This document shows, piece after piece, positions 1 to 64,000 of a stretch of DNA of 64,000 nucleotides. The position numbers were made by a program, and so were the translations under genes. How positions within the stretch are numbered: position 1 is the first letter of the stretch; every line of letters starts with the position of its first letter. The notes under the pieces are model-generated. The model did not search any database. It had not been told where the DNA came from and saw nothing but the letters and a program-made list of their open reading frames with translations. This DNA comes from a virus (lineage: Duplodnaviria; Caudoviricetes), in the IMG/VR virus record IMGVR_UViG_3300050821_001527, positions 64,001-128,000 of that record; one strand, written 5' to 3'.

Positions 1-80
1 TTTTAGCCAGTTCCGGGGTTGATTATGACGTAGAAGACGGGGAAATCCTTGTCTTTAACGATAACTCTCTAGTAGAAACG

Positions 81-608
81 TTGACCGTGAGCTACTCCGT
101 GAACCCTGCGATTTCCATGTATTACACCGGACAATTTCCTGTAGATGGTGGTGGGGGTATTTGGGTATCGGCCTCGGGTGTATTGGTCGAAAATCAAGAC
201 GTTTACCTGAATGGCCAGAAGCTTGTCAGAGGCATTGATTTCGAGCATGGGGTGTCTGGGACTTTGTTTAATTCGGGCGTTTTGGAAACTGGATGTGAGA
301 TTGTTTTCATAGCTATGGATGACATACCAATTCAACAAGTGGCGCAATACAACTCCACGTCTTATTTGGTGACTGGCATTTGGGGATTTTCAGAACAGAT
401 ATGGCTTAATGGAGTTTTGCAGACACGCGGGGAGGACTATTATTTGGTTCAACCCTGCACCCCTCCTGAATACTTTTTCTCAGCGAATAACACTCAGCTA
501 GTCTATAATAATGACGGCTACTATCTGAATTTTGTTGACTTTCCGTTTTTGACGGATATTAACGGGGACATCATTTATGATGGCGACGGTTTCCCGATTA
601 CGGTTTAA
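81..608 (+). CDS. Virion structural protein, C-terminal part (ORF probably begins upstream of the window)
   Basis: Repeated YLNGQ/WLNG-x-L-x-RG-x-D motif typical of phage structural beta-repeat proteins; co-oriented with the downstream large ORFs. Confidence 0.55.
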   Translation: MTVSYSVNPAISMYYTGQFPVDGGGGIWVSASGVLVENQDVYLNGQKLVRGIDFEHGVSGTLFNSGVLETGCEIVFIAMDDIPIQQVAQYNSTSYLVTGIWGFSEQIWLNGVLQTRGEDYYLVQPCTPPEYFFSANNTQLVYNNDGYYLNFVDFPFLTDINGDIIYDGDGFPITV

Positions 609-611
609 TTT

Positions 612-3600
612 ATGGCGTTCCAAGCACTCAAAGGCGTAAGCATAATCCCCAAAGGGGCGAACAACAGGTATGTCAGTCAGAACTGGCAGACCTCGCAGGC
701 TTTTGGCGGCTGGATTTTCAAGGCTGATTGCAAAATAGGATTCAGCGATAAGCCTACAGAAATCTCCATGCAGATAGTATTGGAGACGAATTCGGACTTG
801 AGCAACCTTGTTCCGCAGGTTTTCGATATTTCCCCGAACGATTTGCAATGCGGGGCCGGGGCCGGTGGAACCGAACAGGAAAGTCTTTACGATATTGACT
901 TCAATGGAGTGCTTCTGAGCGACTTTGTTTTGTTCAGTTACGACATGGATATTCAACCAAACCAGAAGACCCTTTCCGTAGTCTTCAAGGACTACTCCAT
1001 CGTTCTGGACAAAATCTATGTCGGGCTTATCAAGCGTCAAGGAACTGAATTCATAAAGTCGGCGCAGGCGTCCGGCATTATCCCGGTCGTATGTCCTGAC
1101 TGTGAATTCGGCTCATGGACAGGCGATGGGGCGGTGGTCAGGGATATTGATTACGGCTCTTACGTGGGCATTGGAGGAAAGACCTACGACAACTTGGCCG
1201 GAACCCCAATCACCAATGCTCTCTCGGCTTGGCAATATCTTTACGAACTTCCGACGCAGCAACCGACTTTCGACCTGAACGGTGGTTATATCATCTTGGG
1301 AATGGAGCAGATGTATTCGGATGTTTGTTCCACTGTGCCCGAAATGAAATACACGTTCCACCAACTCCTTGCTTCCTTGAGAGTTAGGGGTCTGAATTTT
1401 GACGGAGCCTTTACAGGATTCCTGCTGACGGGAACGCCATACATGCAGAATTATGTTGGCACTTTGAGGGAAGTGCTTAATAACTGGTGTTCGGATTTCG
1501 GATTACAGTTCTATACCACGGGCAGAACTTTCATCGGACTCAACATGGTCAACCAGATTGACATTGAGAGAATCATGTCAATCGCAGACCCGAAGACGAC
1601 CTTGGGTGCGGAGTTTGACGGGTCTTCTCAAGTGGCCTTGAGCAACTACCGCGAATCCCACACGCTCGAAAATACTTTCAAGCAGTCCGTTATCACGGCT
1701 GACGTTCGCCCGCGTCAAATCAACAATGAATCTAGGGATGTAAAGAACTTCGTCTCGTTCCAGCCTTTGCATCCTTTGGACTTCTACAGCCCTGACTTCT
1801 CCCCTTTGTTTGCGGAAGTATTGCAGAATCATCTGTCAACAGTCAGGCACAGGACAACCGGCGTCCAGTTTGCAAACGATTTCATGGCGACGAAAAAGAG
1901 ATTCTCGTCGTTCACAAACAGATACTTCAAGGATATTGACATCTCGATTGCCTTGACGAAATATGACCCTGATATGAGGGACATCTACTGCGCGAACAGG
2001 GCCATCCAAGCCAACATTGATGAAGGCGGTGTTTTCGACCCGAACACGACCAGTAACGACAATGTTTCGGATTTCTACGCGAACTTTGCAGCCCTTGGTT
2101 TCATTCCTCAGATTCAGATTACCAACGTTACAGCCAAGGAAGCGGCTATCAGAAAGTTACTGGGAGGAAATCTCAGCCAGAATATTTCCCTCAACCCGGA
2201 CTTCTACGAGGTCTTCGTGGGATATTATCAGCCTTACTTGAAGCAGGAAGTCACGTCCTTTGAAGGAACATGGGCCGGGGCGATGTATAAATACGGGGTA
2301 TTGAACATTGGAACTACTGACGTTCCCCCGTTCGTCCACAAAGACTTTAACCAATGGGACACTCCGACAGGGGGGCTATACGGTGTTTCTGGCGATTATC
2401 TAACTAAATTGGTAAACACGTTCACGCCAGCAGCGAATTTCTACCCGATTTATCAAGACGCTCCATATTACGATTTGATGCCGTATCACATCCTCGGTTT
2501 CAATCCTAACGCTTACACGGGCGCGTCACTTGGAAATATCGGGTTCGACTCCAACCAATACTATGTTGGTTCTCTAAGTAACGAATGGGGAACGCTGGAC
2601 TTCCAATACAAACAGGAGCTATACGATGCCCTTTCCCCTGTCTGCGAACAGATGTTCAGCGTGTCTGATAACCTTCAGAAAATCCAGAGGGAACTTCCGC
2701 AAAGCATCCAGCACTTCAATATCAAAGACTTCATGCCAACGTTCCATCCGAACATCGGTGAAGTTTACAACGACTTGAAGGCGGAATTGGACAACCTTTC
2801 CACAACGGCGACAGATGCCATTGGTATCTTGGCTGTCGGAACTGACAGTCGAATCCATCAGGAGTGTGCCAAGTTGCACGTTTGCATCGTTCCTAACATC
2901 GAGACACACCCGAATGCCAGAATCTCGTTCAATATGAACGACTACTATGATTCGTATAATGCAATCATGGCCCGTAATTTGTTCCTGCAATACGAAACCC
3001 AGCGTCTTGAATTGTTAAAGCAGGTTCCACCGAACATCTGTAAATATTCCCCTGTGTCCGTGGTCTGCAATACCGGGCTTCTGCTTAGTGGCGAGGCTCA
3101 TTCAGGGGACTCGAAATTCTCCTGCACGAACATTGATGACCCTATTTCTATTCTGTGGGCGGGATGGCCGTCGGGATTCGCGTCGGGAAACAACGCTCGT
3201 TCCCTGTCCATTACCGTGGAGAGAAACCCGGTAACGAGCATGGAGCAGAAGGGACTGGACGGAGAATATTACTATGACGAGGCTTTGCAGGCAGTCCCAT
3301 CGTTGATTCACAGAATCGCCTCCACCAAAATCATCTACCCAATCTCAAACAAGCCGAACGACCTGTTCGAGTATATCGGGCTAATGAGTTCTACCATCAG
3401 CAGAGAATTGAGAACTCCACCGTTCATGGAAATCTACGGTTCTCCGGTAAGTGAGACGGGGAACAACACTTCAATGGTAAAGACCATCAATAACACCATT
3501 GACCCGGACGTAAAGCCAATCCTAGACCCGAATACCATGCGTTTCAAAAACTACGCCACGGTTTACTCTGGGAATGCCAATGGAACTGTTTTGCAGACGA

Positions 3601-3869
3601 TACAGGACTATCACAATTTCATTTCCGAATTGAACTCCTATCAATCTAATTTCCCAATGAAGTCTGCGACATTCAATGTCGTTGGCTCGCCGAACCTGTT
3701 CGGAGACTTTATCAATTCGGTCACACCGTCCAGTGGGCTTACGAGCTTCACTGTGTCAATCGGGGACAATGGAGTAGAGACAAGTCTTTCGTTCTCCAAT
3801 AAGCCGCCGACGCTACCTAAGCAGGAGGCCATCCTCAACAGTATCGGCCCAAGACTCAAGCCTTTGTAA
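612..3869 (+). CDS. Large virion (tail/baseplate-type) protein, 1085 aa
   Basis: Long ORF abutting its neighbours in a structural operon; no enzyme motif recognised. Confidence 0.55.
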   Translation: MAFQALKGVSIIPKGANNRYVSQNWQTSQAFGGWIFKADCKIGFSDKPTEISMQIVLETNSDLSNLVPQVFDISPNDLQCGAGAGGTEQESLYDIDFNGVLLSDFVLFSYDMDIQPNQKTLSVVFKDYSIVLDKIYVGLIKRQGTEFIKSAQASGIIPVVCPDCEFGSWTGDGAVVRDIDYGSYVGIGGKTYDNLAGTPITNALSAWQYLYELPTQQPTFDLNGGYIILGMEQMYSDVCSTVPEMKYTFHQLLASLRVRGLNFDGAFTGFLLTGTPYMQNYVGTLREVLNNWCSDFGLQFYTTGRTFIGLNMVNQIDIERIMSIADPKTTLGAEFDGSSQVALSNYRESHTLENTFKQSVITADVRPRQINNESRDVKNFVSFQPLHPLDFYSPDFSPLFAEVLQNHLSTVRHRTTGVQFANDFMATKKRFSSFTNRYFKDIDISIALTKYDPDMRDIYCANRAIQANIDEGGVFDPNTTSNDNVSDFYANFAALGFIPQIQITNVTAKEAAIRKLLGGNLSQNISLNPDFYEVFVGYYQPYLKQEVTSFEGTWAGAMYKYGVLNIGTTDVPPFVHKDFNQWDTPTGGLYGVSGDYLTKLVNTFTPAANFYPIYQDAPYYDLMPYHILGFNPNAYTGASLGNIGFDSNQYYVGSLSNEWGTLDFQYKQELYDALSPVCEQMFSVSDNLQKIQRELPQSIQHFNIKDFMPTFHPNIGEVYNDLKAELDNLSTTATDAIGILAVGTDSRIHQECAKLHVCIVPNIETHPNARISFNMNDYYDSYNAIMARNLFLQYETQRLELLKQVPPNICKYSPVSVVCNTGLLLSGEAHSGDSKFSCTNIDDPISILWAGWPSGFASGNNARSLSITVERNPVTSMEQKGLDGEYYYDEALQAVPSLIHRIASTKIIYPISNKPNDLFEYIGLMSSTISRELRTPPFMEIYGSPVSETGNNTSMVKTINNTIDPDVKPILDPNTMRFKNYATVYSGNANGTVLQTIQDYHNFISELNSYQSNFPMKSATFNVVGSPNLFGDFINSVTPSSGLTSFTVSIGDNGVETSLSFSNKPPTLPKQEAILNSIGPRLKPL

Positions 3870-3870
3870 C

Positions 3871-5709
3871 ATGTATCTAACAGGCAACATCAAAAAGGTT
3901 TTTCCACTGACCAAGAGCTTCGCTTTTGAGTTGGATAATCTTTTTCTGTTCGGAACAGGCACGGCCCAGATAGGGTTCTCTGGATACGGAAGCCCAAGCG
4001 GGCAGGACGGAACGTTCTACCTTACGCTGACCAATGACAAGCTTTACGATAACAGCGGCATGTTCGTTTGGGGATACGACAAGCCATTCAATCTGCGCGG
4101 AGAGGTCGTCAGCGGACAATCCCAGCTTTTCATCAATGGCGAACCTTTGAGAATAGAGTCCTGCTCGCCAAACTGGTTCAACATACTAAGTGTCACGTTG
4201 GACGGGGCATCCGGGGTCAACGCAGACGTTTACTTATACACGCCCGCAATCCCAATTTCGATTTCAGTTAGCCCGACATATCTGCCGGGTGGAGAACTGA
4301 CCGTAGATGTAACCAACAACTCGGACATGGATGTTCTTGTTTTTGGATATGACATCCAATTTACCGACAATACATTCTTCCTTCCGCCTCCGCTATCTGG
4401 TATAATTTCAGGTATGGTGTTCGCAAGTGGAACGTCTCACTTTAATCTGTTCGATACGTCAAATACCCAAGACGACAAGACTTACCAGTTCGATTTGTTC
4501 TTGAACACAAGCTTAGGTCAGGTGGCTCAGACGTTTTTCACTTCTTCTGTATCTGGATTCAATTACATAGTTCCATCGCTATCCAAATTAAGTCCAGACC
4601 CTAGCATCCCTACGCTGTTTTACGATGTAACTGGATTAAACACTTTGACGTTCGAGAGTAATCCGGCGCAGGGATTCTTAGCAGCTAGAGTATCGAAGTT
4701 CAATGTTTTTACTCAAACTGACGGAACGGGCGTAGTTCATGTTGACTTTTCTCCGGGTTTGCCAGCTACCAACATTTTCTACACACATGAGTATGTGACG
4801 GGGTTTGAAGTTACTGTGACTGGATTCTATGATTCGTGCCCAAACGCTGAATTCACCCAATACTATTCGGTTAGAAATTTTGATTTCGGGCTTAACATTT
4901 TCACGACTGGGTGCCCGGTGGCCATTCCTCTGCTCTTTTCTGGAATCAATGGCATCGGAAGCGGAGCATCGGGTTGGTTGTATTTGAATCCACAACCCGT
5001 GGTTGACCAAGTTGTCTATGGCTCCATCATCAGTCCGGCGTATTTTTACATTGCAACTGGATTTGAAATCTTGGATAAGGGTTCTGGATATGTGGAACCA
5101 CCTTTTGCTTATTTAGGAACAGGAGGGGGCTGCTCAGACTACACGCTGGACAGCGGGGTCAGATTCCCGTTTAGTGCATTTGCCGGTTTACCGGTCATGG
5201 GATTGGACGCGGGATACCTTACTGGATTCCCAATTTGCGGAGCAACGGGAAGTGGTTATTATTTGCAGGGGTTGATTTTCACGAATCCGGGTTCCGGTTA
5301 TTCGTCGGCCTTTTACCCAAAGGTTTCATTCGTAAGACAATCAGGAGACATGCAGGTTGGTGATGCTTCTGGGGTCATAGTATTAAATTCTACTCACAAT
5401 CATTACGTGTTCAATGACGTGTGGCAACTGTCTAGTGGGCTGAATGCAGAATCATTAAGCCCAGTTACGGGTAGTGTAATACCTTATAGTGGCGAGACTC
5501 CTTTGTATTTCGGACTGACTGTGAATCCGATACCTTATACTGGAATAATGACGGCGATTGTGACTTTGACGGCAGATGGCTCATCAATTTCATTCACCGC
5601 CAGTGGATACAAGGCATACTCCACAAACCCGAAAATCTTGATGACAGACCTGAATTATTTCTCAGACTCTTCATCAGTATTAAATTTCCTGAACCAAGGA
5701 TTGACATAA
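3871..5709 (+). CDS. Virion structural protein, 612 aa, S/T-G rich
   Basis: Beta-rich, Gly/Ser/Thr-rich; repeated GSGY motif; starts 1 nt after the previous stop. Confidence 0.55.
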   Translation: MYLTGNIKKVFPLTKSFAFELDNLFLFGTGTAQIGFSGYGSPSGQDGTFYLTLTNDKLYDNSGMFVWGYDKPFNLRGEVVSGQSQLFINGEPLRIESCSPNWFNILSVTLDGASGVNADVYLYTPAIPISISVSPTYLPGGELTVDVTNNSDMDVLVFGYDIQFTDNTFFLPPPLSGIISGMVFASGTSHFNLFDTSNTQDDKTYQFDLFLNTSLGQVAQTFFTSSVSGFNYIVPSLSKLSPDPSIPTLFYDVTGLNTLTFESNPAQGFLAARVSKFNVFTQTDGTGVVHVDFSPGLPATNIFYTHEYVTGFEVTVTGFYDSCPNAEFTQYYSVRNFDFGLNIFTTGCPVAIPLLFSGINGIGSGASGWLYLNPQPVVDQVVYGSIISPAYFYIATGFEILDKGSGYVEPPFAYLGTGGGCSDYTLDSGVRFPFSAFAGLPVMGLDAGYLTGFPICGATGSGYYLQGLIFTNPGSGYSSAFYPKVSFVRQSGDMQVGDASGVIVLNSTHNHYVFNDVWQLSSGLNAESLSPVTGSVIPYSGETPLYFGLTVNPIPYTGIMTAIVTLTADGSSISFTASGYKAYSTNPKILMTDLNYFSDSSSVLNFLNQGLT

Positions 5710-5710
5710 G

Positions 5711-6622
5711 ATGGACATAAAAGTTGAAAAGGCATATTCCGCATCGCCGCTATTGAACGGGGTCAATAGCAATACTCCCCCATGTAAAGCCTATGTCATC
5801 GGAAATGTCGGTGACCCCGGACTGACGAGCGACTACTATGTGGACATTCTTAGCAGATTTGTTCTGGCCATTAAGGAACCTAGAAAACGCCCGATGGTTA
5901 CTGCCGGTTCGGATGGGGCGGGCATATTCCTGCAAGACAACCTGATTCTGGTGGCTAGACCTCAACAACTATGGATTAGCTGCCCCTCTGGAATGAACGT
6001 CGGCGTAACGCAACCGAGTCAATTAACAAGGGTTGACGCACAAGGGAATGTAAACGTGGGAAGTTACGTGGCTTTTTCAACGAACGAAATCACTCCAATC
6101 AACGCCCCTTACAAAGTGGGGGAGGTAATCACTGTCCAGAAAATGAGGGATTATCTGACTGCTGATACGCAGTTTTTCCAGTCTTGGTTCTCCACCAATG
6201 GAATCAATACCCCGTATCTTGGCAGCAACGCGGCAATGCTTGGGCAAACCCTACCGGCGTCACTTGATGATTCAGGAAAGATTGTGGGCGGGGGCAAGGC
6301 CAATGGAACCGTGGGACAGTTCGACCCTGCAAAAAATTACTTTTATATCAACCTGCCAAAAGCAGACTACGAGAATTTCATCAACTCGTATTTCTTGGGC
6401 AGGGGGTATCAGCCGGGAGCGAATATCCCGCCGAACACGGAATACGTTTTCGGTTCAAGGGACTCCATCACGTTCAAGTGTTCCTCTTACGTGGACTTGA
6501 ATGTGGGTGGTAAGGAAAGAGTCGCCGGTGGGTCTTGCTTGCCGACGATAGTAGCCACGCCCGACTCGTTTCTGACTCCAATGGAGAGGCAGACAACCTA
6601 CTTCTACTACACGCAGATTTAA
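5711..6622 (+). CDS. Hypothetical, probably virion-associated protein, 303 aa
   Basis: Last ORF of the + strand operon, converging on 6619..7362. Confidence 0.5.
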   Translation: MDIKVEKAYSASPLLNGVNSNTPPCKAYVIGNVGDPGLTSDYYVDILSRFVLAIKEPRKRPMVTAGSDGAGIFLQDNLILVARPQQLWISCPSGMNVGVTQPSQLTRVDAQGNVNVGSYVAFSTNEITPINAPYKVGEVITVQKMRDYLTADTQFFQSWFSTNGINTPYLGSNAAMLGQTLPASLDDSGKIVGGGKANGTVGQFDPAKNYFYINLPKADYENFINSYFLGRGYQPGANIPPNTEYVFGSRDSITFKCSSYVDLNVGGKERVAGGSCLPTIVATPDSFLTPMERQTTYFYYTQI

Positions 6623-7362
6623 GCCGGTTCGGGCTTCTCTTTGTTGGAGACGGCCTTTTTGATGCGCTCGATAAGCTCGAATTTCTTGAAGTTCGGAATA
6701 TCCTCGACACGCGTGAATAGCTCGGCTCCGGGGAATTGCTCTTTGACGAGAGTGCTTTTGACCTTCTCGAAGGATACGTTGTGTGCGGCCATGACCGCCA
6801 AAAGGGTAGCAGATGTTTGGTCGGTTTCAGGAGCGTCCTGCGTAGGGCCAGCAGTCCCGCCCAATTCGTCTTGACCAACGATGTTGACCTTGAGGAAGTT
6901 GCGGACGGCACGAACGAAGGCACGATTTTCCGCACAGGCTCCAAGGAAGTTCTTGCCGAAATTAGTAGTGTTGAATGGAGTGGCATCACCAATCGCGCTA
7001 AAAGTGACTGGTCGGTTTTCCGTTTCGTAGTTTGGAAGCCAGCTAATAGCGCAGGAAGAAATAATGCAATCTGCGGCGGGGGATTGAACTGTATGTCTAA
7101 CCTCACTGTAGCCGCGAAGCGCAGCCAAATCCTTGATTCCCCCAAGGAGAATAATCAAGTCCCTGTCTTCCAATCCTTCAATGGATTCTGGAATCTGCTT
7201 GCCGCGACGTTCAAAAGCCTGTTTGTTTGGGACGAGGAATTCGGGTTTGACCATCTTGCGCCAGTTGACCGAACCGTCTTCGTTAAAGACGTATGATATG
7301 GATTCGTCATCAATCAGACCAAACTCGTTTCGCTTGAACAGTTTCGGAGGCGTATTGCTCAT
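6619..7362 (-). CDS. Putative Rad52/Sak-like single-strand annealing protein
   Basis: AIGDA...AENRAFVRAVRNFL resembles the A-E-T-R-A-x-x-R-A helix of Rad52/Sak-type SSAPs; has its own sigma70-like promoter. Confidence 0.4.
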   Translation of the reverse strand: MSNTPPKLFKRNEFGLIDDESISYVFNEDGSVNWRKMVKPEFLVPNKQAFERRGKQIPESIEGLEDRDLIILLGGIKDLAALRGYSEVRHTVQSPAADCIISSCAISWLPNYETENRPVTFSAIGDATPFNTTNFGKNFLGACAENRAFVRAVRNFLKVNIVGQDELGGTAGPTQDAPETDQTSATLLAVMAAHNVSFEKVKSTLVKEQFPGAELFTRVEDIPNFKKFELIERIKKAVSNKEKPEPA

Positions 7363-7368
7363 GGTATA

Positions 7369-7397
7369 AGATTACGGTATGTTTCGGGTTTTGTCAA
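7369..7397 (-). promoter_or_regulatory. Sigma70-like promoter, 6 nt upstream of the ATG (leaderless)
   Basis: TTGACA-N17-TAATCT-N6-ATG on the minus strand. Confidence 0.75.
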
Positions 7398-8562
7398 GCA
7401 TTTCCACAAACATGCAGTTTTCGGCTTCATCGTTCCAGAAGTCCGGGGAGTCAATGACGGGCTGGAAACCCTCAGTTTTGACGACTCCTGCGATTTGGGA
7501 GGCTCGGGAGGCATAAACCTTGCCCTCGCTGTGGACGTTGCGGCAGGATTTAAAATGCAAATTATTGATTTTTTTTAGCTTTTCCAGCAACTCGGGCTTG
7601 ATTTTAGGAATCACGTTGATGTTGGCGTGTTCGTAATAGTCAATCTTTTTGCGCTCGATTTGCTCGGATGGCAAATTACACAGAAGGGCACAGCGAATCC
7701 CAAGTTCGGCCACTTCCCTGACGAAAGCGGGTTCGTCGTTTTCGCGGATAAAGTAGAACATGCCCTCAATCGCGGCCTTGTTTGCGGCGAGGATTTGGAG
7801 ATTGATTCTCCTGTCTGTGAAGATGCGGCAGCGATTCACGCGTAGCTGACGGGCAAGGATTTCTTCGTCGAACAGATAATCCATGCGGACATCCAAAACC
7901 GCCTTCTTGTCATGGACATTGACCACTTGATTAGGCACGAAGTCATTGATTTGAATACGGCCATAACCATCCCCAATGTGGATTGTGCGGAACGCAGGCG
8001 CGTAAGCGATGCCGAGAAGCTTCAAAATGGCTTCGACTATTTCTTCTGGAAAAATAGTGTTGATGGTCTTTGGGTTTTCGTCGGAGGCATACGAAGGCTT
8101 TTGACCAAGACGTTCATAGCATTTGAATACGATGTGCTGGCTCTTGTCGCCGAAATAAGGGCCAGCGTTCTCTGGCTGGATGATGTTGTAGAGGGCAACG
8201 ATGGGGATGTTGAACGCGGAGGCAAGGTGAATGGCGAAACTATCGCATCCAAAATGGAGCGCGGAACGTTTCACGATATAAGCCAACTGGTTGACTGTGG
8301 TTCTTCCGCGATAGTCAATCGCCCCCGCGATTGCTGGGTCGTTAGGGCCACCCGTTTGGACAATCTTGATGTTCTCCTTCGCAAGAATGGGCAGGAGAAG
8401 GCCGATTACGTCCTGCCAGTAATCGTAGTTCTTGGAGTTGAACTTGGTGTTCGTGTGGAAAGAAATGTATTTTCCTTCCGGCAACGGAGTGAAAGACTCG
8501 TAGATAAACGGCTCGTCAATCTTGGCTCCGCAAGCTAGGGCGTATGTTTCAATCAGGTGCAT
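7372..8562 (-). CDS. GT9 (heptosyltransferase-like) glycosyltransferase with C-terminal extension
   Basis: K-x-Y-x-Y-W...VQTGG...DYRGRTTVNQLAYIVKRSALHFGCDSFAIHLASAF is a GT9 signature. Confidence 0.8.
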   Translation of the reverse strand: MHLIETYALACGAKIDEPFIYESFTPLPEGKYISFHTNTKFNSKNYDYWQDVIGLLLPILAKENIKIVQTGGPNDPAIAGAIDYRGRTTVNQLAYIVKRSALHFGCDSFAIHLASAFNIPIVALYNIIQPENAGPYFGDKSQHIVFKCYERLGQKPSYASDENPKTINTIFPEEIVEAILKLLGIAYAPAFRTIHIGDGYGRIQINDFVPNQVVNVHDKKAVLDVRMDYLFDEEILARQLRVNRCRIFTDRRINLQILAANKAAIEGMFYFIRENDEPAFVREVAELGIRCALLCNLPSEQIERKKIDYYEHANINVIPKIKPELLEKLKKINNLHFKSCRNVHSEGKVYASRASQIAGVVKTEGFQPVIDSPDFWNDEAENCMFVEMLDKTRNIP

Positions 8563-10478
8563 TAGTGGTAGCTTTCTAAATCAAAATCAAGCTTATCTTC
8601 CCCGTTGTGCTGATAAGTGAAAATTCTCTGCGTGGGGACGTGCGGAAGATAGGCGATATTGAAATATCCCTTGTTAGTTCCATTGCCTTCCAGCCATAAG
8701 AGATTGTCCATGATTGGATTGTATTCAAGCCAGTGGTCAACGTGCGGGTTTCCATCCAGCACCGACCTGTATTCCGGCTTCGTGGCAACGTAAAGGGCAT
8801 AATCCGGGTAACGGCGTTTGATGGACGGGAAGACGCTCGACAGTAGGAACAAGTCCCCCGCGCTTTCGGGCATGACCACAAGGATTCTGCCCTTGTCGTT
8901 TTTATTCAAGAGTTCATTGAAGTCCGTCTTATTTTTCTCCTGTAGTTCCTTGGCGGCGGTTTGACGGAAGAATTGCTCGATGACTTCGCGCTTCTGGCCC
9001 TTGCTCAATTCCCCAATCCAATACTTGACGCCATCGTCCTCCTTGTCAATGTCTTGACGATTCAGGATTTCCTTATACAGACTGATGACCCATTCCGTGT
9101 TGTCTTCGATTGGCTGGATGGAAACGAATGGATTTGGCAGCGACTCCTTTTCAAGATTGGAGAAGTCCGCTGGCGGGCAGTTGTCAATAAATTCCTCGAA
9201 AATGCCGCCTACGGTCTGCGTGGAGAAATTTTTGATAGTCCATTCCCTCGCCTGCTTGCCCATCGCGGTTTTCTTGGAGGCGTCCATCTTCAATACCTTG
9301 CCCAGTTGTTTGGCGATGGAGGCGGGATAAGTAGAAGCCTTGATGAATTCAGTTTGATGCTCGCGGTATTCCGCCCAGTCTAGGGGGATGGAACCTGCGT
9401 CCGGTTCGCACATTTCTTCACCACACGAATAGTTCGTGACGAGAGTAATCAGTTCGGTAAGCTTTGCTTCCTGAATGGGGATTTCCTGACCGCCCGAAGT
9501 GAACGGGTGACAGTAAACATCCATCAGGTTGTAAATCTCGTTCAGGTATTTTTCGGAAACCCCAAGACCCGGCCCGGTTGTGATTTGGGACTTTTCCGTT
9601 TTACAATGCTTGCAGTTCTGGTCGTGACCCGTGAAAGGCTTGACTTCGTATTTCAGGCACGACTTGCAGACGTAGGTGGTAAGAATCTCGTTCTTGTTGA
9701 CCCCGTATTCGGCGGCAAGCTTATGAATGTCCCAACCCTCAGACCAGTTGGTATGCAGGAGCAAGCGCGGATTCTTGACTTCGGGATGCTCCTTCGTGAA
9801 CATCTTATATCCTTCAAGAAGGTTAGGGACGCTCTTTCTTAGCTGATTACGGAACACGAAACCAACGATGAAGGCATCAAGGGGGATGCCGTTTTTCTTT
9901 CGCAGTTCCGTTCTTTGCAGATTCGGAAGCTTGCAGAAATGCGACGTATCAACCGCACCGTGAACTGTCCTGACGTGAGTATGACCCAGCTTGTGCAGGG
10001 CGTTGGTGGCGAAGCTGCTCCAAATCCAGAAATTCTTGATTTTTGGGGCAATTTTAATGTCGCTTGGTCGCAGAGGAAGTGAGTCAAGAGTAGTCCAAAT
10101 GACCGAATTGGTCTTCTTGAACCATTTCTTTTCGACAGCGAAATCAACGCCCCAAATATCTTGCGAGGCAACGTAAACGTCCGGCTTTTCTTCAAGGATT
10201 ACCTTGTCGAGATTCCATGCCCCGTATCCGGCCTGACGAGCGATGTGAGGGTCTTTATTTAACTCCTGAATCTGTCTTGGGTCGTTGGGGAGACAGCCCA
10301 CGCTTTTCCAAGGGGTGCGGGCGAGTTCTGGATGCCCCACTGGGACTCCGATACAATAATGAACCAAGTCATACTTGCCCGTGCGGAACAGGTATTCAAG
10401 TATGGCTCGGATATTGCGTCCGAACCCGGTTTTAGCTAGGCTAAAATCGGTTTGGAAAACGATTTTCTTTTTCTTCAT
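8562..10478 (-). CDS. GT4 glycosyltransferase fused to a C-terminal GT9-like fragment, 638 aa
   Basis: TGFG N-terminus; VFRNQLRKSVP; YNLMDVYCHPFTSGGQEIPIQEA; C-terminal GDLFLLSSVFPSIK...NPHVD. Confidence 0.8.
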   Translation of the reverse strand: MKKKKIVFQTDFSLAKTGFGRNIRAILEYLFRTGKYDLVHYCIGVPVGHPELARTPWKSVGCLPNDPRQIQELNKDPHIARQAGYGAWNLDKVILEEKPDVYVASQDIWGVDFAVEKKWFKKTNSVIWTTLDSLPLRPSDIKIAPKIKNFWIWSSFATNALHKLGHTHVRTVHGAVDTSHFCKLPNLQRTELRKKNGIPLDAFIVGFVFRNQLRKSVPNLLEGYKMFTKEHPEVKNPRLLLHTNWSEGWDIHKLAAEYGVNKNEILTTYVCKSCLKYEVKPFTGHDQNCKHCKTEKSQITTGPGLGVSEKYLNEIYNLMDVYCHPFTSGGQEIPIQEAKLTELITLVTNYSCGEEMCEPDAGSIPLDWAEYREHQTEFIKASTYPASIAKQLGKVLKMDASKKTAMGKQAREWTIKNFSTQTVGGIFEEFIDNCPPADFSNLEKESLPNPFVSIQPIEDNTEWVISLYKEILNRQDIDKEDDGVKYWIGELSKGQKREVIEQFFRQTAAKELQEKNKTDFNELLNKNDKGRILVVMPESAGDLFLLSSVFPSIKRRYPDYALYVATKPEYRSVLDGNPHVDHWLEYNPIMDNLLWLEGNGTNKGYFNIAYLPHVPTQRIFTYQHNGEDKLDFDLESYH

Positions 10479-11026
10479 TACACGTCGAGACTGGTGGCCT
10501 CGATTGTTTGACCGTCGGAAGCGGCGGGCGATTCACTTTTTGGAGATTTTGCAGCGTAATTGGCAACGTCAATTTCGATGGCCTTGCGGATAAACAAGGT
10601 GAGGGCTTCCTTCAAAAGCCTGCCTTCGCCGAAGTTCAGACCGATGACGAAATTGGTTTTCTTCGAGGAGTCCTCCTTCGAGGATTTGACGACTGAGAAA
10701 GAGTGACCAATCTGCACCCCATCCTTCATATACGGCTCGAATTTGATGGACGTGGAAAACTGGGTGACTGCGCCGTCATGGTAGGCCGAGAATGCACGGC
10801 CCGTGTCAATAGAGTCAAGGATTCCCCCGATTTCAGTGTGGGAGAACTTGACCACAGCCTTCTTCGCCGGGTCTTTTGCGTTTTGGGAGAAGGAGCCGGT
10901 GCGGGTCGCAGGGTTCCATGAGTCTTGTTTGAGGATTTCCGCGTAAAAGCGGTTATCTTGGTTGGATAGTTTGAATGAGCAGGCGTGGCCGGTATTTCTT
11001 GGGTTTGGTTTATAGAAGTTTATCAT
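10478..11026 (-). CDS. Putative PC4/Whirly-like ssDNA-binding protein
   Basis: Two beta-beta-beta-alpha repeats (VKFSHTEIG; GLNFGEGRLL) and an acidic low-complexity tail. Confidence 0.35.
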   Translation of the reverse strand: MINFYKPNPRNTGHACSFKLSNQDNRFYAEILKQDSWNPATRTGSFSQNAKDPAKKAVVKFSHTEIGGILDSIDTGRAFSAYHDGAVTQFSTSIKFEPYMKDGVQIGHSFSVVKSSKEDSSKKTNFVIGLNFGEGRLLKEALTLFIRKAIEIDVANYAAKSPKSESPAASDGQTIEATSLDV

Positions 11027-11071
11027 AGCTTATGTGTATTATAGTATAGAAGGTCGAAGGAATCTAAAAAA

Positions 11072-14000
11072 ATGCAGTTTGTGTTCACAGGTTTCAGGAG
11101 CGGGGACGTGCTGGATTATGCCCCGGCAAGCGGAGGCGAAAACTCCGGGGTTTTCCGTGGCCTGACCCGAGCAAAGACCGCCCCGACTGGCATAAGCTAC
11201 GGCCTCGTTTTCACGACTTCCCCTCCCGACAGTTCGATTGACATTTTCGATTCCAACTTCACAGGCCCGTATTATCTCTATGGATGGGCGGGCGCGGGAA
11301 GGACTTTTTCGGGCGAATACGTTACCCCGTCCTGTTCCATTTACGAAACCTGCCACGGTATCAGGCAACCCGACAAGCCGTTCAAGAACTTCTACAACGC
11401 CTACTATCGTCATGGATTCTTTGAATCTCCGTGGGGAGCAAATCCGACCCGAACATCGGTATTGTCGAACTTTGGAACGTCCAGAACGCTTACCCAATCC
11501 GATGCCGGGGATGCGATAAATTTCGCAGACGCATTCCAAATCACCGTAGAAGAATACCATCAGTTGAACGGAATCGTTCCTATTAACTGTGGTGGTGGAA
11601 AGTCCCCCGAAAACTGCAATCCACTTATCTCCCCCTTGCAGCACTTTCGCTACTTCTATTACGAATGCCCGAGTGACATTGACGCGAATTGTCCGACCTA
11701 TCAGGAAGCGGAAATCAAATGGGTTCCGGGCAACGGAATTGAATATGCGGGGCCGAGTGGTTATCCTTCCTATATCTTCGGGGGAAGCCTATACAACAAT
11801 TCTCCCATCCCTACCGTATTGGACTTGGATGGAAACTTCTTCATGCAGGATGTGTGCGCCGTGGGAGGCAACATCAACATCTACAATAACAATCTCTGCC
11901 CTGCTCTGGTATTGGAAACGGACACGTCCATACTTAGAGGCAGCAACGACCTAATGGCTACCTTCGTGGCCAACGCCATCGCTGGTTTTGGATTCGCCGG
12001 ACTGGGTGGGAATGGCAAGGGCGGAAACGTTGATGGATATGGAGCGGGAGCGCAAGACCTTGGCAATGAAGACTGGTGGTTCTGGAACTTCGTGTATCAA
12101 GAAAACGCGGACACATTTCCGTTTGATAACAGCCCCGACGAAGGAAGGGTAATCGGCAAGCCTGTCACCAGTAACATAGTCAATTCAGACGGCTCTGTTA
12201 CCGTGGTGACTACTCAGAGAACGGACGGAAATAACCCAACCCCTCAGACCTTTGACTCGTCTATCGCTTGGGAAAGCTGGTATTGGCAGCACCGTCTTTG
12301 CGCGGACTATCCGAAATACCTGCCTTGGACTTTCGGGGCCAACATCTTTGCCTCGCCTGAAACCTACTTTGAAGTTCCGTATTACTCTGCCATTGGTAAA
12401 TATGGATTCTATGGAGTGAGGTTCCTTGAGTCTGCCGGGACGTTAATCAACCCGGATGGAACAGTGAACAGTGGATGCACGACGGGAGACAACGCGAATC
12501 CCTTTGATAACGCGACTGTGGGACTCGGCGGGCCTGAAATTTATAACAGGCTGCTGAAGACTTCCGCCCTACAGAGGAAATACAGCGATTACTACGCCGG
12601 AAATCAAGGATTGTTCTTGGCCCTGAACTACGACTTCCTTACCGGGGACGCGGGATACAACAGGCTACAGAACTTCACAAAGAGCGGAATCAAAGTCCTG
12701 CATGACAAGTTTTGGATTGAATGCAAATACTCCCAGATGGGTGAGCCTTACTTGTTGACGGCTTGGATTAACGACATCCCAACGCTCTACAATGACAACG
12801 GCTATCTTGAAATCAACCCTAATGGCTCTGTCACAGACCCAATCAATAACGTCACCCATACTGGGTATTACAGGTCTGGTGTTCCTGACAGTTATCTATA
12901 TACCAACAATCTGTTCGAGAGTGTGTTCTTTAATCAGGGGGACTTGCCTGCCTTCGACGCCGGTTTCATTGGTAAGTATGGCAACTACATCGTTCGTGAC
13001 ACGCAGGGGAGTCTCAACACCGGAAGCTACAACTTCATGGCGAATGTCCAGAGGAATCTTTCCCATAAGAGAAACTTGGGTAACGAATCCTACGGAACGC
13101 CGGTTGACCTGTATCCAATGGGCAGGATTTATTACGGAATGGACGACCCTTCGGGATATTACAATGCGTTCTGGCTGGTCGCCCCGAACAGCAAGAGTAA
13201 GCCCCCGCAAATCCCAAGAAGATATTTCGAGGGGTATTACGCGTCGAACTCGGGAGTATTCCCTAATCTATCCGCACTCCAAACCTACACTCCGGTTGGG
13301 GAGCCATTGGGATTCAACGCCGGGTTCTACAACAAAATTGGCAATGGGAAAATGCACCCGAAACGCGGTTATGTTCCAGTGGCCTCTGGCAACGGACTTA
13401 CGAATAACAATACACATGTGCATTTGGATTATACAGGCGTTCTGCAAGTTTTGGGCTACCACCAAATCGGGGTTTTAGACCCGAGCTTCTCATGCTTTAA
13501 CCCAATCTTTGTTCAACAGCCAAACGACATTATCTGCAAGGTTGGGCAAACGCCTACGTTCAGGTCGCTCGCGGTTGATTACCACACCTTGCCGGAAGAC
13601 AAAGTTCAGGATGGGCGATGGCCGGAAATCAATTATTGGGCTGACAGACTCAAGCTGACCGATGATAATGGAAAGATTATATCCAAGCTTTCCTATAAGT
13701 GGGGAAGGTTCCCTACTGGGCTATACGCTAATTACAACTTGGGGAATCTGAGCGGAGTGGAATGGTCTAATCCCACGGGCGAATGGTGTAACCTAGAAGG
13801 CGACGGAAGCAATAACTGCACAGTCATCCACCCAAATGAATGCGTCCCGAAACTAACGGGATACAGAACTTCAATCACTCCGGGGCTTCCTAACCAATTC
13901 GCTGAGTTTGTAAAGGGTGCCAAGGTGGGTATTGACGACCAATATTACTACTTCTGCGTAGTCTCGGGCATCTTCGGGGAAAGAAGAAGCGAGCCTGCCC

Positions 14001-15931
14001 GATTGATTATTGATGATACTTTGATTTTGGACGTAGCAGTAAAGAACGGAAGTTCCCAAGGATGGCCGTCAAAGCTTGTGTTCACTTCAATGGATGGAAG
14101 TGGGAACCAGAAGAATATCGCCCTGTCCAGTTACACCGGCCCGTATTATGGATACACGCCGAACACAGATGCCATTCCAGAAACGGCGTTTGCGGAACGC
14201 AGGACTCCAAGTGCCGTGGGATGTCTGCCTAGCTGGTCGCCTTGCTGTGACGACAATAAGAAACGAACGATGGGGATGATTGGATACGATACGTGGAACT
14301 TCACTTGGCAACCACCAGCCATTCAGGATTTGCCGCTTCTGAACACTAACTGGGGTCAGGTCGTCCCTTACGGTGCGTTGGTGACGTTCTCGAAAATTCT
14401 GACTCAGGAAGAAGGAGACGCCATGTATGGTAGAACGGCCCTGCCTAAAGTTTCGGAGGGTCAGTTCTTGGGAGATTATTTCGGTATTCCGTTTGACTTG
14501 TATCTGAATGGCGGCACGAAAGTCAAGCATTGGTCTGTTGAGGAGCCAGCTTGGGCTACAGATAATACCAAGCAAGGCATTCCGTTCAACGCCGGGGACA
14601 TAGTTTCCGCCCTGTATCCCGCGTCAGAAGGAGCGAAGAAGTGGTCGGCGTTCCCAACCAAATCGGCCAGTCAAAATTACGGCAAGGGACAATGGCAGTT
14701 TAGCAATAACCTCGGACTTATCAAGAGGCTTGGATATACAGACCTTGTTGGCAAGGATGATACTTGGGACGGAAAAGACAGCCGTGGCGAGACGCTGATT
14801 ACGTTCTCAAATATCCTAACGGATAAGAATAAACTTCTGGATAACATCAGAACCAGCTTGAAGTCCTATCCGGGCGGAAATGCCGGATGGAGGAAAAGTT
14901 CTTTGGGTAGGCACATGGCATACTTCGTGGAAGGATTTAGCTCGTTCTACATATTCTGCGGAAATAAGAAGAAGGAGTTCGTTACCAACTGGTCTTACAT
15001 CGCGCCGGGGCTGCGAGTCGGCAATGCTGGTTTCCAGTATTCTTGGGTCGGGCAACCGAATAGCTCTTACCTTACGCGCCAAACCATGCCGGGGCCATAC
15101 TCGTTCTTCTGGAAGATGAACAGGCACAACCGCGACAAGAATGGCAACGGAATGCCATTGGGTATGTATGCCTATTCTACAGACGGCCCATACACAATGA
15201 TGTATGACCTTCCTGCGGTCTATGGATTGTATATCCGTAACTTCGACAGGGTGAGTAAGAACGACGCGCTGTTTGAAGAAATTAGAAGCATTAGAACCGA
15301 TGCGGCGGGGGGGCAGCCAAACTACATCAACGCTGGCGCGGCGGTGTGGACACAGAAATTTGAGTTCAATCAGACGACCAATGATGACGGGACTATTAGC
15401 TGGTGCGGCGTTCCGTTCGGGACTTGGAGAAACAGGTGCAGCGGTTTGGCCCCGGCAGACGGAACCGACGCCAGATATTGCCAGTATCCGAATGATGCCA
15501 TAGCTGTGGCGGGTTCTCAGGACTTGGACATTTATGAATGTCCTACTTTGGGGGTAAAGGCTAACGTATGTTTCCCGCCATGCCTAAGCCTTAGATACGA
15601 CCAAGGAATTCTACCGGGTGGAAAGAGTCTCGATTTGTTTGGAAATTTGTCATCGAAATACGGGCCTGATAAGATTGTCTCCGACGCGAGATATAACGGC
15701 TTGGACGCAACGAGGGTTCTTGGGCCAGCACAAACGCCTTGGGCGCAGGCTGTTGAGGGGTTCTTGGCCCCGGACTTGCTGCCGAAGCTGGCTGAATACC
15801 AGTCCATAGACCCGTGCCACGGTGGGGGTTCCGACCATTGCAACTACGTGACTCCTACGGCTTGGATTGGTTCGACGCAAAAGGCTTACTCAAACATGAA
15901 CTATATGTCCGATTTGATTAACGGTTTCTAA
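11072..15931 (+). CDS. Very large virion protein (1619 aa) with Ig-like domain(s)
   Basis: PIFVQQPNDIICKVGQTPTF...YYFCVVSG...SEPARLII is an Ig-fold pattern; Cys-rich segments. Confidence 0.6.
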   Translation: MQFVFTGFRSGDVLDYAPASGGENSGVFRGLTRAKTAPTGISYGLVFTTSPPDSSIDIFDSNFTGPYYLYGWAGAGRTFSGEYVTPSCSIYETCHGIRQPDKPFKNFYNAYYRHGFFESPWGANPTRTSVLSNFGTSRTLTQSDAGDAINFADAFQITVEEYHQLNGIVPINCGGGKSPENCNPLISPLQHFRYFYYECPSDIDANCPTYQEAEIKWVPGNGIEYAGPSGYPSYIFGGSLYNNSPIPTVLDLDGNFFMQDVCAVGGNINIYNNNLCPALVLETDTSILRGSNDLMATFVANAIAGFGFAGLGGNGKGGNVDGYGAGAQDLGNEDWWFWNFVYQENADTFPFDNSPDEGRVIGKPVTSNIVNSDGSVTVVTTQRTDGNNPTPQTFDSSIAWESWYWQHRLCADYPKYLPWTFGANIFASPETYFEVPYYSAIGKYGFYGVRFLESAGTLINPDGTVNSGCTTGDNANPFDNATVGLGGPEIYNRLLKTSALQRKYSDYYAGNQGLFLALNYDFLTGDAGYNRLQNFTKSGIKVLHDKFWIECKYSQMGEPYLLTAWINDIPTLYNDNGYLEINPNGSVTDPINNVTHTGYYRSGVPDSYLYTNNLFESVFFNQGDLPAFDAGFIGKYGNYIVRDTQGSLNTGSYNFMANVQRNLSHKRNLGNESYGTPVDLYPMGRIYYGMDDPSGYYNAFWLVAPNSKSKPPQIPRRYFEGYYASNSGVFPNLSALQTYTPVGEPLGFNAGFYNKIGNGKMHPKRGYVPVASGNGLTNNNTHVHLDYTGVLQVLGYHQIGVLDPSFSCFNPIFVQQPNDIICKVGQTPTFRSLAVDYHTLPEDKVQDGRWPEINYWADRLKLTDDNGKIISKLSYKWGRFPTGLYANYNLGNLSGVEWSNPTGEWCNLEGDGSNNCTVIHPNECVPKLTGYRTSITPGLPNQFAEFVKGAKVGIDDQYYYFCVVSGIFGERRSEPARLIIDDTLILDVAVKNGSSQGWPSKLVFTSMDGSGNQKNIALSSYTGPYYGYTPNTDAIPETAFAERRTPSAVGCLPSWSPCCDDNKKRTMGMIGYDTWNFTWQPPAIQDLPLLNTNWGQVVPYGALVTFSKILTQEEGDAMYGRTALPKVSEGQFLGDYFGIPFDLYLNGGTKVKHWSVEEPAWATDNTKQGIPFNAGDIVSALYPASEGAKKWSAFPTKSASQNYGKGQWQFSNNLGLIKRLGYTDLVGKDDTWDGKDSRGETLITFSNILTDKNKLLDNIRTSLKSYPGGNAGWRKSSLGRHMAYFVEGFSSFYIFCGNKKKEFVTNWSYIAPGLRVGNAGFQYSWVGQPNSSYLTRQTMPGPYSFFWKMNRHNRDKNGNGMPLGMYAYSTDGPYTMMYDLPAVYGLYIRNFDRVSKNDALFEEIRSIRTDAAGGQPNYINAGAAVWTQKFEFNQTTNDDGTISWCGVPFGTWRNRCSGLAPADGTDARYCQYPNDAIAVAGSQDLDIYECPTLGVKANVCFPPCLSLRYDQGILPGGKSLDLFGNLSSKYGPDKIVSDARYNGLDATRVLGPAQTPWAQAVEGFLAPDLLPKLAEYQSIDPCHGGGSDHCNYVTPTAWIGSTQKAYSNMNYMSDLINGF

Positions 15932-15956
15932 ACGAAAAATCTATAATAGAGGGAAA

Positions 15957-18900
15957 ATGTCACAGGAATTCTTAACGATGGTAAACGGCAGCAACGAACC
16001 TTTGGATTCGGCGCTGGCGCAAAGCGTTCGCAAGCTGGCTATGGCTATGGCCAGTCTGGACGCCAAGGGCGACCTGAGAAAGTCCTCCATCATTTCCACG
16101 ACATACAACGGAATCGCCAGCGGATTCAGCGTCACATATTCTGACGAAAGCGCGGTCAGTCTGTTCAACACAAACGTTCTTAGCAAGGCCGATTCTCTAG
16201 TATTCGGCGGATACTTGGGATACGATGGTCTTGTCCATGACACCCTCACTGGCTTTGTAACCGAACTTGGGGGAGACACGAATCCGAATTTTGAATCATT
16301 GTTGAGTGCTGTCAACGCCCTTTTCTGTTCCGCAAGCGTAAACAGGTTGAGCCAGTGGCAAACCAAACAGTTACTCACCGCGACTTTCTCCTATTATGCT
16401 TCCGTATATCCAGAGCAGGCTTCGCAGCTTAATGCCACGGGATTCAGGGACGGCGTAATTTCCCGAATCCTTTCGCAGCCGTATAATCTGGTCTTGAGCG
16501 GCATAGCCTTGAACAGCCCGAAGGACGACGAGGTTGATGTTTACCATTATCCATTCTATGATACGACGGGATTGTTTTCGCAGACCGTTGACTATCAAAT
16601 TATGGGGGATTCCGAAACCCAATACTACTATGTATCCGGGGGAATCATCTATGACAACATGCCGTCCTTGGATAACCCCTGCATAAAACAGGCGGTAACT
16701 GGAGAGGATAATACCGTATTCTATGTCTATACCAATCTGCCTTGCACCGACGATGGAAATTCCGTATATCCGGTCAACAACATTTCTTTCTACAGAAAAT
16801 TCCCAGATGCGCCAAATGTTATTGGCTCAGAGGATTTGTCAGAAGTCTTTGCTGGCTTTAACGTTTCGGCGGCACCAGAACTCTACGACCAAAGAACCGG
16901 CTTATGGTCTGACCCTGCTAGACAATACCTGCTAGGCAGAATCAATGTGGACTTGCCGGTTTACGAATCAATCAATACTATTGAGACGGGTCAAGTCCCT
17001 CAAGCTCCTAACCCTACGGGATATAGTCTCTCTCATATCGGGGGAAATAGCCCGCGATGGAGAATCACCGGATACACGAACGACATGCCGCCACAGCCGC
17101 TTTATGATTTCGTGCCGATGACCGGATTCAAAATCATACCTTTGTCTCTGGACAAGAATGTATGGGGCGCGGATTACGCGAAGCTAAGAACCAATCCTGA
17201 TGTCATTCTCGACAAGCTTCTGATTCGTTCCCTAAGTCTGGTGGACTATTTGGATACTGGGACGGTTGGAGGGCCAGCGGTCAACTCTACCTCTTTCGAG
17301 TTGCCGTGTTTGTATGTTAGCGAGCAGCTATACAACAAGACCATGAGCGGCTTTCAAAGCGGGGACTTCTTCTTTGGGACTTTCCAAAATGGTGGAAGCT
17401 TTGATTCTGCTTTGCGTCCGGTTATTAACGGCATGAAATATACCGGCGTTGGCAATTCCGGGGCTTCCTACGATATTGGGGCTACGGGCAACAAACCTAA
17501 GATTTCATTCATGTGGACTGTCCCGAATACGGGATTAACCGGGGCTAACGCGGCATACGCAAAAAAGTGCCTTGGCATGGGAGACGGCGGGGGTGGTATT
17601 CTTTCGACGGAAAGCGGAGCAACCGGATACAATGCCAGTCATCCATACCAAAGCTTTATAGCCAAGAGTGGGGAATCGGTAATCTCAATGGGAGACTTCT
17701 TTAGGGAATTACTGCCGAATGTCATCGGGGCGAATCAGGGGCCAACGCTAAGATTTATTGATGGTTACACTTCCGTTCTCCCGGCGTCCACGACAAATCT
17801 TTGGGGGTATAGCGAAAGTGGCGACCTAATCTCTTTCCACTATTTTCCGGCTTGGGACGGAGGGGTATTGAGTGGTTGGGAAACGCCATTCCCGCAGTCC
17901 GGGCTATTGACTCCAATTATAGTCGAGCAGGATAGAGAAAATTATCTTCCAAGATATTCCACCGGGCCATTCAGTTCGGAAGCCGTGACATTCCTCTACC
18001 CAAGCGCAAGCGGTGTGAATGAGGATTACCCAACCGGATTTCCTTTGGAGGTTATGGTCAATCTTACTGTATCAGAACAGATTGCCAGAGTATTCCATAA
18101 GTCATCCGTAATTTCGAGGGTCTATGTGGGAGGGGTTCCTGTTCTATCTGATAAATTTGACTTGGTGGATAATGACGTATTTGACAGTTACGGCAATTTC
18201 TCAGAGGCTATGCTATGGGCCACGGAGAACAATCCTAACACGGGATTCCTAGAAGCTCTGCCGCCTCCGAATTCGGCCTACGTTGATAACTACTGGTCTG
18301 ACGCTTCTGCTGTATGGGAACACTTTTACGCGGGTGGCGGTGTATCCGCAATGTATTCGGGGCAATGCAGTCAGCCGGGAAAGACTGGGATACTTGTTAC
18401 AAAGGCTCTCGGACTGAATGGTGTGGTTTCCTTGGGCACATACCCTTCTGGTTTCTACGTTTTTGAATACGTGACCGGATGCTATCAGGCCACCGATAAT
18501 CCTTCAACGCCATTTCAGATACAATCAGCAGACCCGCAATCCGGTTATTTCCTGACATATTCTGATGGGGCGGAAATGCAAAAGTTGCCGCTTGATTCGA
18601 CTTTTCATTCGACTGTTCCGGTTTACTCGAACCAGCACCTATCTATTTTCCATACCGGGGGCGCAATGTTTATCTCGGGCAATTTCCCAAGCACTTATTC
18701 AAATCCTTCTAGGGTCGCCCCTGTGACGATAAGGCTTGAAAAGGATTGCGACTCATGCCTGCAAGTATTCCAAGTCATTTCTCCGAATCAGGTTAGCGGA
18801 GGTGGCTGTAAATACCTTGGTGAATCCCAGAATTTCGCATGTTGCCCAATCGTGAAGACTTATCCGAGCGGAATGCTACAGGCTTATTCTGCTAGGGGAA

Positions 18901-20606
18901 ATTCTGTCCCTTCATTTGTCAAGGGGCTTAGGGAAATCTCTTTGGAAAGAGTCGCGGCGTGTGGTGGTCAATGTTTCGCATTTCACTTCGCTAGGCACCG
19001 TTATTCTGCTGATGGCCCGGACTACTACTCAATCATGCCGGACTTGGACAGGGATTTGCCATTCCACGGGCAGCAGAGCCAGAACGTCAACGTTACGCTG
19101 AAATATACATTACCAGCCACAAGTCTGCGAGACATGAACCTGCACCCTGAATACGCCGACAATGCGTTACAGACATTCTTCTGTGGCAGTTCGGGTTCTC
19201 CGATTTCAGCACTTGCAGGATGCTCTAACCCGATTTACAATAGGTCTGGTGAGTTGATTCAAGATGGGTATGACTTGATTTGGTTGGAGAGGGTCGCTGG
19301 TAATTTGGGGGTGGATGGGCAATATCACTCGCAGGGGCTTTACGGGGACGCTTGGTTCGGCATGACCGGGGGTTATGGACTGGATACTTCCGATTGTGAT
19401 TGCGTCAAGAGAAATCCTTCCGCCGACCAATCGCTCATCGAATTAAATCTGCGCCCCGGTTTTGAGGTTGCCCTGCATACTAGAGCCATGAATTTGACAC
19501 CGGGCTTCTATGCCGTTGAGCCGCAGGACGGGCAGAATTGGTTCTACAACTTCGACCTCACTGGAATCGAACGCGCCCATCGTATCGGAGGAGCTTCATC
19601 CTCAATCTCGGAGGCGATAAAAGCTTTCGTGACTACCGGATTTAGCGAGTATGCCTACGAATCCCCGGATTACATCTGGCCTGCTCCGGGCGATGACTAC
19701 GCAACGATTTGCAGCGGGATGGACTCAAGGGGTAATGCCACCACCAAGGGCGTGAAATACTACTGGCAACAGAAGGTTTTGGAGAATGGGGTGCCTATTA
19801 CGGGCTTCCGTTTCCGCGATAAGGCGAGGCTCAACTTCAAAATAAATTCAATAAAATTCAATAAATATGGAAGTCAGCCCATAGACTATGAGCAAAACAT
19901 CCAACTGACCGGCCAATGCAGGATTTCCGGGGAGTTCGGATACGACAGTCAGGCCGAGTCTGCTGTATTCTCGGAGGGCATTTTCCTCAAAGACGTATCC
20001 AAGAACGCTCCATTAGCCTCATTCTATGCCCCTAGCTTCGCTTCTGACGTGCTTTTGAGGCTTCCGCTAGTGGAATCAGGCTCCCCTACCTCTCCGATTC
20101 AACCTGCGCCATCCAAGTGCGTTACGAGGGTGAACGTGCCCCACATCAGCAACAGGGGCAATATCTACGCCCCTCACTTGACACAAGGCCCATTTTACTA
20201 CAACCGTTACGTGGTTCCGGCCATGAGCGACCTATCGGTGTTGAACGAGGGCAACGATTTCGCCGGGTTTGAGCAAGTTCTTGCCAACGACGGCACCATA
20301 TTCCCCAACTCCGTGTTCCTGTTGAGCGCATCCATTTCTCAACATACCGGAACTCCTTATGAGCCATTTATGAGGATTCCGAATGCTCCGAAGATTTACT
20401 ACTTGGAAGACATGAGGCAGTTCTATGATTCATCCGTAACCGACGCCATTCTGAACAGTGGGTGGTTCGTAACGACTGGTAGGGGGCCGAAAGTCACGCT
20501 GAATCAATCCGACGCATCGGGATTCATGGGGCCGTTAAACGCATCCTACAATCTCTGGCAGTTGGGCATATACGACGTGGCCGAATACACGGGTTATTCC
20601 TCCTGA
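15957..20606 (+). CDS. Very large virion protein (1549 aa)
   Basis: Long S/T-G rich ORF co-oriented with 11072..15931. Confidence 0.55.
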   Translation: MSQEFLTMVNGSNEPLDSALAQSVRKLAMAMASLDAKGDLRKSSIISTTYNGIASGFSVTYSDESAVSLFNTNVLSKADSLVFGGYLGYDGLVHDTLTGFVTELGGDTNPNFESLLSAVNALFCSASVNRLSQWQTKQLLTATFSYYASVYPEQASQLNATGFRDGVISRILSQPYNLVLSGIALNSPKDDEVDVYHYPFYDTTGLFSQTVDYQIMGDSETQYYYVSGGIIYDNMPSLDNPCIKQAVTGEDNTVFYVYTNLPCTDDGNSVYPVNNISFYRKFPDAPNVIGSEDLSEVFAGFNVSAAPELYDQRTGLWSDPARQYLLGRINVDLPVYESINTIETGQVPQAPNPTGYSLSHIGGNSPRWRITGYTNDMPPQPLYDFVPMTGFKIIPLSLDKNVWGADYAKLRTNPDVILDKLLIRSLSLVDYLDTGTVGGPAVNSTSFELPCLYVSEQLYNKTMSGFQSGDFFFGTFQNGGSFDSALRPVINGMKYTGVGNSGASYDIGATGNKPKISFMWTVPNTGLTGANAAYAKKCLGMGDGGGGILSTESGATGYNASHPYQSFIAKSGESVISMGDFFRELLPNVIGANQGPTLRFIDGYTSVLPASTTNLWGYSESGDLISFHYFPAWDGGVLSGWETPFPQSGLLTPIIVEQDRENYLPRYSTGPFSSEAVTFLYPSASGVNEDYPTGFPLEVMVNLTVSEQIARVFHKSSVISRVYVGGVPVLSDKFDLVDNDVFDSYGNFSEAMLWATENNPNTGFLEALPPPNSAYVDNYWSDASAVWEHFYAGGGVSAMYSGQCSQPGKTGILVTKALGLNGVVSLGTYPSGFYVFEYVTGCYQATDNPSTPFQIQSADPQSGYFLTYSDGAEMQKLPLDSTFHSTVPVYSNQHLSIFHTGGAMFISGNFPSTYSNPSRVAPVTIRLEKDCDSCLQVFQVISPNQVSGGGCKYLGESQNFACCPIVKTYPSGMLQAYSARGNSVPSFVKGLREISLERVAACGGQCFAFHFARHRYSADGPDYYSIMPDLDRDLPFHGQQSQNVNVTLKYTLPATSLRDMNLHPEYADNALQTFFCGSSGSPISALAGCSNPIYNRSGELIQDGYDLIWLERVAGNLGVDGQYHSQGLYGDAWFGMTGGYGLDTSDCDCVKRNPSADQSLIELNLRPGFEVALHTRAMNLTPGFYAVEPQDGQNWFYNFDLTGIERAHRIGGASSSISEAIKAFVTTGFSEYAYESPDYIWPAPGDDYATICSGMDSRGNATTKGVKYYWQQKVLENGVPITGFRFRDKARLNFKINSIKFNKYGSQPIDYEQNIQLTGQCRISGEFGYDSQAESAVFSEGIFLKDVSKNAPLASFYAPSFASDVLLRLPLVESGSPTSPIQPAPSKCVTRVNVPHISNRGNIYAPHLTQGPFYYNRYVVPAMSDLSVLNEGNDFAGFEQVLANDGTIFPNSVFLLSASISQHTGTPYEPFMRIPNAPKIYYLEDMRQFYDSSVTDAILNSGWFVTTGRGPKVTLNQSDASGFMGPLNASYNLWQLGIYDVAEYTGYSS

Positions 20607-23158
20607 GATTTACAGTCGGATAGCTTGGTGTAAATTTTGTTCTGCTGGACTGCGATAAGGTCGGCGAAAATCGTGCCTTCCTTTTTCGTGCCCTTGACGA
20701 TAACAATGTCGCCCTCTTTGGGTAAGCGGATATTCAAACTTTCGCATTCTTCAAGTTTCTTATTGAAAATCATTACCTTGGTCGAGCCGGTTTCGTCGGC
20801 TACGAACATGGATGCGTATTTGCTGCCCTTGCCTCTGGATACGCCGCGCTTGACTTCCTCGGAGATTTTACCGATGAACACGACACGCGAATCCATGTCG
20901 CTGTCGTTGACCTTGCCGACTTCGGTAAGACCTTCAATCTTCTCCTGAAAAATATCAATCAGTCGGCAGCTAGAAGCATAGCCCAACAAGGAGTTCTCAT
21001 ACCACCAATTAGCGAATCTTTCGCAAAGTATGTTCTGTTCGTAAATGACCTTGTAGTTCTTGGCCTTTTCACGGATGGTGGCGACTCGCGTTTCCTTGAT
21101 TATCAGTTTGCCCTTTTCATTTCTCAACGTGGTCAGATGCTTGAGTGTCTTGACCAAATCGTAGTTGAATGTCGGGGCATACTGCAAGACAAGCGGCTTC
21201 TCCCTGTCCGTGAGGACGTTCCAAAGTTGGGCTTCGTAAACGGTCTTGACGCGGGAATTTTTATAGTCTTCGAGCGCACCGGCTTGGACAAGCGCGGAGA
21301 GAATACCAATGGACAGCCCACACTGTTTAGCCGCCTCAAACATTTCCAACTTGGAGAGCGACTTGGATTTGAATTTGAGAAGCTTGTCAATCGTCTTTTC
21401 GGAAACCCCCTTGATGGATGAAAGACCGAAGCGAATGTTGTTGCCTTCAATGGAAAAGTCCACTTCCGACTTCTGCAAGTGCGGCGGTAAAAGCTTGAGG
21501 TCGAAATGAGCCATTTCTTTCTGGATGATGGAGATTTCCCCAATCGGGTCAGGTTCGTGTCTGCTCATTTGGAGCAACGCCAAGAAAAATTCCTTCGGGT
21601 GGTTGAATTTCAGATAGACCGTCGAGGCGGCGAGGGCGGCATAGGAACAGGAGTGCGACTTGTTGAATGAGTAGTTCGCCGAGTCTTCCAGAACCTTCCA
21701 CAGCACGTCACCGACTTCGACGGGAAGATTACTCTCTTTGACCTTATCGGAAATGCGCTGCTTCCAAGCCTTGACTTCCTCAACCTTTTTCTTACCGACG
21801 ATTCGGCGTAGAATTTCAGCTTCGTCGAGTGTGAAGCCAATCTTGTGAGCCATCTGCATCATCTGCTCCTGATAAAGACAGACGCCGCCCGTAACTTTCA
21901 GGATACTGTCGAAGAACGGATGAATGGCTTCATATTCCCCGTTGTTCGTGTAAGCAGCGAATTTGTCCACGAACGCCATAGCACCGGGGCGGGCCAGAGC
22001 GAGAATCGCGCTCAATTCTTCCATGTTCTTAGGCTTGACCTTCTGCGTAACCTTGAACGCTAGGTCGGCTTCGATTTGGAATAACCCGTGAGGACACTTC
22101 AAGTCGTAGAGATTTTGATAGATGGTAGGATGCTCCAAGTCAAGGTCGGCAACTTTCTTGCCTAGAAGCTTGCATACTCTGTCAATGACGGAAACGCTGC
22201 GAAGACCGAGGGCGTCAAGTTTGACGTTCGACAACGCCACCCAATTCATGTCGTATGACGATACAATGTCTCCATCCGAGGATAGCTCTGTCGGGGAATT
22301 CCCGTCCAAATCGTCGTAGGAAAGCAGGATGCCGGAAGCATGGACGCCTTTGTTCTTAATAAGGTCGCGCAGTTTTAGGGCCGTCTGATAGACTCGCGGA
22401 TTTGCGTCTGCCCATTTTTTGAATTCCTCGGAGTGGGAGTAGGCTACTTCCAAGTCTTCGACGTTGCCGAAAATCTTGGGAATCATGGCCGAGACTTCCT
22501 TCATTTCTTCCTCGGACTTGCTGCCGATGATTTTACCGCACTCCTTGATTAGCAGTTTGCCGCTCAAGGTGGTCAGCGTAAGAATTTTCCCGGTCTTGCC
22601 TTTGAATTTTTGGTCGAGGTATTCGAGAACCTTGTGACGGCTGTAAAAGCAAATGTCCAAGTCAATATCACACATGAGCGAACCATCGAGATACGTCACG
22701 CCGTCAACCACCTGTTTCTTGGCACGGGTCTTGGATATGAAACGCTCGAAATACAAACCATACTTGATAGGGTCAATCTTGGTGACGCCAATCAGGTAGA
22801 GAACCAAACTGCCCGCCGCGCTACCACGACCCACCCCTGTCGGAATGTCATTTTCCACGCAGAAGTTGATTACGTCCCAAACCAGCAGCATGTAATCCAC
22901 GAAGCCAAGCTCGTTGATGATGTTGAGTTCAAGTTTAACCCTGTCCGCATATTGGGCATAGGCAGGGGACTTTTTATCCAATTTTAATGCCTTGAAGCCC
23001 TTGAGACAAAGGCCGTGGAGGAATTCGTAATTGGTGCAGTCATTGTCCAGACCGATTTGTTTCTTGTAGCGAGGCTCAATTTTGAACTGAGGAAGTCTGA
23101 CGCCGTGCATAGGAATATCCACAGTCTCGAAAGACGATATGAAGTTTGATGGTGTCAT
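20594..23158 (-). CDS. dnaE: DNA polymerase III alpha, catalytic core lacking most of the PHP domain
   Basis: GRGSAAGSL, FERF, DIDLD, HASG, KLDALGL, YSFNKSHS motifs; C-terminal OB fold. Confidence 0.95.
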   Translation of the reverse strand: MTPSNFISSFETVDIPMHGVRLPQFKIEPRYKKQIGLDNDCTNYEFLHGLCLKGFKALKLDKKSPAYAQYADRVKLELNIINELGFVDYMLLVWDVINFCVENDIPTGVGRGSAAGSLVLYLIGVTKIDPIKYGLYFERFISKTRAKKQVVDGVTYLDGSLMCDIDLDICFYSRHKVLEYLDQKFKGKTGKILTLTTLSGKLLIKECGKIIGSKSEEEMKEVSAMIPKIFGNVEDLEVAYSHSEEFKKWADANPRVYQTALKLRDLIKNKGVHASGILLSYDDLDGNSPTELSSDGDIVSSYDMNWVALSNVKLDALGLRSVSVIDRVCKLLGKKVADLDLEHPTIYQNLYDLKCPHGLFQIEADLAFKVTQKVKPKNMEELSAILALARPGAMAFVDKFAAYTNNGEYEAIHPFFDSILKVTGGVCLYQEQMMQMAHKIGFTLDEAEILRRIVGKKKVEEVKAWKQRISDKVKESNLPVEVGDVLWKVLEDSANYSFNKSHSCSYAALAASTVYLKFNHPKEFFLALLQMSRHEPDPIGEISIIQKEMAHFDLKLLPPHLQKSEVDFSIEGNNIRFGLSSIKGVSEKTIDKLLKFKSKSLSKLEMFEAAKQCGLSIGILSALVQAGALEDYKNSRVKTVYEAQLWNVLTDREKPLVLQYAPTFNYDLVKTLKHLTTLRNEKGKLIIKETRVATIREKAKNYKVIYEQNILCERFANWWYENSLLGYASSCRLIDIFQEKIEGLTEVGKVNDSDMDSRVVFIGKISEEVKRGVSRGKGSKYASMFVADETGSTKVMIFNKKLEECESLNIRLPKEGDIVIVKGTKKEGTIFADLIAVQQNKIYTKLSDCKSQEE

Positions 23159-23159
23159 G

Positions 23160-23807
23160 TTAGATTTCGATTTGAAACTTCTGCTTGTTCCAGACTTTCA
23201 CGTTCAACTGTAAGTCAACGATGGCGTTGTGCAGGTTTGCGTAGTCATGGTCAATATTATACTCTTTACCAAGGGCGGTCAAGGATGTTTTTGTTCCTCT
23301 GACTGACCTGTTGAGCATTCGATATTGATACTCGATAAGCGACCCCATGTTTCTGTCGTATGGAATGCTGAGTTTCATTCCGAGAGCCAAGCATCGGGTG
23401 TCAATCATCTTGGGGGTGAAATGCTTCCAAGGTCTGTTCAGATATTCCGCCCAGCCTTTTAGGATATAGGCGTCGAAGTTGAGGATGTTGTGTCCGGCGA
23501 TAAAGTCGCATTCCTCAAAATATTTTTCGGCGGTCATCCAAACTTCCTTGGGGTCTTTGCCTAGCGCAAGAAGCTTGCTGTGGTCGTATCGCGTAATGCG
23601 GGCGGCTTCGGCACCGACTCTCAAGTCAGTCTGCTTCGTCCAGTTGACTAGCATGTCCTCCGACCCAATGATGTTGTCGCCTTGGACTTTGACGATACCC
23701 AACTGCCACGCCCTATTCTGCCTGAAATTCAGGCAGAGATTAAAAGTTTCCGCGTCGAAGAAGCAATACGTCTTTTTCTTGTCAAACCTAAGCAGTTCTT
23801 CAAACAT
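23160..23807 (-). CDS. DnaQ-like DEDDh 3'-5' exonuclease
   Basis: ExoI FFDAET, ExoII GHNILNFD, ExoIII LHNAIVD; the ATG overlaps the PHP stop. Confidence 0.9.
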   Translation of the reverse strand: MFEELLRFDKKKTYCFFDAETFNLCLNFRQNRAWQLGIVKVQGDNIIGSEDMLVNWTKQTDLRVGAEAARITRYDHSKLLALGKDPKEVWMTAEKYFEECDFIAGHNILNFDAYILKGWAEYLNRPWKHFTPKMIDTRCLALGMKLSIPYDRNMGSLIEYQYRMLNRSVRGTKTSLTALGKEYNIDHDYANLHNAIVDLQLNVKVWNKQKFQIEI

Positions 23808-24588
23808 TCGCGGCCTCCTTCCATGCTTCAAAGCAAAAATCGTCGCTGCACAAATGGTCTAGGTCTGGATTTTCCAGAGTGGAGCGGTTATTGATACATC
23901 TGGCCGTGAGATAGGCAATGAAGTCATCGCGGTTCTCGTAGAAGATGCTCTTGGCCGCAATTTCCTGATACTTGTTCGTCGCCAAATACTCGGTAAGGCG
24001 CGTTTGCAGGAATTGGTCGAACGGCATGTTATTGTCCTCACGAAAGAACACGGGTTCGATTGAAGAAAAGTCAGGGACGCATGAACCGCAGCTAAGAGTG
24101 TTCATGTAGAGGAACGAATCGTAGAACGGAACCGCCAGTTGCAGATTTTTCGTCCACAGTTTCTTGAGGGTGGGATAATCAATATGTGGAACCTTTGCCT
24201 GCTGGCTGACACCGGAGAAAAGACCTTGTGAAGCGGCAAGGCTCCAAATCCTGCATAGGTCGCCGTAGCCTTCGGTGTTGCGAATGAAGATTATGATTTT
24301 TGACCTTTTGCAGACCGAGGCGGGCGTCATGTCGGCGAGGGATTCGGTTACAAACATCCTGATACCGTAAATCAGCTTCATCTTGGCGGCTTTGGCGTTC
24401 TTAAAAGCTTCCAAAAAGCTTGAAAAATTGTCCTCTACCAAGACAAGCTCCCCAAGACCGGCTTCCTTAGCCAAGGAGATAATCGAAACCGGCGAGTGCG
24501 GCTTCTTCTCGGAGTTTTCCAAGGTTAGGATGGATTTGCCAATGGAGTAGTGAGACTTCCACAACGGCAAGACTTTAAAATCGGTCAT
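23800..24588 (-). CDS. Stand-alone PHP domain of DnaE
   Basis: KSHYSIGKS, LVED, GIR, RNTEGY patterns match the DnaE N-terminal PHP domain; metal ligands degenerate. Confidence 0.85.
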   Translation of the reverse strand: MTDFKVLPLWKSHYSIGKSILTLENSEKKPHSPVSIISLAKEAGLGELVLVEDNFSSFLEAFKNAKAAKMKLIYGIRMFVTESLADMTPASVCKRSKIIIFIRNTEGYGDLCRIWSLAASQGLFSGVSQQAKVPHIDYPTLKKLWTKNLQLAVPFYDSFLYMNTLSCGSCVPDFSSIEPVFFREDNNMPFDQFLQTRLTEYLATNKYQEIAAKSIFYENRDDFIAYLTARCINNRSTLENPDLDHLCSDDFCFEAWKEAANV

Positions 24589-24594
24589 TGTAAT

Positions 24595-24623
24595 ATACTG
24601 GCACGTTTTTCACAAAAAGTCAA
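24595..24623 (-). promoter_or_regulatory. Sigma70-like promoter, 6 nt upstream of the PHP ATG
   Basis: TTGACT-N17-CAGTAT-N6-ATG. Confidence 0.6.
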
Positions 24624-24628
24624 GGGAT

Positions 24629-25669
24629 TTAAAACGTGTCAATCGGAGGGCGGTATTTAGGGCATCCGGCGTAGTGGAGCTTGATGATTGATTGACCCTC
24701 TTTGGCGGTTAAATCATCCTTTAGACTGGTTTGGACGACCTTTCCGTCCTTGTCCTTGAGGGCGTAGTAAAAAAATGGAAATTTATATGGGCAATGCCAC
24801 ATAGGGGTTCCATCCTTCTTTAACTGGTCGGGTCTGGTGGCAAATCCGCAGGCCAGCCTGCCGTGGAACGAGCCGTCCTTGGGGATTGGGTGGTCGGCGG
24901 CGAAATTTGCGTAAGCATCATTGATGTGGAAATTGTCAACCCTTTTCTGCACATCAGCAAGGTAATACTCAAATCCTTTGAGTGTCTGGTCGGAGAATGC
25001 GACTTCCTGATGCGGCTCCTTCGGATACTGCAAAAAGATGAACCTGACTTTGGGAGTCAAATCTGGCCAGAGCTTCTTGCAGGCCAGTGAATACATGAGA
25101 GCCTGAACGCTAGAATTGATGTCCTCGCCGGAATATTTCAGCTTCGAGGATTTGAAGTCGTCAATGACTATGTGCGTTTTGGTTAGGGCGATTTTGTCAA
25201 TCGTTCCGTAAATGAAGTATCTCGGAGTCTCGCTTTGGATTTTAAAACGATGCTCCTTACCCACGACTTTTCCGCCCTTAACGAAGAAGTCCGTCTTTAG
25301 CCCGACGAGAATCATGCCGTCAATCTTCTCGAAGGTTTCCTTATCGTCGAGAAGATGATTGTTCCTAATCAGCTTTCTGACCAGCCTTTCAGTGGAGGGC
25401 TTGGCGCAAATGGTTCCCGCTTTGACTATGGCGGTGAATGTTTTCTTGCGTCTTGGATTAAGCAGGCACTCAAAGAATGAGTGGCAGACGTTCCCCATTA
25501 ACGCCCCTCGGTTGTCCTTCTGCGGGAGCTTGAGAATGTAGTTGCAGTAATAGAGCCAGCTACACGTCTCAAGAGATTTGAGCGCGGAACTTCTGAGGAA
25601 ATTCTCTCCGTCTGACTGATAGAACGAAGCATCTGTTTCGCGCTTCATCCCAACTGGTGCTTTTTCCAA
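24629..25669 (-). CDS. PD-(D/E)XK RecB/Cas4-like nuclease
   Basis: IYGTIDKI...IDDFKSS...QALMY; N- and C-terminal cysteines. Confidence 0.85.
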   Translation of the reverse strand: MEKAPVGMKRETDASFYQSDGENFLRSSALKSLETCSWLYYCNYILKLPQKDNRGALMGNVCHSFFECLLNPRRKKTFTAIVKAGTICAKPSTERLVRKLIRNNHLLDDKETFEKIDGMILVGLKTDFFVKGGKVVGKEHRFKIQSETPRYFIYGTIDKIALTKTHIVIDDFKSSKLKYSGEDINSSVQALMYSLACKKLWPDLTPKVRFIFLQYPKEPHQEVAFSDQTLKGFEYYLADVQKRVDNFHINDAYANFAADHPIPKDGSFHGRLACGFATRPDQLKKDGTPMWHCPYKFPFFYYALKDKDGKVVQTSLKDDLTAKEGQSIIKLHYAGCPKYRPPIDTF

Positions 25670-26544
25670 AGTGCTATCTCCTCATAATTCATCGCTCCGA
25701 AATCCTTCTTAGTAGGAAGGCCAATTTTTATCTGTCTTTCATCAAAGTGTTGCAAGAGTTGCTCGCGGGCATCCTCGGCGGCGTTATTGCCTATCCTATT
25801 ATTGTCTGGTTCGTTGTTAAACGCTAGAATGATTTCATCCATGTCGAATTTGATGAACGTGGAGATAATCGCGGAACTTAGCTCCGTTCCAAAAGAGACA
25901 ATGACATTTTTGATGCTGGAATCCCACAGCGCGAGCAAATCGCCAATACTTTCAACGATGACTACCTTTCTCTCTCGCAGGATGATTTCCTTGTTGAAAA
26001 TCAATGGATAGCACCAACGAGATTTTGAGCCGATGTGTTTCCATTTCGGCCTATAGTCGGAATTCGGCAGAAGGTCGCGCCCGCTGAATCCCACAATATC
26101 CTGCTTGTCGTCGAAGATTGGGAATACGAATCTGTTGGCCATCTTCCCCGTGGACACGACGCCCCCTTGAAATAGTTCGAGCGTCTGTCTTGAAACCCCT
26201 CGGCCTTCCCAATAGGAGTAATCCTTCTGCAACTTGACGAGAAGTTCCTTGGAGAAAATCTTCGGTTGCTCCAATCTGACACACTCGCTGGCGGGAACCG
26301 GGGTGAACCCATCCATGTATTTCCCCATTTCCGTTCCATCGGGCAGTCTCAGGGTAAGCTTGATTAACGATGAAAGGTCGCCGTGCTGGTTTGTGCTAAA
26401 GTCATGCCACTCACCTGTTTCCTTGTTGATGACAAGGCTGGTGTTGTTGCCGGACTCTCGGTAAAGGGGTTTGGCGCGATAAGAGCGTCCAAGGTCGCGC
26501 AAATCGTATCCGATACCAGATAGAATGTCCCTTACGGAACTCAT
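25645..26544 (-). CDS. dnaG: DnaG-type primase (TOPRIM)
   Basis: Degenerate Zn-finger, VFPI.D...VGFSGR, IVESIGDLLAL; adjacent to DnaB. Confidence 0.85.
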   Translation of the reverse strand: MSSVRDILSGIGYDLRDLGRSYRAKPLYRESGNNTSLVINKETGEWHDFSTNQHGDLSSLIKLTLRLPDGTEMGKYMDGFTPVPASECVRLEQPKIFSKELLVKLQKDYSYWEGRGVSRQTLELFQGGVVSTGKMANRFVFPIFDDKQDIVGFSGRDLLPNSDYRPKWKHIGSKSRWCYPLIFNKEIILRERKVVIVESIGDLLALWDSSIKNVIVSFGTELSSAIISTFIKFDMDEIILAFNNEPDNNRIGNNAAEDAREQLLQHFDERQIKIGLPTKKDFGAMNYEEIALWKKHQLG

Positions 26545-28028
26545 ATAGTTTCCGACTCGCCTCTTTCTTTGGCACCTTCGTCAATAACTTCAAACTGGGC
26601 GTTCTGTCGGGCAATGGAATCCCTCAAGGAACCGCGTTCTTCAACGTGGAAGTCTTGAATGTTGATGTTGATGAAGTTCTTGACCCACTTCACTTTTCCG
26701 TTCGGGAATTTCCTTCTGATAAGGTCTTGGTGACCCGCCGCTTCTCGGCCTTGGTGACGAACCACCAACTCGATTAGCTTGTGCGTTCCGCTTTCGGGGG
26801 TGTCCAATACGATTTCCTCCTCGACGCGTCTGCGGAGAATATGAACGGAAGACGCATACCAAGTGATACGGTCAGAGATACCAACCGAGCTTTCGTCGTC
26901 AATAATATCCTCGACTGCTCTGGACGTGGTAATGCCGCTACGGTTGTTCTGAACTGCGGTGACGATTGGAAGGTCAAGTTCTTCCGCCAGTTTTTTCATG
27001 GCGTCAATCTTGTCACCCATCATCTGATATTCTTGCTTATTGCCGGTAAGGGCGTCAACTGCCTTGACATAATCAAGGACAACCATGCACTTCTTGTCGC
27101 GGCCCTGTTTGAGCCTCCAACGGCGGCAGATGGATTTGATTTGCTCGACGTTCTTGTTGCCGACAAAGCGGTGCGTCACCTTATAGCAGGTAACGTCCTT
27201 GAGAAGACCCCTGATTTTCGCCACCATCTGCGGGTGCTTGCGCCAGTTTCCGGTTTCCACAAACCACATTGGGACTCCGGTTTTGGCAGAAATAGCGCGG
27301 AACCTTTGTTCCTCGGTGGACATTTCGGTGTCCAGATACAAGACAGCCATGTCGTGCATCTTGCTCATTTCAGCAGCGACGGCGTTTAGGTATGTGGACT
27401 TACCGGCTTTGGCGCGGGCGGCGATGATGTAGAGGTTTTTCTTGCGGTAGCCACCGTAAAGGCGGTTGTATTCGGGGAATGGCGTGGCATACCCGACTTC
27501 CTCCTGTGGATTGTTTCCGCGTTCCTCGGCCAAGTTCAGAAGACCGGCGAACAAATCTTCGTCCTCGTCATTGAGTGAAAGATGCTGGATTTCCTCCCCG
27601 TAGATTTCGTCAATGGCCGCGACCACTTCGTCCAGCGTGTCGTTTACATGCCTTTCGATGTGAGTCTTGATTGCGTCGGCGTTTTGAGAAAGTTCACGAA
27701 AGACACGTAGCTTGGCTAATTCGCGGAATGCTTCGATGGTAGCCTCCGGGGAAACCGGAATGAAGCTAAGGCTGTCAATATAGTCGAAGATGTTGATTTC
27801 GGACTTGAATGAAATTCCGAGGTTCTTGATTTTTTGGGCGAGAAGAACCTTATCCGGCTTTTCGTTCAGGAGGATGGAATTTTTCAGACAGTTGAAGATT
27901 GTCTGGTGAACGTCAACGAAATAGTCCCTGTCAGAAACAAAACGGTCAATGTCCGCGAAAATATGCGGATTTCGCATCAAGCCCGCGAGAGAGTGTTTTT
28001 CGACTTGGAGGGAGTAAAGCTTAGACAT
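26541..28028 (-). CDS. dnaB: Replicative DNA helicase
   Basis: Walker A AARAKAGKST, YLDTEM, VVLDYV, AVQNNR. Confidence 0.93.
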   Translation of the reverse strand: MSKLYSLQVEKHSLAGLMRNPHIFADIDRFVSDRDYFVDVHQTIFNCLKNSILLNEKPDKVLLAQKIKNLGISFKSEINIFDYIDSLSFIPVSPEATIEAFRELAKLRVFRELSQNADAIKTHIERHVNDTLDEVVAAIDEIYGEEIQHLSLNDEDEDLFAGLLNLAEERGNNPQEEVGYATPFPEYNRLYGGYRKKNLYIIAARAKAGKSTYLNAVAAEMSKMHDMAVLYLDTEMSTEEQRFRAISAKTGVPMWFVETGNWRKHPQMVAKIRGLLKDVTCYKVTHRFVGNKNVEQIKSICRRWRLKQGRDKKCMVVLDYVKAVDALTGNKQEYQMMGDKIDAMKKLAEELDLPIVTAVQNNRSGITTSRAVEDIIDDESSVGISDRITWYASSVHILRRRVEEEIVLDTPESGTHKLIELVVRHQGREAAGHQDLIRRKFPNGKVKWVKNFININIQDFHVEERGSLRDSIARQNAQFEVIDEGAKERGESETI

Positions 28029-28034
28029 ACTATC

Positions 28035-28063
28035 ATACTATCGGATTATGCGGTAAAAGTCAA
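28035..28063 (-). promoter_or_regulatory. Sigma70-like promoter, 6 nt upstream of the dnaB ATG
   Basis: TTGACT-N17-TAGTAT-N6-ATG. Confidence 0.75.
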
Positions 28064-28065
28064 GG

Positions 28066-28317
28066 TTATTCAGGTTCTTCGGTATTGGGCTGTTCCTGAT
28101 AGATTTGCTCCATTGAGTTTTCAAGATTCAGGTTGTCAACGACGGCAAGCCAGTTTTGGATGTATTTCTGCATACCAAGCCCGCGAGCAGGGTCGTCGAA
28201 TGTAGCGTATGGCTTTGGCCTTCCTTCATTATCGTAGATAAAAAGGATGAATCCCCCTCCCGAGTATTCGTTCAATTCGCTCAGGATACTATCTGGAACG
28301 CGAAATTTTTCAGGCAT
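28066..28317 (-). CDS. Hypothetical protein, 83 aa
   Basis: ORF fills the gap in the operon; GTGTAAT motif upstream. Confidence 0.6.
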   Translation of the reverse strand: MPEKFRVPDSILSELNEYSGGGFILFIYDNEGRPKPYATFDDPARGLGMQKYIQNWLAVVDNLNLENSMEQIYQEQPNTEEPE

Positions 28318-28338
28318 CTTACCTATAATTACACTGTC

Positions 28339-28752
28339 CTATAGGGATATACCAAATTTATCGAGAAAAAATGCAGGAGAAATCAAATCAACTTCCTTAG
28401 TGTATATCACCACCAAGGTAAAACCGTTCTTTTCTAGCCATTCGGTTTTGATAACGTCATTTTTAATTCCTTTTAAGTAATTAAATCGAGATTTATTGTG
28501 AAAGTAATGGAACTCCTCATGCTGCGGGCCATGTATCTCTACACCGACTTTCTTAGTGGCATTGAGAATGTCAACCTTGAGACGAGAGCCAAAAACGGGA
28601 AATTCCTCATAACACATATCAAACTGCCAATATGGTTTGAGGAATTGTTTGACCTTGAACTGCGGGGAAGATAGAGAGTCGCCGTCCCATTTGATAGCGA
28701 ATCGGGCGACGTTTAGATTGGTTGGCTTCCCGCGAACATTCAGTAGTCTCAT
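28339..28752 (-). CDS. Vsr/DUF559-like small endonuclease
   Basis: EEFPV...KVDIL...VEIHGPQH...D..K..WLEKNG. Confidence 0.7.
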   Translation of the reverse strand: MRLLNVRGKPTNLNVARFAIKWDGDSLSSPQFKVKQFLKPYWQFDMCYEEFPVFGSRLKVDILNATKKVGVEIHGPQHEEFHYFHNKSRFNYLKGIKNDVIKTEWLEKNGFTLVVIYTKEVDLISPAFFLDKFGISL

Positions 28753-29918
28753 TACGAGGGCAGGATATTCCTGAACTTCTCGACTAGAAATTTTGAGGCT
28801 TCGGGCTTGGACTCAAGATATTCAAGCGCGACTCTGGTTCCCCTAAACTTGTCGGGAATGTCAGCGTCAATTTTCTTGAGTTCTTTGAGCAAACCGGCCT
28901 CGACGTTGAATGACCCCTTGGCGCTTTCACGCTTTAGGAACTCCCAAGCGATAAGCTGGTCGAGAATGTCGCGCTCAATCCAAACGCTGTTACCGTTGGT
29001 TCTGCCATACTTGACGGCATACTCGAACCTTGTATCGTATTTTTCGTTGTCAGACTTGCGGACGATACCCTTGACCAAATGGCCTACTTTGGGGTTTTTC
29101 TTTTCGTCGTATTTGGCGTCCCCGGATTCGTCGGCGAGGATGTAGTCCCCCTCGTAGCGGAGGGAGAAGTCAAGGACGAGGGAGGCTTGATATTGGACGT
29201 TCGTGCCACCGCTGGAACCGCCCTGACGGAGCGGGTCTTTGGCGTATGGGTCAATCTTCGGGGCCGCGCTCTGTTGTGACGTGGCGAGAAGGATGTGCTG
29301 TCCAGAATTGAAAGGCAGGGCAATCTTAGACCAAAGCATCTTGGTCATGTATTGGGGGCCAGCGACCTTGCGGCTCTTGCCGATTTCCTTGTCCATGTCA
29401 TCGGCCAGCATGAGGTAGTCCATGCAGTCAATCATCACGATGAAGTTCTCCCTGTCCTCCATGTCTTTAAGCTCGTTCGTTTTAACGAGCGTCCAAATGA
29501 AGTTGGCGAGCTTATCGTAAATATTCATCGGCAGAATCAAGCAAGTGCCATTCTCCCATTCCTCTGGCGAATGCACGAACTTGACGCCGGAACGTGATTT
29601 TATTTTCTCGGTGAGTCGGGCTTCCGTGGGGATGATAAGGCCACGGCCTTTCTTGCGCGTCTCCAAGAAGTTCTTGATAATCAGCAGACCTTCGGATGAC
29701 TTTCCAGTGGTCGGCGGGCCGAGCAAACGAACGAGGGTGCCGCTTTGGACGCCACCCCCCAACATCGTGTCAAGCCCGATAACGCCCGTGGAGACGTAGA
29801 ATGGCTTAGAGGCTCTGTCCTCTGTGTAAATGTCATCCTTGTGGGCCTTGAAGAAGCTGGTGGCAGCGACCTTTACAGAATCAACTACTTCCTCTTTTTC
29901 TTTAGCTTTTGGTGGCAT
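28752..29918 (-). CDS. recA: RecA/UvsX-family recombinase
   Basis: STGVIGLDTMLGGG, Walker A GPPTTGKS, IDCMD, GG...QYQAS. Confidence 0.9.
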   Translation of the reverse strand: MPPKAKEKEEVVDSVKVAATSFFKAHKDDIYTEDRASKPFYVSTGVIGLDTMLGGGVQSGTLVRLLGPPTTGKSSEGLLIIKNFLETRKKGRGLIIPTEARLTEKIKSRSGVKFVHSPEEWENGTCLILPMNIYDKLANFIWTLVKTNELKDMEDRENFIVMIDCMDYLMLADDMDKEIGKSRKVAGPQYMTKMLWSKIALPFNSGQHILLATSQQSAAPKIDPYAKDPLRQGGSSGGTNVQYQASLVLDFSLRYEGDYILADESGDAKYDEKKNPKVGHLVKGIVRKSDNEKYDTRFEYAVKYGRTNGNSVWIERDILDQLIAWEFLKRESAKGSFNVEAGLLKELKKIDADIPDKFRGTRVALEYLESKPEASKFLVEKFRNILPS

Positions 29919-30297
29919 ATAAATTTAGAAAATCTTTCAGGGACTTCGGCTTCTGCGGGGAAAGAACAGCGTCTTCCCCAATTTTGTCAGTATCTAATAC
30001 TATAGCCGGTTTTTCCGGCATTGTCAAGGTGTTCTTCTTGAAGTTGAAGAATTGCTCCATGAGATACTGCTTCCCGTAATCCGCCATGAAATAAGCCAGC
30101 GACGGAACCGGCTTGCCGTATGGTGGGATGACCCACATTAAAAATTCAATATTATACTCGGCCACCAATTTTGAGGCCATTTTCATCTCCCTTGGCCAAA
30201 AACCCTTGTCTGCGCGGCGGGCGGGGCCAACGAACTTACCAATGAGGACTTGCTGCTTATTGGGCTGTCTTGGCTTTTTCGGCACGGCAGTATTCAT
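29902..30297 (-). CDS. Hypothetical protein
   Basis: ORF between gmd and recA; start reassigned to the ATG at 30297. Confidence 0.55.
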   Translation of the reverse strand: MNTAVPKKPRQPNKQQVLIGKFVGPARRADKGFWPREMKMASKLVAEYNIEFLMWVIPPYGKPVPSLAYFMADYGKQYLMEQFFNFKKNTLTMPEKPAIVLDTDKIGEDAVLSPQKPKSLKDFLNLYATKS

Positions 30298-31354
30298 CAA
30301 TATCTGATAATACCATGACTTCCACCAGTTTGTCAAATGAAATTTCCGGTTTCCAACCCAATTCCGTTCGGGCGGGTGTTGAATCACCCAGTAACAAATC
30401 TACTTCCGCTGGGCGGTAGAATTTGGGGTTGACGCGCACCAGCAAGGGGTAAGCCCCATTTGGCTGGCGTTGGGCGAAAACATCCTTCTGAGGGTCGTAG
30501 GGGCGACTGTCTTGCAGTTCTTGACCGTTGACCCAGTATCCTTCGATGCCAGCGACCCTGAACGCCTGCTCAACAAAACTTCTAATCGAGTGAGTCTCCC
30601 CGGAAGATAGCACGTAATCCTTGGGCTTGGGCTGGTTAATGACCATCCAAATTCCGCGAATGAAGTCCTTGGCGTGTGACCAGTCTCGCTTTGAATCCAA
30701 GTTTCCAAGCTCTAAAGGCTCAAATTGACTTCCGGTATCCAAGGCGTGTTTGATGCGAGCTACGTTCCTTGTGATTTTCCTTGTGACGAATTCAATTCCT
30801 CGGCGTTCGCTTTCGTGATTGTAGAGAATGCAATGGACTGCGTAGAGATTGTAGGATTCTCGGTAAACCTTCGTCAAGTGACGAGCGGCGGCTTTGGCGG
30901 CACCATAAGGGGAGCGGGGGCGAATTGGATGATTGATGTCTTGAGGGCTATAAAGAACGTCTCCCATTTCCTCCGAACTGCCCGCGCTGTAGAAACGGCA
31001 TTGAGGGGCGAATTTACGAATGGATTCCAGACACCTTAGAGTGCCCATAGCCACGGACTCGAAAGTCTGTTCGGGAATCTTCCAGCTATCCCCCACGAAC
31101 GACTGGGCGGCGAAGTTAAAAAGGTAGTCGGGCTGGATTTCACGAACCATTGACTCGATTGATTGCGAGTCAGAAAGGTCGCCAGTAACCAAAGAGAAAC
31201 GAGGGTTCTCCAAGGCATCTTTGAGATTTGAATAGTCCGGCTTCGAGGTTCGGCGAACCATGCCGAAGACTTGGTGGTCGGTATTCTCAAGCAGGTAATC
31301 GGCCATATACGACCCATCCTGTCCGGTCACGCCAGTAATGATTACCTTTTTCAT
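30257..31354 (-). CDS. gmd: GDP-mannose 4,6-dehydratase
   Basis: ITGVTGQDGSY, AAQSFV, SPYGAAK, NHESERRG..FVTRK, GNLDSKRDW, RPAEVDLLLGD. Confidence 0.97.
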   Translation of the reverse strand: MKKVIITGVTGQDGSYMADYLLENTDHQVFGMVRRTSKPDYSNLKDALENPRFSLVTGDLSDSQSIESMVREIQPDYLFNFAAQSFVGDSWKIPEQTFESVAMGTLRCLESIRKFAPQCRFYSAGSSEEMGDVLYSPQDINHPIRPRSPYGAAKAAARHLTKVYRESYNLYAVHCILYNHESERRGIEFVTRKITRNVARIKHALDTGSQFEPLELGNLDSKRDWSHAKDFIRGIWMVINQPKPKDYVLSSGETHSIRSFVEQAFRVAGIEGYWVNGQELQDSRPYDPQKDVFAQRQPNGAYPLLVRVNPKFYRPAEVDLLLGDSTPARTELGWKPEISFDKLVEVMVLSDIDEYCRAEKAKTAQ

Positions 31355-31361
31355 GCTTATA

Positions 31362-32066
31362 CTAACCGTCTTGTATGTCGTAGAAAAATCTTTTTTTGTC
31401 AAAAAACTCTTGGAACTTGCTCGGGAATATCTTTTTCGTCAGAGTTGACGAGTCCAGAGAGCGGTTTGACGAGTGCCATTGATATATGGAAACAAGACGA
31501 TTGATGTGTTTAAACTTACCCAAACGGTATATCGTCTTGGCTAATTCCCAGTCGCATCCCCTTTTAGGGAAGGTGATTGGAATGGTGTGGTAAACGGAAG
31601 CCTTATACATCAACTGCCCGTTATCAACTCCCCATCCGTTAGGCAGGGTGGGATTCCAATGGGGGTTATATATCTCGGGAGAGAGGACTCCATTCCTAAA
31701 ATCCTGTCTGTTGCCATAACACAGCACCGTATATTCATCGAACCCGGAAACCAGATGCTCAAATTTATCAACCAGATTAACCACATCGTCGTCAATCGGA
31801 GCGATGAACTCTCCGTTTGACTGGGAGATACCAACGGCCCTTGGAATGGAAACGCATCCAGAGTTCAGTGGTAGATTGATGACCTTGACCCTTGGGTCGT
31901 TAATGGAATTTAGAAATTCAAAAGTTCCGTCCGTGGAGTAGTCATTGACTACAATTAGTTCCCAATTCTCATAGGTCTGAGCCAGTATCTCTGGCAGGCG
32001 AACCCTGAGAAAGTCGCAGCGGTTGAATGTCGGAAGAACCGCAGATATGAGTCCCTTAGTATTCAT
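31362..32066 (-). CDS. GT2 glycosyltransferase
   Basis: ISAVLPTFNR...LIVVNDYSTDGT...IAPIDDD. Confidence 0.9.
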   Translation of the reverse strand: MNTKGLISAVLPTFNRCDFLRVRLPEILAQTYENWELIVVNDYSTDGTFEFLNSINDPRVKVINLPLNSGCVSIPRAVGISQSNGEFIAPIDDDVVNLVDKFEHLVSGFDEYTVLCYGNRQDFRNGVLSPEIYNPHWNPTLPNGWGVDNGQLMYKASVYHTIPITFPKRGCDWELAKTIYRLGKFKHINRLVSIYQWHSSNRSLDSSTLTKKIFPSKFQEFFDKKRFFYDIQDG

Positions 32067-32691
32067 GCACGAATTTGAATTCAACCGGATGTTCGGAAAG
32101 GAATCTTTCCATCGTCAGGAAGGTCTGCTTGATTCCATTATCACAAACGTTCCATGTGTGTCCGTGGCCGACTATAACATCTGCTTCCGGCGCAGCTTCG
32201 TCTTTCAGGTTCCAGTTATAGATGACGCTTTTGATTTTTGATTCAGATGGAATAAACCCCTTGAACATTTCATGTGTGTAGAAATGGGAGTATCCAAGAG
32301 ACTCCAAGGCTGGGTAGATTGTTCTGTTGCAAGTCCACTGTGGACAGCGGAATGCTTTGACGAAAGGAAGCCCAGCGTTACCAAATTCCCTCTCAGCCGC
32401 GCCAATCGTATCCCTTGATTCGGCGTAGCTCTTATCCTTAAACTCCTCGGTAGAATGAAAAAGTCCATGAACCGCCAAACAGATATTGCCAGAAGATATG
32501 AAACTTCGGATTGCATCGCACCATTTCCTGTTCCTAGACAACGGAAGGTAACTGTGCATTGGAGTGCAGAAAAAAGACATCTTGATACTTGGATACCTGC
32601 TGACTGCCTTCTCAATAACATCGAGGCAGTTCTCCGGGCTTTTCCAATGCAAGTCGTCGTATTCGAGTATTAGGGTTTTCTTACCAGACAT
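32056..32691 (-). CDS. Polysaccharide deacetylase-like (CE4/DUF2334) protein
   Basis: LEYDD, AVHGLFH, FRCPQW, GHGH. Confidence 0.75.
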   Translation of the reverse strand: MSGKKTLILEYDDLHWKSPENCLDVIEKAVSRYPSIKMSFFCTPMHSYLPLSRNRKWCDAIRSFISSGNICLAVHGLFHSTEEFKDKSYAESRDTIGAAEREFGNAGLPFVKAFRCPQWTCNRTIYPALESLGYSHFYTHEMFKGFIPSESKIKSVIYNWNLKDEAAPEADVIVGHGHTWNVCDNGIKQTFLTMERFLSEHPVEFKFVHEY

Positions 32692-33173
32692 GATGTTAGG
32701 TTGTCGGTTGATGTAACATGAAGGATGTCAAAATACGGGCTAAACAGTTCTCGCATTCCGTCCTTGCTGATTCTCCAATAATCTCCGAATCCGGGTTCTG
32801 CATGGTATGGATATAACCAAGGTGTGTCAACAATGGCATATCCTCCCCTGCATAGAATCCTGTTGATTTCTTTGGGGGCTGTCCAGATGGACTTTACATG
32901 TTCCAAAACCTGAACACACACCACTACCCCCCATTCTCCGTCCTCAAACGCGGTTTGCGTTATGTCTCCAACAATGTCTGGGCGAAAGGAGGCATTAACG
33001 TCGAACGTCTTAACCTGAAAGTCTCCCCTGAACAAAGGTGTGTATTCGCCTCCGGGCGGGTCGCCAGCGATGCCCACATAGAGCATGTTCTTTTTCTCTG
33101 GTGGGTTCTTCTTTATTTCCTTCGTGTAGAAGGCCACGGCGTTGTCACAATCAATTCTGGTTTTGCTTCTCAT
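32670..33173 (-). CDS. Class I SAM-dependent methyltransferase
   Basis: LYVG, PDIVGDI, VLEHV, YPYHAEP..DYWR. Confidence 0.85.
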   Translation of the reverse strand: MRSKTRIDCDNAVAFYTKEIKKNPPEKKNMLYVGIAGDPPGGEYTPLFRGDFQVKTFDVNASFRPDIVGDITQTAFEDGEWGVVVCVQVLEHVKSIWTAPKEINRILCRGGYAIVDTPWLYPYHAEPGFGDYWRISKDGMRELFSPYFDILHVTSTDNLTSCLVRKP

Positions 33174-33865
33174 TAAAATCGTCCTTTGAAATAGGCTTCC
33201 CCGTATCGGGCGTGTTGACCCAAAGTGCTTTCCTGATGCTCTACAATTAGGGCGTTCTCCAAGTAATACATCGGGATGTTATTCCTGCCGCAGAACTGGG
33301 AAGTCTCCGTGTCCTCCATCCTGCCATCCGAGAAATTAACCTGCTGCAAGAGATTGGTGGGGATGATTTTGGCAAAGCCCCCTATGTGGTGGACTTTTCT
33401 GAATATGTAATACGTGTCCGTGTCCGGGGAGTATTTGACGGAATGGTCTTTGGATAACACTCCACCGGGGTTATTGATTAACCCAACTGGATACGGGCTA
33501 AACATGGCATTGGGAACCAGCTTGTTAATGGCCAGCACATGATTGAAGTAATCAGGGCTTCTCATTACCGCATCGTCGTCCATCTTCATGGTTAGCGGGA
33601 ACACGCACTTCTTTTTGAGGATGTTCATTGCTGCCCCGTCTTGCTTGACATCCTCCCAATGTTCAGTAGTTATCTTACTGGCGAAGCTAAGATTACTGAT
33701 GAACTTCTCCATATCCGGCGTTGGTCGCGCACCCATGAAAATCAAAAGGTGTTGGAAATCGCAGGCGGTAACATTGCCAAGCTGCTCCATAGACAGTAAC
33801 AGCTTTTTCAGGTAGTATTCCCTACTTATCGTTTTGGTAATAATGCTTATCATATAACAGACCAA
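33173..33865 (-). CDS. GT-A fold (GT2-like) glycosyltransferase
   Basis: MKMDDD acidic motif; GG in the acceptor region; context. Confidence 0.65.
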   Translation of the reverse strand: MVCYMISIITKTISREYYLKKLLLSMEQLGNVTACDFQHLLIFMGARPTPDMEKFISNLSFASKITTEHWEDVKQDGAAMNILKKKCVFPLTMKMDDDAVMRSPDYFNHVLAINKLVPNAMFSPYPVGLINNPGGVLSKDHSVKYSPDTDTYYIFRKVHHIGGFAKIIPTNLLQQVNFSDGRMEDTETSQFCGRNNIPMYYLENALIVEHQESTLGQHARYGEAYFKGRF

Positions 33866-34545
33866 TCAATTACTGGCGACACCCAAGGCTCGTCAGCGTG
33901 AGTTGAATAACCCGGAATCGGGGTGTATAACTTTCTCCCCATTCTTGCCAACTCAAGAAATTTGTCATGGTCGCGTGTTATCGGCCCCATAGTGGAAAAT
34001 CTCTTATGAATTTCCATGTCCTTCATCAGAGTCCCAAAGCGACACGCGTATGTATTAGTGGTTGACGGCGTAGTTCTCCAATGGGAACTCTTTGTCACCC
34101 TAACCTCGGACAAAATCGGCGGATAATACAGAGCCTCGCTGTATTTGTCCGCATGGTCAAACAACGATATATAGTCGGCCTTTAGCTCGTCAATGCCTTC
34201 CAGCAGAATCGTGGGCCATCCGGGTCTATGCAGATAATCGTCTTCAACGATGTAGATTATTGTATCGTCAGGGAACTTAAACGACTTAACAAAATCCAAT
34301 AAAGATAGGAAGGCCGAGGCTTCGGTTCCGCAATTAGCAATCATGTTGGCTTTTCCGTTAAGGAAGTGCCCTTCGATTCCTCCCGCCGCCTCGTCGTAGA
34401 AAAAGTGCAAATCTGTCACCGACCTGTCCGCGCTCTTGAGCAGATTTTCAAAGCATCTCTCCCTGCTAAACCACGCAGGCTTTTCCTTGCTGGCCCCAAC
34501 ATCGGAGAAGTAGCAATGTCTGTTAAATACTTGTAGTCTTTTCAT
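33850..34545 (-). CDS. GT-A fold glycosyltransferase-like protein
   Basis: IYIVEDDYLH, YISLFDHADKY; start reassigned to MKRLQ. Confidence 0.65.
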   Translation of the reverse strand: MKRLQVFNRHCYFSDVGASKEKPAWFSRERCFENLLKSADRSVTDLHFFYDEAAGGIEGHFLNGKANMIANCGTEASAFLSLLDFVKSFKFPDDTIIYIVEDDYLHRPGWPTILLEGIDELKADYISLFDHADKYSEALYYPPILSEVRVTKSSHWRTTPSTTNTYACRFGTLMKDMEIHKRFSTMGPITRDHDKFLELARMGRKLYTPIPGYSTHADEPWVSPVIDWSVI

Positions 34546-35179
34546 GCAGCATGGATAGGTATTCTTTGTGCCAAGGCAAATGCCTGCCGTGGAACCCGAA
34601 TGAGTTTTTTGGCTGGTTTTCCTCCACATCATTCTCCAAAGCAAAGCGAGCGGCCACTTCAACAGGGGCGAATTTTATTCCATTTTTTTGTAAATAAATT
34701 CGGTTATGCAAACACAGAATGTTATCCTCTGGTTCCTTGTAGTCGAAAGTCGCGGGAACATTTTGGTTCAGGAGTTTCTTGCTCCTTAATGAAAACCCAC
34801 CATTGCCGACTCTGGCTATGCGGTTGGGCCATTGCCTCGGCCAAGGCGCACCGATGTAATCGTATTTGAGAAATTCCTTGTCCCACAGATGGGGATTGAC
34901 GATAAAACCATCCCACTGGACGAGAAGAACAAAGTCAGCCCCAACGTAACTCCCCAACTCACAGAGCATGAACTTGTTATATCCCACCAAATCCAATGGC
35001 TTTATTTTAACATGTAGAATTCTCGGGTCACGTAAGGGGTCAATGGGGGAAAGCAATCTGACGGAATTGAAGGTCATGCCCTGAGTCGAATGAATTAAGG
35101 CTCTGGATGAAGCGGCGACTTTATCGTCCTCGCTCCTTCCGTCCACGCAGATAAGGTCAACGTTGGTTAGGTCTTGCAT
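34523..35179 (-). CDS. DUF5672-type glycosyltransferase-like protein
   Basis: LLVQWDGFIVNP..W..EFLKYDYIGAPW...VGNGGFSLRS...PED. Confidence 0.8.
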   Translation of the reverse strand: MQDLTNVDLICVDGRSEDDKVAASSRALIHSTQGMTFNSVRLLSPIDPLRDPRILHVKIKPLDLVGYNKFMLCELGSYVGADFVLLVQWDGFIVNPHLWDKEFLKYDYIGAPWPRQWPNRIARVGNGGFSLRSKKLLNQNVPATFDYKEPEDNILCLHNRIYLQKNGIKFAPVEVAARFALENDVEENQPKNSFGFHGRHLPWHKEYLSMLHEKTTSI

Positions 35180-35919
35180 GGCTTCATATTTGCCCTGACA
35201 ACATCCAAGGAGTAGTTCGGGTGCCAAGAGGCTGTCCCGTATTCTTGGGTGGCGTCGTTCATAGTTATGATTTCGACTTCCGCCTCGGGGCTGGCTAACG
35301 CTCCAATCCAAAATGAATATGAACCAAGGGACAAAACCATCTTGCGGTGGGAGGCTCCTATGACCAAGGTTTCGGAGGCGTTGTTGTATTTTAGTGTCTT
35401 GAACCCATATTTCTTCACCAGAGCGCGGGTGATGTCGTCATTCTCGTCGTGGCTGGCTATTACCCCGTTCTTAAAATCCATCAACGATAATCTGCGGTCA
35501 TAGTATTCAAACGGAAGGACACATGACTTTGGGACGGGGGCGGCAGGGCAACTATTCCTAATATGGATGAACACTGTCTCCGGGTCTGTATCCACCTTCT
35601 TGAAGGAAAACAGGTCGGCTAAATGCTCACCAAAGGCTCGGTGATTAACAACGGAAGGTTGTTGGCAATACGAGAGAATCATGGCTCCTCCATTCAGTTT
35701 CCTATCCATGAACTCGCCAGCGTTGTTTTCGTCTATTCGGTGGACTATCGAAAGCTTTCTTCCGAGTCTCAAGAATTTTGAACGCGCCAGATTGAAGGAC
35801 TGTTCGATGTCGCAATCCCAATACAGGTCGTTATTCTTGGATAGAAAACTAGCGTAGGCGTGGCGAAAAAGCTTGTTGCCTAAGTTAGTGTTCCATATCC
35901 CGAATGGGACGGTAATCAT
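35167..35919 (-). CDS. GT11 (alpha-1,2-fucosyltransferase-like) protein
   Basis: NLGNKLFRHA (cf. GLGNQMFQY), FIHIR, SLGSYSFWIGAL. Confidence 0.7.
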   Translation of the reverse strand: MITVPFGIWNTNLGNKLFRHAYASFLSKNNDLYWDCDIEQSFNLARSKFLRLGRKLSIVHRIDENNAGEFMDRKLNGGAMILSYCQQPSVVNHRAFGEHLADLFSFKKVDTDPETVFIHIRNSCPAAPVPKSCVLPFEYYDRRLSLMDFKNGVIASHDENDDITRALVKKYGFKTLKYNNASETLVIGASHRKMVLSLGSYSFWIGALASPEAEVEIITMNDATQEYGTASWHPNYSLDVVRANMKPCKT

Positions 35920-36260
35920 TACGGGCCTTTCGCTTGAGGGTGTGGCTTCTTCGTTCTCTTGGAATAGTCCGACTTGGCCTTTTCCTTGATTGGGTCATTG
36001 CCTAAAACACGCGCCCTCTTTTCGGACATTTCCGCACTCTTATCCCACATATCCCCTATCGTGTAATTCTTCTTGGAGGTTTTATCCGTGAAGTCTTTTT
36101 GGGAATGAGGATTGATTTTAGTGTCAATGGAGGCGTTGGGAATTGTGAAAATCCTATTCCATTTCACTCCGTTCTCCTCAAAGGTATGCGACTCGTTCAC
36201 TCTTTGAACGATTTCTCTGACCTCTTTCGAGGATGGGTGCTGGAATATGTAGATTGGCAT
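35919..36260 (-). CDS. FmdB-like small regulatory protein
   Basis: MPIYIF N-terminus (cf. MPIYEY); Zn ligands absent. Confidence 0.45.
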   Translation of the reverse strand: MPIYIFQHPSSKEVREIVQRVNESHTFEENGVKWNRIFTIPNASIDTKINPHSQKDFTDKTSKKNYTIGDMWDKSAEMSEKRARVLGNDPIKEKAKSDYSKRTKKPHPQAKGP

Positions 36261-36445
36261 TAGTTAGCCCAAATGAACTTCACCTTTTCAAGCGGGACGG
36301 TCACCCACTTGTTTTCCTTGTTCAAGACTTCCACGGTGACCTGTTCGGTTTTTCCGATAATCTTAGGCTCGCTGCAAGCCAGTTGATTGACCAAAATACC
36401 GGCGACTTCCGCCCCGGTTAGTTCTGCGCTAATGTTGAGTTTCAT
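36260..36445 (-). CDS. Hypothetical protein, 61 aa
   Basis: ORF coupled to its neighbours. Confidence 0.5.
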   Translation of the reverse strand: MKLNISAELTGAEVAGILVNQLACSEPKIIGKTEQVTVEVLNKENKWVTVPLEKVKFIWAN

Positions 36446-36446
36446 G

Positions 36447-36755
36447 TTATTTTAGATGCTTCCCTTCGACGCCACGTTGCTGACGCTCATACGTCCTCGA
36501 TTGCTGGGCATATAATGCCGACTTGAGATGACCGATAGAGCAAAGAGTTTCCTCGGACGGGAACTTGTTGTAGAGACTCTGCATACGGTCAATCAACATT
36601 TTGAGGACTTCCTCGTTGGTTGTCCCGTCGTTGAGGGTGACAAGCTCGCCGGGATTGGCCGTAGGAGTCTTCTCGATAAACTGGATGGTCTGTCCAGCTT
36701 CCTTGTTCTCGAAATTCTCAAGAACGTATTTGTGTCCGGGTGTTAGGATTTTCAT
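36447..36755 (-). CDS. tad1: Tad1-like anti-defence sponge protein
   Basis: GH.Y...TIQF...G...E.L....DR.......F.S.E....HL..AL.....R...R..R.V.G matches the Tad1 pattern as recalled. Confidence 0.72.
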   Translation of the reverse strand: MKILTPGHKYVLENFENKEAGQTIQFIEKTPTANPGELVTLNDGTTNEEVLKMLIDRMQSLYNKFPSEETLCSIGHLKSALYAQQSRTYERQQRGVEGKHLK

Positions 36756-36758
36756 AAA

Positions 36759-37100
36759 TTAGTCAACCTTGAAGTGCATCAGTTCTCCGATGGGAGCCTT
36801 TGCTTCGGTTTCTACTGCAAGTTCCGATAAACGTGCGGGTGCGCCGTTTTGCTCCATGCAGGCGACGGCGATTCCGGCAATTTTTCTGATATTGTCCAGA
36901 CTTGGCCTTTCCGCTACCGGGCCTGAATCTGACTCCTTGATATACGCATCCTCCGCTTTTCGCAGGTAGGCGCGAAGGATGGTCAGATACTCACCGACAC
37001 GCTTGGGGTCAATCCAACCGTTTTCCTTGATAAGAGCGTCCTGATAATCCCTTTCGCCGTCAATCAGGGAGTAAACTTGCTGTCTAGTTAGAGGGTTCAT
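36759..37100 (-). CDS. MazG-like all-alpha NTP pyrophosphohydrolase family protein
   Basis: I..ER.YQD...E.L.....YL.KA......IRKIA..AVACME helical pattern. Confidence 0.55.
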   Translation of the reverse strand: MNPLTRQQVYSLIDGERDYQDALIKENGWIDPKRVGEYLTILRAYLRKAEDAYIKESDSGPVAERPSLDNIRKIAGIAVACMEQNGAPARLSELAVETEAKAPIGELMHFKVD

Positions 37101-37818
37101 AATTTCTTGATTTCAAATCTTCCACGTCAAATGCGTCCGTCAGTTTATTCTTTGAGAAAAATCCCAAGAATCCAAAATTTTGTCCCTTGTCTTTCAGTTC
37201 AAGAACAAGGTTATCGGAGAATCCAATGGACGCCAGCTTGGACTTCAAATATTTAAGCTCGTTCGGGGAGTGTGGAATTTCAAAACATACGTTCTCCACG
37301 TTCCCAAAAGCCTGCTCATTCAACGATACGAAATCAAACAGGTAGGCACCAATGTTGATTTTTAAAAGATTGATACGCTGCTCGGTTATTAGTCCTTGTA
37401 GTATCTCAATCATGGACAGGGACAGAACATTCTCTCCGCTATCCGACGGCTGGATAGTCCCGTAGTCGAGGACGTGTTGGGAATTGATTTTTGGTTCAGG
37501 AAGCTTGAACGTGGTGTGTCTGTGAAACGCGGCAATCTGGTAAGGCGAAACTGCGTCAGTGAATACTTCCGTATTCTTCAACAGCATCCTGTAATTGTCC
37601 GCGAAAGGCTCGAAGGCGTAGCATTTCGTGTAATTCGCGGCCAAAGCAGCCAGAACAAAATACCCGCAATGTGCCCCAATATCAACAGCCACTATCCTGC
37701 TTCCGGCTTGGGGGTCAACATCCAATTTCTTGAGGCGATAAAAATTGGAATAAAATACCTTGTCCAAGTAATACTGGTCAGTGGAGTAGCTGCGGATATG
37801 GATGTTAGGCGTTTGCAT
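37084..37818 (-). CDS. FkbM-family methyltransferase
   Basis: VDIGAHCGYF...AFEP...N...L..N...LLKINI. Confidence 0.85.
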   Translation of the reverse strand: MQTPNIHIRSYSTDQYYLDKVFYSNFYRLKKLDVDPQAGSRIVAVDIGAHCGYFVLAALAANYTKCYAFEPFADNYRMLLKNTEVFTDAVSPYQIAAFHRHTTFKLPEPKINSQHVLDYGTIQPSDSGENVLSLSMIEILQGLITEQRINLLKINIGAYLFDFVSLNEQAFGNVENVCFEIPHSPNELKYLKSKLASIGFSDNLVLELKDKGQNFGFLGFFSKNKLTDAFDVEDLKSRNYEPSN

Positions 37819-38914
37819 CGAAGGTCTTGATTATGGATTCAGCGAGCTTCTCCTTGGAGAATTGGGTTTGTAACTTGAGTCCGGGAGAATTGAGTCTGCT
37901 CTGACCGACTCGCGCAATCACCTTTTCACATGCCGCGATAAAGGCTTCCTCGTCCCAAGTGAAGATGGAGCCTTGGTTGAATGGCTGTCCCTTTTGGAAG
38001 AACATTCCGTCGTATGCTTCTTCCTTGCCGTTAGTAGGAACGATAACAGAGTTTGACTCGTTTGACCAATCCGAATATCCGGGGCCGTCGAGGATTACCG
38101 CGTGTTTTCCGAGGGCGACAGATTGGAACTCTGGTAGCCCCCAGCCTTCGCCACCAGACATGCCAAGCACAATATCTCCCGAGTTGAGGAACTCGTTATA
38201 CGAGGCGTTTTCCTGCATGGAAGGAAGGAAAGTAACGTTGAACGGCTTTGGCTTTCCTTCAAGAATCAGATTGGCCGCGATATGGTTATTCTGTTGAGCG
38301 TTGATGAAGGGGTTGTAGATGGCACATTGCAGGGCGTAGCGGGAGTTGTTCCCATATTTCTTAATCCAAGCCTTAATCATCTTCAAGTGCTGCTTGCGCT
38401 TTTCAAACTTTCCGCAAATATTGAACACGATTCTCCCGTCGGGGAAGTATGTCTTGTTCGTGTTTTGGAAGTTATAAGAGTCGAACGCCAGCGGCATGTG
38501 CGACGTTTCAACCCCGAATTTCTTGAAGACTTCGCAGGTAAACTTGCTTGAGAAGAACGTCTTGTTATTTCTGGCGATGTTAAGCTCGACTGGCGTGGGA
38601 GCATCAAGTTCATAGAATGATAACAGGGTTTGCTTCTCCGAGAACGACTCCATTGAGCCATTAAGATGCCACAGCTTGAAAATGGGATTCGAGCGTTCGT
38701 GCATGTTGTAGGCTGCGTGAATACAGTCCTCCAACCATTTGAGAAATTCAGGGTCTTGCTTTTGAGAGGCGAGGTCGTATCCGCCACCCACCGGGAAAAG
38801 CCTGACATCATAATCTGCGCCCGTCTTTATCAGGTCATAGATAGTCCTGAGAATCAATACGGATGTTTGTCCGAACGATACTCCATTAACGGGTAGATTG
38901 AATGTCAGAATCAT
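37805..38914 (-). CDS. GT4 glycosyltransferase
   Basis: GKFEKRK, EGWGLPEFQSVALGK. Confidence 0.88.
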   Translation of the reverse strand: MILTFNLPVNGVSFGQTSVLILRTIYDLIKTGADYDVRLFPVGGGYDLASQKQDPEFLKWLEDCIHAAYNMHERSNPIFKLWHLNGSMESFSEKQTLLSFYELDAPTPVELNIARNNKTFFSSKFTCEVFKKFGVETSHMPLAFDSYNFQNTNKTYFPDGRIVFNICGKFEKRKQHLKMIKAWIKKYGNNSRYALQCAIYNPFINAQQNNHIAANLILEGKPKPFNVTFLPSMQENASYNEFLNSGDIVLGMSGGEGWGLPEFQSVALGKHAVILDGPGYSDWSNESNSVIVPTNGKEEAYDGMFFQKGQPFNQGSIFTWDEEAFIAACEKVIARVGQSRLNSPGLKLQTQFSKEKLAESIIKTFDANA

Positions 38915-39116
38915 TTTTTCTTTGTTCGAGCGTTGATTTTATCTCGGCCCATAGGGTTTCCCATCGCTCCTTGAAGATTCCGCCTTTCGCATATCCATCT
39001 TCTCGGATTTTATCCACTCTCCAATAGCATGGAGAGCAGTAAAGGGCGTCCGTTGGTATCCTACACGGACATAGTAGGCAAACTTTCATAAGCGAAACGG
39101 GCGGCGGGATTGCCAC
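38886..39116 (-). CDS. Small Cys-containing hypothetical protein
   Basis: CxxC...CxxC; true start possibly internal. Confidence 0.45.
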   Translation of the reverse strand: MAIPPPVSLMKVCLLCPCRIPTDALYCSPCYWRVDKIREDGYAKGGIFKERWETLWAEIKSTLEQRKNDSDIQSTR

Positions 39117-39133
39117 CGCCCGTCACGAAGACA

Positions 39134-39451
39134 TTAAATGTCCAGTTCGGTCGGTTCGAGGACGGGCGCGGCAGCAGGCTTCGCGGCTGGTGCCTGAGCC
39201 TTCGGAGCCGGGGATGCGGCGGCAGGAGCGGGCTGACCGTTCCCTTCGCGGTTGGACAGGTAAATCTTGAAGTCCGGGTGCTTTGGTTCCTTCTTACCCT
39301 TGTTCTTGAATGCAACAAGGTTTACCTTCTGGTTGATTCCCCACTGATTGAGGTCAATGGAGAGAGAGATGAACTGTGCGCCGGATGCGGCCTTCTTGAC
39401 CCATACTGCGCCCAAGTCCTTCTCGAACTGCTTTTCATTTGGATTTTCCAT
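39134..39451 (-). CDS. DUF736-like small protein with Ala/Pro-rich tail
   Basis: LGAVW.K....G..F.S......F.N..K....PDF.I; acidic C-terminus resembles SSB tails. Confidence 0.6.
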   Translation of the reverse strand: MENPNEKQFEKDLGAVWVKKAASGAQFISLSIDLNQWGINQKVNLVAFKNKGKKEPKHPDFKIYLSNREGNGQPAPAAASPAPKAQAPAAKPAAAPVLEPTELDI

Positions 39452-39467
39452 GTTATTTAGTTTCGGT

Positions 39468-40070
39468 TTATACTATGTCAGCGAAGTCCGTGCTACGGAG
39501 CTTCGTGCGAAGAAAATTCATTCCTCGCTCATGTAGATTGATTACCGTCTGAGACGAAATATTCATTTTTTCTGCAATTTGTTTCCACTCCTTCTTTTCC
39601 GGGGACAAATGGCGCATTTCAATGATTTGCGGGATTCTCTTATCCTTCATTTGGGACAGTAGATTTTTCAGGAAGTCGTAAGTCTCTTTGTTTTCCTCTT
39701 TCTCCCTTGAGCCGTGCATGGAGTCTGCATTATCCAGCATTTCCCTCATTTCGTCAGTGTCAACACTTATCAGACACTTCCTCTTGGTTATCGAATTCAG
39801 ACACAGAAATCTCGCGTAGTTGCAGATGTGGGTGGACAATTTCGCGCCCCTTTTAGGGTCGTATGTTTTAATGCAGTTAAATATAATGATATTTTTCTCA
39901 TTAAATATGTCCGTCGGACTGATACCTGAGTTGATTAACGCCGGGGTAAATTTGTGGCACATCTTGTAAAAGACGTTTTCATACCTTCGGCATAGTTCGA
40001 GGAAACTGTCATTACAACCGTCCTTCTTGACTCTACGAATCAAGGTTTTATCGGGGATATTGGTCATCAA
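39468..40070 (-). CDS. Sigma70-family phage sigma factor
   Basis: Region 2 (YDPKRGAKLSTHI) and region 4 HTH (WKQIAEKMNISSQTVINLH). Confidence 0.88.
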   Translation of the reverse strand: MMTNIPDKTLIRRVKKDGCNDSFLELCRRYENVFYKMCHKFTPALINSGISPTDIFNEKNIIIFNCIKTYDPKRGAKLSTHICNYARFLCLNSITKRKCLISVDTDEMREMLDNADSMHGSREKEENKETYDFLKNLLSQMKDKRIPQIIEMRHLSPEKKEWKQIAEKMNISSQTVINLHERGMNFLRTKLRSTDFADIV

Positions 40071-40675
40071 TAAGGATAGACCATTTTTTTGAAATAAAAT
40101 TCACGAACGCACGGGACTGCCCCTGTATGATGTTTCTTAGCAAATATAGGCAGACATCCCCTTACCGGAGTAATGGTTACACTACTCTAGTAAGGAGATT
40201 CTGTATGCCGTTTCTTGAGGGCTTGAAATATTTAATGTGGTAAGCCACTCCACGCAGCATTGAAACTTTGTTAGTCAGCAGCTACCGGAAGTCCGGGGAT
40301 GCGAAAGGTCTTAAAACGCATTTACGCTGCCGTCCCCGTGCTTACGCACAACGGCGGGTGAGCCTCTACGATTTCTCGTAGCCTTTTTATTTTCTCGTCA
40401 AATCGAGAGCCTAGCCCTTGTTGCGTCTGTTTGGCTTCAGCGCGTCCGCGATGGAGCAACGTGGGAAAACCTTACTGTTTGTTCTCAGCAGGCTGAAAAT
40501 GGATACAACCATTTGTTCTATACTACGGAAAGTTTACAAAGGAGTCAAGGATAAAATTCCGCTTGACAAAACTTCTGGTTATCAATTACACTTGAAAGGT
40601 GAACATTGGCCCTTTAATATTCTTCGGTTTGATTTTCTTGTATGCGGCTATTTTCTTCGCTAATATAAGGAAGAC

Positions 40676-41029
40676 ATGATAGACCAATTTCTAATTTGGG
40701 CGGTAGCTCTGGTGATGATTTTCATTTGGCTGGACACGGACGCGGTTGTGGAATATGCGGTTTTGCTCAATATTCCGCTGCCCCTCATCGTGGATTATCT
40801 GGCTTACAAGCAAACCCAAAACGTAACTTACCCCGATTTCCTAGCGTTTCACATGAATTCGTTCGGAACCCGCCTGCTGACGTGCCCATATTGCCTCACC
40901 GTGGTCTTGAACGCCATGTTCTACAGCATCTACGCGGGACTGCATTATACTTTCAACCCCATCGTCCTGTGTGTAAACATTGTAGTAGGGTGGGCGGTTT
41001 ACCCGTTCTTGTCCAAGGTCAGCAAGTAA
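40676..41029 (+). CDS. Membrane protein (DUF1360-like, CPYC motif)
   Basis: Three hydrophobic segments; LLTCPYCL. Confidence 0.55.
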   Translation: MIDQFLIWAVALVMIFIWLDTDAVVEYAVLLNIPLPLIVDYLAYKQTQNVTYPDFLAFHMNSFGTRLLTCPYCLTVVLNAMFYSIYAGLHYTFNPIVLCVNIVVGWAVYPFLSKVSK

Positions 41030-41030
41030 A

Positions 41031-41507
41031 ATGCAGAGATTCATTAACAGGCTTAACGCCCAAAAGAGGGCGAATATAGGAGAACCTGTTGCAGCAAAGC
41101 AGACCGGGCTGGACGATACCTGTGCCTCCCAAACGGTTCTCGATGAGCCGCTATCAGCAAAAGAGATTGAATTTTATTTAAAAAAATTGGACACGCAAGC
41201 CAACACTTTACCGGAGAATACGGTTGTTTTTGACTCAATACAGGCTTTCGCGTCTTGGTATGAGGGTAATAAGCATAGCTTTAACGATAAACAGAACGTG
41301 GCCTTGGGAACGCTCGTCACCGTAAGGAACCAAATCAACCTCGGGTGTTCGTGCCGACTGCATATTCGTCAAAACATGGGCAACGATTACTTCAAGCACT
41401 TCTTCATTAAGAACGCTAATACCGACATTATTCCCTCCATCAAACAGGCGTTCGCAGGTCAAAACGTCATCTTGAAAGTCGGAGACGTTGAGTTCATGCG
41501 AATCTGA
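41031..41507 (+). CDS. Hypothetical protein, 158 aa
   Basis: ORF coupled to 40676..41029. Confidence 0.6.
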   Translation: MQRFINRLNAQKRANIGEPVAAKQTGLDDTCASQTVLDEPLSAKEIEFYLKKLDTQANTLPENTVVFDSIQAFASWYEGNKHSFNDKQNVALGTLVTVRNQINLGCSCRLHIRQNMGNDYFKHFFIKNANTDIIPSIKQAFAGQNVILKVGDVEFMRI

Positions 41508-41586
41508 TACACCTAATTCCAACAGTGGGAGTTGCTACGAAACAATTCTTTACACTCATGGAAAAATGCTGTAATATCTTCTTGCA

Positions 41587-44166
41587 ATGGATAATAAATT
41601 TGGTTACGAAGAATCTCTGGAAGCCTCGATTTCTTACTTTAACGGCGATGAACTGGCCGCGAAAGTCTTTCTCGACAAATACGCCCTGAAAAACGAGCAG
41701 TCCGAAATCTTGGAGAAGTCGCCGTATATGATGCACAGCAGACTGGCGAAGGAGTTTGCCCGCATCGAGAAAAACAAATTCAAGGTCGCCCTCACCGAAG
41801 CTGAAATATTTTCGTTCTTCGACAGGTTCAAATACATCGTCCCTCAAGGGTCGCCGATGTTCGGCATCGGTAACAATTTCCAAATCATTTCGCTGTCCAA
41901 CTGCTACGTTGTGGAAACGCCGAGTGACAGCATCGGCGGCATTCTAAAGACCGACCAGCAGCTTGCTCAGATTTCCAAGCGCAGGGGCGGCAATGGAGCA
42001 TCACTCAATTCACTTCGCCCTTCCGGTGCGCCGACCAAAAACTCCTCCCGTTCTTCAACCGGAGTTCCGTCTTTCGCAGAAAGATACTCCAACACGATTC
42101 GTGAGATTGGACAGTCTGGTCGTCGTGGAGCCTTGATGCTTACCTTGTCAGTTCATCACCCGGACTGCTGCAAGATTGACGACGCCCAATGGGAATCTCC
42201 TAAGAAAATCGTTCTCAAGGGTGACGCCGAAAAACAGGAGCGCGACATTGTTACCGACTCCCGATTCTACGACGAGAACAACGTTGACTTTTGCTCAATG
42301 AAGTTAAACAGAAAGAAAGTCACGGGAGCAAATATCTCCATCCAGCTTTCGGACGAGTTTCTCAACGCCGTTAAGAAGGGCACAAAATACGAGCAGCGTT
42401 TCCCTCTCGACTATAAGGAGAAGGGTGTCAAGCCGATGGTATCGAAGATGGTTGACGCCCGCAAGGTGTGGCAAAAAATCATTCATTGCGCGTGGCAGTC
42501 TGCCGAACCCGGATTGCTTTTTTGGGATTTGATTAGACAGTTCAACGCGGTTGACTGCTATGCAAAACATGGGTTCGCCACGGAGTCCACAAACCCTTGT
42601 TCCGAATTGCCGCTCTGCATACTCGACTCTTGCAGGCTGATGGTGCAGAACCTATACTCTTACGTTCTCCATCCGTTTTCCAAAGACGCAAGGTTTGACT
42701 ACGACTTGTTCTACGCCCACGCGAAAATCTCGCAGAGGCTCATGGATGATTTGATTGACCTTGAACTCGAAAAGATTTATCAGATTATCGCCAAAATCAA
42801 GTCAGACCCGGAACCCGAAGAAATCAAGAGAGAAGAACTGACGCTGTGGGAAAAGATAGCTGAGAAATGTTCCTCTGGTCGAAGGACTGGGCTTGGCGTT
42901 ACTGGTGAAGGCGATGCCATTGCCGCCGTAGGTCTGAAATACGGTTCCGACGAAAGCATTAAGTTCGTGGAAAAAATCCACAAGACTCAGAAACTTGCCT
43001 CATTCGATTCGTCCTGTGAAATGGCCCAAGAGATTGGGGCTTTCCCTGTTTGGGATTGGGAATTGGAAAAGGATTCGGCGTTTCTTCTTCAAATCAAAAA
43101 GGAGGATGAAGCTCTTTATGAGCGCATCAAGAAATACGGACGCCGTAATATTGCGAACCTGACGATTGCCCCTGCGGGAACAGTTAGCATTATGACGCAG
43201 ACTACTTCCGGCGTAGAGCCGTTGTTCGACATTAAGCCATACGAACGCCGCAAGAAAATCAACCCCAACGACAGTTCCTCTAGGGTGGACTTCACCGATA
43301 CTAACGGAGACAAGTGGCAGAAGTTCGAGGTTAAACATCCCAAGCTCCAAATATGGATGGATGTAACCGGGGAGAAGGACTGGAAGAAGTCCCCTTGGTA
43401 TGGTTCCTGCGCTCCTGATATTGACTGGAAGCAGCGCGTCAAACTGCAAGCCGCCGCGCAGAGGCACATTGACCACGCCATTAGCAGCACCATCAATCTC
43501 CCGGCAGAAGTCACCGAAGAAAAGGTAGCCGAGATTTATCTTGAGGCTTGGGAGAGTGGGTGCAAGGGGATTACGGTTTATCGTGAAGGATGCCGTAGTG
43601 GAGTCCTTATCCGCAAGGACAAGGAAGAAGGCCCGAAGATTACCAAGACCGTAGCTCCTAAAAGGCCAAAGAGTCTGGAAGGAAAGCTTCACTTCTTCAA
43701 TTTCCGTGGCGACAAGTATTTCGTTGCCGTGGGGTTATTGGGTGGAACACCGTATGAAATCTTCACCGGATTCAACAGCGAGAAAAAGCGCGACTTTATC
43801 CCGAAAGACTGTAATACTGGGCAAATCAAAAAGCACCGCAGAGGGCATTATGTATTCGAGTCCGCAACGGATGGCGAGACGTATGCTCTTAACAATGGTC
43901 ACTCCGACGACAACGCCGACGCTTTGACCCGCATGATTTCTTGCAGTCTTCGCCACGGCAGCGACATTGCCTTCGTCATTCACCAGCTTGAAAAAACTTC
44001 CGGCGACTTGTCCTCGTTCTCGAAGTGCTTGGCTAGAACGCTAAAGTGCTACGTCGAAAACGGTAAAGAGGTTTCCGGCGAAGAATGTTCGGAATGCGGA
44101 AGCAAGCTCCACAGGGAGAACGGCTGCATTATTTGCAAGAACTGCGGAAACTCAAAATGTGGATAA
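41587..44166 (+). CDS. nrdJ: Class II (adenosylcobalamin) ribonucleotide reductase
   Basis: LSNCY, KRRGGNG, GRRGALM, TNPCSE, IAPAGT, C-terminal TSCPD domain plus Zn ribbon. Confidence 0.93.
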   Translation: MDNKFGYEESLEASISYFNGDELAAKVFLDKYALKNEQSEILEKSPYMMHSRLAKEFARIEKNKFKVALTEAEIFSFFDRFKYIVPQGSPMFGIGNNFQIISLSNCYVVETPSDSIGGILKTDQQLAQISKRRGGNGASLNSLRPSGAPTKNSSRSSTGVPSFAERYSNTIREIGQSGRRGALMLTLSVHHPDCCKIDDAQWESPKKIVLKGDAEKQERDIVTDSRFYDENNVDFCSMKLNRKKVTGANISIQLSDEFLNAVKKGTKYEQRFPLDYKEKGVKPMVSKMVDARKVWQKIIHCAWQSAEPGLLFWDLIRQFNAVDCYAKHGFATESTNPCSELPLCILDSCRLMVQNLYSYVLHPFSKDARFDYDLFYAHAKISQRLMDDLIDLELEKIYQIIAKIKSDPEPEEIKREELTLWEKIAEKCSSGRRTGLGVTGEGDAIAAVGLKYGSDESIKFVEKIHKTQKLASFDSSCEMAQEIGAFPVWDWELEKDSAFLLQIKKEDEALYERIKKYGRRNIANLTIAPAGTVSIMTQTTSGVEPLFDIKPYERRKKINPNDSSSRVDFTDTNGDKWQKFEVKHPKLQIWMDVTGEKDWKKSPWYGSCAPDIDWKQRVKLQAAAQRHIDHAISSTINLPAEVTEEKVAEIYLEAWESGCKGITVYREGCRSGVLIRKDKEEGPKITKTVAPKRPKSLEGKLHFFNFRGDKYFVAVGLLGGTPYEIFTGFNSEKKRDFIPKDCNTGQIKKHRRGHYVFESATDGETYALNNGHSDDNADALTRMISCSLRHGSDIAFVIHQLEKTSGDLSSFSKCLARTLKCYVENGKEVSGEECSECGSKLHRENGCIICKNCGNSKCG

Positions 44167-44168
44167 TT

Positions 44169-44372
44169 ATGGACGAGCAACTTACATTTCCCTTCGATAA
44201 AAAGGTATTCGCCACGCAATTCCTTAGTGGGCTTGATATAAAATGCAATTTATCGAAAGCACTTGGCAAGGCTTACTGCCCCAAATGCGTCATCAGGCAG
44301 GTAGGAACCTGTAGTTGCCGTTTCTGCATGATTTGCCCAAAGTGCGGCGGGCACATGGAAGAAATTACTTGA
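44169..44372 (+). CDS. Cys-rich zinc-finger protein, 67 aa
   Basis: CPKC...CSC.FC.ICPKCGG. Confidence 0.55.
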   Translation: MDEQLTFPFDKKVFATQFLSGLDIKCNLSKALGKAYCPKCVIRQVGTCSCRFCMICPKCGGHMEEIT

Positions 44373-44401
44373 CTTAAACCGCAATCCGTGTAGAATAGTA
44401 T

Positions 44402-44602
44402 ATGAAGAAGTCATTTGATTACGCCATCGGCGAGACAGTGGAATGGAACGGCATGACGTTGGTAAAGACCGTTCAAGGCACGGGTGAATTGACCAACCAA
44501 GAATCGGAAGAAATTTGGAAGTGCAAGAAGTCGGGGAAGAAGTATTCCCCCGCACTCCGATTCGAGCAGGGGTTGAGTGGCCCTGACTTCGAGAGTTACT
44601 AA
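44402..44602 (+). CDS. Hypothetical protein, 66 aa
   Basis: TTGACT-N16-TAGAAT promoter 5 nt upstream. Confidence 0.55.
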   Translation: MKKSFDYAIGETVEWNGMTLVKTVQGTGELTNQESEEIWKCKKSGKKYSPALRFEQGLSGPDFESY

Positions 44603-44617
44603 TTTGTTCTTTGTAAT

Positions 44618-45001
44618 GGGGACGTAATGGTTTCGACATTTATTGTTGAAAGCCGAACGCAAGCACGGGATGATTGTTGGCCCGTTAAAAATTCAATCAA
44701 AACATAAATGCTAACAAAGTAGCACTTAGAAATGCAGTTGACTGCGGAGTAGTTCGCGGTTTTGCAGCATTTGCGATGGCTTAATGCCGTCCCGTCCACC
44801 ACTCCGATTCTCGCTACGAGTGAATGGGCGTAAAAACAGCGGGAAAAAACCCTAGAGCCGGTTCGAGGGTAACGGAACCGGATATTGATGGTGAGTTTTG
44901 CTGCCAGTGTAGCCAATCAAGAATATCAAAGGCTGATAAGCTTGTAGTGTTTTTCTTGCAAACGTAAGTGGACGCGGGTTCAACTCCCGCCGTCTCCACC
45001 A
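44618..45001 (+). ncRNA. ssrA: tmRNA, tag ORF 44710-44784 (A)ANKVALRNAVDCGVVRGFAAFAMA*
   Basis: 5' GGGGACG...GGTTTCGAC and 3' GCGGGTTCAACTCCCGCCGTCTCCACCA; G3.U70, A73; TA-N3-GCT resume context. Confidence 0.95.
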
Positions 45002-45006
45002 TTTTC

Positions 45007-45122
45007 GGGGCTACTGGTCAGACTTGATGAACGAAAGCTAATACCGACAAACCGGATTGCTAGAGAATAGCATTTACGCAGGCCGTCATTGAGGCACGGT
45101 TTAACTCCGTGTAGCTCCACCA
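45007..45122 (+). ncRNA. Mini tmRNA-like RNA (tRNA-like domain plus about 55-nt insert)
   Basis: GGGGCTA/TAGCTCC-A-CCA with G3.U70; stemless D loop ending GAC; 8-bp P2 CTTGATGA/TCATTGAG; T arm CACGG-TTTAACT-CCGTG. Confidence 0.75.
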
Positions 45123-45123
45123 A

Positions 45124-45504
45124 TTACGCCTGCTGGTTTACTTCGACATTGACTCCCAATGCCTTCAAACGGCTGACGAGAGAATCAACTTCCGCGCTTG
45201 CGGCATCAGCGGCAGTCTTAACGGCTTGTTGGGCGGTTGCTTGAGCAGTCTGGATGGCATCCTTGGCCACCTGAACCGGCTGATACTTTTCCTGAAACTT
45301 GGTCAACTGGTGACTGGCAATGCCGATTAACAGCAGCTTCCAATTCGCCTGAGTCAAATCAGCCCCGCTGGATTCGATAGCCGCCTTCACTTGAGGGAAC
45401 AGCGCGGTCAAGGTCGTGAGCAAAGCAATAACACGGCCCATTGAAATGTTGCCTTCCCCGTCCCCAAGGCCAAGGGTGTGCAGAAAATTCTGGAGTGCTT
45501 TCAT
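45124..45504 (-). CDS. Holin-like membrane protein
   Basis: Two hydrophobic helices (SMGRV..LL motif) plus Ala/Gln-rich coiled tail; GTGTAAT-N7-ATG. Confidence 0.5.
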   Translation of the reverse strand: MKALQNFLHTLGLGDGEGNISMGRVIALLTTLTALFPQVKAAIESSGADLTQANWKLLLIGIASHQLTKFQEKYQPVQVAKDAIQTAQATAQQAVKTAADAASAEVDSLVSRLKALGVNVEVNQQA

Positions 45505-45543
45505 ACCTTTTATTACACTAAAAGTAAATAAAAATTCAATTTA

Positions 45544-45831
45544 ATGGGTCTATTAGGTATGGAACTTGATAAATCATCGGTGGCCGAGAAGGATATATTT
45601 AACACCTTGCTCGCGCTGAAAAGTGTGACGTTTTTGGAGGAAGAATCCGCAAAGCTTCTCCGAAAGATGGACAGGCTTGAAGTGAGGCGTTCACTGAGCC
45701 GAGATTATGCGGAAAGGGAGCGTCTCTTGGCGCAGATAGAATCCCACCTACCCCAGTTGAGAGTCCTCAAGGCCAGATGTGACGTGGAGTATAGAAATAT
45801 TACCAACCTGTCTCGCCGCAAGATACAATAG
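45544..45831 (+). CDS. Hypothetical coiled-coil protein
   Basis: Helical charged ORF. Confidence 0.5.
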   Translation: MGLLGMELDKSSVAEKDIFNTLLALKSVTFLEEESAKLLRKMDRLEVRRSLSRDYAERERLLAQIESHLPQLRVLKARCDVEYRNITNLSRRKIQ

Positions 45832-45978
45832 TCGTGAAAGACTATATTCTGGTTCTTGAAAAGAAAAAGCGTTACCAATACGGAGCCTTCCCCCGCACGA
45901 AGGCCGGTAGGGAGAACGCGAAGAAATACGTGAAGAAGCTTAAAAAGGAACACAATATGGACTTCGTTTTGAAGTAAC

Positions 45979-46164
45979 ATGAAAGACCTTGACGACATTA
46001 TTGCCCTTTTGAACGACATCATTCTGGTAAGCCGCGTCCAAGATGCGAAGCTTGACCCCATGAGGCCGGGGGAGGGTTTCGTGACTTTTCATATCAAGCT
46101 GGTGCGAGACAGATTACAGGAGATGAACGCCGGTTCGGGCAATCAGGAGACGAAAACATGCTAA
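45979..46164 (+). CDS. Hypothetical protein, 61 aa
   Basis: ORF overlapping the next start. Confidence 0.45.
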   Translation: MKDLDDIIALLNDIILVSRVQDAKLDPMRPGEGFVTFHIKLVRDRLQEMNAGSGNQETKTC

Positions 46165-46439
46165 CGGTTGGGGTAATCAGGGAGTTGAATTTCATGTCAG
46201 AGTTGACCAGCCTGCCGCTCAAGGCGGATTTGTGCCTTTCTGACGTTTTGTGCCTGACGGTCAATATATCGAATAAAATTCTGACCGTCCATCACGAAGG
46301 GGAACTCATTTGGGAGGAGTCCTTGGATGATGAATTTGGGAACTTTGGCATCGAATCCTGCCACCGTATCGCTCAAATTCTGCAAGCCAAACACTCCAAA
46401 AGTGACTATAAACACCTGATTTACAGAGAAAAATCTTGA
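46158..46439 (+). CDS. Hypothetical protein, 93 aa
   Basis: ORF in operon. Confidence 0.45.
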   Translation: MLTVGVIRELNFMSELTSLPLKADLCLSDVLCLTVNISNKILTVHHEGELIWEESLDDEFGNFGIESCHRIAQILQAKHSKSDYKHLIYREKS

Positions 46440-46473
46440 CCGTAACGGAAAACTCGTATATGCTGGTATTACG

Positions 46474-47061
46474 ATGTCGTGTGAAAAAACTCTGATTGAA
46501 AGAATCCAGACTGGGAAAGATGAAAAAGCGTTTGAAGAACTTATGGAGTTACATAGGGAAAGAACGCTTGGCTCCATAAAAAGCCAATGCCGTTTCTCTC
46601 CGGTTGACCCAAATGAAGTCTGGAATATCGCGCTCGTCAAGGTCTGGAACTCAATCGGGGCTTTTCGAGGCGACAGCAAATTCAGCACATGGCTGTATCA
46701 TATTGTCCGAAACGTCATTTATAATGAGTGGGCCAAACTGAATCGAATTTCCCGCAACGAGGTTCATCTTGAAAATATTGACACTCAGACCAGCGAATTT
46801 TCCACGTCAGAAACCCCGTTGTCAACAATTTCCAAGGAGGAATTTCAAGCCGAACTGGGTAATAGAATTTGCGGGTTGAAAATGGAGTTGGGGGAAAAGC
46901 ACAGGAAGGTTTTTGAATTAGTGTTTGAACAGGGCAAGTCTTACTCCGAAGTCGCGCAGTTGCTTGATTGCCCGCGTGGAACCGTAATGAGTCGAGTCTT
47001 TGCTGTCAGGAGAAAACTCCAAGCCGCCCTTGAAAAATATGAACATATTACAGCTAACTAA
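46474..47061 (+). CDS. ECF (RpoE-like) sigma factor
   Basis: AFEELM..H, FRGDSKFSTWLYHI..N, region 4 SYSEVAQLLDCPRGTVMSR. Confidence 0.92.
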   Translation: MSCEKTLIERIQTGKDEKAFEELMELHRERTLGSIKSQCRFSPVDPNEVWNIALVKVWNSIGAFRGDSKFSTWLYHIVRNVIYNEWAKLNRISRNEVHLENIDTQTSEFSTSETPLSTISKEEFQAELGNRICGLKMELGEKHRKVFELVFEQGKSYSEVAQLLDCPRGTVMSRVFAVRRKLQAALEKYEHITAN

Positions 47062-47587
47062 CAGCCCCAGCCGAATCGTGGTTGATTACGCGCTTCCCAA
47101 TCTTCCCGAGGAAGTCAAGGCTGCGGTTGCCGCCCCGGAATACTGCTTCTATGTCATGGGGTTCTTGGAGGCGAATACTATGTATGATTTCTCCGCTCAA
47201 CAGCTTTACAAGAAAAAAAAGGACGGCATCGAGGCCACGTATCACACCGGGATAATATTCTTCGGCGACACGTTCTACCTTGAAGGAGCCAAAGACCTGA
47301 ACCTTATCTACCGCGCTGTTTTTCACAAGGGAGTCCTTGAAGAAATTGAATTGCATTCGGCGGAATGGTATGACAATTCGGAACGAAAGCGCACGATGAA
47401 AAAGGTCATCGCCCGAATCGAGAACAAGGGCAAGCTGGAAAAGAACTGTCTCTATCGCTGGCTCTACGTTCCCTATAAGGTTTGCGCGGACGTTGTGCTG
47501 AAACTTGTCAGAACCTTGTTGTTCCTGATTTTTAGCTGGATTGATTATGGGTTTCTGTGGCTGCACAATCTTTTGACTCCGCTGTGA
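47039..47587 (+). CDS. Hypothetical protein with C-terminal TM helix (possible anti-sigma position)
   Basis: Overlaps the ECF sigma stop; hydrophobic C-terminus. Confidence 0.5.
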   Translation: MNILQLTNSPSRIVVDYALPNLPEEVKAAVAAPEYCFYVMGFLEANTMYDFSAQQLYKKKKDGIEATYHTGIIFFGDTFYLEGAKDLNLIYRAVFHKGVLEEIELHSAEWYDNSERKRTMKKVIARIENKGKLEKNCLYRWLYVPYKVCADVVLKLVRTLLFLIFSWIDYGFLWLHNLLTPL

Positions 47588-47605
47588 AAATCCGTATGAT
47601 AGACT

Positions 47606-47830
47606 ATGGAAACCGCTCCTAAAATTAAACTCGATGAAATGGAAGAATTGAACTGTGGCTCTTGCGGCCATAACCGATTTGTCCAGAAGATTACCATGCG
47701 CCGAATCAGCCCGCTTCAAATGACCGCCCTGACCGGGGGCGCGACGGACGCGAAGATTCAACCCTTCGGAATCATCTGCTGCGACAAGTGCGGAGCCATC
47801 TACGAAGCTCCCAAAATCATCACGAAATAA
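47606..47830 (+). CDS. Zinc-ribbon protein, 74 aa
   Basis: CGSCG...CDKCG. Confidence 0.65.
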   Translation: METAPKIKLDEMEELNCGSCGHNRFVQKITMRRISPLQMTALTGGATDAKIQPFGIICCDKCGAIYEAPKIITK

Positions 47831-47854
47831 GGGCAATCTGGTGTAATAGATAGT

Positions 47855-48442
47855 ATGCCCATCCCAACACCTAGAACCGGCGAGCAGCAAAAGGACTTCA
47901 TCAACCGATGTATGTCGGACAAGACCATGATGGGGGATTTTACTCAGAACGACCAGCGTTTCGCCGTGTGCATCAACAAATGGGAAAAGTCGCATCTGAA
48001 AGAAAACTCCACCGCTGGACTCAGCATTGACGCTACCCAGCCCTTCAAAGTCCAGTTTTCCATCGAAGCCTCAACAGGAACCGAGGTACTCGGAAACGTT
48101 CTTACCAACATCATCCAGATGCAGGAACAGTTCCGCCTTTTTCGTTACAACCATAAGGCCAACGCAAGTGTTCTGGCCGCTTACGACAAGATGGACAAGG
48201 AGCTTGGAAGCATGGTTGACTATTTCATTGATACCTTTGGCAAAAGTCTGAAAGACTCCGAAGTCGAAATCAATGTGCTGGATTTCAAAAGCGGCCTTGC
48301 TCGTCAAGCCGTTGCCCGTCAATACAAGGACTACATGGTAAATATTCCCCAATTCCTGTCCGTGGGGTATGCCGAAGTCTTAGCGTTCAGGGATAGGGTC
48401 GTGGATGACCTTAGCGAGCTACAAACACTTTTAAGCGCGTGA
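47855..48442 (+). CDS. Phage protein: MP.P...E....FI.RCM N-terminal module plus ferritin-like helical bundle
   Basis: Recurrent phage N-terminal motif; four-helix C-terminal pattern. Confidence 0.55.
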   Translation: MPIPTPRTGEQQKDFINRCMSDKTMMGDFTQNDQRFAVCINKWEKSHLKENSTAGLSIDATQPFKVQFSIEASTGTEVLGNVLTNIIQMQEQFRLFRYNHKANASVLAAYDKMDKELGSMVDYFIDTFGKSLKDSEVEINVLDFKSGLARQAVARQYKDYMVNIPQFLSVGYAEVLAFRDRVVDDLSELQTLLSA

Positions 48443-48984
48443 AACTAACCGCAAAGCTTTGCACTATCCTTCTGCTATTTTTGGCCTGCCAGTCTTTCGC
48501 CGGGACAAACTCTTGGTTCACCACGTTTAAGCAAAGGGTTCTTCTCTCCACCAACCAGTTCTATGCCGCGAAGGAGATGACTTATGAAATCACTCCTACG
48601 ATTTCCGCCCCCTCTTTCTTAGGCAAGCCCAATTACACCATTGGTATGTCTATGGAATATGAGTATTGGCAGACCCCAAGCATGGGCACGGGAATGGAAA
48701 TCGGCACCTACGACTACAAGCACTTCGTTGACCATATTTCTGTGATGGAAGATTACCGTATCGTTCCGTTCATTTCCCCGATTTGGAACCGCGTGGCTTT
48801 GGAGGGCAAGATTGCCACCGAACACTTCTTCGTGGACAACTCCCACGACATTGGATTCGGCCTTGGAGTGGACTTTGCTTTCACCAGAAGGATTCGAGGG
48901 GAGTTCGATTTCATGCAGCATTACCGCCTAGATAGCTCGAAAAACGGGGCTACTTTAAGGGTGGGACTGCAATGGGTATTTTAA
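48439..48984 (+). CDS. Small outer-membrane beta-barrel protein
   Basis: Signal peptide, alternating beta strands, C-terminal beta-signal LRVGLQWVF. Confidence 0.7.
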   Translation: MKLTAKLCTILLLFLACQSFAGTNSWFTTFKQRVLLSTNQFYAAKEMTYEITPTISAPSFLGKPNYTIGMSMEYEYWQTPSMGTGMEIGTYDYKHFVDHISVMEDYRIVPFISPIWNRVALEGKIATEHFFVDNSHDIGFGLGVDFAFTRRIRGEFDFMQHYRLDSSKNGATLRVGLQWVF

Positions 48985-49020
48985 TTTGGATTTTGGATAG
49001 GAGGTTGTGTAATATAGGTT

Positions 49021-49518
49021 ATGAAATATTTCAATAAATTCATTCTCGGTTTGGCCTTGGTTGCCTCGCTGTTCCTTGGTGTTGGCTGTGCCACTGGCCC
49101 TCAAATCAACCCAGCCTTGGAACAGGCCGGTATCACCACGGCTGCTGCCGTTGGAACGCAAATCGCCATTACCCCGCCAACGGGTAACGCTGCAAATATC
49201 CCTTATTTCAAGGCCGGGGAAAGCGCCCTGAACGTCCTTTCGGGCGAAACCAACCAGCTTTCCATCGCGGATATTACTGCCGCCTTGGATAAGGCCATCG
49301 GCAACAACCAATATGCGAATCTAATTGCCCCATTGGTTTTGAACATCCTGAACGCTGACTTGCAGAACACTGGCACCAACTCTGTCGTCCAGAACCAGCA
49401 ATTACGCGATGCCTGCGGTTGGATTGCCACGGGTATTGGTGAAGGTTTGGGCAACGCCAATCTGCCACCGGCTTCCGTCGCGCTCAAGTTGAGCCTCGTC
49501 AAGCCGAACAAGAAGTAA
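49021..49518 (+). CDS. Lipoprotein
   Basis: Signal peptide with lipobox LGVG-C. Confidence 0.75.
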   Translation: MKYFNKFILGLALVASLFLGVGCATGPQINPALEQAGITTAAAVGTQIAITPPTGNAANIPYFKAGESALNVLSGETNQLSIADITAALDKAIGNNQYANLIAPLVLNILNADLQNTGTNSVVQNQQLRDACGWIATGIGEGLGNANLPPASVALKLSLVKPNKK

Positions 49519-50426
49519 TGAAAGCGTTGTGCTTGCAGGGTGGCGGTATCCTCGGATACGGCCAGTCTGTGATGTTGAGCGAGCTAGAGTCGGGGCTTAA
49601 CAGCCCTAGCTCTGGCTTGTTTGACATTATAGGGGGCACATCTGTTGGTTCTATCGTCGGAGCGCACCTAGCTCTTGGCATCCCCGCCTCTACCTGCAAG
49701 CAGTTCTTTACTACTCACTCTCCGCTTATCTTCAAGAAAAACTGGCTTTCGCTTATCTCGGTGTTATGGGGAGCTAAATACAATTCCTCAATTATCGAAG
49801 CAAAGCTTCAAGAATGTTTGGGTGATGCAACCCTTGCAGATTGCAAGACCAGATTTATCGCCACGTCCTACGATTGGGCAACCGACAGGCCGGTCTATTT
49901 CAAGTCGTTCGAGAAGTCTTCTGAAACGAAAGATTGGGTGGTCTTGGGCTACGATAGCCCGATAAAGCTTTGGCAGGTTTGCCGAGCGTCGTCAGCCGCC
50001 CAAACCTATTTCCCGGCCTACAAGTATCAAGATATGATTTTGATGGACGGCGGGAACATCGGGGATAACGCCTGTGACATGCTCGTTATCTCAGAGTGCG
50101 CTCAAATCGCGCCATTGACCGAATGGCAGGTTTTGTCGCTTGGGGCGGGTGATACCGTCTGGAAGGAGCGTCCGAGCCTCATGGTCAATCCTAGTGCGGC
50201 TGTAGCGGGTTTGGCAACCATCAAAATTATCTTTTCAGCCGGGGAGTCCTCGGACGTTTACAAAGCTTACCAAATACTTGGGGATAAAAATTACTTGAGG
50301 GTGTCGCCTGACTTGGGGAATGGCTATGCTATTGACGACGCTTCCGTGAAAACCTTGAACGCTCTCGGTGCCGCTGCTGACAAAGCAGGAATCTTGAAAC
50401 TGTTCAAAGACTCGTTCGGGGCTTAA
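49518..50426 (+). CDS. Patatin-like phospholipase
   Basis: QGGG oxyanion loop, GTSVG nucleophile, DGG catalytic Asp. Confidence 0.92.
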   Translation: MKALCLQGGGILGYGQSVMLSELESGLNSPSSGLFDIIGGTSVGSIVGAHLALGIPASTCKQFFTTHSPLIFKKNWLSLISVLWGAKYNSSIIEAKLQECLGDATLADCKTRFIATSYDWATDRPVYFKSFEKSSETKDWVVLGYDSPIKLWQVCRASSAAQTYFPAYKYQDMILMDGGNIGDNACDMLVISECAQIAPLTEWQVLSLGAGDTVWKERPSLMVNPSAAVAGLATIKIIFSAGESSDVYKAYQILGDKNYLRVSPDLGNGYAIDDASVKTLNALGAAADKAGILKLFKDSFGA

Positions 50427-51004
50427 TCCAGCCTCAAAATCGAACCAATATAGCCCCCCTGCGTCTTGTTGGCTATAACCTTCACCTTGACTACCCTGTC
50501 CTTTGCCAGAACCCTGAACGTATCTTCTGCGTCAATCCCATCCCTAATACACTCGTTCCAATGAGCCTCTACGCGCTCTCGGTCATCCGGGTGAATAATG
50601 TTCTTCCATCCGTTCCCTAAAAACACCGTCGAACTTTTGCCAAAGAACTGGGCATACTTCTCATTGACCCAAGTGCAGAAACCTGTGGGGTCGCTTTCAA
50701 AAATCGGGATTTCTTGGTTTTCCATAATCCAACGCTGGCGATAGAAGATTTTTTCAGTAAGCTCGTTGTTACGGGTAATGTCTTTCTCCATTTTGGAGAT
50801 TTTATCTTTCAGGGAGGAGCCGTGGTTCGGGGTAAGTTCAGTAAATACAACCATCAGCCTTTCTCTATCCTGCTTGAGAGATACCACAGTTTTTCGCAGC
50901 CACCTAATCATAACATGGCCCGTTTTCCACAGAAAGCCTAGTCCAGCTATGGCAGCAGCGATAGTATAGTAGATATTCTCCGGTGATGTCAAGTGAAAAG
51001 TCAT
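50423..51004 (-). CDS. TM helix plus coiled coil plus PAS domain protein
   Basis: PNHGSSLKD motif; PAS pattern IFESD..G.CTWVN......G......LG.GW..IIHPDDR..V. Confidence 0.75.
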   Translation of the reverse strand: MTFHLTSPENIYYTIAAAIAGLGFLWKTGHVMIRWLRKTVVSLKQDRERLMVVFTELTPNHGSSLKDKISKMEKDITRNNELTEKIFYRQRWIMENQEIPIFESDPTGFCTWVNEKYAQFFGKSSTVFLGNGWKNIIHPDDRERVEAHWNECIRDGIDAEDTFRVLAKDRVVKVKVIANKTQGGYIGSILRLD

Positions 51005-51167
51005 ATTGTTCCTGCCAATAATTACACACATTGATTGGATAAGAGACATTTGTAGGGTAAATACGGACAAATTTTTTGAATAAAACACCCGTTCCGTGTA
51101 TCATATACTTGAAGGCGGAACTGTGTTCCCCTTCGTAAAAGTCGCCCAAGGGCGCAGAAAGGCAAAA

Positions 51168-52028
51168 ATGTATCGCTACGATACCGAAGTAGAAATACTG
51201 GTCAATGGGAAACCAGTCCGCAAATACTCCCACGAAGGCAAAACCTTCATTCAGGCCAACCGAGGCACTCCCTACGCAATCAGAGTCAAGAACAACTCCC
51301 CAAACAGGCGCATGTTCAATGTTTCTGTTGACGGGGTAAATGTCGTCAACGGTCAGCCCGCAGGTTCCTCGAACCTTGGATACGTCATTCCCGGTTATTC
51401 GTCTTACGAAGTCGTCGGTTTCCGCACGTCCAACGAGGAAGTCCACCCGTTCAAATTCAACATCAAGGAGCGCAGCTATGCCGCGAAATCCGATGAAACC
51501 CAAGGTGATACGTCGAATTGTGGCGTGATTGGGGTTGAGGTTTACGAGGAAAAAGAGAAGCCACAGCCTGTCGTTAAGCACGTTCACCACTACCACAAGG
51601 AGAAGGAATACATTCCTTACGACCCATATCCGTGGCGTTCAAGACCTTGGCGTCCTTGGAGCGAGCCTATCTGGACGTGTAATTTGGGCGACTCTGGTGC
51701 TGGGGAAATGCTCCGCAGTTCTTCCGCGACACGCGGCCTGAGTGCGGGAAACATCACCGCCAAGTGTGCGAACATGAGCTTCTCGGCGGAATCCGCTAAT
51801 CTGGCCGGTGCCGAATCATGGAGTGCCGGGACAGAATTCTCGAAAGATGCTGTGGAAGACCGTGTTACCACAACCAGTTTCGAGATTGGAAGCCTGTTGA
51901 CGACCTTTGAAATCTTCTACGACTTCAAGGAAGGCTTGCTCAAGACTGGCGTTCCTATCACGAAGGAGGCTAAAGTCGCAGCCCCTTCCGCGTTCCCGAG
52001 CCGCTTCTGCAAGCCGCCAAGGGATTAA
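51168..52028 (+). CDS. Conserved phage hypothetical protein
   Basis: EILVNGK..R.Y...YAIRVKNN...VSVDG.NV..G; followed by a terminator. Confidence 0.7.
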   Translation: MYRYDTEVEILVNGKPVRKYSHEGKTFIQANRGTPYAIRVKNNSPNRRMFNVSVDGVNVVNGQPAGSSNLGYVIPGYSSYEVVGFRTSNEEVHPFKFNIKERSYAAKSDETQGDTSNCGVIGVEVYEEKEKPQPVVKHVHHYHKEKEYIPYDPYPWRSRPWRPWSEPIWTCNLGDSGAGEMLRSSSATRGLSAGNITAKCANMSFSAESANLAGAESWSAGTEFSKDAVEDRVTTTSFEIGSLLTTFEIFYDFKEGLLKTGVPITKEAKVAAPSAFPSRFCKPPRD

Positions 52029-52046
52029 AATTCAATAAATATGCAG

Positions 52047-52076
52047 CCCGCCCTTAGAGATGGGGGCGGGTTTTTT
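52047..52076 (+). terminator. Intrinsic terminator
   Basis: CCCGCCC/GGGCGGG hairpin plus T6. Confidence 0.85.
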
Positions 52077-52091
52077 CTTTTCAGAAAGCCC

Positions 52092-52120
52092 TTGACACAA
52101 ACAGAAAACTCGCGTAATCT
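52092..52120 (+). promoter_or_regulatory. Sigma70 promoter P1 of the tRNA array
   Basis: TTGACA-N17-TAATCT. Confidence 0.75.
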
Positions 52121-52181
52121 TAGTAAAGATGAGCGAAGTTCGAGAGTCGAAAAAGATTCTTGAAAAAAGTTCAAAAAAGAT

Positions 52182-52210
52182 TTGACATTAGGTGAAAATC
52201 TGTGTAATAT
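52182..52210 (+). promoter_or_regulatory. Sigma70 promoter P2 (overlaps a GTGTAAT motif)
   Basis: TTGACA-N17-TAATAT. Confidence 0.8.
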
Positions 52211-52220
52211 AGTTTTGAAG

Positions 52221-52334
52221 ATGAAATTTAGTTCGACAATTAGTAAACAGCGTAGAGGCGAGAGCCTCGATAGGGCTTTGTGCCCCGTGCTGCAAACTAA
52301 TTATGCGTGGACGGGGGAAACTATGGGCGGCTAA
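52221..52334 (+). CDS. Putative 37-aa leader peptide MKFSSTISKQRRGESLDRALCPVLQTNYAWTGETMGG
   Basis: Lies between P2 and a terminator; its last codons can pair with the terminator 5' strand. Confidence 0.45.
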   Translation: MKFSSTISKQRRGESLDRALCPVLQTNYAWTGETMGG

Positions 52335-52362
52335 TCGAACCCTAAAAAGGTAAGAAAGGTCG

Positions 52363-52395
52363 CCCGAGAGAGAAATCTTTCGGGTTTTTTGTTTT
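52363..52395 (+). terminator. Intrinsic terminator / attenuator
   Basis: CCCGAGAG/CTTTCGGG hairpin plus TTTTTTGTTTT. Confidence 0.8.
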
Positions 52396-52432
52396 GTCGG
52401 TAAGTCGGAAAGTCAGGCAGAAAAGAAAAAGC

Positions 52433-52461
52433 TTGACAAGGTTAGAAAAGTCGGATACAAT
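52433..52461 (+). promoter_or_regulatory. Sigma70 promoter P3 of the tRNA array
   Basis: TTGACA-N17-TACAAT. Confidence 0.8.
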
Positions 52462-52681
52462 GGGTTGAGCGGTGAGTGAAGCTCCCCAAAAAGAATTTAG
52501 GCTTAGACCAGTAGATGTGCCTTAAACATCATGCTGCGTTCGGTATCGCCAGCAGGGTTGTCCCTGAACAGATATTTGAGCGACTGAAACAGGTGTTCTC
52601 CTTGTATCGTTTACCCGAGCAAGTCGAGATACTGTTAAGTGTTATGGGATTCATCAGTCTAGCAGAAAAATCCCAATATTT

Positions 52682-52755
52682 GCGGTAGTGGTGAAATAGT
52701 ATCACACGACGTTGCCAACGTTGAAGCGTCGGGGCAGAACCGACTTACCGCACCA
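52682..52755 (+). tRNA. trnG-GCC: tRNA-Gly(GCC)
   Basis: Cloverleaf, CCA; T loop GGCAGAA. Confidence 0.85.
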
Positions 52756-52833
52756 ATTACTTCTCGCAGGAGTGCGATGGGCCAATCCAAAAGGTTCGCC
52801 CGCTAAAAACTCCCCGTCCAACGACGGGCATAC

Positions 52834-52905
52834 ATCCAGTTGTTCAAGAGAACAATGCGAACTCCAAATCCGCAGAGCAGGGCGCGATACCTTGACTGGA
52901 TGCCA
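52834..52905 (+). tRNA. trnW-CCA: tRNA-Trp(CCA), miniature D arm
   Basis: Loop CTCCAAA, G73, T loop CGCGATA. Confidence 0.65.
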
Positions 52906-52906
52906 T

Positions 52907-53386
52907 TTAATGAGGGTTGTGTTTGACGACCCTTTCGCATAGAGCGATAAACTCGTCAACCGAAAGGTCTTGTTTAGCGTAGTTCACTTCGCTAGTAACC
53001 AAGCCACAGTTCGCCAGAGATGATTCGCCGCCTTTTGAAACTGCGACGATATGGTCTAGGGAATAGGTTTCCGGCTTGGAAATGTCAATTCTTTCACCAG
53101 TAAGATAGCAGCGTGGCTCACTTCCGATTTTATCCTTGAGTTGTTGAACGGTGAATTTGACGACTTTTGGGCGCACAGAACTTCTTCGATTGCCCCTGTA
53201 AAACGTCGCAATCTTAGAAACGAGAGGATTAGTTTCTCGGTAGTTTTTGGTGTTCTTTTGCATAGAAAGCTTTCTGTTCGGGCTGAAACGGTAGATAAGA
53301 GTCCATTTTGAGATTCCGGTTTCCTTGGCAACCGCGTCATAGCTCATTCCGTCAGTAAGCATTTTTTGAATTTTTTCATCGTTCAT
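52907..53386 (-). CDS. HTH-HNH endonuclease inserted antisense in the tRNA array
   Basis: CYLTG...SLDHIV..SKGG...LANCGL....N.AK; GTGTAAT-N7-ATG start. Confidence 0.88.
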   Translation of the reverse strand: MNDEKIQKMLTDGMSYDAVAKETGISKWTLIYRFSPNRKLSMQKNTKNYRETNPLVSKIATFYRGNRRSSVRPKVVKFTVQQLKDKIGSEPRCYLTGERIDISKPETYSLDHIVAVSKGGESSLANCGLVTSEVNYAKQDLSVDEFIALCERVVKHNPH

Positions 53387-53437
53387 ACAAGATATTACAC
53401 TTGCAAATTGCCAGTGGGAACTTGCAATGACGATTTT

Positions 53438-53509
53438 GGGCGTGTGTAGAAGGCTACTGGTTTGCTTTGCAAGCAAATTGTCGGGGAGCGTTACCCCGCA
53501 TGTCCACCA
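53438..53509 (+). tRNA. trnA-UGC: tRNA-Ala(UGC)
   Basis: G3.U70, loop TTTGCAA, T loop AGCGTTA. Confidence 0.85.
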
Positions 53510-53515
53510 ATTTTA

Positions 53516-53678
53516 CGGGTGTTGGCGAAAGTCAGTCAAGCTGACAGCGGAACCGTTAGAAAACCCGCCAAACGCAACCTCAAGTGTGGAGAATACTGGC
53601 TCATATAATTGCCTGAAAAGGCGATACAATGGGGGTTTTTAATGTCTCCTTGTGGGTATAACTCCCACACACCCGCCA
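53516..53678 (+). ncRNA. tRNA shell with about 90-nt structured insert in the anticodon arm (Lys-UUU-like if excised)
   Basis: GGGTGT/ACACCC-G-CCA, D arm, GACA/TGTC stem, T arm GTGGG-TATAACT-CCCAC. Confidence 0.55.
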
Positions 53679-53679
53679 A

Positions 53680-53875
53680 TTTCAGTAGCATTAGCGGTTA
53701 AGGCAATACGATTAGTTACGTGAGCCTCCGTCCACAAGGTAGTGGGTATAATCAAGAAACAAGTGACTCGGTGCCTAAAAGGAGTCATCCCAATGAGCGG
53801 GCGAAAGCTTGTCGCGTTCACCGATTACAAGGTGCATTGGTGCGATAAATGCAGGGTGCGAATCCCAAGCTGAAA
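53680..53875 (+). ncRNA. Multi-hairpin RNA with 3' T-arm mimic
   Basis: TTTCAGT/GCTGAAA closing stem, at least 5 internal hairpins, GGG-TGCGAAT-CCC. Confidence 0.5.
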
Positions 53876-53997
53876 GTATTTCTATCGGCATCAACACAAT
53901 GAACACACCGGCTTAAATGAGTTTCATAACTATGTTGAGTTAGCCGCGTGGTGCTGGTGAGTCGGCGGGTAATCAATCCCGTATGGAGAAAAGTTTC

Positions 53998-54071
53998 GGG
54001 GTTGTGGTTCAATAGCAGAACGGCGGATTCGCAATTCGCAGACGACGGCGCGATACCGTCCTACTCCACCA
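53998..54071 (+). tRNA. trnA-CGC: tRNA-Ala(CGC)
   Basis: G3.U70, loop TTCGCAA. Confidence 0.85.
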
Positions 54072-54081
54072 ATTTCAATTT

Positions 54082-54158
54082 CCGGCCTGCCGTTTGGGTG
54101 CGAGTCCCAAGTTTAAGCAAGTGAAAGCGGCTAACTAGCATAGGTCAATGGTCGGCCA
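54082..54158 (+). ncRNA. T-arm-first (permuted) tRNA-like RNA ending in CCA
   Basis: CCGGCC/GGTCGG-CCA; TTGGG-TGCGAGT-CCCAA near the 5' end. Confidence 0.45.
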
Positions 54159-54162
54159 ATTT

Positions 54163-54236
54163 GGGGTCATAGTTCAATAGTAGAACGCGAGGCTGGCAGT
54201 CTTGTAATCAGAGTGCGATTCTCTGTGGCTCCACCA
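54163..54236 (+). tRNA. trnA-GGC: tRNA-Ala(GGC)
   Basis: G3.U70, loop CTGGCAG. Confidence 0.85.
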
Positions 54237-54343
54237 ATTTCTGAAACGTTCGGGATGGTGTAACGCGCTTTGGCGGTTCATTCGCCATTGCGAACTTCCG
54301 TTGTATCGAGAGAAGCGAAACGGCGTTTCGGGCAAACTTTAAT

Positions 54344-54437
54344 GGCCGGTGTCCCCATCGGGAGTCTGTAAAACTTCTATGCTTACAAATGTGATGGGAA
54401 GTTGCACCGAAGGAGCGTTACCTTCACCGCGCCACCA
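54344..54437 (+). tRNA. Atypical tRNA-Tyr(GUA), D-armless
   Basis: Loop CTGTAAA, bulged acceptor, T loop AGCGTTA, ACCA. Confidence 0.55.
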
Positions 54438-54651
54438 ATTTCTTCTTGACCGAAAACCAGACCTGTAAACCGAATGTCCCGGTAGGTTGCACGTATTGGT
54501 GAGTAAGAGGACACAGGAAGGAAAATTTTCATCCACTGGCGCACTGGCGCTAGTGCGAGATTCGGGGTGGGTGGCAATGAAGACCGAAGCCCCGACAACG
54601 CGAAACCTGCAAAAAGTGGTTTAACTACCGAGAGAGAGGACTCGGCGTAAT

Positions 54652-54727
54652 GGTGGTATTGATGTAATAGTTAGCATCTTCCCCTGTGAAGGGAACTGTG
54701 CGGGTGCGAATCCCGTATATCACCCCA
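54652..54727 (+). tRNA. trnH-GUG: tRNA-His(GUG)
   Basis: Encoded G-1:C73, loop CTGTGAA. Confidence 0.9.
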
Positions 54728-54767
54728 ATTTCATTCACGTAGAACATGAAAGTGTGTAATAAAAGTT

Positions 54768-55214
54768 ATGAGCAGCGTTGACTCACTCGAAAACCACGAC
54801 CAGTTCCATTTGGAACAACTGCACAAGCTTTCCTGTCAAAGCGGCTCGAAGGACATTCTCGTTATTGACGATAGCACGGGCGACTTGATGGACATTCAGA
54901 AGATTATGAACCTCAAGTATGCAGACCAATTTCACGTAAGGTATTGTCTGGACGCTGAAAAGGGGATTGAGATTCTCAAGGAAAACAATTTCTTTTTGGT
55001 TTTGCTCGATTTCAAGATGCCGAAGTTGAACGGTCTTGAAGTAATCGAGACGGTAAACAAGATGAAGCAGAACGTTCCGTTCGTAGTTTTGACGGGATAC
55101 GGCGACCCATCCATGCGCGAAGCATTGACAAGATTGGGCGTAATGCTCCTGTTGGACAAGCCAATCACGGAGAAGAAGCTGGACATGCTCCTGACTTTGA
55201 CTCACGCGAAATAA
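54768..55214 (+). CDS. Stand-alone CheY-like receiver domain
   Basis: IDD, LLD.KMP..NG, LTG, DKP all intact. Confidence 0.92.
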   Translation: MSSVDSLENHDQFHLEQLHKLSCQSGSKDILVIDDSTGDLMDIQKIMNLKYADQFHVRYCLDAEKGIEILKENNFFLVLLDFKMPKLNGLEVIETVNKMKQNVPFVVLTGYGDPSMREALTRLGVMLLLDKPITEKKLDMLLTLTHAK

Positions 55215-55219
55215 TTTCT

Positions 55220-55296
55220 GGCCGCATAGCTCAAATAGATAGAGCAGCACCCCGCGAAGGTGAAGGTTGTAGGTGCGACTCCTACTGTGGCTACCA
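55220..55296 (+). tRNA. trnR-GCG: tRNA-Arg(GCG), C33
   Basis: Loop CCGCGAA; D loop AAATAGATA; T loop TGCGACT. Confidence 0.75.
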
Positions 55297-55493
55297 TTTT
55301 CCCGCATAGTCCGTTGAGCAGCCCCGTAGCAACGAGGAAACAAAAGCTTGATGGTTCAGCCAAGCCGTGCGCCAGCGCGGTATTTGCGTGGTGCGAGTCC
55401 ACGGGGAACGATTTATCCCCCTGCTGGTATAGTCCAGCGAAGTAGGTGAGGCTAACCTATGAGTGGTTCGTAACGCACAAGAGGGAATTTTAT

Positions 55494-55576
55494 GGGCATG
55501 TAACCGAAGCAGTCCTCGAAACTGATTAACCGTAATTATGTTGCAAATGTGGGTGAGATTCCCTCCATGCCTACCA
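55494..55576 (+). tRNA. tRNA-like gene, anticodon unresolved (possible pseudo-tRNA)
   Basis: GGGCATG/CATGCCT-A-CCA and T arm present; anticodon stem poorly paired. Confidence 0.45.
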
Positions 55577-55662
55577 ATTTCTCTGTTTGACAATCGAGCC
55601 TAAATAGTCTGCACAGACGGCGCGGGTTCGTAGATGTTGTGCGAAACGGAGGATTCATTTCT

Positions 55663-55755
55663 GTTCCCGTAGCTGAAAGACAGCCGGTGCCCTTATAAAG
55701 CACTTAATCGCTAGATTGGCGTAAGACTCAGGAGCGTTACCTGACGGGAATACCA
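55663..55755 (+). tRNA. tRNA with UAU anticodon and long variable arm
   Basis: Loop CTTATAA; TAATC-GCTA-GATTG variable hairpin. Confidence 0.7.
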
Positions 55756-55762
55756 AATTTTA

Positions 55763-55846
55763 CGCATCGTGACATAAGCGCGAATAGCACAGCCACACGT
55801 CTCAAAAATGTGAGTTTTAAGGGTGCGAGTCCCTTCGATGCGACCA
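55763..55846 (+). tRNA. trnL-CAA: tRNA-Leu(CAA), short V region, insertion before the D stem
   Basis: Loop CTCAAAA, A73. Confidence 0.75.
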
Positions 55847-55852
55847 ATTTAT

Positions 55853-55928
55853 GTGCCTATGATGGAATAGCATACATACCAGCCTCAGAAGTTGGGTTTT
55901 GCAGGTGCGAGTCCTGCTAGGCATACCA
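55853..55928 (+). tRNA. trnL-CAG: tRNA-Leu(CAG), class I-like short V loop
   Basis: Loop CTCAGAA. Confidence 0.8.
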
Positions 55929-55933
55929 TTTCC

Positions 55934-56017
55934 CGCTCCGTGACCTTGTAGCGAACAGCACAGCTTGCCGTCTTAGACACGGTGGTTTTGCAGGTGCGAG
56001 TCCTGTCGGAGCGACCA
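55934..56017 (+). tRNA. trnL-UAG: tRNA-Leu(UAG), short V region, insertion before the D stem
   Basis: Loop CTTAGAC. Confidence 0.75.
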
Positions 56018-56022
56018 ATTTA

Positions 56023-56110
56023 GCCAGTGTGGTGAAAGAGCAGACACACCATCTTGAGAAGGTGGCGCGAATAAAGTAGCGTGTAGGTGCGAATCCTATC
56101 ACTGGCACCA
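56023..56110 (+). tRNA. trnL-GAG: tRNA-Leu(GAG), long V arm
   Basis: Loop TTGAGAA. Confidence 0.85.
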
Positions 56111-56192
56111 ATTTCCTAATGGAAGGTCTGTTAGGACACAGTAGCAGTCGAGATTCTAACCGCCTCGCCGGGGCGTTGCTACACGGCATTAC

Positions 56193-56267
56193 GGTCTATT
56201 GTTGAATGAGTTATCATAGTTCCCTGTCACGGAGCAATAACGGGTGCGAGTCCCGTATAGACCGCCA
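56193..56267 (+). tRNA. trnD-GUC: tRNA-Asp(GUC)
   Basis: Loop CTGTCAC, G73. Confidence 0.85.
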
Positions 56268-56272
56268 TTTTA

Positions 56273-56340
56273 CGGCTGAGTTAGCGATTCCTGCGCGTGG
56301 GAACGAGACGATTCACTTCGTTTAACTGATGAAGCCGCCA
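56273..56340 (+). ncRNA. 68-nt CCA-ended RNA with a T-loop-like hairpin first
   Basis: CGGCT/AGCCG-CCA; AGTTAG/TTAACT; TTCC-TGCGCGT-GGGA. Confidence 0.4.
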
Positions 56341-56345
56341 ATTTT

Positions 56346-56422
56346 GGGATAGAAGGTAAAGTAGTGGAACCGTTCCGTTGTCTGCGGAAAAAAAGTGGGT
56401 GCGACTCCCATCTATCTCGCCA
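56346..56422 (+). tRNA. trnD-GUC: tRNA-Asp(GUC), second copy, U37
   Basis: Loop TTGTCTG, G73. Confidence 0.75.
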
Positions 56423-56517
56423 TTTTGTCAGAGAAGTCCGTCAACCATGCGGTTGACCCGTATGGAGAACGTCGAGTTCAGACATATTGTATAGCTGGCC
56501 ACTTAGGACTTCCGTTC

Positions 56518-56595
56518 AGTCAGTGAGGGAGTAAGATAACCCCGACGCCTGCAAAGCGTTTCGTATAGTCGGAGCATTACCGACACTGACTTCCA
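56518..56595 (+). tRNA. trnC-GCA: tRNA-Cys(GCA)
   Basis: Loop CTGCAAA, U73, T loop AGCATTA. Confidence 0.85.
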
Positions 56596-56599
56596 TTTC

Positions 56600-56676
56600 G
56601 TCCTAATGGTGTAAGGGAATTACAACACGGTAGTCTTCGGACTACAGATGCAAGCCAACTATTGCAAGGGACTCCA
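56600..56676 (+). ncRNA. tRNA-like RNA with a cUUCGg tetraloop replacing the anticodon loop
   Basis: GTAGTC-TTCG-GACTAC; D and T arms; CCA end. Confidence 0.5.
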
Positions 56677-56680
56677 ATTT

Positions 56681-56757
56681 CGGTTTGTCGCCTAGTGTTC
56701 ATGGCACTCGCCTTGGGAGCGAGCATAACGCGGGTTAAAATCCCGCCAAGCCGACCA
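56681..56757 (+). tRNA. trnP-UGG: tRNA-Pro(UGG)
   Basis: Loop CTTGGGA; T loop TTAAAAT with D-loop GT (U19-A56). Confidence 0.85.
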
Positions 56758-56766
56758 TTTTTTAGA

Positions 56767-56843
56767 CGGGGTATAATGTCAGCAGCTAGACGGCTCCCTT
56801 CGGAGGGGAGAGGCCGTGGGTGCGAATCCCACTACCCCGACCA
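56767..56843 (+). tRNA. trnP-CGG: tRNA-Pro(CGG)
   Basis: Loop TTCGGAG. Confidence 0.85.
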
Positions 56844-56847
56844 TTTA

Positions 56848-56918
56848 TGCAGGAAGAATGAGATTCAAGCGGGCCTCATAAGCCTACCCCCGTGGACGCG
56901 ACTTCCACTCCTGCTTCC
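56848..56918 (+). tRNA. tRNA-Met(CAU)-like, 1:72 mismatch, short D arm
   Basis: Loop CTCATAA; T loop CGCGACT. Confidence 0.55.
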
Positions 56919-56963
56919 ATTTTTTATCGAACAGAAACCGTTCTCCGATATAATAGATATTTA

Positions 56964-57041
56964 CGCGGGGTGGACAAGTAGTAAGTCGTTGGCCTCATAA
57001 GCCAAATATCGTCAGGTGCGATTCCTGACCTCACGCAACCA
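56964..57041 (+). tRNA. trnfM-CAU: Initiator tRNA-fMet(CAU), bulged acceptor
   Basis: CGCGGGG 5' end, C1:A72, loop CTCATAA. Confidence 0.8.
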
Positions 57042-57044
57042 TTT

Positions 57045-57461
57045 ATGGAAGACGCCGTTCTCAACACGCAAAAAGCCTTGGACACCGCATTGGCATCATT
57101 GAATGCGCTGGCTAAAAAAGATTACGTTCCTCCGACAACCCCCGACATTGACCCCGAAACTGAAATGCCGATTAAAGGGAATGGCACGGAAGAATATGAT
57201 ACCGAAGACGCTTACGAGGATGGGGAAGAAGCAGTCCGTCTGTGCATTGAAATTGCCCAGTTGAGGCTAGAGGTCGAGGGCCAGCCCCGCCGTGCTATCG
57301 TCAACACGGAAAAGGCGGCAGAAATCCGAGCAAGGGGAGCGATTGACAAGGTAAGACCAGAGCGTCACCTGAGCGTTTCTCCCGAACTTATCAAGAGTAT
57401 CGAACATTCCGTAGCTAAACCGGAAATGATGTTCTTCGTTTTGGAAGAACCCAAGGAATAA
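57045..57461 (+). CDS. Hypothetical acidic protein, 138 aa, within the tRNA array
   Basis: ORF exactly fills the gap between two tRNAs. Confidence 0.65.
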   Translation: MEDAVLNTQKALDTALASLNALAKKDYVPPTTPDIDPETEMPIKGNGTEEYDTEDAYEDGEEAVRLCIEIAQLRLEVEGQPRRAIVNTEKAAEIRARGAIDKVRPERHLSVSPELIKSIEHSVAKPEMMFFVLEEPKE

Positions 57462-57467
57462 GATTTC

Positions 57468-57542
57468 GCGTTGTTGGCAGAGAAGTGATGCGCTTGCCTT
57501 CCAAGCAAGTTTAAGTGGGAGCATTACCCACACAACGCTCCA
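57468..57542 (+). tRNA. trnG-UCC: tRNA-Gly(UCC)
   Basis: Loop CTTCCAA, U73. Confidence 0.85.
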
Positions 57543-57545
57543 ATT

Positions 57546-57970
57546 TGTCCGAAGCTATAATCCCCGTGCGTAATAGCACTAAGCGCAAGTAGGCCGAAAG
57601 GCAGAACCGTGATGGTGGATGAACTGCTCGTCTAAAATATCGGCTACATAATTTAGTCAGGTCGTCGGTCTGTCGTTGCGGTGAGCAATCACCAAGCCTA
57701 TGGGACGGCGGCTCGAAAAGGTATCCGTAAGCTGGCAGGAATCGCTTGTGCAAGATTCCACTACCGAAGGAGAATGCGGCGAAAGCCAAGTTCGTTCGCA
57801 CTTGTAGTAGGTCAGTCATCTCAGCCGAGGCAGGCATTTTCAAAATCGTTAGGGTTAGTCCAACCACGGTAAAACGTGAGAGGGGTCATAAAAGACTGCA
57901 AGCGTCACCCTGCCTAAAACCCCCTGTTGGTGAGTGGATAGTTGAAAACGAGGTCAGCGATGACCTGACT
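57546..57970 (+). ncRNA. Large ornate structured RNA (GOLLD/ROOL-like candidate)
   Basis: 13-bp long-range helix 57655-57667/57958-57970; several GNRA-capped hairpins. Confidence 0.6.
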
Positions 57971-57973
57971 TTT

Positions 57974-58049
57974 AGCCGCATGGTGAAATTACAATCACAC
58001 AATCCTGCGAAGATTGAAGTCCCGGTGAGATTCCGGGTGCTGGCTACCA
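57974..58049 (+). tRNA. trnR-GCG: tRNA-Arg(GCG), second copy, bulged acceptor
   Basis: Loop CTGCGAA. Confidence 0.75.
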
Positions 58050-58053
58050 TTTT

Positions 58054-58128
58054 GCGACATAGGTGTTTATAGATACACGCGAGTCTTCCAAACTTGAGTA
58101 GTGAGTGCGATACTCACACGTCGCTCCA
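58054..58128 (+). tRNA. trnG-UCC: tRNA-Gly(UCC), second copy
   Basis: Loop CTTCCAA, U73. Confidence 0.8.
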
Positions 58129-58133
58129 ATTTA

Positions 58134-58186
58134 TGCACCCAAAACTTGCAAGTTACTCGACCCATGAATCGAGTGTGGTGCAACCA
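58134..58186 (+). ncRNA. 53-nt two-hairpin RNA ending in ACCA (armless tRNA-like)
   Basis: TGCACC/GGTGCA-A-CCA; ACTCGA-CCCATGAA-TCGAGT. Confidence 0.4.
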
Positions 58187-58192
58187 ATTTAT

Positions 58193-58267
58193 TCCCTAGT
58201 AGTGTCAAAGTAGCACGTCTCCCTGTTAAGGAGTTTAGTGTTGGTGCGAGTCCAACCTTCGGAACCA
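58193..58267 (+). tRNA. trnN-GUU: tRNA-Asn(GUU), mismatched acceptor
   Basis: Loop CTGTTAA. Confidence 0.65.
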
Positions 58268-58279
58268 TTTAGTCAGCAT

Positions 58280-58364
58280 TCCAGAGTAGGAGAATTGGTA
58301 AACCCAGCGGACTGTTAATCCGCCGCGAAAGCAACTGCTCGTTCAAGTCGAGCCTCTGGAGCCA
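58280..58364 (+). tRNA. trnN-GUU: tRNA-Asn(GUU), canonical elbow, extra variable hairpin
   Basis: D loop GG, T loop TTCAAGT, GC-GAAA-GC variable arm, G73. Confidence 0.9.
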
Positions 58365-58474
58365 TTTTCAAGACATTTCCCCTGACGAAAGCTCTACGAT
58401 GTAGAACATCGCACCAGCAAGTCATGGTTACATGACGTGTCCGTGGACGCACGGAAGCGGGGAGTTTGAATTTT

Positions 58475-58552
58475 GCATCCGTCAACCAAACGCGTAAATG
58501 ACTCGGGCTTTTAACCCAAAGGATGTGGTCACGCAAGCCACCGGATGCACCA
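58475..58552 (+). tRNA. trnK-UUU: tRNA-Lys(UUU)
   Basis: Loop CTTTTAA; divergent T loop. Confidence 0.7.
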
Positions 58553-58670
58553 ATTTCTACCTGAACACAAGTGCTATGTCATCGAGCCAAGTCACGGTTA
58601 TTGTGTATCGTGAAAATTCCGTTGACAATGTAGCAATGCGCGAGAAAGACGCGCACGGGTTCCTTTTCAT

Positions 58671-58744
58671 AGGGATATAGTATAAAAGTAGAACGGCACC
58701 CTGACACGGTGAAGGCGAAGGAGCGTTACCTTCTATCCCTACCA
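58671..58744 (+). tRNA. trnV-GAC: tRNA-Val(GAC)
   Basis: Loop CTGACAC. Confidence 0.85.
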
Positions 58745-58750
58745 TTTTAT

Positions 58751-58830
58751 GAGAATCGAGACGCGGGTGCATATCCCGCCTGCCTGTTTAAATACTTGCA
58801 GTAGCTTAGTAGCAGAGCGCGATTCGTCTC
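58751..58830 (+). ncRNA. YrlA-type Y RNA (permuted tRNA mimic), A18.G55 version
   Basis: Outer GAATCG/CGATTC, T arm, loop-closed acceptor CTGC/GCAG, TA, D arm GCTT-AGTAGCA-GAGC. Confidence 0.75.
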
Positions 58831-58838
58831 CCTTTTAC

Positions 58839-58917
58839 GGAACGGTAACTCAAATGGGTCAAGAGTGTTCGCCCGATTAGCGAAAGGTTGTGGACTCCCA
58901 AGCCACTCGTTCTACCA
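58839..58917 (+). tRNA. trnI-GAU: tRNA-Ile(GAU)
   Basis: Loop CCGATTA. Confidence 0.75.
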
Positions 58918-58922
58918 ATCAC

Positions 58923-58995
58923 GGTTCCATACGATAAAGCAGTCCCCATGCCCGATTAGCGTGGTGTCTTGGTGCGAGTCCAAGTGGAACTACCA
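58923..58995 (+). tRNA. trnI-GAU: tRNA-Ile(GAU), second copy
   Basis: Loop CCGATTA. Confidence 0.7.
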
Positions 58996-59000
58996 TTTAC

Positions 59001-59076
59001 TGCCCTTTAGCTCATTCAGCAGAGCGGCGTCTTGATAAGGCGAAGGTGGTCGGGGCAGAGCCGACAAGGGCAACCA
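59001..59076 (+). tRNA. trnI-GAU: tRNA-Ile(GAU), third copy
   Basis: Loop TTGATAA. Confidence 0.85.
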
Positions 59077-59079
59077 ATT

Positions 59080-59244
59080 ATGAAACCATACGGATTGACA
59101 AAGAAAATCCTACACAACCATCCCGATGTTCACCCGCCGAAGGGCTGGGTCAACTGGTGGGAAAGCGAAACGAGGGACTGTCTCCGCAAGAAAGCAGAAC
59201 GCCAACAGGCGAAAAAACAGATTTTACAAGATTTGGCTTCGTAG
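59080..59244 (+). CDS. 54-aa basic peptide (HPPKGWVNWWE motif); stop lies inside the next tRNA
   Basis: ATG directly after a tRNA CCA-ATT spacer. Confidence 0.6.
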   Translation: MKPYGLTKKILHNHPDVHPPKGWVNWWESETRDCLRKKAERQQAKKQILQDLAS

Positions 59245-59311
59245 CTCAAGCGTCAAGAGCAGCCGCCTTTTAAGCGGAAGCGTCCGGGCAGTCAATCCGG
59301 TGGGGCCACCA
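59235..59311 (+). tRNA. trnK-UUU: tRNA-Lys(UUU), second copy
   Basis: Loop CTTTTAA; T loop CAGTCAA. Confidence 0.8.
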
Positions 59312-59457
59312 ATTTATAAACACCTAGACCGTGTGCGATACCGGCATGGTTTCGTGAGTCGGCTATGTCGAAGCCGAAGAAGATTCGCGGGACTTGGAGT
59401 GTGAAAGAAGCACGGGTGTATTTTTTTGAATAAAAAGCGGATTCGTTTATCATAGGT

Positions 59458-59835
59458 ATGCAAAACGTTTATCTGAACCGCGACGAACTCCTGCCGATTG
59501 TCAAGGAGAACAAGCAAAAGCACGACAACATTTTTTCCACAGCCGTTTCCGGCTATTGGGTCAAGGCCGAAGAAATCCTGAACGGCAAACTGAACAAGGT
59601 CAAAGCCAAGCAGCAAGTTGACAATTACCTTGGACTCAGCTATCCCGAAGACCATTCTGATGAATATGACCGAGTAATCAGGATGCTGGAACTTTCGTCT
59701 GATGACAAGATTCAGCTTACGTCTTCCGAGTTTGATTGCTATGTTCGCAATCAATGGAACTGGCGCAAGGCGTTCTTGACGGTCAATTCAACATACATTT
59801 CGGACTGGAACCCCATTTCCGGGGCTTCATTCTAA
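59458..59835 (+). CDS. Hypothetical helical protein, 125 aa
   Basis: TATCAT -10-like element 4 nt upstream; plausible fold. Confidence 0.7.
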   Translation: MQNVYLNRDELLPIVKENKQKHDNIFSTAVSGYWVKAEEILNGKLNKVKAKQQVDNYLGLSYPEDHSDEYDRVIRMLELSSDDKIQLTSSEFDCYVRNQWNWRKAFLTVNSTYISDWNPISGASF

Positions 59836-59915
59836 CAGTCTTGGTCGAGGCGTGGGTTCGATTCCGCCGTGTGGCTCCATGCCGCACGTAGCTTAGTGGC
59901 AGAGCGCGACCTGTT
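59834..59915 (+). ncRNA. YrlA-type Y RNA, canonical G18.U55 version
   Basis: GGTCG/CGACC outer stem, TTCGATT loop, 7-bp loop-closed acceptor GTGTGGC/GCCGCAC, D arm GCTT-AGTGGCA-GAGC. Confidence 0.8.
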
Positions 59916-59916
59916 C

Positions 59917-59991
59917 GGGGCTATGGTGCAGAAGTAAGCACGTTAGGTTCTCAACCTGAAAACGTCGGAGCGTTACCGACTAGCCCTACCA
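59917..59991 (+). tRNA. trnE-CUC: tRNA-Glu(CUC)
   Basis: Loop TTCTCAA. Confidence 0.85.
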
Positions 59992-59997
59992 ATTTAC

Positions 59998-60073
59998 GGG
60001 GGAGTGGTGCATAAGTAAGCACGGTTGGCTTTCACCCAGCAGAAGCTCGGAGCGTTACCGGCCTCCCCTACCA
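59998..60073 (+). tRNA. trnE-UUC: tRNA-Glu(UUC)
   Basis: Loop CTTTCAC. Confidence 0.85.
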
Positions 60074-60078
60074 TTTCT

Positions 60079-60156
60079 GTAGCTGACCAGTAAGTCGTCG
60101 TCTGCTCTGGCTTTCAACCAGATGTGTAGTGGGTGCGAGTCCCACCAGCTATGCCA
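60079..60156 (+). tRNA. trnE-UUC: tRNA-Glu(UUC), second copy
   Basis: Loop CTTTCAA, G73. Confidence 0.8.
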
Positions 60157-60219
60157 TTTCCGGGGTGCGCCTCGTCAATTCGTTGATAGGACGGCGAATA
60201 TATCACCCCACTTTTTCTC

Positions 60220-60297
60220 GGTTCCGTGGTGTAAATGGATTAAGCACAAGAGACTTTGACCCTCTTAGCTCCGGGTGCCAGCCGGACGGAACTGCCA
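60220..60297 (+). tRNA. trnQ-UUG: tRNA-Gln(UUG)
   Basis: Loop CTTTGAC, G73. Confidence 0.8.
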
Positions 60298-60304
60298 TTT
60301 TTAT

Positions 60305-60380
60305 TCCCTCTTGGATTGTAATAGTAGCAACTCGGGCTTTGAACCCGAAAGCGGTGGGGCAGAACCATCAGAGGGAGCCA
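60305..60380 (+). tRNA. trnQ-UUG: tRNA-Gln(UUG), second copy
   Basis: Loop CTTTGAA, U1-A72, G73. Confidence 0.88.
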
Positions 60381-60465
60381 TTTATCGGGGTAAGGGTGTA
60401 TTCGTGTAACGACCACTCGGAAGGAGTCTGGAAGCTTACGGACAAACTTCGTCCCCATCTATTTT

Positions 60466-60541
60466 CGGAGTGTATTGTCAACAGCAGACGGCCCGCCTTG
60501 GAAGTGGGAGGTAGTTGGGGCAGCACCAACCATTCCGACCA
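60466..60541 (+). tRNA. trnP-UGG: tRNA-Pro(UGG), second copy, A37
   Basis: Loop CTTGGAA. Confidence 0.85.
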
Positions 60542-60545
60542 ATTT

Positions 60546-60728
60546 ATGAACACTGAAAAAATCGTAGGTCAAGAATATCCAGCCGAATGTCTCGTTGATT
60601 CCAAGACGGGTCTGCCGGTGATGATTCGTCATACCGAAGATTCGGACAGGATTCGTCAGTTGGCGAAGGCCAGCGCGGAGAACCTTCTGAGGGCTTTGCG
60701 AGACGAAACGGGGCTGACGCCCATTTAA
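60546..60728 (+). CDS. Hypothetical protein, 60 aa, between tRNAs
   Basis: ORF fills the tRNA spacer exactly. Confidence 0.55.
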   Translation: MNTEKIVGQEYPAECLVDSKTGLPVMIRHTEDSDRIRQLAKASAENLLRALRDETGLTPI

Positions 60729-60733
60729 TTTAC

Positions 60734-60809
60734 GGGTCTATAACTCAAATAGATAGAGCCTCGCCTTCTAAGCGATGGGATTCAGGTGCGACTCCTGATA
60801 GACCTACCA
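60734..60809 (+). tRNA. trnR-UCU: tRNA-Arg(UCU)
   Basis: Loop CTTCTAA. Confidence 0.88.
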
Positions 60810-60866
60810 TTTCTAGTATAGCCACATGGCGTTTCACAAGTGCTTCAACTAGGTGTAATTCTAGGT

Positions 60867-61343
60867 ATGGGCCACAAAGCTACAAACGAACAACTGGCGG
60901 TTATTATCGCAGAGTCTATTTCCTTCTCTGAGGCAATGAGAAAATGCGATATGAAGCCAAGGGGAGCGTCTTACCAATGGTTTCAAAAACGAGTTAAGAA
61001 GCTCGGATTAGACACGTCTCATTTTAAGGGATACTCGGCTGGTGGTCTGGAAAGGGCCAAGCAGATAAAGAAGCATTGGTCGGAGATTCTTGTTTTAGGA
61101 GACGGTTCGGGCAGAGAAAGGTCAGAGCCTCTTAGGAGGGCTTTTAAAGAATACTGCTTAGAGCAGGCAGTCCCACATATTTGCAACGTCTGCAACGTCT
61201 GCAAGATGGAACCAATTTGGAATGGCCAGCCAATGATATTTCAAATTGACCACATCAATTCAATCAATTTCGATAACAGACCGCTGAACCTTCAATGGAT
61301 TTGCGGCAACTGTCATCAACAGAAAAATTCTAACGGCTACTAA
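60867..61343 (+). CDS. HNH endonuclease (second) in the tRNA array
   Basis: LDTSHF N-terminal module; C..C...FQIDHIN....DNR..NL.W.C.NCH. Confidence 0.9.
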   Translation: MGHKATNEQLAVIIAESISFSEAMRKCDMKPRGASYQWFQKRVKKLGLDTSHFKGYSAGGLERAKQIKKHWSEILVLGDGSGRERSEPLRRAFKEYCLEQAVPHICNVCNVCKMEPIWNGQPMIFQIDHINSINFDNRPLNLQWICGNCHQQKNSNGY

Positions 61344-61410
61344 GCTAATCAAGTGAAAGCAGCGGACTGAAAATCCGTGGAGTTTGGCGCGATACCAAAA
61401 GTAGCCACCA
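61335..61410 (+). tRNA. trnF-GAA: tRNA-Phe(GAA)
   Basis: Loop CTGAAAA; overlaps the HNH stop. Confidence 0.85.
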
Positions 61411-61415
61411 ATTTT

Positions 61416-61563
61416 GGGTATATGTTGTAATGGCAGCAAAAAGGGCGGGAGAGTCGAGGGAATAGCAGACCAACTATAGCTCTGTAAGCCTAGTAGCTCG
61501 ATTTGAAAACCTGAATACTCGTCTATACGAGTGGCCTCGGTTCGATTCCGGGTATATCCACCA
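61416..61563 (+). ncRNA. 148-nt tRNA shell (G3.U70, canonical elbow) with about 60-nt insert
   Basis: GGGTATA/TATATCC-A-CCA; D loop GG; T loop TTCGATT; variable hairpin; GTCGAG/CTCGAT-closed insert. Confidence 0.65.
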
Positions 61564-61567
61564 ATCT

Positions 61568-61646
61568 CCGTCAGTAGCTCAAATGTGGTAAGAGCGTTGG
61601 TTTGAAACACCAAAGGTTGTCGTTCCCCAAACGACTTGACGGGCCA
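61568..61646 (+). tRNA. trnF-GAA: tRNA-Phe(GAA), second copy, G73
   Basis: Loop TTGAAAC; T loop TCCCCAA. Confidence 0.7.
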
Positions 61647-61666
61647 TTTTAAGTGTATAATTCTGT

Positions 61667-61921
61667 GTGGAAGCACTAGCAAAACAGACCCTTCAATGTG
61701 ATGACTGCAAGAAAGTCATTGACACCCGCCGCGATACTGACCTTGAGGACAGCATCCAAGCGAAGTTGAAGAACCTCAAGGGCGACCCGCAGGTTTATCA
61801 TTTCTGCGCGGAAAGCTGCCTTGCCTCCTTTTTGCAGAAGCGCATCAAGAAAAAGAACGCCCGCGCCTCATACGACGCTTTCGCCTACGAGATTGATTTG
61901 TCCGGGGCAAAGGTTAAATAA
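61667..61921 (+). CDS. Small metal-binding (TRASH-like) protein
   Basis: CDDC...HFC..SC; TATAAT 5 nt upstream of GTG. Confidence 0.6.
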   Translation: MEALAKQTLQCDDCKKVIDTRRDTDLEDSIQAKLKNLKGDPQVYHFCAESCLASFLQKRIKKKNARASYDAFAYEIDLSGAKVK

Positions 61922-62130
61922 TGAAATTTTCATCTTTCGCCAAGCTTGTGTTGATTTTCGGGGCAGCGATTATGCTCCTTGATGGTTGCGCTCTCGTTGG
62001 TTGTAATCACGCATTCCCGCAAGTCGAATGGTATTGGTCAGCCGATGCTAAAGCCTGTCGCAAGGAACACGCGATGGAAGCCCAGTGGCGACAGTCCGCA
62101 ACAAACAATTTAAGGCAGTCGTTCAAGTGA
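61921..62130 (+). CDS. Small predicted lipoprotein
   Basis: Hydrophobic signal plus LDG-C. Confidence 0.5.
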   Translation: MKFSSFAKLVLIFGAAIMLLDGCALVGCNHAFPQVEWYWSADAKACRKEHAMEAQWRQSATNNLRQSFK

Positions 62131-62184
62131 ACAAGATGCTCTCATAAGGCGTCAAGGATGGAGCGTTACCATCGTCTGCTACCA
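62114..62184 (+). tRNA. trnM-CAU: tRNA-Met(CAU), miniature D arm
   Basis: Loop CTCATAA; GTTC-AAGT-GAAC. Confidence 0.65.
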
Positions 62185-62189
62185 ATTTC

Positions 62190-62266
62190 GGATTCGTAGC
62201 TCAAATGCTAAGAGCAGCCGGTTCTTACCCGGAAGGTTGTGGCTCGTCAAGCCACCGAGTCCACCA
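62190..62266 (+). tRNA. trnK-CUU: tRNA-Lys(CUU)
   Basis: Loop TTCTTAC; D-loop GC with T loop TCGTCAA (C19-G56). Confidence 0.85.
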
Positions 62267-62270
62267 TTTA

Positions 62271-62340
62271 TGGCCGTCAGCCTGAACCCCATCAGGCTAG
62301 TCCACCAAGGACGATGCAGAGGGTTATGCAACGGCATCCA
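62271..62340 (+). ncRNA. Three-hairpin cloverleaf ending in TCCA, no canonical loops
   Basis: GCCGT/ACGGC; AGCCTGA/TCAGGCT; GTCC/GGAC; TGCA/TGCA. Confidence 0.4.
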
Positions 62341-62344
62341 TTTC

Positions 62345-62416
62345 GCCAGTGCCGTCAGCACGGATTCGAGTTTTGTAAACTTGAAGCAGTCGGGGCAGCA
62401 CCGACCTCTGGCTCCA
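62345..62416 (+). tRNA. trnT-UGU: tRNA-Thr(UGU)
   Basis: Loop TTTGTAA. Confidence 0.8.
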
Positions 62417-62420
62417 TTTC

Positions 62421-62556
62421 GCCGTTCTAGTTCAATGTAGAACACGTCTCTCGAAAAGCCGATAGGCTCCCTGAACGGAGCAGTTAGTGGGGTGTTTGCC
62501 CTGCGATGTAATAAGGCCAGATGAACTGCTGGTGCCAAGTCCAGCGAACGGCTCCA
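62421..62556 (+). tRNA. tRNA-Ser(CGA)-like with about 65-nt variable region
   Basis: GCCGTTC/GAACGGC-T-CCA; loop CTCGAAA; multi-hairpin variable region. Confidence 0.6.
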
Positions 62557-62626
62557 AACTAGGCTGCGCGTGGTAGCCTCAGAGGGGTGAAAGTCCCTAA
62601 CCACGACAAATTTAATTCAATTTAAT

Positions 62627-62701
62627 CGCCCGTTCTGAATAATAGTAGTTCGTCGCGCTCTGAACGCGAAGGCGGTGGGGCAGAACCATCACGGGTGGCC
62701 A
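62627..62701 (+). tRNA. trnQ-CUG: tRNA-Gln(CUG)
   Basis: Loop CTCTGAA, G73. Confidence 0.85.
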
Positions 62702-62706
62702 TTTAC

Positions 62707-62780
62707 GCGGGATTAGCTCAAAAGTAGAGCGAGTCGTTTACACCGACAGGACGAGGGAGCATTACCTTCATTCCGCACCA
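62707..62780 (+). tRNA. trnV-UAC: tRNA-Val(UAC)
   Basis: Loop TTTACAC. Confidence 0.88.
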
Positions 62781-62785
62781 TTTAC

Positions 62786-62862
62786 GCAATCGAAGCTACA
62801 GCAGACCGGCTCCCGGCTCTTAACCGGATTTGGTGAGGTTGCAACTACCTCCGATTGCACCA
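62786..62862 (+). tRNA. trnK-CUU: tRNA-Lys(CUU), second copy
   Basis: Loop CTCTTAA. Confidence 0.8.
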
Positions 62863-62866
62863 TTTC

Positions 62867-62946
62867 GCGGTCTTAGCTTAAACGGATAAAAGCCCTTCGC
62901 TCTTAACGAATGAGATGTCGCCCTCCAAGCAGGACAGACCGCACCA
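62867..62946 (+). tRNA. trnK-CUU: tRNA-Lys(CUU), third copy, irregular T arm
   Basis: Loop CTCTTAA. Confidence 0.7.
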
Positions 62947-62957
62947 ATTTGATTACA

Positions 62958-62998
62958 CCCCTGCCGCCTCTTGACAATGCGTAATCGCAGGGGTTTTT
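62958..62998 (+). terminator. Probable terminator near the end of the array
   Basis: CCCCTGC/GCAGGGG plus T5. Confidence 0.55.
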
Positions 62999-63006
62999 CC
63001 ATTTAT

Positions 63007-63092
63007 GGCCGTGTGTAGCGTAAGGGAAAAGCAGAACCGATAGACTTAAAATCTGTTGCTACTTGAGGGTGCAAGACCGTCCACGGCTACCA
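63007..63092 (+). tRNA. trnL-UAA: tRNA-Leu(UAA), insertion before the D stem pairing with the V region
   Basis: Loop CTTAAAA; GTAGCG/TGCTAC extra helix. Confidence 0.75.
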
Positions 63093-63111
63093 ATTTAGTG
63101 TAATGTTTGTC

Positions 63112-63189
63112 ATGGACAACTCAAAGCCTTGGTGGAAAGAAGAATGGTTTGAAACTTGGCTGAAAATTGCCCGCCGTCAGTTCTCGTAA
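63112..63189 (+). CDS. 25-aa Trp-rich peptide MDNSKPWWKEEWFETWLKIARRQFS
   Basis: GTGTAAT-N7-ATG start context. Confidence 0.4.
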   Translation: MDNSKPWWKEEWFETWLKIARRQFS

Positions 63190-63207
63190 ATGCGTGTAAT
63201 AAGAAGT

Positions 63208-63966
63208 ATGGGAAAGTTACTAAGACTCGGAAGAAAGCAAGCCCGCTTCGACAAGCGCACTTTGAAGCTGGAAGACTACATTTCTGCTGATTTACAGTTC
63301 CCCCGCAAGGTTGTTTGGCAGAACAAGATTCCAAATTGGGGCATGATGCTTAACGACCAGTTGGGAGATTGCACCTGTGCCGCTGCCGGTCACATGATTA
63401 TGAACTGGACGGCCAATGCGGGCGTCCTCGTCACCCCAAACGACAACCAAATTCTTTCCGCTTACGAAGCCGTTGGGGGATACAACCCAAATGCCGCTCC
63501 CGACGCCAATGGAAACAACCCAACCGATAACGGTGCCGTTGAACTTGACGTTTTGAAGTATTGGCAGGGAACCGGAATCGCCGGTCACAAAATCGGGGCT
63601 TACGTCAGCATTGACCCGAAGAACAGACGCCACTTGAAGTTGGCTATCTGGCTGTTTGGGGGAATTTACACAGGTGTCAACCTCACGCAAGCGGACATGG
63701 ACGCCACCAACGCAAACCAGCCTTGGAAATACACCACCGGTTCCTCGATTGGCGGTCACGCCATTCCTGCCTTGGGATTCAACCAGCACGGCTTTCAATT
63801 CATTACATGGGGAGCCGTTCAAACGGCCACTCCTGAATGGGTCGCCAACCAAACCGAAGAAGTTTACGCCTTGATTTCCGCAGATTGGCTTGAAAACAAT
63901 GGCAATGCTCCCTCTGGTTTTGATGCTCAACAACTTGCCGCCGACTTAAAAAGCGTCCAAAACTAA
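63208..63966 (+). CDS. Papain-like (C1-type) cysteine peptidase
   Basis: NDQLGDCTCA (catalytic Cys), GGHAI (His), ITWG; GTGTAAT-N7-ATG. Confidence 0.8.
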   Translation: MGKLLRLGRKQARFDKRTLKLEDYISADLQFPRKVVWQNKIPNWGMMLNDQLGDCTCAAAGHMIMNWTANAGVLVTPNDNQILSAYEAVGGYNPNAAPDANGNNPTDNGAVELDVLKYWQGTGIAGHKIGAYVSIDPKNRRHLKLAIWLFGGIYTGVNLTQADMDATNANQPWKYTTGSSIGGHAIPALGFNQHGFQFITWGAVQTATPEWVANQTEEVYALISADWLENNGNAPSGFDAQQLAADLKSVQN

Positions 63967-64000
63967 TTCAAAATATTTGCTTGGGCCAAGCCATCCGGGT

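Follow-up and report, generated by a model that had tools for sequence, protein, structure and literature searches.

Introns of tRNA genes in Archaea and Eukarya that are spliced by proteins lie at position 37/38, carry a bulge-helix-bulge motif and are handled by EndA together with RtcB or Trl1. When RtcB is encoded by a jumbo phage, it is ordinarily explained as an enzyme of tRNA repair. Some RNAs of bacteria and phages are shaped as tRNAs and do not decode. The tRNA cluster of phage T4 contains the stable RNAs species 1 and 2, which are non-decoding and tRNA-shaped, while YrlA is a circularly permuted mimic of tRNA that works with Ro60. Alanyl-tRNA synthetase (AlaRS) does not use the anticodon.

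Short 'enigmatic' introns without a ribozyme have been described in the tRNAs of Lak megaphages (Devoto et al. 2019, PMC6784885). They are conserved across genomes, and their ends are defined by alleles without the intron (PMC6784885). An alanine body joined to a non-alanine anticodon is found in mistranslating tRNA-Ala variants (PMC12084884; 10.1101/2022.11.23.517754).

Here we analysed a tRNA-like gene (the candidate) from the tRNA array of a phage. Like the Lak tRNAs, it is a tRNA gene of a huge phage that owes its excess length to a short insert in the anticodon region, with neither a ribozyme nor a splicing route known from bacteria; unlike them, neither a homologue nor an intron-less allele of it was found, and an alanine acceptor is combined with a heptamer of serine or phenylalanine type. 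Its anticodon arm resembles those with archaeal or eukaryal introns in holding a short insert, and the genome encodes an RtcB-family ligase, whereas the candidate has no bulge-helix-bulge motif, the phage has no EndA, the insert is at 31/32 instead of 37/38, and the carrier is a bacterial virus. As in tmRNA (RF00023), an alanine-type tRNA-like end is joined to extra RNA, but the candidate has 148 nt and the tmRNA of the same phage 384 nt, and the candidate, with its D stem and variable arm, lacks pseudoknots and a credible tag frame. YrlA and the T4 RNAs resemble it as non-decoding, tRNA-shaped RNAs of bacteria or phages, some of them within tRNA clusters; it differs from YrlA in that the order of its arms is normal and the phage has no TROVE protein. 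The mistranslating tRNA-Ala variants have ordinary 7-nt loops and are proven decoders (PMC12084884; 10.1101/2022.11.23.517754), whereas the loop of the candidate has 58 nt and decoding by it is hypothetical. The candidate is probably derived from tRNA-Ala and unspliced.

Methods

The window, which is the whole stretch of 64,000 nt that was analysed, corresponds to bases 64001-128000 of an IMG/VR virus record of 202,882 bp (CheckV completeness 91%). Positions refer to the window unless a genome or record is named, and base number n of the candidate is the window position minus 61415. Acceptor ends were tabulated for 30 tRNA or tRNA-like genes, and the tRNA-Ala(UGC) gene was read separately. Except for GCU, the tRNA-Ser genes of the phage surfaced only at a relaxed ARAGORN threshold, and Rfam gathering was empty outside the window. 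A covariance model, R1, was built from the candidate. For the deletion control, 50-59 nt were removed at ten starts, 2 nt apart, giving 100 variants for each sequence.

Results

The phage has a genome of ~203 kb and comes from soil, and its sequence was present in two soil RNA libraries. Among the genes of the window are those of a phage DNA polymerase, a helicase, a recombinase and a ribonucleotide reductase. The candidate lies in a densely packed tRNA array that extends from ~53400 to past the window end (Table 1). Between the CCA of the upstream tRNA-Phe and the candidate there are 5 nt. The HNH gene is a mobile nuclease inside the tRNA array, 73 nt upstream of the candidate; its stop codon falls within the first bases of the upstream tRNA-Phe, which does not imply a link to the candidate. 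No promoter or terminator specific to the candidate was found, and the minus-strand ORF that overlaps it matched no protein family. Directly after the second tRNA-Phe lies an 84-aa ORF with a sub-threshold match of TRASH/zinc-finger-like type (23.6 bits, cut-off 27 bits).

Table 1. Coordinates of the candidate, its parts and the other genes considered (window positions unless a genome or record is named)
Feature	Position	Strand	Remarks
Whole tRNA-like gene (candidate)	61416-61563	+	148 nt including encoded CCA
Acceptor stem, 5' strand GGGUAUA	61416-61422	+	G3 at 61418; 7/7 pairs with 61553-61559
D arm UUGU-AAUGGCA-GCAA	61425-61439	+	A14, G18 G19, A21
Anticodon stem, 5' strand CGGGA	61446-61450	+	
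Insert	61451-61501	+	51 nt in ARAGORN register; 53-56 nt in others
Insert-closing helix GUCGAG/CUCGAU	61453-61458/61497-61502	+	n 38-43/82-87
Anticodon-loop-like heptamer UUUGAAA	61502-61508	+	Reads UGA; the loop one base on, UUGAAAA, reads GAA
Anticodon stem, 3' strand ACCUG	61509-61513	+	
Variable-arm hairpin ACUCGU-CUAU-ACGAGU	61517-61532	+	6-7 bp, class II style
T arm CUCGG-UUCGAUU-CCGGG	61536-61552	+	Canonical elbow (U54 U55 C56, A58)
Acceptor stem, 3' strand UAUAUCC	61553-61559	+	U70 at 61557; forms G3.U70
Discriminator A73	61560	+	
Encoded CCA	61561-61563	+	
Free-standing HNH endonuclease gene	60840-61343	+	phrog_10822, E = 6e-33
Upstream neighbour, tRNA-Phe(GAA)	61335-61410	+	Altered elbow; Rfam 47.6 bits; anticodon from alignment
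Downstream neighbour, tRNA-Phe(GAA)	61567-61645	+	3-nt spacer after candidate
Overlapping ORF	61260-61682	-	140 aa
84-aa ORF	61667-61921	+	
Second oversized tRNA-like gene	62421-62556	+	ARAGORN default: Ser(cga), 62-nt intron
tmRNA	44618-45001		Full; 384 nt
tRNA-Ala(UGC)	53438-53509		
tRNA-Ile(UAU)	55663-55755		93 nt; long variable arm
tRNA-Asn(GUU)	58280-58364		85 nt; long variable arm
Ordinary class II tRNA-Ser x4 (GCU, CGA, UGA, GGA)	genome 129371-133825		Just past window end
RtcB RNA ligase gene	genome 155372-156463		389-aa open frame; PF01139, 276 bits
Counterparts of the long-arm Ile(UAU)/Asn(GUU)	L056 17155-17247, 10954-11047		Distant relative G009; 85-94 nt across both phages
Leu-like class II shell	L072 6135-6272, record G004	-	No encoded CCA

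The initial annotation had described a tRNA shell with G3.U70, A73, GG in the D loop, UUCGAUU in the T loop and a variable hairpin, and reading of the sequence confirmed every one of them at its place. Pairing in the shell was intact, with 24/24 pairs over the acceptor, D, T and variable stems. ARAGORN draws an alternative D arm with a weaker stem and an 11-nt loop; either the linker between the D and anticodon stems is an abnormal 6 nt, or the D stem is weak. Under R1, the variable arm aligned with that of the phage tRNA-Ser(GCU). Taking the variable hairpin as the anticodon arm, with 73 nt inserted at position 26, was rejected because a class II arm is the more natural reading. The fold of the whole gene compared with shuffles gave z = -0.83.

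By ARAGORN default and Rfam gathering (29 bits) the candidate was uncalled, and the match to RF00005 was partial, reaching 15.1 bits over 61499-61560, below the gathering threshold of 29 bits. With the threshold relaxed and introns allowed, ARAGORN returned a tRNA-Ser(tga) whose ends are exactly 61416 and 61563 and in which CGGGA and UUUGAAA are separated by an intron of 51 nt. In the deletion control with ARAGORN default, a tRNA was called in 11/100 variants of the candidate and in none from 60 random genome windows (6,000 variants) or 40 shuffles (4,000 variants). Since none of these 100 control 148-mers gave a call, the shell lies far outside what chance produces.

Most tRNAs of the array (e.g. 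those at 53438-54236) have an altered elbow, with A-G instead of GG in the D loop and GCGAUAC or UGCGAUU instead of UUCGAAU in the T loop; the candidate is among the few genes of the array with a canonical GG/UUC elbow.

Among the phage genes tabulated, G3.U70 together with A73 occurred only in tRNA-Ala(CGC), tRNA-Ala(GGC), tRNA-Ala(UGC) (53438-53509), the tmRNA and the candidate, in agreement with the alanine identity assigned to its acceptor end at the outset. The candidate has the full alanine set of G1-C72, G2-C71, G3.U70 and A73, which it shares, along with CCA and a similar T arm, with the tRNA-Ala at 53438-53509 and with tRNA-Ala(UGC) of the related phage G013. It departs from tRNA-Ala by the variable hairpin, the loop insert of 51-56 nt and an anticodon that is not NGC, and its canonical GG/UUC elbow contrasts with the altered elbow of the phage's own Ala tRNAs.

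Likeness to class II tRNA-Ser consists of the long variable hairpin, a heptamer that can be read as UGA and the Ser label given by ARAGORN. However, the four tRNA-Ser genes of the phage all have G73 and a Watson-Crick pair at 3:70; the candidate has A73 and G3.U70, so the serine type of discriminator and acceptor stem is absent. The long variable arm, a trait of class II tRNA-Ser, is present in the candidate, and the tRNA-Ile(UAU) and tRNA-Asn(GUU) of the phage have one too. Counterparts of the latter two are found in the distant relative G009 (Table 1), and long variable arms on tRNAs outside class II are a habit of this phage clade.

When R1 was run on its own array, the top three hits were tRNA-Ala(CGC), tRNA-Ala(GGC) and tRNA-Ala(UGC), with 30.3, 27.3 and 22.4 bits, respectively. 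The tRNA-Ser genes of the phage scored 22.6 (GCU), 15.8 (CGA) and 7.0 bits (UGA), and GGA was unlisted at E <= 1. In the related phages G012/G013, the best hit was tRNA-Ala(UGC) with 36.1 bits. Judged by covariance-model score, the nearest kin of the shell are thus tRNA-Ala genes and not the tRNA-Ser of the phage, despite the shared long arm.

In the ARAGORN register, the anticodon stem consists of 4 bp (C31-G98, G32.U97, G33-C96 and G34-C95) and A35.A94 is unpaired, while the MFE fold prefers a rival 3-bp pairing, AGG/CCU. Whether of 4 or 3 bp, the stem closes 58 nt and not, as in a standard arm of 5 bp, a 7-nt loop. An insert of about 60 nt had been noted in the anticodon loop: the insert is there, with 51-58 nt depending on the register, but the register is ambiguous. 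Deletion of 51-58 nt yields ARAGORN calls of Ser(tga), Phe(gaa), Ser(gga), Gln(ttg) and others. In the UGA reading the loop is UUUGAAA and positions 31.39 form an A.A mismatch; in the GAA reading the loop is UUGAAAA and the mismatch is G.A, at 27.43, a reading that agrees with the usual 4-bp anticodon stems of the phage and with the loops of both flanking tRNA-Phe. The 4-bp stem suits Phe GAA no less well than Ser UGA. The earlier proposal of a tRNA reading Ser UCA survives as one of two registers, but Phe GAA is equally well or better placed, and a normal tRNA-Ser(UGA) exists. The heptamer UUUGAAA is one base off the UUUGCAA loop of tRNA-Ala(UGC) of the phage and of the tRNA-Ala of a related phage.

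For the branch proposed within the insert and closed by GTCGAG/CTCGAT, the helix of 5-7 bp is real, but a demonstrably structured domain was not found, as 61451-61501 folds no better than its shuffles, alone (z = -0.02) or with flanks (z = -0.12). No second copy of the insert was found in the phage genome, and it is neither a repeat nor a known mobile element. At most two base pairs can be formed between insert and heptamer. Rfam families, including ribozymes, introns and riboswitches, gave no match to the insert at E <= 10; with 51-56 nt against a core of ~200 nt or more and no match to a ribozyme family, the insert is, as had been stated, too short for a group I intron.

Several motifs were tried and rejected. 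A tRNA minihelix as the shape of the insert was rejected because T loop and CCA are missing. By eye, the consensus was not cleanly met by a K-turn-like tandem GA (36-37/90-91) or by a sarcin-ricin-like AGUA/GAA.

An EndA-type splicing endonuclease (PF01974) was absent from the phage genome, and the control was positive in 4 archaea. No bulge-helix-bulge motif was found in the candidate under a loose rule that 161/300 random windows (54%) passed. The position of the insert is 31/32, not 37/38. Of the two kinds of enzyme that the initial annotation had suggested looking for, RtcB is present (276 bits) but a splicing nuclease of the EndA type is not. Profiles of the Rnl1 and Rnl2 ligases were silent in the phage, and the Rnl1 positive control was silent as well, which voids this negative.

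The candidate was uncut in a 2,300-nt contig over 60800-62702 from one soil metatranscriptome run and in a 196-nt contig over 61413-61608 from a run of a second study. No spliced joint was reported in the two RNA libraries, read here as contigs, in which rare forms are dropped, ends and level are invisible, mature tRNAs are poorly captured and carry-over of DNA is possible. In run X2, the contig starts at 61413 and 61150-61412 are uncovered, and contigs cannot show ends. A JGI contig from another sample was identical over 59315-62701. The idea of a protein-spliced intron of known kind is not supported, given the lack of EndA and of a bulge-helix-bulge motif, the 31/32 position and, as weak evidence, the lack of a joint in the RNA contigs.

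No homologue of the candidate was found by blastn among 50,697 phage records, by an exact 25-mer of T arm plus acceptor in IMG/VR, by gapped patterns for the 3' half in IMG/VR and JGI metagenome contigs, or by a gapped pattern of the apical loop in IMG/VR. A pattern for an oversized Ala-type shell gave 43 hits in IMG/VR, which were adjacent tRNA pairs with <=5/7 acceptor pairs, and 1 hit in JGI metagenomes, which was two bacterial tRNA-Ala genes. Relatives by DNA polymerase numbered 44 with 46-67% identity; in 18 related phage records (DNA polymerase 46-63% identical), BLAST and R1 found only ordinary tRNAs. In G009, the syntenic region has a matching tRNA-Phe followed by tRNA-Asn and an ORF, and no homologue of the candidate. 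The protein anchors 63190-63966 and 59458-59835 recovered a single locus, which was without tRNAs, and a neighbouring 199-aa protein had no relatives, its one other contig being 100% identical to the window. Since no homologue was found, selection on the RNA or on the insert has no support from conservation or covariation, and the weight of the finding stays moderate.

Two further kinds of hit were set aside. ARAGORN in intron mode on G004, G007, G009 and G013 mostly returned fusions of adjacent tRNAs. The match to YrlA/Y RNA (RF02553) reached 17.2 bits against a cut-off of 69 bits and bridged the 3' half of the candidate and the 5' half of the next tRNA; the phage encodes no TROVE/Ro60 protein.

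Discussion

We tentatively favour the explanation that the candidate is an uncut, non-decoding look-alike of a tRNA that can be processed by tRNA enzymes and probably charged by AlaRS. Its product would be a CCA-ending RNA of ~148 nt that cannot read codons. As 58 nt are held in a 4-bp stem, normal decoding is ruled out unless the insert is removed, and as normal tRNAs for Ser UGA, CGA, GGA and GCU and two for Phe GAA are encoded, no decoder is needed from the candidate. With the top half intact (stack of acceptor and T stems, D-T elbow), the enzymes that process its neighbours may well release the RNA from the array transcript. Because AlaRS is blind to the anticodon and the acceptor has the alanine set, the RNA is probably a substrate for alanylation. 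The simplest origin would be a tRNA-Ala(UGC)-like gene that gained the variable hairpin, the loop insert and a change of C36 to A. A fold of the insert at the level of shuffles fits passive insertion better than a functional domain. If the RNA has a function, we speculate that it could act by mimicry of tRNA shape, for example by occupying AlaRS or another protein that binds or cuts tRNA. Provided that the RNA is made and stable, it would add an alanine type to the phage tRNA look-alikes of unexplained function, whose number is growing, and would have a body that AlaRS should charge whatever the anticodon arm holds.

The same gene could be read as a disabled tRNA gene, in which a recent insertion of ~51-56 nt into a tRNA-Ala-like anticodon loop left a functionless transcript and the shell is perfect through youth; we regard this as rather unlikely. 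Its orphan status, with no homologue in phage records, IMG/VR, the 18 related phage records or JGI metagenome contigs, is what such an accident would leave, and so are the fold of the insert, which equals that of shuffles, and the abnormal 6-nt linker between D and anticodon stems, or else the weak D stem. Phage tRNA arrays also carry mobile nuclease genes, here the HNH gene 73 nt upstream, but the insert itself is neither a repeat nor a known mobile element. Moreover, the 24/24 shell pairs, all nucleotides of the elbow and the CCA are intact, and three separate departures (variable hairpin, insert and anticodon base) with zero stem mismatches are unlike neutral decay. A dead gene would be a record of fast turnover in these tRNA arrays. 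In another reading, which we consider unlikely, the gene is a working tRNA with a ribozyme-less, Lak-like intron that a nuclease cuts and RtcB rejoins, giving an Ala-accepting, class-II-shaped tRNA for Ser UCA or Phe UUY that mistranslates conditionally. Deleting 51-56 nt does restore a tRNA for ARAGORN default, and a 4-bp stem and a heptamer with U33 and A37 are kept beside the insert. However, there is no EndA and no bulge-helix-bulge motif, the 31/32 position is non-canonical, and the RNA contigs show, as weak evidence, no spliced joint. RtcB is encoded (276 bits), but in jumbo phages this enzyme is ordinarily taken for tRNA repair. A second gene of the array (62421-62556) also bears an insert and joins an acceptor of Thr type to CUCGAAA, the loop sequence of the true Ser(CGA), and short tRNA introns are reported in huge phages (PMC6784885), but for the candidate neither a conserved intron nor an allele without one was found. 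The spliced product would insert Ala wrongly at Ser or Phe codons, for which normal tRNAs are already present. We hold it to be very unlikely that the insert is a real intron at 31/32, free of both ribozyme and bulge-helix-bulge motif, cut by a phage or host nuclease and sealed by RtcB into an Ala-accepting, class-II-shaped tRNA reading Ser UCA or Phe UUY, and that it forms with 62421-62556 a switchable device for serine recoding. If splicing did occur, it would be evidence for a tRNA-splicing route in a bacterial virus without ribozyme or archaeal motif, and for deliberate mistranslation by a phage.

The initial annotation had also proposed a tRNA chassis that delivers an RNA cargo to the ribosome. 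In this form, a miniature tmRNA-like RNA would enter stalled ribosomes with its alanine-charged body and offer the insert as a short message, and the chance of this is in our opinion very slight indeed. G3.U70, A73 and CCA are as in tmRNA, and mini-frames such as GCA GAC CAA CUA UAG can be read in the insert, but they are of chance length and without the Ala-rich tail of the phage tmRNA tag. The normal D arm and the long variable arm of the candidate are absent from tmRNA, and no pseudoknots were predicted. No Rfam tmRNA match was obtained apart from tmRNA_permuted alone at 10.2 bits (E = 6.4). A full tmRNA is already present in the phage (44618-45001), which encodes no SmpB of its own. The cargo proposal is without support.

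Other oversized tRNA-like genes

The second oversized gene of the array, at 62421-62556, has an acceptor of Thr type (GCC..., U73), like that of the phage tRNA-Thr(GGU). In it a 5-bp stem, CGUCU/AGAUG, closes 69 nt that begin with CUCGAAA, exactly the sequence that the true tRNA-Ser(CGA) has as its anticodon loop. The insert lies 3' of the heptamer in 62421-62556 and 5' of it in the candidate.

Related phages also have oversized tRNA-like genes, which are of different design. The Leu-like shell in G004 was rejected as a homologue of the candidate for its different design and an R1 score of 22.7 bits, barely above ordinary tRNAs. In this shell, 50 nt lie within the anticodon stem AAUGG/CCAUU. 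Its insert includes AGGGC, with which the heptamer GUCCUAA pairs, as well as a hairpin that resembles a T arm, GAG-UUCGAUU-CUC.
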